Below, piece after piece: positions 1 through 33,687 of a stretch of DNA of 33,687 bases. Origin of the DNA: Polymyxa betae A26-41 (lineage: Eukaryota; Protista; Endomyxa: Phytomyxea); the NCBI GenBank assembly GCA_003693705.1, contig RBZT01000747.1:1-33687 (forward strand), written 5' to 3'. The translations under genes and the position numbers were made by a program. The notes below the pieces were generated by a model. That model was given only the letters and a program-made list of their open reading frames with translations, searched no databases and was not told where the DNA came from. Position 1 is the stretch's first letter. The number at the start of each line of letters is the position of its first letter.

Positions 1-534
1 GTGCGTTCTGTTTCCGATTAGAAGGTCTCGAAGCCCTCCGTTGGGCTGAAACTCGCCGAACTCCCCCAAAGGCCTCCGAAATATGATTAGTAGGAGAGCC
101 ACGGACGCCGCCCACCGTGCCGAAATGCACGATAACTAATACAATCGAATCCAATCCTTTCCCTCTCCTTCATCCATGATCGACACATGGCCCATAACCT
201 CTTATATCCGATTGTTATGTGTCCAATCATCGTCGCTTCATTCATCCGAGTAGGATGAAAAGGCGTCGTACGCTACACGATTTTGTCTCCGAAACATTTC
301 CGACCAAGATTCTTAAGATTCTTTGTTAGAACTGATACAGTTATAGCTGGCGGGTTTATAGAAATGAAATAATCGCAGAGATAAAGGATTATAGGGCGCT
401 ATATTCCATTGACCATCCGGACTCGAATTCATCCGCATTCAGGCAATATATGGAGGTCACGCTACTATTGTCACGGCACAATAATCTCCAGAATCGATCT
501 GAATCGGTTGCCGTGGCGGACTTTTGCCCTTTGC

Positions 535-1560
535 ATGGGTGGTCATCACACTCCTGATTCATTCCGCAATCCGACGTTTGCCATGACGCTCTGGCTTCTT
601 CTGCTCCTGGTCGTACTGGTCCTGGTTCTGTTACCCGCAGATGTGGAAGCCGGCTTCCGCTTCAAAGCTTTTATCACCCTGATCGTATTGCTCTGCGCGT
701 TTTCCATCGTCAGTGTCTTCCTGCTGATCTTTCTTCCTCCGAATGCGTTGAAGAACGGATTTCATTCCCAGGATCAATACTTCATGATCGAGTTGTTCGG
801 ATTTATTGGGACCGTCGTCCTGAGTGGTGTCCTGGGATTGGCTGCCGCAGGTTTGGGAGGAGTTCGGAGTGGTATTCTGGCCGGACTCCTGTTTATGGGA
901 ATCTGGGCTGGTGCATCATTCGGTACGCAGAGAGCGCTCATGGAGCGTAACTACAACCATCAATGCCGTCAGTTGGGATACGATACTCGAATGACCGTGA
1001 ACAGCAAAACGTTACAGTCCGAACTGCATTTCTACAACAGCGGCGTTTCGCTACGCGCCTTTCGCACCTACGCACGCGATGAGCTCACAATCCCGTCCAT
1101 GACATTCTCACTGGAACGTCCCGCTGGTCCATCGAACCTCACTCAGGTTCAAGTCCGTCTCAGTCTCGATGGTCTGAACACGTCCGTGACGGGCCAGTAC
1201 GGCGCCAACGTCCGGGAGATCGGGACGGTGGAGTTTCGAAAACGTCGCCCAGCGCATTTTAAACTGCAGATGGGCCCGGAGCGGCCTCAGCTCCGGACCT
1301 GGTTTGCGGTCAACCTGAACCCGAACAAGATTCTGGATGGCGACGGCGTCGAGCTGGCCCGCATTCTGCCCAAGTTCTGGGATAATCCGCGGCATTTGGC
1401 GATCTGCGGACGCGAGAAGCACCTGGAGCTGAGCCTGTTTCTGGGCGCGATCACGCAGCAGTTCCAGAGCTACAATCGCCATTGTAAATGCCGAAAATAT
1501 TATATTGGGAATGTACTTTACGAGGATTGTCAGAACTCGTGCCCAGGCTTGCTCCCATAA
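535..1560 (+). CDS. Multi-pass membrane protein (about 4 TM helices) with a C-terminal soluble domain loosely resembling LURP-one/Tubby C-2
   Basis: Long ORF 409-1560 with first in-frame ATG at 535 (alternative 583). Four hydrophobic segments (TLWLLLLLVVLVLVLL, FITLIVLLCAFSIVSVFLLIF, LFGFIGTVVLSGVLGLAAAGL, GILAGLLFMGIWAGASF). The C-terminal ILDGDGVELARILPKFW...LELSLFLGAI pattern resembles LURP-one by eye only. The start is uncertain. Confidence 0.6.
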   Translation: MGGHHTPDSFRNPTFAMTLWLLLLLVVLVLVLLPADVEAGFRFKAFITLIVLLCAFSIVSVFLLIFLPPNALKNGFHSQDQYFMIELFGFIGTVVLSGVLGLAAAGLGGVRSGILAGLLFMGIWAGASFGTQRALMERNYNHQCRQLGYDTRMTVNSKTLQSELHFYNSGVSLRAFRTYARDELTIPSMTFSLERPAGPSNLTQVQVRLSLDGLNTSVTGQYGANVREIGTVEFRKRRPAHFKLQMGPERPQLRTWFAVNLNPNKILDGDGVELARILPKFWDNPRHLAICGREKHLELSLFLGAITQQFQSYNRHCKCRKYYIGNVLYEDCQNSCPGLLP

Positions 1561-2003
1561 CTAACAAAAATACTTCAATATTTTGTTTTTAGTTTCACAA
1601 TTTATCACTGAATTTGTTTTTATCTTCAATACATTCTAAAGAATTATGACGAGTGTTTCTATTGATCTCCATCACAGAACAAATGTAGGGTCGAAACATT
1701 ATATCAGTTCACTTTCACCTGTAGATTGGGATGTTTTCGATTCAGTTCTTGGCGCGCTTCTGAAGCAGTCTTCATGAAAACTTCGTCGGCGTTAGAGCCT
1801 TGAAGAAAGTGAGTGCGAAACCATTTCTGCATCAATAATAACATTGAAATCGGCACAATATGAGTTATGCAAAGCATCAGATGGCGACAAATAAATATTT
1901 TGGAAGATTAGAGAGTATCCATCTCTGCATCTAGCACAGATATTGTCCACTCAATGTGTAAACAACATCTGCTGGCTTCACGCGATTCTAAATCACGACA
2001 ACT

Positions 2004-2075
2004 TCCGATATAGTACAGGGGTCAGTATACCTGTCTTTCACATAGGAGACCGGGGTTCGAGTCCCCGTATCGGAA
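2004..2075 (+). tRNA. tRNA-Glu (TTC)
   Basis: Acceptor stem TCCGATA/TATCGGA. Anticodon arm CCTGT-CT-TTC-AC-ATAGG. T-arm CGGGG-TTCGAGT-CCCCG. Oligo-T Pol III terminator at 2079-2083. Confidence 0.95.
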
Positions 2076-3067
2076 AGCTTTTTGCCAAATCGGAATGCTT
2101 CCATGATCAGCAATTGGAATAGAGTTTCAAGCTGGCGTTGATATAGTGAAATTGAACTCAGAAAATGTGCGTGTTTTCAAGCATTCAATATTGATATTCA
2201 TCGCAATAATGGAGATGAAATAGGAGATAAAATTCATAGAAGTTGCGTGGATGCACCGCGCACAATTTTCGCAACTGAATTATCAAGTTCATGAGCGTTC
2301 ATTGAGCTGTGCATTGGTCTGATTTATATTCTGCTTCCGAGCTGCTCAGAGAATGTTGGCTGACATATTCGCCTCCATTATCAGAGATCATCGAGCTCGG
2401 TTTCCAGTGAATTGACGAAAATCGTGAACATTTTCAGGACATCAGATTTACGGCGTATTTCGTAAACGGCGACCTGTCGAATGTAATTGTCGATAATGGT
2501 GACGAAGAAACACTCTCCCCTCTGCGACCACGAAAGGGCATTTTCCCGCAAACATCCATTCGGAAGAGGTTTCCCGTAAGGAAGCCCGTTACAGCCACAT
2601 CACCATCAAGCTTGAACTCGACAGACATGACGTTACGCTTGAACAGATTTCGTCAGTTCCGTTAAAAGCGACGATTAATCCAATAATTGTTATTGATCTG
2701 TTGTACGATATTCTGCACTCAGGGACAAGTTTGTAAGGTGAAATGATAAAACGGGAACTTTACTTTCAACAATGCGAAAAGGAACTTCTCTTGAAAAGGC
2801 TCTGTGTCTAACAGAGTGGAATTTATAACTATGAAGAAACACACGACAGCAGTGAAACATTTCGCAGATGACCTTACTGATAATGTAATGTTACATCAGA
2901 TTCTATTCTTTGCAAATTGCATTATTATGATCGACGACTTTAGAGCATTGTGACCAAATCCATCAACTGCTGAACCGAAACCCGGCGATAACGTCCATAA
3001 TAGCGGTTTAGCATCTTGGCGATGGACGTACAGGCCCCGGTGACGACCCGTCTAACATGGGAGACCA

Positions 3068-3830
3068 GTGAGCGACTCGGCTCAGGTAGGGGGCTCAAAT
3101 AGCGTCTTTTGCCGTTCATCTAATAACACGAGTGCCGAATCAAAGGGGGCCGCGTTTCCAGACCGTGAAAGCCAGCATGACCATCCTGAAGAAAATCGAC
3201 ACGTTCGTATCTGTACGGATTCATTATCTTGTTTGCAACAACTGGCATCCCTTCCGTAACAAAAATACAAATTCGTCAACGCCGTCGTGAAAGGTGTTGC
3301 CGAAACGCTAGCTGAACTTAGCGAAGAAAACGAATTCGAACTTCACTTCATTCGTAATCATTCAAAGCAGATTGCAGAAAGTGATGCGATACATGAACTT
3401 GTCAAGCAGGCTGCAATAGATAGAGAATTGATTGAACACGACCCATTAGTTTCTTCATATAAAATACTTTATAAAAAGTTAGAAAGACAAAAACAAAATC
3501 ATTATTTAGAGAAAAAGGTGAAACCTACGAAACGAATTCCTCTAATAGACGGTTATTCTCGAACACAGAGTAGAGATGGTAATACAGACTACCAGATCTA
3601 CTTTGATAGCCCTCTATTAAACAGAGTAAGAGCAGGACGCACTCGAACTCAATCACATTTACACAACTTAAAAAATAGAGCCCAGCGATGTATGTCGACA
3701 CTGCCATACAAAGAGTGAAACTATAGAACATCAACTGCTGATATGTATTTATAACAAATTTCAAGATCAACTGAAAAAATATCGCAAGAAATACAAACAA
3801 ATAAATTTCGCACAAACTTCAACGACGCAC
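3068..3830 (+). mobile_element. Degenerate 3' remnant of a non-LTR retrotransposon (RNase H plus C-terminal CCHC zinc knuckle)
   Basis: One frame across a TAA at 3257-3259 gives SAE...ICTDSLSCLQQL...ELHFIRNHS...DAIHELVKQAA (RNase H motifs), then LNRVRAGRTRTQSHL. After a frameshift near 3670-3675 it reads IEPSDVCRHCHTKSETIEHQLLIC (CxxC...H...C), typical of LINE ORF2 C-termini. Confidence 0.75.
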
Positions 3831-5149
3831 TTTATACAGACGCCAAACTCTTGGCAGTTTCTAGCTGCAGCATCTTCTCACGGCTGTTACATTTAGCGAC
3901 GCATGGCGAAAGCTGGGAATCCAGAAGGAGATTAGTAGAAAGGTTAGGGTACATGGGATTGGATTGGGTGGGTGCCTCCCTTACCTTATCGAGGCTCTCT
4001 TTGGTCCAGCTGATAGGGCCGCTTACGATCAGCAATTATCGAAACGGGTGAAATACTGTGACGCCCCGAAATCGTTAGTAGGGGTTCGAAAATCTATTTG
4101 GGCAATTTACCTAAACATTCCAGTCAGATTTTCAAAAGAATTTTTTATGGGAAACGGCCCCGGTTCGCGTCTAACTGTACACGAAGTCAGCGTTCAGGAA
4201 TCGGGCGCAGCCCCCTCCCTTCTCGTTCTCATTTGTGAGACAGTTCGCCTCCCTTTGACAAAGAGGAGAGCAGGGTTTCCAGGTTTGCGATCGCGAGAGG
4301 GCGCTCTCTGTCTTAAGAATATATCTGATGAGGATCGGACAGCGCGGCTTGAGCATTCGGATGTGCCTATGGGGCAGGCTCTGTCCCAGCCATAGATCCC
4401 TGCAGATGGAATCCCAACAATGATATAGACGTCTCAAGACTAGGCAATTGAAGTACCTGTTTATTGGAAGAAAAAAGCAGTGCTCACGAATATGGAGAGC
4501 TTGATTAGAAAGTTTCGGTTTTTCTGAAAACATTTTTAACATGTTGACGACCTCAATCATCTCAGCAAAAGAGAATATGATCAGTATCACACGAAAACGT
4601 TCTGAAAAAAGTGATTCGATCCAGGTTCAGTTCGAAACCGACTGAAAATCCAAACCAAAGGCAGACGAAGAACTGATCAAAACCGATATGTTTGCCAGAC
4701 AGAAAAGCGAAGGAAATGAGCGAGAAGCACAGATTCTTAGACAATAGAAATCATAACGAAAGAGTTGGGAGAAAAAAGTTTTGAAGTTAAAAAAACGCAG
4801 GGTTGTAAAAAAATATGCTTTGAAGTTTTAAAGACGCAGAGTTGGGAAAAATAGTATTAAAGTGAGAGAAAGGATTGCCTTGACGCTCCAATCAATCCAA
4901 GAGATCGCGGATTCACTCAAATCGAGACCATCATCAGACACAAGAATCGCAATCCCATCGAAATCGGGGATTTTAAAACGATTTCCCTTCCGGAATAATC
5001 CGAGGCCGCATTCCTCGCCCGCAAAATTTTTGGTCAATTTGACCCATCTCTCCCACTCGGGCATCAATCCGTCGGACTGAACCACACAGACCACGGACTG
5101 CGTCACGACCGGATCCCTCATAGTGTCTTTGGCATCGTCCCGAATCGAC

Positions 5150-6711
5150 ATGATCCTCGTACACGCCGTTGTCGTACTGGCTCTACAGGTCGTGGCCGCG
5201 GCGGCGGCCTCCGTCTCCCTGGTCGTCATTCGCCCGGGCTGCATCGACGACCAGTACGCCGTCGATTACGAACGCGACCTTCGAGTGCTGTCACGCTCGG
5301 ACTCGCTCCTGGACGCCCGGACCAGTACGACGGGGACGGGGTCCGGCAGCAGCTCCAGTTCGGACTCGCTTGGCGGCCGCAGTAGCTCGGTAACGTGCAG
5401 TACGGGCTGCTGTTCGGATTCTGCGGAGCATTCGGGCGTGTTTCGCGGCGTCCGGCGCAGAGACGGGCGCGACGTGATCGTGAAGCGGATTGCGAAGAGC
5501 GCGCAGCAGGAGGCGTTGAAGGAAGCGGAATTAATGGCGTTCCTGGATGGGGTCGACACGACCATGAGGCTGTACGACGTGGTCGAGAACGAGCAGTATT
5601 GTTACCTGGTGATGCAGTATTTCCAGGGGCGGACAGTCCGGGAGTATCTGCGGGATTTGGTCGCGGATTCGGAGTGCGGCTTTCAGGAGGTTATGGATCG
5701 GATCCGGTTTATAGCCGGATCGGTAGCGCGGACACTGACCCAGTTTCTAGATCGTGGCGTCATGCATTGGGATCTTCACTCCCTTAATGGTAGGTGCAGC
5801 GGCCTCCTCTTCCCACTTTTACAAACTGCGAAGCCTTTCTTTTATTAAGAGCTTTTCTTTTGCCAACTTTCCAAGTTTTCCGGAAAAAAATAATGATTTT
5901 GAAAATAGGACAGGCGGCCTCCTCTTCCCACTTTACAAACTATGAAGACTGTTTTTGTTATGAGCTTCCTTTCTTCCAATTCTCCAAATTTTCCGAAAAA
6001 AAATAACGCTTTTGAAGATGGAGCAGGGCTTTGGTTGTCTATACTGCTTCAAAAGATTAATTTTAACCTTTTGTAAGGTGTCCAACTTTTTTGGGGGGTT
6101 TAGGGTTTCTTAGGCCTCTGCTGGTACTGATTCGTCTCTTCCTCTCAGTGCTCATCGATGCCGACGACAACGTCGCTGTCATCGACCTTGGCCAATCACG
6201 GACGATCTTCGATCATTGGCTGCCGAATTACGAGCTCAACCTGATCCGATACGATTCGTTCAACGCCATGCAGTCGCGCAATTTCAAGATCTTCCTGAAG
6301 CAGCTGTTCCAGATCGCCGAGTGCAGATCCCAGGACTTACTGGTCCACGATCCGCTCTACCAACGGGTCGTACTGAACCCGCGGGCGTCGCTCCCGATCG
6401 CGGACCTGCTGACGGACGACGCCAAGGGCAAGTTGCGCGGCGAGAACGCCGCCCGGCGCTATCGCGATTTCCATCAGTCGTTCCCGTTGCGGAGTGCGCT
6501 GGGCGGCGCCGGGGCGGTACGACCGGTGGTGAGCGATGCGCAGATGGTGGCGCAGGCGCGATTCTGGGAGATGCGTCGCAGTCCGACGGAACCGAGCGGA
6601 CTCGAGCCTGAGGAGGTTGCGACGCTGCTGAGGTCGTTGTCGAAGAGAAGCAAAAGTCGGATTTTTGCGGTGTGGCTGTCGCGGTACATTTCCGGATCTG
6701 CCGAGGTTTAG
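5150..6711 (+). CDS. Signal-peptide-bearing atypical protein kinase, 2 exons (5150-5789, 6149-6711), about 400 aa
   Basis: Hydrophobic N-terminus MILVHAVVVLALQVVAAAAAS, Ser-rich linker, VIVK and alphaC EAE. Intron 5790-6148 (GTAGGT...TACTGAT...CTCAG) splices to give HWDLHSLNVLIDADDNVAVIDLG. A possible extra 45-nt intron at 6706-6750 would alter the last residue. Confidence 0.85.
5799..6004. repeat. Imperfect tandem duplication (about 116-bp unit x2) inside the kinase intron
   Basis: GCGGCCTCCTCTTCCCACTTT(T)ACAAACT...GAGCTT...TTTTCCG(G)AAAAAAA(A)TAA occurs from about 5799 and again from about 5915. Confidence 0.85.
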
Positions 6712-7663
6712 ATCCCGTGACCTATTTCAGCTAGGGTTAGGGTTGTACAGATGTAAAACTGATCGATCAATCATACTGTTCAACATAACATATTTGTCAA
6801 TAGAGACTATTCTATAGACTGAGAATTCTTTAAGAATCGGATCTTTCGCTGTAAATTGTTTTTTTATAGCAATCGTATTCTTTGAAAAATCATTTTGCCA
6901 AAGCCCAGAAATCTTTTTCCTTTATAGCTGCTGCTGCTGTTGAAACTAGGTACCATATGCAGAAACACTTTCAAAGGAACACAGAATTCTTTTCTAAACA
7001 GACGTACAGGAATATGAAGGAAGATTGGGACTACCGTAGCGGACCTTTCTACTTTGATTGTTTGGTAGTGCCAATATAACAAAGATTATAGGGGTCGATG
7101 CCGGGCTGAGAGTTCCAAACACAAAGCCAAAATGCAGATTTCATCGATACAACCATTTTCGAGTCTCGAGTTTGAAAATTGGCTCTCTCCCTTGCGCAGT
7201 TATAACGCATGAAAGTCGTTTGGAGAGCTGAGAGGTTGCCGATTGTCAAAGAGACAAAAAGTTTAAAGTGCGCTCAGATTTTCCACGGTACTTTTTGTCG
7301 ACAGTCATTTTGTATCAAAAACAGTATTTTGCGGACGCAGAGTTTGTGAGCATATTTTGAGTAGGAGAAAGTCGCAGCTTCCGTGAGCGCGCAAAATTCT
7401 TCGGCAGTTGATGCAACACCCATGACCTCGTAAAGCCACCGCCTCCTGTCGCAGGCATGCAGCTGCCTCTTCCGAAACATTCCTCCTCGCATGCTGGAAA
7501 TTGATGCTCGCAAAATTTTACGCAAATTGTGGAACTACATACAAAATGAAATTGTCGCTGTTGACAGAGTTATGGTGCTTCTGAATCCAAGCAGTCTGAT
7601 GATTGCTAAATTCGTTCAGTTCAATGATACATTTTATTGTAAGAATCCGGAAGCAAAAATAAC

Positions 7664-7750
7664 AACCCACGGCGGGGCTCGAACCCGCAGCCTTGTGATT
7701 GACTCCCAATTTGTAAGAGTCCCACGCTCTACCGATTGAGCTACGCGGGC
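7664..7750 (-). tRNA. tRNA-Lys (CTT) with a 14-nt intron at position 37/38 (7700-7713)
   Basis: Reverse complement reads GCCCGCG TA GCTC AATCGGTA GAGC G TGGGA CT CTT A [CAAATTGGGAGTCA] A TCACA AGGCT GCGGG TTCGAGC CCCGC CGTGGGT T. The intron GGGAGTC can pair with the anticodon region. TTTTT follows downstream. Confidence 0.9.
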
Positions 7751-8608
7751 TGATGATGTTACGTTACAACTTCATCGTTCCAACAAACGTAGACCTTGAC
7801 GAGGGAAGTTCTTTCTGGATTCGATGGGATTGCAATTTTGTTCGCACCTTTTGTTGATAATCAAGGCTCTCGAAATTTCGATTATCTTGAAGCTTAACGT
7901 ACGAAATTTCACACATTGTAGGAGTATGGTTGCCGTAGTTACAATCGCTTAAAGCTTCTGTGCTGATTGATTTGAATCCCAAATAGACGGACTATAAATC
8001 AAAACTGCACTTTTTTCGCAGAATTTTGTGATGTACAAACTGTAACTTGTTGCTGAGCTGATTTCTGCGGGATTCCTCCGAAATGCAACGCAATCGCGAC
8101 GTGAAAGCTTTAATGAAATGTAAACTGGTACAACAGTATCTCTATAGAGACTGCAAAGTCGACGTAAAATATTCCCAAAGATCTGTTAAATTCTTCATCT
8201 GATGAATACCGCACGTTCGACGGTCGTCCACGTTCTGTAGAGACTCTTGCGTCTCAAAAATTGAACGCTCAGGCCTGTGCCCTCACGTCCCAGCTTTTGG
8301 ATCTGAGCTACGACAAGTTGCCTAATTGTCTCGTTGGCGATTTTAGCGTCGATAACGAGTGCCCTGACTACAACTTCTTAGACAGAATCGTTTCCGATTT
8401 GCAGGTTCTATGATCTCATCGTGATGGTAATGACAGAAAATCGCTCCATTTGCGACAGAAAACGCACTTGAAGGATGCAGTTCAGATATAAGGTTGCTTA
8501 CGTTTAGAAAATGCTAAACCCTAGCTGGCACCATATATTTGCTTTTCAATGAATGATTGATATATTTGAACTAAGAACGCAGAACATCGAGACTGACTCC
8601 GACTCCGA

Positions 8609-11600
8609 CTACGATTTCTTACCACCACCGACCTCGACAACTGAGTGAGCAGCTTTCAGCGCTGACGACCTGGGCGAACATGATCGCGGCTGTGCGCTCC
8701 AAGCCGCTAACGCATCGCCGGTTCTGGTCGAGTCCCGATGTGATTGTGACGTGGAAGCCGTCGGTTCAATTAATGAAGCCGGGTTGTCCGTAGCAGACGA
8801 AACGGAATCGATCGTTAGCCGTACTGGATCGTTTTCGGAGCTCAGTGAGAGCCGTGATTCTGGTTGCGGCTCAATCTCTTTCTCATTCCGTGCAGGCGTT
8901 GAATCGAAGCTGGAAACAGACGCCGGTTGGATAGCAGCGACCGGAGCTGGCACGCCTTCCGCGGATTTGGGCTCGGCCAGAATCCAGGGCTCTTTCAGAG
9001 CCTGAGCGACGGTCAAGCGACGGCGCGCATCTGGACAGAGTAGCTTGCGGATCATGCCTTTGGCCTCGTCCGAAATCTGAGCACAAACGGGGTCCCCGTC
9101 GATCGGCAACCTGCCGCTGATTGTCTGCGCGTAAAGTCATTGACCTAGTTCAAAGACTTTTGATTGAAAATAACCAAAAAGCGCACTGAGGAGAAGTTAC
9201 TTCGAACATAACAGAAAGGGGGATAAATGGAAATTTAAATCGGGCTGTACATTGAGTAAATAGAGTTTCCTGAATGAGCCGTAGACCTCCAGACAAATAG
9301 AAAATCTTTTAAAAAGAGAATGCAACCGTTGGAGGAAAAATGGGGTTGAAAAAGTGCCAAACCTTATCGATCATTTCGTCCTTGTTTTTAGAGTCGAAAG
9401 GTAACCGGCCCCGTAGAAGGACGTACATGATGACACCAATTGACCACAGGTCGACTTCTTTGCCATATCCGACCTGGGTCAGGACCTCGGGAGCAACGTA
9501 GGCTAGCGTTCCGCATGGCATGCTCATCGACTCATTAGGCGCCGTGAACTTACTCAAACCGAAATCGGCAACCTAAGCACAGAAGTTCATCAATTGAAGC
9601 TCACGAGGAAAAGAAAAATTAAAACTGTTCATAAGAGAGAAAACTAAAGCATTTGAAAGCGCTAGGTATAAGAAGAGAGTAGATAGAAAACCTTAAATAA
9701 AAAACGCAATTCGCTGAAAAGCAATCCCATGTGCGAACCTGTATATCGAGATCGGAATCAGGATACGTCATCATAATATTTTCCGGTTTAAGATCCCTGT
9801 AAACAACATTCAATTGGTGATAGAGAGCACATGCAGAGAGGGACCTGTGAGCGATACCCCGATCGTGCAGGTATTGAACAGCATTCAACAACTGCCGAAC
9901 AACGGATCTGGCCGCGACTTCCGTAAATCGATGCCGTTTCAGTATTCGTTCGAATAAGTCACCGCCTAAAGCAACCAAAAAAATTTGGGAGGCCGAAGGC
10001 ACACAGATTTGGCAACAAAATAAAGGGATTCCAAACACGACAAAAAAAGCCATAGCAATAGAAGACAATGTGGAAACAAGGACCTTCAACAAGTGTAGTG
10101 ATTATATAGATTTTGGAGCGCGTTTCAAACACGTTTTTTAAATGAATCACATTGGGATGATGGACCAGCTGGAGAACGGCGATTTCCGTTCGCAGCATCT
10201 CACGCTCCGTATCACTCATGCCTAAAAATACATCAGTAACCATCTCAATTGGAGGGTTGTAAATGTTCAATGACATGAAATCCTTATCAAACCCAACACT
10301 CATTTGCTGATAATCGAATCCTTAACAATGCCAAAACATATTTGCTGAAAGCTTCGTAATTAATGGAAAAAGCTCAAAAGAATCCGGCAAACGAAATGGT
10401 TTGATAGTGAATGCAATAATTGAGATCGTGCTGGAGTACGTACCGGTCTTGTCGATAATCTTAACAGCATATTTCTTCCCTGTAACTTTATGCGTACATC
10501 CACAGACAGACGAGAATTTCCCGGTGCCGAGCTGCGCCCCAATATCGTAATAATCCTGAAAGAATTTGAGAACAAGTACACCAGAAGACGAAACAAAAGA
10601 AGTATCCAGCTTGAAGAATAACAAATTGACAGAAAACAAACGTCCTTAAAGAAAATAAAAGAGGGAACATTACCTCAAGAACGAATTGTCGAGCGGCATG
10701 CCGGAAAGCAATACACCAGTCATTCTGCGATTGCTCGTCTTTGGCGTAGAAGAAACGGGAGACGGTGTGCTCGGACGTCGGCATGGAAACCTCAATGCCA
10801 TACTTCATAGGCGGATTACGATCGCCATGGTCGACGGGCTCCACGAAACACCCCTCCAGGCAGAGCAGCCCGGTCGGTCGTACGTCTTTGTCGCTGTGGA
10901 AAGTGTACAAAAAATTATCCTTGATCATGAACCACCGGAACTTCAGTGTCTATTGGGAACGTTTATCACAATATTGCATGAAAAAAAAGGTTTTTTTTCT
11001 AAACTTTCAATGCGAAGGGTGGACGAGGAGCTCAAAGGGCAAACAAATGGATATTCGCGGGTATTACTACAAAGCAATACGAAGCAGCGAAAGAAAGCAC
11101 TTGAACATAACGCAATGAGAGCAATAATGAAGACGAAAGACACAGAAACAGTAGCACTGGAACTATGACGAAAGCCAGATACAGATAATAACAGAAAAGG
11201 CGGAAAATGAACAAGCATGAACAGCAAGGTTTTATATGCATGAAATGAAACCAACCTTAAACATGCTTCCGATCTTGTAAAGCCATCCTTCTATCTGACA
11301 GTGACCGTCATCAGGCAATCTATGATGTCACAGTAATCAGCAAAACCCTGATATGGATCAACGCATACCCACGACCGAACATCGGCTCCAGCGGCTTATC
11401 GTTCAACGATAAGTCGAAGCCACAATGCATGCAGTGCGTACAGGTCCATTGCATGCCCTGGGAGCAGCAGTCCCGACACGTAATGATGTTGCTCTTCATT
11501 GAGAGCAATGGCTTCCCGCAACAACAGCAGTTTTGGATTGAAATCACGTAATGGCAAGCTTGACATACGGCGTGCATTCCCAGGCTACATGAAGGGCAGT

Positions 11601-13761
11601 CAGCGACTCTTTAATCAGAGACAAATACAACCAAAAGTAGGACAATGAAATTGCAGACATACTGAGAAGAAATCAAAAGGAACCAAAGCATCCGCGAACA
11701 CAAAGCAATAGAGAGACCTAACGAGAACAAAAGGGAACAGCAAAAATGAAGACAGTCGCGAATATCAAATAAAAAGATTAGGAAGAAACAAAGCATCGGT
11801 ACGTCATACAAAAGGAGGATGAATGGCAAGAAAGAAACCCCATAAATATCAAACCATAATGTGTGAGAAAATACTGAAAACGATTTCAAATAAAAAGATG
11901 CTTTAAGCGAAAATATGATACATAGAAAATAAAAGAGTATAGACAGGAAATGAAATGGACTGAGCACCTGTCGCGATCTGGAAGGTCGCTGGTCTGGCGG
12001 CGATGAAGTCGGGGCGTCGTATCGGAGCCGGTCAGCGTCTTCAGAAAAGCGTTGCTGAGGATGCTGGACGCCTTTCGAAGGCGGCCGGTCGGGGTCGGGT
12101 TATGCTGACGAAAGCTGGCATTCGGTGATAAGGCAGGACTGTTCGAATGCAGAATCTGATTAACAAGCTGGATCAATGAATGTAACATTACACTGCGTTA
12201 ACAAAACTAGCAGAAAATGAGACACAATAACTTCGAGTTTTTTAAAAGATAATTCTCGAATGTCTAAACTCTGCAAACCATTCGGGAATTAAAACCATCA
12301 CGACCTTCAAAAAAAGGAAATTTCTTTGAAAACAGTATTAGCTTCAGAAAAGGGAAATCTATTTGAAAACAGAAACATTACACAGTCTAATGTGATCTTC
12401 TCTTTGTCGCGATGGCTATGCGATTCTGGTGCGGGCAACGCTCCATTGGGCTGGAACACGAGCTCGAGGAAATCGAGCGACTCGGTGTGCTCAACGATCT
12501 AACTGACAATCAGCCACGTCATTGCGGCCTGTATGAAGAGTCTCACCCATTGCTTGAACTGGTCCTACGAAAGGCGGTCTGAATCCCGGCCTGTGAATGC
12601 ACTAGATACAAGCAATTGCACCTACAGCGATATCATGATCAGTATGATGATGAAGCACTATTGAGAAATTCCAAAATTGAAGCTCATGTTTTATAGCTGA
12701 AAAACAATCTATGCGAAGAAAGTCTCAGGTTTCCAGCTTTGTGAAATAAAAATCATTTGGTAAAACAAATGCGATGTAAGCGCCAATGTGTAAGAGGAAA
12801 AGAGAAGTTCGAATCAAGCTCAATCACAGAAAAAAAAATCCAAATCCGATCGAAGCGGATGGGTCGGAAACGAAAAGATCTGAAAAGCGAAAAAACCTTT
12901 TCGTTGAGCTCCTGGACAGTCTTTTCGGGAAGTTTGTCTCCATCCAAGCTGGCGTCCACGATGGTGTAGGCCGCGAAGATCATTGAGTTCAGAATCGTGG
13001 TGAGTTCGGCGCTGGTCAGGTAGCCGTATCCGTTCATGTCGTACATTCGAAATAAAAAATCAATCTGTACGTTGGTTTAGCAAAGAGCAAATGAAGCATT
13101 TGAGCGAAATCCAAACAGCCAATGAACCTCAAATTCAATTCACATCCAAGGCAATAACAGTTTAACACGGCACAATAAATAAAAGATAATTTTGATAACA
13201 TCAAGCCAGATGAAAAGAGAGAAACAGACTTAATCAAGAAAAATGTTTATCGACCGAAGATAAAACAATAACAAGAAATCAATGTTAAATTCCATGAACG
13301 TTTGGGCAACAGTAACACAGCGATCACAGAAGATCAAAACTACGAATTTCCAGATGGGGAACGGACTTCAAACAGAGAGAAATCGGATCAAAACAGGAAA
13401 GCTTTACCGGAATTCAGTATTTTAAAATCGAAAAATCGGCACCTCATCCAAATTTCCGCGAACAATCAAGCCGAGACCGCCAATGAACTCCTGCCAGTCG
13501 ATGGCGCCGATATTCTTCCGATCGAATGCCGAGAACAGGCGGTCGCCGAGAATCCCGGGCAGCTGGAACACCTTCGTGAACGTCAGCTTGTCGATCGCCT
13601 TGCCGCGGCTCCTATAAGCCAGGTCCTGGAACGCATGCTGCAGAATCGCCAGCTCCTTGTTATCAACTAAACCCCGGGTCAATGACACAGGGGGCCAGCA
13701 CGCCCTTACATTTGGCTCGCAGGCGCTGGTATTCGGGGTTCTTGCTGAATTTGCTCCCCAT
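8609..13761 (-). CDS. Multi-exon (about 15) kinase: N-myristoylation motif, EF-hands, Cys-rich module, PH domain, CAMK-family kinase (CDPK7-like architecture); one in-frame TAG in exon 4
   Basis: Starts MGSKFS at ATG 13761. Exons 13761-13710, 13666-13443 ([13 protein letters not shown]), 13064-12897 ([13 protein letters not shown]), 12621-12547, then from 12498. Cys-rich exon at about 11350-11590. PH domain EGWLYK...[11 protein letters not shown]...DWCIAF. Kinase motifs [41 protein letters not shown] and RRLTVAQAL are all joined by GT-AG introns. Confidence 0.9.
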
Positions 13762-16029
13762 CTGGAGCAGGCACTGCGCGAACCCGCGAAGGCGAATCCG
13801 CCGTCGTCGATTGCTGGAACGACGGTCGTCGCTATGGGACGCCGACGACGCGCTGGGCACGCGCCGGATCGACGCCGGCATCGGAGGCACGCGAACACCG
13901 AACTCGCCGCTCACCGACGGCACTAAAGCGGAGATTGCCGGAGGCTCGATCTCCGCCACTGAATGAATTGCGTCTAACAAGGGGCGGGTTCTTCATCGAA
14001 TATCATCCATGTAAACCCTAAAACCCTAACATTAACGACGCGTTGGAAAACTTTGGTTCATATTCTTGTTATTTTTTTTATCTTTCTTCAAATGATTGTG
14101 TAATTTCAGCCATTTTCGATCCTGAGACTTTTATCTAAAGAATAGAAGCATCGCTAAAACAATCAAAAATCAGGTTGGATCATCTCAGAAAGCGTTAATC
14201 GCCTTTATGATTTTAGAACGGCGCGAGGCCTTCGCCTGTGTCACAACATCCCGAGGCGAATATATCGCCCAGTTCGCCAACTACAAAAGCCATCCCTTTC
14301 TGATTCGCTTCTCTGCTTTCAATTATCATCTTGGTATTTTGTTGATAGAAGACCGTTTCTTCGGTGTTGTCATTTTGAATTCAAGCAATGAAGAAATCCA
14401 GTAGCAATTCTTCCAACTCATGCGTCAACTCGTTTGCTATAAACATTCAGGGTTAAGGTTCATGGCCGCGATGGTTACGTATGGTTATGTCCTCGTTATC
14501 AAACAATGCATTATGGGACCTCACGAACTTGATCCCCTCAGCTGGTATTTCACCCAATGACGAATTGGTTTTTCAAATGGCTTTGTCGATTTTGCAGTTA
14601 GCCTCGAAAGAGCTGCCGATGGGGTGGTATTACTTCAATCACGCACAAATCGATGACGGTGATGCGAAAATTCCAAAGTTTCGTTCGTGTTCGAGCTGGC
14701 GACCCTCGTTGACGAGGCTCCCTTATTTCAAACGCTACGCCAACCGCCCAGGGCTGAACGAGCTCGTTGGGGATGGTATTGGTTTGGTGAGGAGAAGTTT
14801 TTCTTGCAGTTTCAGATAACGATCGCTTTAAGGCCATCCATAGCTGTTGATATCCCTGTCATGATGGCAAGCTCTGACACGACTTTAGCTAACCCGAACA
14901 GCGCTGTTTGCAAAAGATCTCTTATAAGACCTTCAAGTATTAGAGACGTTTCGGACGCACTCTTCCGTTCGGTTTAGACTTTAGAGTTCCACATTTGTTA
15001 ATATGATTTTCTAGTCTGTTTCATCTGCACGCACTAATCTGAATGGAAAACCCAGTTCCGTTAAAGGGGGGGATTACGGAATAGGTTCTTCCGTTCCGTT
15101 TGCGCTCACACTGTAACAGAACGGAAAAGGGAAAGTGCGTCAAAAAAGTCTCTATTTTTACAGCGCAGTTGGAGGTTTGGAGACACTATGTGCTCTAACA
15201 CTTATTGGGAGGAACAGTAGAGGAGTCCGTTACTGTCGCTACTGCACAGATCTGCCTCTCTGTCACCCTTACTGAATGGAAAACATCAGCGACGCTACAG
15301 CAATATTTCTAGTTAGGGATGAACGGAATGGAAATCCTCTTCACAATATTGATGGAGCTACACCAAATTAAGACTTACGATGATAAGTGATCATTTACGT
15401 GTGGATTTGTGGCCAAAGACAATGTTTTCCAATTACAATAGAGACATAGATTGAGTATCAAGGCTGACCTTCAAGCTTGAACGTTTTTACCAGAACTTAA
15501 CATAGACTGTATTCGGATTAGAATGCATTTATCTTTTCTTATTGGTATACTAGGTGCAGAGATTCTATGCACAGAGTTAAAGCTTCAATATTATCTCTCC
15601 AGTTATATGGAGATTATCCATAACTTGTATCAAGCTGGAGTCTGATTAACAAGCTCTCTATTTAAGGCATTCAAACTGTTTATGAGACAATTTCTGATAC
15701 TGAAAGATAATGAGGAATTGGAGAGCGTTCTGTGATCGAGACCTGAGAGCAGAAGGGCGGCCATCATGGTAGACCTTGAGAAGGAGGCCGCCGATAATAA
15801 CACAAAAGAGGACAGCGCCGAGTATGAAGATGATCGTACCTAATGAACAGGTTAAACCCTAATCCTGTCAATATCAAGTTCCTGACAATCGGACTTGGAG
15901 TGTTCAAGTTCAAATTGCGAACTTTTCGAGTGATGGTTGGGCGAGTACGCCTTATCATTGGAGTTCTGTGCGGCAGCAGATTCCGATGAAGACATGAAGT
16001 CGGAATTCGGATCTTGAGTGTGTAATAGA

Positions 16030-16737
16030 TTATTTATGAGCCGTTTCAGGAGACATTCGCTGCTCTTCCTGATTGTCAGATACGGAGTCCGAAGACTCCG
16101 AAGACGAAGGCAAAGATTCAACAGGTTCCGCATCTTGAACGTTACTCGAATCCTGCGTCTGCATTACAATTTTATCCAATTGCGCCATTTGTTGCTTGAA
16201 ATTGGGGAGATGAGGTCGTATAACATCGAAATAGAACTGATACAATTGATGGTCTTCAGGAGAAGAACGCTTCCAGTGATTGAAACAAACGCTTAAAAGG
16301 GTATTACTATAGTGATCAGCAACGTCAACAATTAGACGGAAGAATGGCATCTCGGCAACCATTCAAAGCAATCGTATCGAAGTTTTTTGATCCATCATCA
16401 AACATCTTCCAGATCGCGGACAGAAAAGAGATCGGACTAGAACGGATTGCATGCAAATCAATGGAGACCGGAGACACGCCCGCGCGCCATTCAACAGCGC
16501 TGTATTTTGCATCTCGTCGACCAAAGTTTTCATAATGTCAACGGGTTTGAAGGCCAAATAAGGAATGATTTCTTGAAGCCGAACATTGGAAAAACGCGAG
16601 AGCAGGAAGAAATCCTGGTATGAGAATCGCAATCCAAGACGCAGCAGATTCAGCAAGGGATCTTGATCGCATTGTTCCCACCATTCGTTGGAGACCGTTG
16701 ACGGAATCTTTCGTCGACGCGCTCGAGCCATTGCCAT
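16030..16737 (-). pseudogene. 5'-truncated, disrupted paralogue of the F-box/helical-domain family at 20586-22930
   Basis: WWEQCDQDPLLNLLRLGLRFSYQDFF...CLRSPL matches WWKHSDQDLLQTLLRVGLRFSYDEYF...CLRSPL. EMPFF...ADHYSNTLLSV...WKRS...FDVIRP matches ELPFF...ADQYGCTLLSV...WKRS...FDIIRP. TGA at 16365-16363, probable frameshift near 16460, and no signal peptide or F-box upstream. Confidence 0.8.
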
Positions 16738-17248
16738 GCATCGTTAATGATCACAGCTGTTCTGCATTTCGCCCAACGAGGCAAATTATGAGGTTAAGTT
16801 GACGTCGTTCTGTCTAGAAGGGCTGCGCGTGGCGCAGGCGTCGCGCAGCCCTCTCTCATCATGAGCTTCCTCTTCATTATCACTGCTGTCATTGTATTAC
16901 TATGAGACAGATACTTCCAAGCCGTTATCTGCTTGATGAAACTACCGGTGTTTATGCTAAGAGTTTTCTGTACATAATTCTAGTTCTCAACTTGGGCAAT
17001 TTGGGATTCTCGGAATCTTGGATTTGCAGCGGATAGACGAGTGTGGACCAGGATTCAGATTAGTCAACTGGACGATTCTTGATCTTGAAGCAAAGAAAAA
17101 ACGGGAAATGGATTAAAAGTATCAAAGCAAATCACGACGTCATCGGTAGAAAGAAATTTATGTGTTTAGGACTCGTGTAAGTCCGTGCGGATCCCCAAGA
17201 AGGCGACCCTTAACTCGTTGTGTCTCTCTATTCCATATTCATCAAGCT

Positions 17249-18573
17249 ATGCTTTGCAACAGGTCGGGGTTATCTGGTCGCGGCCGCTTCCTCCTAGCCG
17301 GTTCTCTTCTATTGATTGTTCTGGCCATCTGCCTGGGTGTTTATTTTGGGCGGTACCATTCTCCCCGGGTTAGTAAATTATCTGAGCATGTAAATCTCGC
17401 TTATAATTTCTGCTATTAAAGGCAGCTAATGCTTCATTGCGGCAGGATGATGATTCAGCTGAAAAATTCACAGAAAATGAAAATGCTCTGCCTGAAAGCG
17501 ATGACGCCGGAAAGACTGAGTCTTCATCCGTTGTTGGTGTTGTTGATTGCTCTGAGCGCGAAGACTTTCAACGTGAACGCGGTGTTGCTGAATCCGCAGG
17601 CTCTCAGACAGACGAAGATCCAAAAATGCTGCCTTTTGGTTCTCATTCTTCCCAACTGAATTCGATCGATGTCTCTGTATTACCGAGAACGGATGGTTTC
17701 TATCAAGTTATATCACTGAATGACGCCGGCGATTCTGTCGCGGAACCGATCCCTGAGCTGCAATCGGCCGTTGCTGACTGGCACAAGCTCGGTTATTCAC
17801 ATAGCAAGGTCCTCTACGATAACAACTCGGTTCTCCTCAATTTCAGTCGCTGGCCTCGTATCGGTGACCTTTTAACGAAGGCGTACAACGACAAGACTCT
17901 CGAATTGCAAAGAAAACCATTCTTCGTGACCGCTTCTGTTAGCGATCAGATCGGCATCCAAATCGAAGGCGTTTCTCGCAAGCTTCAATCGATAGAGAGG
18001 ATCTACAATGAAATCGGCGAATGCGGCAAAGTGATTTACGAGTGGAAACCGATCTACAAGATGTATGAAGGTTCTGTGATCCAGCAGAATGGGTCTGAGC
18101 TGGAATGCGACCAGATCATCGATGTTATTCAGAGTTTCGATGCAGATAAGCTATCCGGCGAGCTGGATTTGGGTTTCATCTTGATCTGGCATGATGCCGG
18201 CAGCGACTTCTGGATCCGATGTAAGACCGAGCAGCTGGCTGTGTCGATCTGGAACACGATTCCCGAGAACTATCCCGCCGCCTTGTGTAGCTACAGCACA
18301 GGCGTTATTCGTCGCCGTGGAGAACATAACGATCTTCTCGATCAAACTATCGTGATTGCTCGCACATTGAATACTGTATTCCCTCTGGGCTCTTGGTCGA
18401 AATCCTGCCAACGGGCCCAATCTTGGTTCGATTTCAAATCGGATCGCCACATTGTTCAGGTTTGTCTTACGGAACCTTCGAAAGAGTCGTCGTATGGTAC
18501 CTTTCGAGTCAACTGCAGCCACTCGTATTGCAATCGCAATGGGCGACTTCTACGCACCGAGGCATCCCAATAA
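17249..18573 (+). CDS. Type II membrane/signal-anchor orphan protein, 2 exons (17249-17368, 17446-18573), about 415 aa
   Basis: Exon 1 encodes FLLAGSLLLIVLAICLGVYF. A phase-0 intron 17369-17445 (GTTAGT...GCTAAT...GCAG) joins an acidic stalk and a roughly 300-aa domain I do not recognise. Confidence 0.75.
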
Positions 18574-18692
18574 AGTACTTTATATTTGGGCGGTTGAGTT
18601 TCGCTCAAGTATGAAAACGACCCGAGTATTCGGCTCAGTTTACCACTGCGAATTGCGATTTCGGAACTTCTTTGGAATCTGGTAACGGCTTG

Positions 18693-18871
18693 AAAGTAGT
18701 TATTTATCTCATAGTCACTGACTACAGTTGCAAGAGGCTGCTGTCTGACAGTATTGGGGCTGAATATCAGAGGCCGCGTCTGAGTTTAAAGTAGTTCTTT
18801 ATCAGTCACTGACTACGGAAGCAAAAGGCTGCCGTCTGACAGTATGGGGGGTGAATATCAGAGGCCGCGTC
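18693..18871. repeat. Imperfect tandem duplication (about 90-bp unit x2)
   Basis: AAAGTAGTT..TTTATC..AGTCACTGACTAC...GGCTGC.GTCTGACAGTAT.GGGG.TGAATATCAGAGGCCGCGTC occurs at about 18693-18780 and 18788-18871. Confidence 0.9.
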
Positions 18872-20585
18872 AAAAAATTTCTACCTGCATCCTGCGCGGC
18901 CTCGGTTTATTCCCATTAGTTCAAAAAAATAATGAATCTAATTGATCCAAGAGCCATCGCTGACGCTTCATGATCTGCTAATACACTGAAGTGACGGCCT
19001 TCGGCTTCGATCCTGCTGCCTATTTCATTTGCAAAAACGATGAACGTCGACAAGACATGTTCCACGACTCCGATGAAGCTGAAGCCATAGGCCACTGCTA
19101 CTATAATCCATATCAATGAAGGTTGGATTGGATTGGATTGGATTTACTAATTTGTTGATTTTGTCAATATCAATGAAGGTTCGGGCTTTTTCTGTTGGAA
19201 AAACCGGTCCTAAGAATCGCCCATTTTTTGTGGACCTCTACCAAGTTTTGACATTACGAACAGTAAGTTTCAGATTGCCACTTTTAGAGTCATTTTAATG
19301 TCGTCACTCTATCGAACTCGACGAAAGTGAGCTCGGTGTCGGTTTGAACAGGGTTGTCGAACATAATGAGACAAACGAAATTTAGCACAACGAATGAGCT
19401 CACATATATCGATACTGAATTGTTCAATTCTGCCGAGCAATTCTGTATTGAGGTCATTGCATCACATCAATATTTAGTTAGAGTCAGAGCTTGTGAAAGC
19501 ATTTCCCATTCACTGAATACTGCAGACGAATAAGCGACTAGCTTGATTGAAGGAGTGGAGATTCCCGAACCTGTAAAGCCACATTTTTTGCATGTATAGA
19601 CAGCGTTTAGTGAACAGATTGAATGCGATAAGACTCAGATCATCTAGTTATGACATTATTGACACTATAGAATATTCCAAGCAGAGACGATAACGAATAC
19701 CAAAGGGCGTATGAAGAGAAATCGGGTCTTCATTCATGGATGATACAATTTTTGAAAAAGGCTCTTCATATCCTACAAGCTGAGTCTCTTCCTGTAGATC
19801 AGCAGAAACCAAAAAACGGAAAACAGAACTGGCGATATCGCAACCAATTTAAGTCTCTTGATTAGACTCAAAAAAATTAGAATTATTAAAACAGCCAGAC
19901 CAGAACTTCTGCTGCAAATACTTCGGTGAAGTATTGATTTATTATTGTTCTCTAGCTTAACCGCATCAAGCAAACAATGCAGCAGATCAGCATGGCAGTC
20001 GAATATCCGCTTTAAGCGAATGTCGTGCGATACCAGATTGTTTATAAAGCTGTAAGATTCGCACCTGGTATCAATCAGTCGTATTGAAGTTGAACGAAGG
20101 AGGCCTCAGAGAAGCGAGGTTGTCTTGTATAAGGATAATGAAGTAATGGAAGGCGTCCGATAAAGAAATGAGACGGTCTCAGGTTCGTATCGAAGTATTA
20201 CGAAGGAAAGAGCGGCATACATGGCTATATATTGGCATCTGATTATAAGCACAGCGTTGGCGAAACTGACAGCTGTCTAATAAGATGAAATGAAATGAAA
20301 AAAGATGGTCGAAATACACGTGAGCTGAAGTAAGTTTCACTATTCCCTATAGCAAGGAGCAATTCGTCCGGAAAGCGCAACCTCGTGCTGGATTATGGTA
20401 TCGCCGAGCCGGTCGCCCATTGGATCTGCTCTCGATCTCCTGAATCACCGAGCTCATCACAAAGGTGAAGAGGGTCCTGCGCCTTCACCTGATTCGTCAT
20501 AGCCCAGATACCAGATTATGGAATAGTTGACGGACTTTCCAGTACTACCTCCAGTCCACTCTGTCTTCCGAGCTCTCTCCTCGAC

Positions 20586-22930
20586 ATGAAGGCCGCCGCC
20601 ATGCTCGTGGCCGTACTGGTCCTGGCCAGCGTCGCCGCTACCCAGGACCCCGATTCGCAGATCGACCGTCTTTGGGACTCACTCGTCGAGAAGATTCTGG
20701 CCCGGGGTTCGAATTCGGCCAGTACGACCATGGGCGTGTTTCGGAGATTCCGCTTCCTGCTCAAGACCCCGATATCGGATCTCTATGATGGACGCTTTCC
20801 GGACTCCGAAATTCTCCGGCGGATAACTGCGGCGATTCGCTTCATTGAAGAGACGTCGATTCCGTGGCCGGTGATCAGTCCGCAGCTGACCGTGTCCCTG
20901 TACGACCGCCTCATTAGCAGTGAGCATTTGACGGACTCCGAGAAAGCCGAAGGACTGAAACTCCTGATTGAGAAGATCGATGCGGATCTGATCACTGGAC
21001 TGTTGGCCTCCTCAAACTCGGATCTTCAATCGGAACCATTTCTGCAATTATTCCTGAACTATAAACAGCAGCTGGATACGGAGACGCCATTCACGTTTCA
21101 TCACATTCCTGCTGAGGTCATCGAATCACTTCATCGTGCTCGGCCTGAAGACGATAATTTCGGATTCTCCGAAGAAATCGTGTCCGAGGTCCGCGGTCGA
21201 TATCCTCCTCCATTCAATCGGTTCTTCCCGCAAGGACCTGGTTCAGACACACTGCCTAGATTCCGGAAAAATTCGCATCCATTGGCCACTCATTCTGTCC
21301 TCCTGGCTCTGCTCTATCAAGGAGTCCGCTTCAATTTTAAGGAATTTTTCCGTTTGGTGACTGTCTCAGCAAACGAAATTTCGGACATCATTCCACTATT
21401 ACGTTCACAGAATCTCGAGCTTCTCGATATCATGTTTACATTCTTCAATTTAAAAAACCTGTCTGAAGCTCGGGCGATGTTCCTCATTCCCATGGTGCGT
21501 CGTCTAATTCTCTCCAATACGGATTATTTCTTGACCAAACTCCTCAACTTCTGTCGTCTTGGAGAGCCCTGGTGTGCAGATTCCATAACCCTACTCCGAT
21601 TCATCACCGAACTGCCGTTCTTCCCGCAGATCGCGAATTCCGCAGATCAGTATGGATGTACTTTATTGAGTGTCTTTGTCAATAAATGGAAGAGGTCTAA
21701 TACTACCGATGATCCATGGTATCAAGCTCTATTCGATATTATTCGCCCATATACAGTGGATTTCGATTCTCTATTCGTCCGAGTGGTCGCACAGTTTCAG
21801 GAACTTCAACGTCTGAAAAGTCTCGGTCTTCCGCGTCCTGTCGGATTCCGTCGTATTCGGACTTGTGCATCGTTCCCATTAAGGATATGGAACAGATCCC
21901 GAATTGGAATTTCGTTCCTATTGAGAGCGGACAATCCCGTGAACTTCCTCCTTCTTTGGAAATCGTCCCTGAGACCGAATCGTATTTCGATCGTCTTCCG
22001 GACGATCTTATTCGAGTCATTATGAGCGCTGATCTGAAACTTGACCGAGTCCTTCCACAAGTTTGTCGCAGATTCCGCCATCTGTCCATTCCGTCATCAA
22101 TGCGGACACTGCTGTGTTTCGTTACCCAATCGAGTGAGCTCCCCGATCTGTTACGAGCTCTGCCGGAGCTGCTTCAACAGAATGCCGATCTCCGGCGCTT
22201 TTTAACGCCCCGGCTGATCGTGAGCCTGTACGACCGGGTGATGGAGTGTCATGATCTGACGGAATCCGAGAAGGTGTGACTGCTGAAGATTTTGATGGAT
22301 GAAGGCGACCGGGATCTGATTTCAGGATTGTTATGCAGCGGATCGCAGCTCTCATCACCGGCTATGATGGAACTATTTCTCAGTCAAAGTCCGTCAATGG
22401 ATTCTGCAGCAGCTCTGTCGGACAAAATTCCCGCCTCTATCATACAACATATCGAGAGCTGGCCGCTGTTGTCCGAACCGAGTCATTTTTCCAAGGAGGT
22501 CGTTGATGCCGTCCGCAGTCGTTTCCCCCCTCCTTTTAATCGCATCTTTCCATTTGGAGACAGATTGCCTGTTCGTATTTTGCAGAACCACCGCGATTGG
22601 TGGAAACACAGCGATCAAGACCTCTTACAGACGCTGCTGCGTGTTGGATTACGTTTCTCCTACGATGAATACTTCTGGCTGAAATGCCCCGCGCGTCTTT
22701 CCGATGCTCGAATTCAAGAACTGATTCCTCATTTGGGCTTCTCCGAGCCTGCTGACGTTATCGCAGCTTTGATCGAGTCCGTGGAAGTTCACGAAATGGT
22801 GACTGTCGTGCGTCATTGTCTCCGGTCTCCATTGGTGCTGCATTCCATCCAAGCAAATGCTAGAAGGTATGATTTATTTTTAGACGCGAAAAAGATACAC
22901 TCTATTTACGGACAGCTCTTATGTATTTAA
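20586..22930 (+). CDS. Signal-peptide protein with two tandem [F-box-like + helical domain] units; 44-nt intron 21840-21883; second unit interrupted by TGA at 22277-22279
   Basis: Signal peptide MKAAAMLVAVLVLASVAA. Unit 1 begins IDRLWDSLVEKIL...VFRRFRFL and unit 2 begins FDRLPDDLIRVIM...LPQVCRRFRHL (F-box consensus). Shared blocks include VSLYDR, SEK, DLI.GLL, FS.E.V..VR.R.PPPFNR.FP and G.RF. A GTCGGA...TAAG intron joins the frames in phase 0. The product is about 549 aa if the TGA terminates; the 3' end is uncertain. Confidence 0.75.
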
Positions 22931-23966
22931 TTCCATCGTGATTCCGCAATTTGTTTGCGGGCTTTATTTTGCAGTCTGACGGCCTTTTGTAGTGAAGTTT
23001 CATACAAGTAAGTCGTACTGGATTCACGATTCCCATGCTGTATTCGTCATGATCATGCCCTCAGGAAGGAACCGCTTTGTTAGAAGCAGAACATTTTGCC
23101 TGCGAAGAATCCTACAAAGCTGTCTAAGACGTGCCTTGAAGCCGCTCTCGTATCCAGAAACGAAGATGCCGCCGCCAGTTCTGCGCAAGTAAGAACAATT
23201 TGAAACAGCAGCTAGCGCGAGTTCCTGATTCTCAAATGCAGAGCACGAATTGAGCAGCCTGCGGTAGATGATTAGGTAGAATATTCATCGTGTTCTAGAA
23301 GTTAGCAGCAATTTGGATTTTTTGATTGATTTTTAAGACCTCTTTCTTCAAATTCCGGAGTTCTCGCTGTTAAATCGTCACGTTGATTGCATCATATGCA
23401 ATAAAGAGCAGCGACATCAATGCAATTGCAAACTATATGGACATCGGTAATAGGTAGTACTGGCAGTGAGTGATCCACTTAGTCCATTTTCGTCACGATC
23501 AAAGATATTATGATACTTACACGATACACTCGGAGACAATATGGAAAATATGTCTGAGCAGCGACATTCCGAAAACCGTAATAGAGCAGCGAGACTGTTC
23601 GGGCAGCCCTATCTCGAACATCAATCTCAGCCGTGATTCTACGCTGCGGACCCCGACAATCCCGGACACTCCGCCAGTGCGACTAAAGATCCGAGACGGA
23701 TCGTAACCATCAGCATAATCGGGACAAGGATCTTGTACGCAAGCAGGCAGAGAGCGAGGTGGGTCAACGCAAACGCAAAACCAGTACGACGCACTCGATA
23801 ATCGAACTTCGTCATCGGATCGTATTTACTGGATTGAAGCCGAGTTCAGCGAGAGACAGCCAAAAGGGTCCCCGGATTTGAGGATGCTGATTGATTTTAA
23901 ACCAGGACTGGACCGATGGAATCGGATGATGATTGACATAGTAAGCGAACACAAAATCGAAAAAGA

Positions 23967-24040
23967 CGTCAAAGGTGGGACTCGAACCCACAACCTCTCG
24001 GTTAACAGCCGAACGCGCTGACCAGTTGCGCCACTCAGAC
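23967..24040 (-). tRNA. tRNA-Asn (GTT)
   Basis: Reverse complement reads GTCTGAG TG GCGC AACTGGTCA GCGC G TTCGG CT GTT AA CCGAG AGGTT GTGGG TTCGAGT CCCAC CTTTGAC G, followed by TCTTTTT. Confidence 0.93.
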
Positions 24041-24106
24041 ATACGCTGATACTGTTAGACGGGAGAGGGTTTGGAACTGGAATGGGTTTGAAGAAGTGTT
24101 TTATTT

Positions 24107-24108
24107 NN
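24107..24108. other. Ambiguous bases / possible assembly gap (NN)
   Basis: Two N characters in the sequence. Confidence 0.99.
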
Positions 24109-25640
24109 GAAGACAATGCTTCCGGTTGAATTAGCCTGAGTCAACGCTATTGATATCTCGAGATTGATCTAACAGCGCTCATATGCTAATAGATACTCTC
24201 CACCCTCGCTATGCGGAGTGCGCCGCCCACCAACTCTAATTGCAAGAATAGTTTCTATCCGATTGAAAGCGCGGTCCCCAATTGAGAAGTCAATTTTCTG
24301 TTTGTGCTCTTCAGCTAGCTTTGACCAGTAAGAAAACTCTGTATTAACCTTCTGAAATAGGACAGCAGAGCCAAAACAAAAATGGGTATTGCGCACGGTG
24401 CAGTTGCTCTAAGACTCTGAATACGGACATCAAGTCTTGAACTCACAGCTGAATCGTTACAAGAAACGCAAATGCAGCATGTGTAAGAAAAACGGGCACA
24501 TAAAATGATTTTGTTATGGTGTCGTTATGGTAGAGGAGAATGACTACGGTCTTGACTTGTGAGTCCTCCGACCTTTTCCAGGAGGTCTTTCAGGATGCTG
24601 TAAAGTGTGTCAACTTCTTGGAGCTTGTCGTCCTCGGATAGTATGCGAATGATGTCCGCCGTGATTCGCTCACTACGATCTGGTATTTGAAAAATAGCAC
24701 AGCACCACCTGTTTAGTGATACCAATTGTCTCACATCTTCTCATCTCTATAGAACCTACACCGCCTAGAACTTACAACATTTAGTTGCGGTCCGAATTAT
24801 AGCGAACTAGCCAATTGAGATGTCAATTTTGAGACGTTTGTTGAAGCTCTTCATCCGCTTAGAAAACTTGGGTATTGTCATGCAACCGCGGAACTCGTTA
24901 CTGTAGGTTTAGTCGACTTGACGTTTCAATCAAGACCTTGGCAGCATTGATCGGACATGACGATGGCTCCGGCAGATAGTTCATGGACGTCGCCGTCCGT
25001 TAATCAAGTCAAGGAGGCTAGCATCGCATATCACGCTAAATCAGACCGTGCGCAATTGCAGCCGTGATCAGGGCCAGGATACGAGGAGAGATATCGTCGC
25101 TGGAACGCTGAAGACGACGAGGACGAGAGATGCGACCGTTGTCAGCTGATTTTGAAAGTACGAATGGAAAGTTTTTTCATTCATCCCTCAAAAAAAAACT
25201 GAACAGAACGTTATTCACCGCTCTAAAAAAAATCCGAAACGCTCTAAGCTATTTCAAGTGCAGAATCTCTTGGAAATTTTTATCTATGGATTCGTCTAAA
25301 TGAAATATAAACCTCAATATACACGGATGGGTTTCGCTCGATCCTTTCCCTAAACCCTAAATCCGAATCATTGTACATCAAGCAATGCTCTAAAACAGTT
25401 GATTTGGGTTGTCGGAAAAGCTCGATCATGAGACTCCGCTGTTTACAGCTCGCGATAACATGGCTTTATTCCAGATCACAGGCTTGAACGATCCAATATA
25501 TCGATACCACTTTAGAGCGGTGAATCCCAATTCTAGAGCTGTGAAACTCCAATTAGCGCAACAATATCATCCTCTTTTTTGAGCGCCGCTCCAGCCAAAA
25601 TTTTAGCCGGAAATTGATGGTTAAAAGCGCCTGGATAGTT

Positions 25641-26456
25641 TTATTGGGAACATTTAGAAAAAAGCGGTGAAACTATTCGGAAAATGCGATAGACTCCAAG
25701 GAGGCCGAACCCAATAGCCAGAGACAGAGAGAGGCCCTGCTTGATAGTGTTACAGGCCGACAGAGCTATTAATATCTGCGACAGGGATATCGTTACCGCC
25801 ATGACGGCCTGCGCACACAGATACGCCAGGTGGCTGCGGGCGGAGCCCTCCGCACGGACAGGGTACATCTGTAACGACAGCGACAATTCGGCTGTGACCA
25901 GTTCATCCCACCTGACCAGGTAACGATAACTGTAACGTAAGCACATGGGTGGTAACGTGAATCACCAGACGACGTTCGCGACGCAGGCGTCGCCGTGCAT
26001 GAGATTCCAGACGGCGACCACGAAGTAGACCAAGAGGATGCCCAGGTACAGGATCGCTAGACAGTAATTCGGTAACGTGGGCGGTATCGTTAGGTAACGT
26101 AAACGCCGGAGGCCTTGGCCTCGCTCCAGCTCGCCCGAACTCTGACAGGTTTCCGCGAGCGTTATGTGGAGCTCGTCATGGGGTCTCCTCGAGGTAACGT
26201 TAACCACGTTCACTGCCCGGACACGTTACACTATTTGACAGTGACACGTTTCAAGCCGCACCTGCAATTGGGTCGATTTGCGAGGAGGCCCGGTTTCCTC
26301 TGCTGCTGCTGCAACCCTCCTCATACGATACGATGATGGATCGGGTCCCGCCTGTAACGTCAAAGAGGGTATCAAATCAGTCGTAACGTATCTCGGACCC
26401 GGGACGATGGCGACCAGCACGACCAGTAGCAGGACAGACGGACGGCATTCGACCAT
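25641..26456 (-). CDS. Orphan signal-peptide multi-pass membrane protein, paralogue 1 (exons 26456-26399, 26351-26262, 26212-25966, 25911-25641; 221 aa)
   Basis: Three GT-AG introns (47, 49, 54 nt) give an open frame. N-terminus SVLLLVVLVAIVPG is hydrophobic. The protein aligns with the gene at 29804-31032. Confidence 0.8.
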
Positions 26457-26769
26457 TGGGCAATGATTGTAATGACGCCGAGAAACGCGAAGAACATCGG
26501 CCGAAACTGCGCACTATCAGCTGGAAAGTGCGCCTAATTTTCTCTACCGTTGCGAACAGTTTTTAAAAACGCTGTCCTTTTGTTAGGGGGTTTGCGGATT
26601 TTATAAGATCGACCTGCAACCATGATCAACAACAGATTCAAAGGCAATCGATAGATTTCGGGCCATTGGGTTCATATGAGGTTCACGAAGTTTTAAAAAG
26701 ATCAAAATTTAAGTGAAATAGTCCGGCTTAAGTTTCTGAAAATAGCAAGTAGTTTGAAATCTCGTATGG

Positions 26770-27050
26770 ATGATTGCTGTTTTCGCACAAAAGTGCGTGA
26801 GTGTACGTTCTGTCCCCACAGTGGAAAAATTCAACTCGCATATTTCATCCAAGAAAACTGCGGGGGAGTTTTCAGGCACGGATTGCTGTTTTCCCGTTTT
26901 CGCACAAAACTGCGAGAGTGTACAAACGGGCACAAAAGTGCGAGAGTGTACAAACGGGCACAAAAGTGCTAAAGTGTACGCTCTGTCCCCACAGTAGGAA
27001 CAGTCAAAACGCATTTTCATCCCAATGGAAATGCGCGGGACTTTTCAGGC
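26770..27050. repeat. Nested tandem repeat (about 110-bp unit x2 with an internal 28-bp unit about x3) between divergent genes
   Basis: GCACAAAA(G/C)TGCGAGAGTGTACAAACGG repeats at about 26902-26980. The flanking block GTGTACG.TCTGTCCCCACAGT...TTTCATCC...TTTTCAGGCA occurs twice. Confidence 0.88.
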
Positions 27051-27093
27051 AACCAATACACCTTTAGCTCTTGTTTCGCGATAACCTTTTCAT

Positions 27094-27924
27094 ATGCTGA
27101 TTATGGAGAGCGTCCCTGTGTCGTCGCGTTCGCTGTTGGAGGATGTGGTGGCGGCTTTGTTCAATCAGGAGTCCTGCAGTGACCTGCGCCTTGTCGTCGA
27201 CGGCACGACGTTCTTCTGCCATCGGAACGTTCTATCTACGAAGAGCGAATATGTCCGACAGATGCTTCAATCTTCACTGTTAGAGAACCAATCTTCGCTT
27301 GTCGTCCAGCTGCCATTTCCGAGCGGTAACCCATCGTCACACGCGAGATTGTTCGAGCTCTATCTGAAGGTCGTCTACGGGCTTTTAGATCTGTCACAAG
27401 ATCACGTTTCGATCATACCGGTGGTGGCCAAGATCGCGGATTTTATGATGTCGAAATCCATTCTTGATCTATGCGATCATCTTCTGAGCTCTTCAAAGAT
27501 GAATCTCGATAGGCTTCTGTTTGCGCAGCGATATAACCTTCCTGTAACATTACACAATTGCATACAGAAAATGGCGAGCAATGCGATCGTACAGAGCCCG
27601 AAACTATTACGGATTAATCTGGAAAATATTCTAAAAATGGTGTCGCTCTGTGATCAGGGATCCTTTTATACAATGCGGCTCATTGTCTGCTATACATCCG
27701 AAGGACGTCAAAAGGGCATTGGGCCAGTACAGATTCACGGCGACGAGATGGTGCAGCTATTCAAATCGTGTATTGAAATGGCCGCCCAGAAATGGCCGCT
27801 GGAATTTGTGAAATATTTTCATGAACGGTTGGACGAAATCGAGCTGATCTACGATTCCGGTGAAAAAGATTCCGTGTTCATGCTGAAAACTATCGCTGAT
27901 CGATACATGAAAATGGTATCGTAG
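27094..27924 (+). CDS. BTB/POZ domain protein (intronless, 276 aa)
   Basis: SDLRLVVDGTTFFCHRNVLSTKSEYVRQML...FELYLKVVYG...IADFM...C, followed by a BACK-like helical region (FAQRYNLP). Confidence 0.9.
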   Translation: MLIMESVPVSSRSLLEDVVAALFNQESCSDLRLVVDGTTFFCHRNVLSTKSEYVRQMLQSSLLENQSSLVVQLPFPSGNPSSHARLFELYLKVVYGLLDLSQDHVSIIPVVAKIADFMMSKSILDLCDHLLSSSKMNLDRLLFAQRYNLPVTLHNCIQKMASNAIVQSPKLLRINLENILKMVSLCDQGSFYTMRLIVCYTSEGRQKGIGPVQIHGDEMVQLFKSCIEMAAQKWPLEFVKYFHERLDEIELIYDSGEKDSVFMLKTIADRYMKMVS

Positions 27925-28528
27925 AAAGCCGACCAAAGTCCCAATTTGTTTTCAAAAAAAAGTTGAACTGTTAACAGCCTATTATGAGTGTGAATACACA
28001 CGATCTATTATAATAGTGGGCACAGGATTGAGAGGACCAGGAGCCACGGACTTTTTGCGAAGCTTAAGACGAGAAGGAGCGTTGATTCGAAAACGGCGTT
28101 GACCGAATTTTGCTACCTTGTTTAGCCTTGGTTATCGTTTACATAAGAATATTGTTCACAAAATCTTATATTCAGCAGCGAATTTTAAAAGCGGCTAAAA
28201 GTTGCTTCTATCAGAAATTGCTTCCAATGACCTGACAATGCCAATTCCAACAACTGGTTACAGCCCTCAATTTCCTAACAGCAACTTTAAAACGAAAATT
28301 GGGACACATTTCTGATTTTATCCTTCACAAATTCCGTTTCGCAATGAGTATTAGGGTTAGGGTTTGAATTGCAAGCGCCAGTAAGCAGTTCGTTTTGAGC
28401 CCAGCGAAACCGTTGTTAATGTTACATTGGTTGATGAAGCTGAGGTAACGTTACATGGCTGGCAGTCGGTCATGGTCGTCAGTCCGGATGCGATCGAACA
28501 GTACCACGCTCAACACGTCGTCGTCGTC

Positions 28529-29248
28529 ATGCTGGCCCGACGCCGGCTCTGCGGAATGCGGCTCTGGCTGGGGCTGTACGCCGTGCTTCTGATGGCAGTG
28601 CCGAGGACGGCGGCCCGGATCACGATGAACTGGGTCCTGGACCCCATCGCCCTTATCAGCCCCAACGAAATGTTCGCCACCCGAATCGGCGGCGTCGTAC
28701 CGGCCCAGGCCGTGCTGAACCTGGCCTGCCCCAGTAACAACATCATCTCGACGATCAAGTTCGCGTCGTGGGGGCGGCCTTCGGGCCAGTTCCCGGACTT
28801 TGTCCGAACGAATTGTTCGGCGACGAACAGCAGCGCGATTGCGTCCGCCGCCTGTGTCGGGTCGGCGTCGTGTGCGTTGAACGCGTCGGCGGCGGTGTTC
28901 GGAGATCCGTGCCCCGGGGAGGCCAAGCAGCTCGCCGTGTTGGCGTTGTGTTCGCCGCTGATTGGGAGCGCGGCCTCCGAGGAGAATACCGCCCATCTGC
29001 AGTGTCCGGGCAGCCAGCTCATGTCCGTGATCACGTTCGCGTCGTTCGGGAGGCCGAGCGGCAGCTTTCCCAACTACCAGACGACGTCGTGTGCGTCGTC
29101 GTCCAGTCATCAAGTGGTGGCGGCCTCCTGTCTCGGACGGAATTCGTGCTCGGTCCTGTCCAATATTGGCGTGTTTGGTGATCCGTGTTCGGGATTGGGA
29201 AAATGGCTCTATATAGTGGCGTTATGCACAGATCTCGTGTTTGCATAG
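28529..29248 (+). CDS. Secreted protein with two tandem SUEL-type (galactose/rhamnose-binding) lectin domains
   Basis: Hydrophobic leader LWLGLYAVLLMAVPRTAA. Two copies of L.CP....S.I.FAS.GRPSG.FP......C....S......C.G..SC.......FGDPC.G..K.L...ALC. The start could be 28472, 28529 or 28556. Confidence 0.88.
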   Translation: MLARRRLCGMRLWLGLYAVLLMAVPRTAARITMNWVLDPIALISPNEMFATRIGGVVPAQAVLNLACPSNNIISTIKFASWGRPSGQFPDFVRTNCSATNSSAIASAACVGSASCALNASAAVFGDPCPGEAKQLAVLALCSPLIGSAASEENTAHLQCPGSQLMSVITFASFGRPSGSFPNYQTTSCASSSSHQVVAASCLGRNSCSVLSNIGVFGDPCSGLGKWLYIVALCTDLVFA

Positions 29249-29803
29249 CTGTAAACCCTAAACCCTAATATATTGTCAGATTTGTGATTTGTGGAAGAAG
29301 ACTGCCTTGACGAGTACATTTGACGTAAAGCCCAAAGTTGTGATCTTCTGATTTTGTTTGAATGGCGCAGTATTTTTGACACAAACTTCGAACGGAGGCC
29401 GAGTGAGAGGCCAGCATCGTTCCAGTCGCGCATTTTTCATCTTTTCATAGCGCACTTTTTCGCATTTCACATTATGGCAGAGTGTTCTCGCTGTTTCTCA
29501 GAAAAGATGCGGGTTTCTCAAATGTTCTGCTGCTATGAAAAATATCCAATTCCGAAAGCCATCAAGATGGTTCTGATCAGATTAGCTTCCAAGCAAAAGA
29601 TCGGCAAAAGGCAGTTCACTATTTGAACGAAACATCTCGGATCAAAGAGAGAATCGAGAGAGAAGTTCTGCGCGAAAACTCTCGGCTATTCTGTGACATT
29701 AAAAAGCGGGCAAAGATTACAGTATGCGCCAAGAGGCGTTCTTAAAATTTCAACTTTTATAAAAAAACAACTGTACAAGAACATCGAAATAGATTCAGCA
29801 ACG

Positions 29804-31032
29804 TCAATGTTGAAGGAATCTGAAGAATCGTACAAAGACGAAGATGCTGAGCAGAGAGAAGGCGATGGCCATGCTCAGCGAGATCCATTTGATAAGGCCG
29901 CATGTGCCGTATGCGAACAGGAATTGGGACACGCCTAAGCCAACTGGAAGCAGAGCTTGTACGATTCGATACCAGAATTGACTGCGGAGGCTGCCGGCGG
30001 TATCCACCGTAATCAAATGAAGCGGAAGAGAGAGCAAACCCTCAGCCAACCCACACCACCTGAGAAGCAATTTCAGGGGAATTCTGAAGACGAAAACGAG
30101 GTACACTTTGTGAAGTTCTTTAATTTAAGAAAAAAAAAGGACTGAAAACGCCATAAATGGTCATTTCATACCAAACGAGAGTGAAAATCGTGCCAGAAAT
30201 TCATGAAAAAAGGCAAATCAAGTAGTCAGATAGAACGATCTACCAGTTTAGAGAAAGCGCCAAAGCGAAAGGAAGCCATGAATATGAGCTCGTAACAATG
30301 CAGGCTATATCGAATAGTTTAAAAGTTTGAAAGAAAAATTGTTTTTTGGCAGGATGTAAAATCGAGTCCCAGACAGAGCTCAATAAGAAGATATAATGAG
30401 AATGATTTTAAACAAAAAAAACATTCAAGAATTCATAGGCCAGGAAATCTTCAGAAAAAAAACACCAAAAAATGATTTCAACAAGATTTCAATTACCAGA
30501 AAAGACTGGGTAAACAACGACGGAGTTTCTGGCTGAAGCCGATTCCAGCAATGATCATATAAGTGACGAGGAACAGTGAGTAGAGCATCGCCAATGAATA
30601 GTTGCGCCAGTCTGGGGGGATGACTGCGAAACATAGAAGGTCAGCCAGCGTATGGTAACATAAAGGGTTGCGAACTTGACTTGAAAACCGGGGCCTCTGC
30701 CGACCGGGTCCGACCTGGCAGCAGCTCGAAATCGGAATGTTCATCAGCGGAATCGCGAGCGCGGTTCGACCCGATCTCCACGTCTACGGTAACATTAACG
30801 GTAACATAAACATGAAACGTGGCGGCGGACCCAGAGAGTAGCCGTGCGTATCGGGCGAGGCGGAAGGCGCCGGGATCGGTGCGCGGCTGCGGCCTCGTGG
30901 AGGCCCATACGAAGTGGATGCCTCATCGCTGCCTGTGAAACGTTAACGGACTTGGTAACGTTGGCAGCAACGTTACCGACCAGGAGTGGCGACAGCGACG
31001 GTCAAGGTCAGGAGCAGAAGCAACGGCTGCAT
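29804..31032 (-). CDS. Orphan signal-peptide multi-pass membrane protein, paralogue 2 (exons 31032-30981, 30932-30831, 30783-30676, 30623-30497, 30059-29804; 214 aa)
   Basis: Leader MQPLLLLLTLTVAVATPG. Introns of 48, 47, 52 and 437 nt have consistent phases. IPPDWRNYSLAMLY and GSLRSQ...SQFLFA...C..IK...SLSMAIAF match the 25641-26456 gene. Confidence 0.8.
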
Positions 31033-31530
31033 CGTCAGATTCAGGTGTGGCGACGCCGCGGGACGGAATGGGCGCAGCCCACCCACTGGTGAGTGGTCGA
31101 GGGTTTCGTGACTGGGACGCCTGAACTCTGTCAGGTTCAGGTCGGCGGAGCGGCCTTTGTCGATCGCCAAAAACGCTGATTTCAGTGTCGACGGCATCAG
31201 CCGGGCGCTGCCTGCGCACAGAGACCAGCTCGCCATTGACCAATATTGGTCAAAACCGATCCGTTTTGCATAACACAGTATGCTAATAAGGCAAGAAGAG
31301 TTTAACAGAGATCGGGATGTAACAGCCGAACGATTTTTTTTAAATATTTCACAGTTTTCTTCTCAGCATTGCTCGTTGTAGATCACATCCGTACAATGCC
31401 TTCTAGACAGCAACCTGCTTGCTCACATAAAACGACCTATCTGTCCGTAATGAAAATGTTGCCCAATAAACATCGAATAATCAGAATTTTCAACTGAAAT
31501 TGTATTTGCTGTTACATGACAGACAGACAG

Positions 31531-33233
31531 TTAGTGTGATGCGGGCGCGAGTTTGTCCACGATGGGATCGGGTTCCGTGTGCTTCCGAGCCACGGACTGG
31601 AACTTGGCGTTGGTGGCCGGTAACCTAACATTCAGAATGGCCGCGTACCTGCTGGTGAACAAATCTTTGCTCTTGGCCATTTTGGTCACGAATGCGCCCA
31701 GATTGAACCCGAACAGTAACGAGACGCCGGTTTTCGGTCCGACCGGGACAATCATGGTCGAATAGCCCGCGGGCTTGTACGGCTTCATGGCGTTACCGTT
31801 TTGTAACGCGATCAAGTTTTTCGCTAACAGCGAGGCGTGATTGCCGGCGTACGCCGCCAGACGGTCTTCGTCGGCCTGGATACAGTCGCCGATGGCGAAG
31901 ACGTTGTTCTGGCCCTCGACCTTGAAAGGGTTAGGGTTTAGGGTTTAGGGTTTCCAATCCGACCTGGAAGAATTCGTTCACTTTCAGTCGCCCTTTGTCG
32001 TCGAGCGCGAACTCTTTCGCGTATGACGAGTTGTTCATCTGTTGACAGTTAGGGTTTTAGGGTTTGTCGGCCACCTGGCTGACCTTGGTGACACCGATGC
32101 AGACGAAAACCAGGTCGGCTTCGAATTGTTCGCCGTTGGATAGACGGACGTTGGTGGGGCCTTTAATGACGGACGTCCCATTCCAGTCATCTATATAAGC
32201 GACCACGTTCGTCTTGACCTGAATGCCTTGTTGCTGGACGCAACGCTCCAGATTCGATATGAACTTCTCCGGCTTGTTCGACTGACATAATCGGGGAAGT
32301 TTGGAGATTATCGTCACCTATCTCGCAAGTTTAGATTATTTCTTCAAAATCGAATTTGAAAGAATATAGCAGTTCGTATTCGAAGTGACCAAAAAACAAT
32401 TCCGGGAAGAGAAAAATTTCTTGCAGAATATCGAATCAAAGCATCACAAGTTGAAGATAATTCATTCAAGAAAGCTAAAAAGCAACTAAAAACCATCATA
32501 AAATTCGCAAACAAATTGACAAGTTTAAACAGGCCAATTTGACCAATTCTTTGAGTATCAACTGACTTTTATAAAACAAACAGTGATAATTTCTATGAGA
32601 AAACAGCTGGCCCAATAAGGTTTTAAAGAGTCTGAAATGCAAGAAAGTTTGTCATTGCAGTAATCGATGGACACAACTTTTTGTGAACAAAAATATCGTA
32701 TCGAAGTTTACCTCTTTATCGGGATGCTGAGCCTTGATCTCGCCGGCAAATTCGCAGGAGACGGGCCCGCCTCCGACCACCACCACCCGACGTCCAGCCC
32801 GGCCCAGGTCGTCGACGGCCTGGGCGTACTCGCGACGGGCCTGCGGACCGTTCGTGGCCTGGATCTGGCACGGGAAGGCGAACATCGACCCGGTCGCGAT
32901 CACCACGTAATCGAACGTGACGGCTTGGTCGCGGCCAGCGACCTAGAGTCATGAAAACCCTAACCCTAAAACCCTAAAACCCTAACCGACCTTAATCGCC
33001 GTCCCTGTGATACTGGTAACTTCGGCCTGGATGAAAGTCCCTTTGCGCAACAAGTCCGTGTACGGCAGGACGATATTGTCGACGAATCCCGGTACGACCG
33101 AGGCGCGCATTGCGCCGACGTTATGCAGGAAATAGTCCTTCCGATCGATCAGGTAAACTTGGAAATGCGATTCCAGGGCCTTGGCCAGGGCGATCCCGCC
33201 GTACCCGCCCCCGACAATGGCGACCGTCTTCAT
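31531..33233 (-). CDS. AMID/FSP1 (AIFM2)-like FAD/NAD(P)H oxidoreductase, 5 exons (33233-32991, 32942-32712, 32317-32084, 32038-31964, 31920-31531; 390 aa)
   Basis: Motifs VAIVGGGYGG, FDYVVIATGS, VVVGGGPVSCEFAGEI, ADLVFVCIG and GRLKVNEFFQVEGQNNVFAIGDC. All exon lengths are multiples of 3 and all introns are GT-AG. Confidence 0.92.
31928..31953 (+). repeat. Telomere-type repeat tract in intron 4 of the AMID-like gene
   Basis: GGGTTAGGGTTTAGGGTTTAGGGTTT. Confidence 0.95.
32048..32065 (+). repeat. Telomere-type repeat tract in intron 3 of the AMID-like gene
   Basis: GTTAGGGTTTTAGGGTTT. Confidence 0.92.
32954..32987 (-). repeat. Telomere-type repeat tract in intron 1 of the AMID-like gene
   Basis: Minus strand reads GGTTAGGGTTTTAGGGTTTTAGGGTTAGGGTTTT. 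Confidence 0.95.
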
Positions 33234-33423
33234 TGGACCCTTTCCCTTTCGCAGACGGAACGTTTAAGTAACCTGGGCGTGATTGTGTCCACGATCGATC
33301 TGTTGGAAACCGTTGTACGAGTAAATGCAAATCGGGTTGTGCTCGAATCCTTTCCTGTCCGTCATAGAGACCGGTCGAACGTTTTGTCCACTAGTGGATA
33401 GAGGCCGCGCTGTCCCCTTGTGT

Positions 33424-33622
33424 ACACCCTCGTCACAGCTATCCACTAGTGGACACCCTCGTCACAGCTATCCACTAGTGGACACCCTCGTCACAGCTAT
33501 CCACTAGTGGACACCCTCGTCACAGCTATCCACTAGTGGACACCCTCGTCACAGCTATCCACTAGTGGACACCCTCGTCACAGCTATCCACTAGTGGACA
33601 CCCTCGTCACAGCTATCCACTA
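33424..33622. repeat. Perfect 29-bp minisatellite (6 full copies plus a 25-bp partial) containing the palindrome TCCACTAGTGGA
   Basis: Unit ACACCCTCGTCACAGCTATCCACTAGTGG. A 17-bp inverted copy TGTCCACTAGTGGATAG lies at 33385-33401. Confidence 0.97.
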
Positions 33623-33687
33623 TTCTTTGTATGGGATCTGCTCGCTGTCTTGAATAAGTGGTCGATTCAGCGTTTCTGTGCCTGGCA

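What the first reader, a model, noticed from the sequence alone, without database searches (positions are those of the whole stretch)
31921..32990. Spliceosomal introns built from telomeric repeats: 3 of 4 introns in one conserved gene
Seen: the AMID/FSP1-like frame is restored only by removing these introns. Intron 1 (32990-32943, 48 nt) is GTCGG-TTAGGG-TTTTAGGG-TTTTAGGG-TTAGGG-TTTT-CATGACTCTAG. Intron 3 (32083-32039, 45 nt) contains AAACCCTAAAACCCTAAC. Intron 4 (31963-31921, 43 nt) is GTCGGATTGG-AAACCCT-AAACCCT-AAACCCT-AACCCT-TTCAAG. Both orientations occur relative to the transcript, and unit length varies (T2-4AGGG). Known: TTAGGG, TTTAGGG and TTTTAGGG are eukaryotic telomere repeats, and telomerase can add repeats at internal breaks. 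Inference: either an intron-creation route through telomeric-repeat insertion at repaired breaks, or introns co-opted as docking sites for telomere-repeat-binding Myb proteins.
Basis: partly seen in the sequence, partly recalled or inferred. Interest (0 to 1): 0.92.

Follow-up and report, generated by a model that had tools for sequence, protein, structure and literature searches.

The report
Telomere repeats colonising tiny old introns
In the sugar-beet root parasite Polymyxa betae, short runs of its own telomere repeat have replaced the inside of many very small introns; most of the introns tested are older than the repeats, so the repeats did not create them, but one intron may be a real case of telomerase helping to make a new intron.

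Summary
Observation confirmed. The window is a Polymyxa betae contig. The AMID/FSP1-like gene has four phase-0 introns; three (43-48 nt) are 42-71% telomeric repeat, with the same mixed T2-4AG3 units as this genome's chromosome ends. Exons tile two homologues without gaps; RNA junctions could not be checked.

Intron creation fails for introns 1 and 3: Plasmodiophora brassicae has repeat-free introns at exactly those positions. Two tract-bearing tubulin introns give the same result. About 700 such tracts are scattered genome-wide (80x chance), mostly outside short introns but about 7x denser inside them, in both orientations, without lengthening the intron.

Best reading: short interstitial telomeric sequences written by telomerase at repaired breaks, replacing old intron interiors; retention as Myb-binding sites is the main rival. 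Intron 4 is the exception: absent from P. brassicae and flanked by a 9/10 direct repeat, a fair candidate (about 35%) for gain with telomerase filler. Intron-enriched ITSs are known in Caenorhabditis. The scan noted this pattern before elsewhere in this genome (unchecked notes).

The parts
32991..33233 (-). Exon 1 of AMID/FSP1-like FAD/NAD(P) oxidoreductase (81 aa, start codon)
   Evidence: Pfam Pyr_redox; aligns to P0153 4-84
32943..32990 (-). Intron 1, 48 nt, phase 0; position shared with P. brassicae (after aa 84)
32954..32987 (-). Telomeric tract in intron 1: 34 nt, 4 units (T2, T4, T4, T2), G-rich strand in the transcript; only 14 nt of the intron are not tract
32712..32942 (-). Exon 2 (77 aa)
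   Evidence: Pfam Pyr_redox_2 93-161; P0153 85-162
32318..32711 (-). Intron 2, 394 nt, AT-rich, no telomeric tract; position shared with P. brassicae (after aa 162)
32084..32317 (-). Exon 3 (78 aa)
   Evidence: Pfam Pyr_redox_2 169-238; P0153 163-238
32039..32083 (-). Intron 3, 45 nt, phase 0; position shared with P. brassicae (after aa 238)
32047..32065 (-). Telomeric tract in intron 3: 19 nt, 2 units, C-rich strand in the transcript; supplies the only YTRAY branch-point match (A 11 nt from the 3' end)
31964..32038 (-). Exon 4 (25 aa)
   Evidence: P0153 239-263, P0001 243-267
31921..31963 (-). Intron 4, 43 nt, phase 0; absent from P. brassicae; candidate gained intron
31927..31953 (-). Telomeric tract in intron 4: 27 nt, C-rich strand in the transcript; supplies the only YTRAY match (A 11 nt from the 3' end)
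31960..31969 (-). Left copy of the 10-bp junction-spanning direct repeat of intron 4 (TTCCAG|GTCG)
31917..31926 (-). Right copy of the direct repeat (TTCAAG|GTCG), 9/10 identical
31531..31920 (-). Exon 5 (129 aa plus stop)
   Evidence: best hit P0001 268-370, 52%; P0153 264-399
14013..14029 (-). Two-unit tract in a predicted 66-nt intron (13974-14039) of the kinase gene
   Evidence: ab initio only
28351..28365 (+). Two-unit tract about 115 nt upstream of the SUEL-lectin gene (not intronic by prediction)
29253..29268 (-). Two-unit tract just past the stop codon of the lectin gene (not intronic)
25348..25361 (-). Two-unit tract in intergenic DNA

Best explanation
The tracts are short interstitial telomeric sequences. 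At a double-strand break, telomerase adds two to four of its variable T2-4AG3 units to one end, a stretch of flanking DNA is lost, and the ends are rejoined. In exons this is purged; in the roughly 50-nt introns only products that keep donor, branch point, acceptor and the narrow size range survive, so the tract ends up replacing the interior of an old intron instead of lengthening it. In the C-rich orientation the T2 unit itself reads CTAAC and can act as branch point. Introns 1 and 3 are old introns colonised this way. Intron 4 is either the same with loss in P. brassicae (about 65%) or a new intron made by a staggered break at a proto-splice site with telomeric filler (about 35%). Shown: tract grammar equals telomere grammar, TERT present, intron age, unchanged length, both orientations. 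Inferred: telomerase authorship, break repair, branch-point use.
For: Contig-end arrays (C97, C125, C355, C371, C649, C665) mix T2, T3 and T4 units as the internal tracts do. TERT RNA-binding domain at C940, E 8.5e-13. 960 tandem matches versus 25 for the reversed control. Neighbouring units equal in length 9 of 24 times, as independent draws predict (36%), unlike slippage copies. Both orientations: 25 G-sense, 10 C-sense heptamers in short introns. Positions of introns 1-3 shared with repeat-free P. brassicae introns; two tubulin tract introns shared with repeat-free introns of a metagenomic relative. Tract introns are not longer (median 51 vs 49.5 nt, P 0.8), and removing the tract leaves 14-35 nt in 10 of 11, at or below the shortest tract-free introns, so sequence was replaced. 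One filled/empty pair: in a stop-containing paralogue (L007 near 8630) a 20-nt tract stands where the intact copy (L008) has 16 coding nt, between conserved flanks, with TAAC in register, the deletion-plus-in-register pattern of mammalian ITSs (PMC7215372). Middle units of internal tracts show substitutions at all positions including the G run, as neutral decay predicts.
Against: Neutral insertion under a tight size limit should make tracts rarer in short introns than in intergenic DNA, yet they are about 7x denser (15.5 vs 2.2 per 10 kb; P 2e-6); this needs a break bias towards introns or retention by selection, neither shown. C is enriched before TAGGGTT (49 of 100 vs about 20%) and G-strand 3' ends nearly always stop at GGG plus two or more T (42 of 46), both of which also fit a protein footprint. 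Only one filled/empty site, between paralogues about 50% identical in protein. The sample is 215 kb chosen for tract richness and the gene models are ab initio.
Confidence: 0.55

Rival explanations
1. Telo-box-like cis-elements: the tracts, whatever first wrote them, are kept by selection as clustered double-strand binding sites for TRF/TRB-type Myb proteins that set chromatin state or expression of the host gene; short introns are simply the free space inside genes. Compatible with a telomerase origin, as proposed for plant telo boxes.
For: Orientation-independent; 7x denser in short introns and 1.7x near gene ends than in distant intergenic DNA; YTAGGGTT bias even on tract-poor contigs, which resembles the TRF1/2 Myb half-site (own knowledge); several tracts per gene in AMID, AK7 and a divergent alpha-tubulin; 31 Myb-domain matches in the genome; TRF-like genes reported in unchecked notes; intronic ITSs mark silenced genes in C. 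elegans (PMC6800518).
Against: Clustering by gene is not significant (P 0.05 overall, 0.12 within loci). No 5' bias as in plants (PMC3022908). Orthologous introns in two relatives lack the motif. Tracts decay in the G run and occur in a pseudogene's former coding sequence. The C bias also follows from T-to-C decay. Binding was not testable and the Myb matches were not typed.
Confidence: 0.27
2. Telomerase-filled break repair is a general route of intron creation here: most tract introns were born as insertions into exons.
For: Intron 4 is missing in P. brassicae, which reads through YLQ|VE, and in an oomycete, a dictyostelid and a rotifer homologue. It has the best junction-spanning direct repeat of 111 short introns (9/10), the staggered-break footprint of Daphnia neointrons (PMC4202315). 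The C-rich unit provides a branch point. Unchecked notes report paralogue-specific tract introns.
Against: Four of five testable tract introns sit at positions shared with repeat-free relatives. Intron 4's repeat has P 0.10 given its own exon flanks, and 0.33 such cases are expected among 111 introns; old intron 1 also has a 6-bp repeat. P. brassicae has three introns that P. betae lacks, so loss is common; polarity is unknown. Most tracts are not intronic.
Confidence: 0.08
3. Telomerase-independent microsatellite growth: branch-point (CTAAC) or donor-like seeds expand by replication slippage and only resemble the telomere.
For: Splice signals resemble parts of the repeat; all five C-sense short introns have their only YTRAY inside the tract; would explain the intron enrichment.
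Against: Units within a tract are not copies of each other; the exact mixed telomere grammar is matched; G-sense tracts start anywhere from 2 to 55 nt after the donor; over half of tracts lie outside introns; control heptamers are not enriched (0-1 of 153 introns).
Confidence: 0.08
4. Artefact: host (sugar-beet) telomere reads or misassembly.
For: The assembly was binned from infected roots (PMC6328671).
Against: Tracts are 15-35 nt, sit inside cleanly bounded introns of genes whose best named homologue is P. brassicae, number in the hundreds with differing flanks, and use mixed T2-4 units; reads were 2 x 250 bp at 225x.
Confidence: 0.02

Closest known systems
Short interstitial telomeric sequences of mammals (Nergadze 2007 PMC2246262; Santagostino 2020 PMC7215372)
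   Same: Short tandem copies of the host telomere repeat at internal sites, both orientations, excluded from coding exons, one site with a deletion and in-register bases.
   Different: Only 2-4 units; about 700 in a 27-Mb genome; denser in short introns than random (human: 31% intronic, as expected by chance); the tract replaces most of a 45-nt intron and may supply the branch point.
Intron-enriched ITSs of Caenorhabditis (Frenk et al. 2019, PMC6800518)
   Same: Hundreds to a thousand telomere-type tracts, enriched in introns, depleted in exons, species-specific; authors already suggest a contribution of telomerase to intron evolution.
   Different: About twofold enrichment there; here about 7x versus intergenic DNA and in miniature introns whose length does not change; no chromatin or small-RNA data here.
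Plant telo boxes bound by TRB Myb proteins (Gaspin et al. 2010, PMC3022908)
   Same: Same core motif; proposed origin by non-processive telomerase at internal 3' ends; possible Myb docking.
   Different: Plant boxes are single units concentrated in 5' regions and not enriched in introns; here tandem mixed units, densest in internal short introns.
Introns gained by staggered double-strand-break repair (Daphnia, PMC4202315; review PMC3443670)
   Same: Intron 4: lineage-restricted, phase 0 at an AG|GT proto-splice site, 10-bp direct repeat spanning both junctions.
   Different: The filler is telomeric repeat (neither paper mentions telomeres). Introns 1 and 3 are not gains.
Introners (intron-generating transposons)
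   Same: Many short introns sharing a sequence feature.
   Different: No family of near-identical introns: only the tract is shared, flanks differ, most tested positions are old.

Membership tests
U2 spliceosomal intron | GT..AG ends, removal restores a frame collinear with homologues | tested here: met
U2 spliceosomal intron | Junction seen in RNA | not testable with these tools
Short interstitial telomeric sequence | Tandem units identical to the organism's own telomere repeat | tested here: met
   contig-end arrays mix T2, T3, T4 units
Short interstitial telomeric sequence | Internal location, far above chance | tested here: met
   960 vs 25 control matches; P about 5e-6 per intron
Short interstitial telomeric sequence | Telomerase present | tested here: met
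   PF12009 over cut-off at G000:C940; gene presence only
Short interstitial telomeric sequence | Empty orthologous site showing one-step insertion with in-register bases | tested here: inconclusive
   orthologous introns are repeat-free but too diverged to align; one paralogue pair fits
Plant-type telo box | Core octamer of the C-rich strand | tested here: met
Plant-type telo box | Concentrated in promoters and 5' UTRs | tested here: not met
   3.2 per 10 kb within 250 nt of gene ends vs 15.5 in short introns; ab initio models, biased sample
Plant-type telo box | Bound by TRF/TRB-type Myb proteins | not testable with these tools
   31 untyped Myb matches
Plant-type telo box | Association with site II or TEF elements | not tested
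   none
Intron gained by break repair | Position absent in relatives: introns 1 and 3 | tested here: not met
   present and repeat-free in P. brassicae
Intron gained by break repair | Position absent in relatives: intron 4 | tested here: inconclusive
   absent in P. brassicae and three distant homologues; no second plasmodiophorid gene to polarise gain versus loss
Intron gained by break repair | Direct repeat spanning both junctions (intron 4) | tested here: inconclusive
   9/10, top of 111 introns; P 0.003 per random intron, 0.10 given its own flanks
Intron gained by break repair | Presence/absence polymorphism in populations | not testable with these tools
   no other isolate on record; no close relative in the metagenome scan
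Introner | Many near-identical introns at unrelated positions | tested here: not met
   no intron-to-intron blastn hits in 215 kb; genome-wide lists differ outside the tract

The most novel reading that the evidence does not exclude
Telomerase acts as a filler polymerase in break repair inside P. betae genes and sometimes creates a new spliceosomal intron: a staggered break duplicates an AG|GT proto-splice site, telomerase writes the spacer, and the C-rich repeat supplies a ready branch point. Intron 4 would be such a case, and the same process overwrites existing introns. This would be an intron-gain route with a named template.
Probability: 0.28. Interest if true: 0.85.

Novelty: new variant of a known kind. 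Interest (0 to 1): 0.55.

Why it matters
The source of sequence in newly gained introns is mostly unknown. A compact genome with hundreds of recognisable telomere-type tracts in 45-55-nt introns gives a traceable marker: comparing P. betae with close relatives can count how many tracts entered old introns and how many arrived with a new intron. Even without gain, it shows the interior and perhaps the branch point of minimal introns being overwritten by telomeric repeat at constant length, and offers a test of whether telomere-binding proteins act inside genes in a crop-virus vector.

Tried and rejected
The spliced protein was not joined for any search; exons were searched one by one by reference. 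Metagenome scan for the gene in close relatives: only distant, mostly intronless homologues. No genomic record for P0001 or for exon 1 of this gene in other isolates; the contig of tubulin relative P0262 had no DNA. No synteny between the window and the P. brassicae locus. The P. brassicae control (21.6 kb, zero heptamers) is too small to show the tracts are absent genome-wide there. Patterns show intron-like examples, but their reversed control does not test donor association, so I did not use them as an enrichment test. Gene-level clustering not significant. Introner, slippage and host-contamination readings rejected as above. Ten paper searches found no report of this feature in plasmodiophorids or of telomeric filler in gained introns; the library lacks most subscription papers, including the fuller P. 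betae genome paper as far as I could see.

Full report
Source. The window is the whole of contig C214 of a 27,085,814-base, 1,001-contig assembly. This matches the published Polymyxa betae draft (1,001 contigs, 27,085,946 bp, PMC6328671), and the best named homologue of the gene is from Plasmodiophora brassicae. The identification rests on that match, not on a label.

Gene and introns. The minus-strand gene has five exons (33233-32991, 32942-32712, 32317-32084, 32038-31964, 31920-31531; 390 codons) and four phase-0 GT..AG introns of 48, 394, 45 and 43 nt. Exons 1-3 match Pfam pyridine nucleotide-disulphide oxidoreductase profiles, and homologues are annotated as ferroptosis suppressor protein 1 / AIF-2-like. 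Each exon aligned alone ends one residue before the next begins on both P0001 and P0153, which is strong evidence for all four introns. RNA confirmation was not possible.

The tracts are real and telomeric. They fill 71%, 42% and 63% of introns 1, 3 and 4; shuffles give P of 2e-5 to 6e-5 each. Long arrays at or near the ends of at least six contigs (C97, C125, C355, C371, C649, C665) mix T2, T3 and T4 units, the grammar of the internal tracts (37, 39 and 17 inner runs of 2, 3 and 4 T). P. brassicae uses T4AG3 (PMC11191646). A TERT RNA-binding domain is present.

They are genome-wide, not special to this gene. A two-unit pattern has 960 matches against 25 for its reversed control; allowing for overlaps and true telomeres, roughly 700 separate tracts (my estimate). 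They are uneven: 5 of 72 lie beyond 50 kb into a contig against 25 of 83 control sites (P 2e-4), so small contigs are tract-rich. I trained a simple gene finder with an order-0 intron model, blind to the repeat, on 215 kb chosen for tract richness; it recovered introns 1, 3 and 4. Of 46 tandem tracts, 12 fall in short introns, 7 in long introns, 2 in exons and 25 outside genes: 15.5, 3.3, 0.3 and 2.2 per 10 kb (short intron versus intergenic P 2e-6). The heptamer occurs in 19 of 153 predicted short introns (one of them a false call on the C97 telomere), control heptamers in 0-1. A rough genome-wide figure is a few hundred introns, of the order of 1%. Both orientations occur, G-sense about twice as often (P 0.02). 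Clustering by gene is not significant.

Age of the introns, the decisive test. The P. brassicae orthologue has introns after residues 84, 162 and 238, all phase 0 and repeat-free: exactly introns 1, 2 and 3. It lacks intron 4 and has three introns that P. betae lacks. In a second gene, a divergent alpha-tubulin beside HAUS4 (L015), one intron with a clear tract and one with a degenerate tract sit where an unnamed, syntenic metagenomic relative has repeat-free introns (one donor there reads CT, probably an error). So four of five testable tract introns pre-date their tracts, which refutes creation as the general route.

How tracts entered. Tract-bearing short introns are no longer than others (median 51 vs 49.5 nt), and without the tract most would fall at or below the shortest seen; intron 1 keeps only 14 other bases. 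Sequence was replaced, not just added. Adjacent units are not copies of each other, which argues against slippage and for a variable template. A stop-containing paralogue in L007 has a 20-nt tract where the intact copy in L008 has 16 coding bases, between matching flanks and with four bases in register: one case, on a diverged alignment, of the pattern known from mammalian ITSs (PMC7215372). Middle units show substitutions at all positions. I therefore favour telomerase addition at repaired breaks with loss of flanking DNA, filtered by splicing constraints (0.55). In all five C-sense short introns the only YTRAY match lies in the tract, 11-22 nt from the 3' end, near the peak for tract-free introns (12-19 nt); branch-point use is inferred, and any T2 unit gives this match automatically.

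What this does not explain. The excess in short introns, the C before the heptamer (49 of 100) and the fixed G-strand 3' end also fit selected binding sites for TRF/TRB-type Myb proteins (0.27). The genome has 31 Myb-domain matches, untyped. The two readings can both be true, as proposed for plant telo boxes (PMC3022908).

Intron 4. It is absent from P. brassicae and from oomycete, dictyostelid and rotifer homologues, and has the best junction-spanning direct repeat among 111 short introns, 9 of 10 bases. A staggered break at a proto-splice site filled with 33 bases, 27 of them telomeric, would give exactly this, as in Daphnia neointrons (PMC4202315). But the repeat has P 0.10 given its exon flanks, and loss in P. 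brassicae is not excluded. I put gain at about 35% for this intron.

Comparison and verdict. It works like, and meets the testable criteria of, short interstitial telomeric sequences; enrichment of such tracts in introns is already published for Caenorhabditis (PMC6800518). New here are the miniature host introns, replacement at constant length, possible branch-point supply and one candidate gain; I found no paper on this in plasmodiophorids. Other first-stage notes in this genome describe the same pattern, including paralogue-specific cases that I could not fetch; they are leads, not support. Novelty: new variant of a known kind. Interest 0.55; 0.85 if telomerase-filled intron gain is shown (probability about 0.28).

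Noticed in passing
window:33409-33622: 29-bp tandem repeat, 7.4 copies at 97% identity, about 180 nt upstream of the AMID-like start codon, near the contig end.
   Followed up: no
window:2003-2076, 7663-7751, 23965-24041: tRNA-Glu(TTC), tRNA-Arg(TCT, 89 nt, probably with an intron) and tRNA-Asn(GTT) genes.
   Followed up: no
window:8609-14061 (-): Multi-exon protein kinase gene (about 17 predicted introns) with apparent EF-hand-like and PH-like N-terminal parts by eye; C-terminal kinase piece confirmed by Pfam.
   Followed up: partly
window:20586-22930 (+) and 16016-16737 (-): Family of related genes, one with an N-terminal signal-peptide-like stretch, internal repeats and no Pfam match; look like secreted proteins of unknown function.
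   Followed up: no
window:27094-27924 (+), 28472-29248 (+): Single-exon BTB/POZ gene and a gene with two SUEL lectin domains, the latter with a telomeric tract on each side.
   Followed up: partly
window:25641-26456 and 29804-31236 (-): Two paralogous multi-exon membrane-protein-like genes, about 38% identical.
   Followed up: no
L015:1342-1923 / P0316: A protein annotated as Beta vulgaris BVRB_040690 on a 561-bp contig is 100% identical to this genome's HAUS4 exon: probable Polymyxa contamination of the beet assembly.
   Followed up: partly
L015:2349-6548 (-): AK7-like gene (Dpy-30 motif) with tracts in three introns, followed by a divergent alpha-tubulin (about 43% to canonical ones) with a tract in its upstream region; tubulin-HAUS4 adjacency is kept in a metagenomic relative.
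   Followed up: partly
L009:292 and L010:5861: The two exonic tracts are in duplicated sequences (79% identical) and may encode Pro-Asn repeats on the opposite strand.
   Followed up: no
G000 contigs C1, C8, C12, C49, C50: Large contigs are tract-poor and small contigs tract-rich, suggesting a two-compartment or subtelomeric distribution; the P. brassicae orthologue lies about 107 kb from a chromosome end.
   Followed up: partly
G000:C853:63313-63588: The only SSU rRNA match in the assembly is a weak 276-nt piece below the cut-off; the rDNA seems not to be assembled.
   Followed up: no
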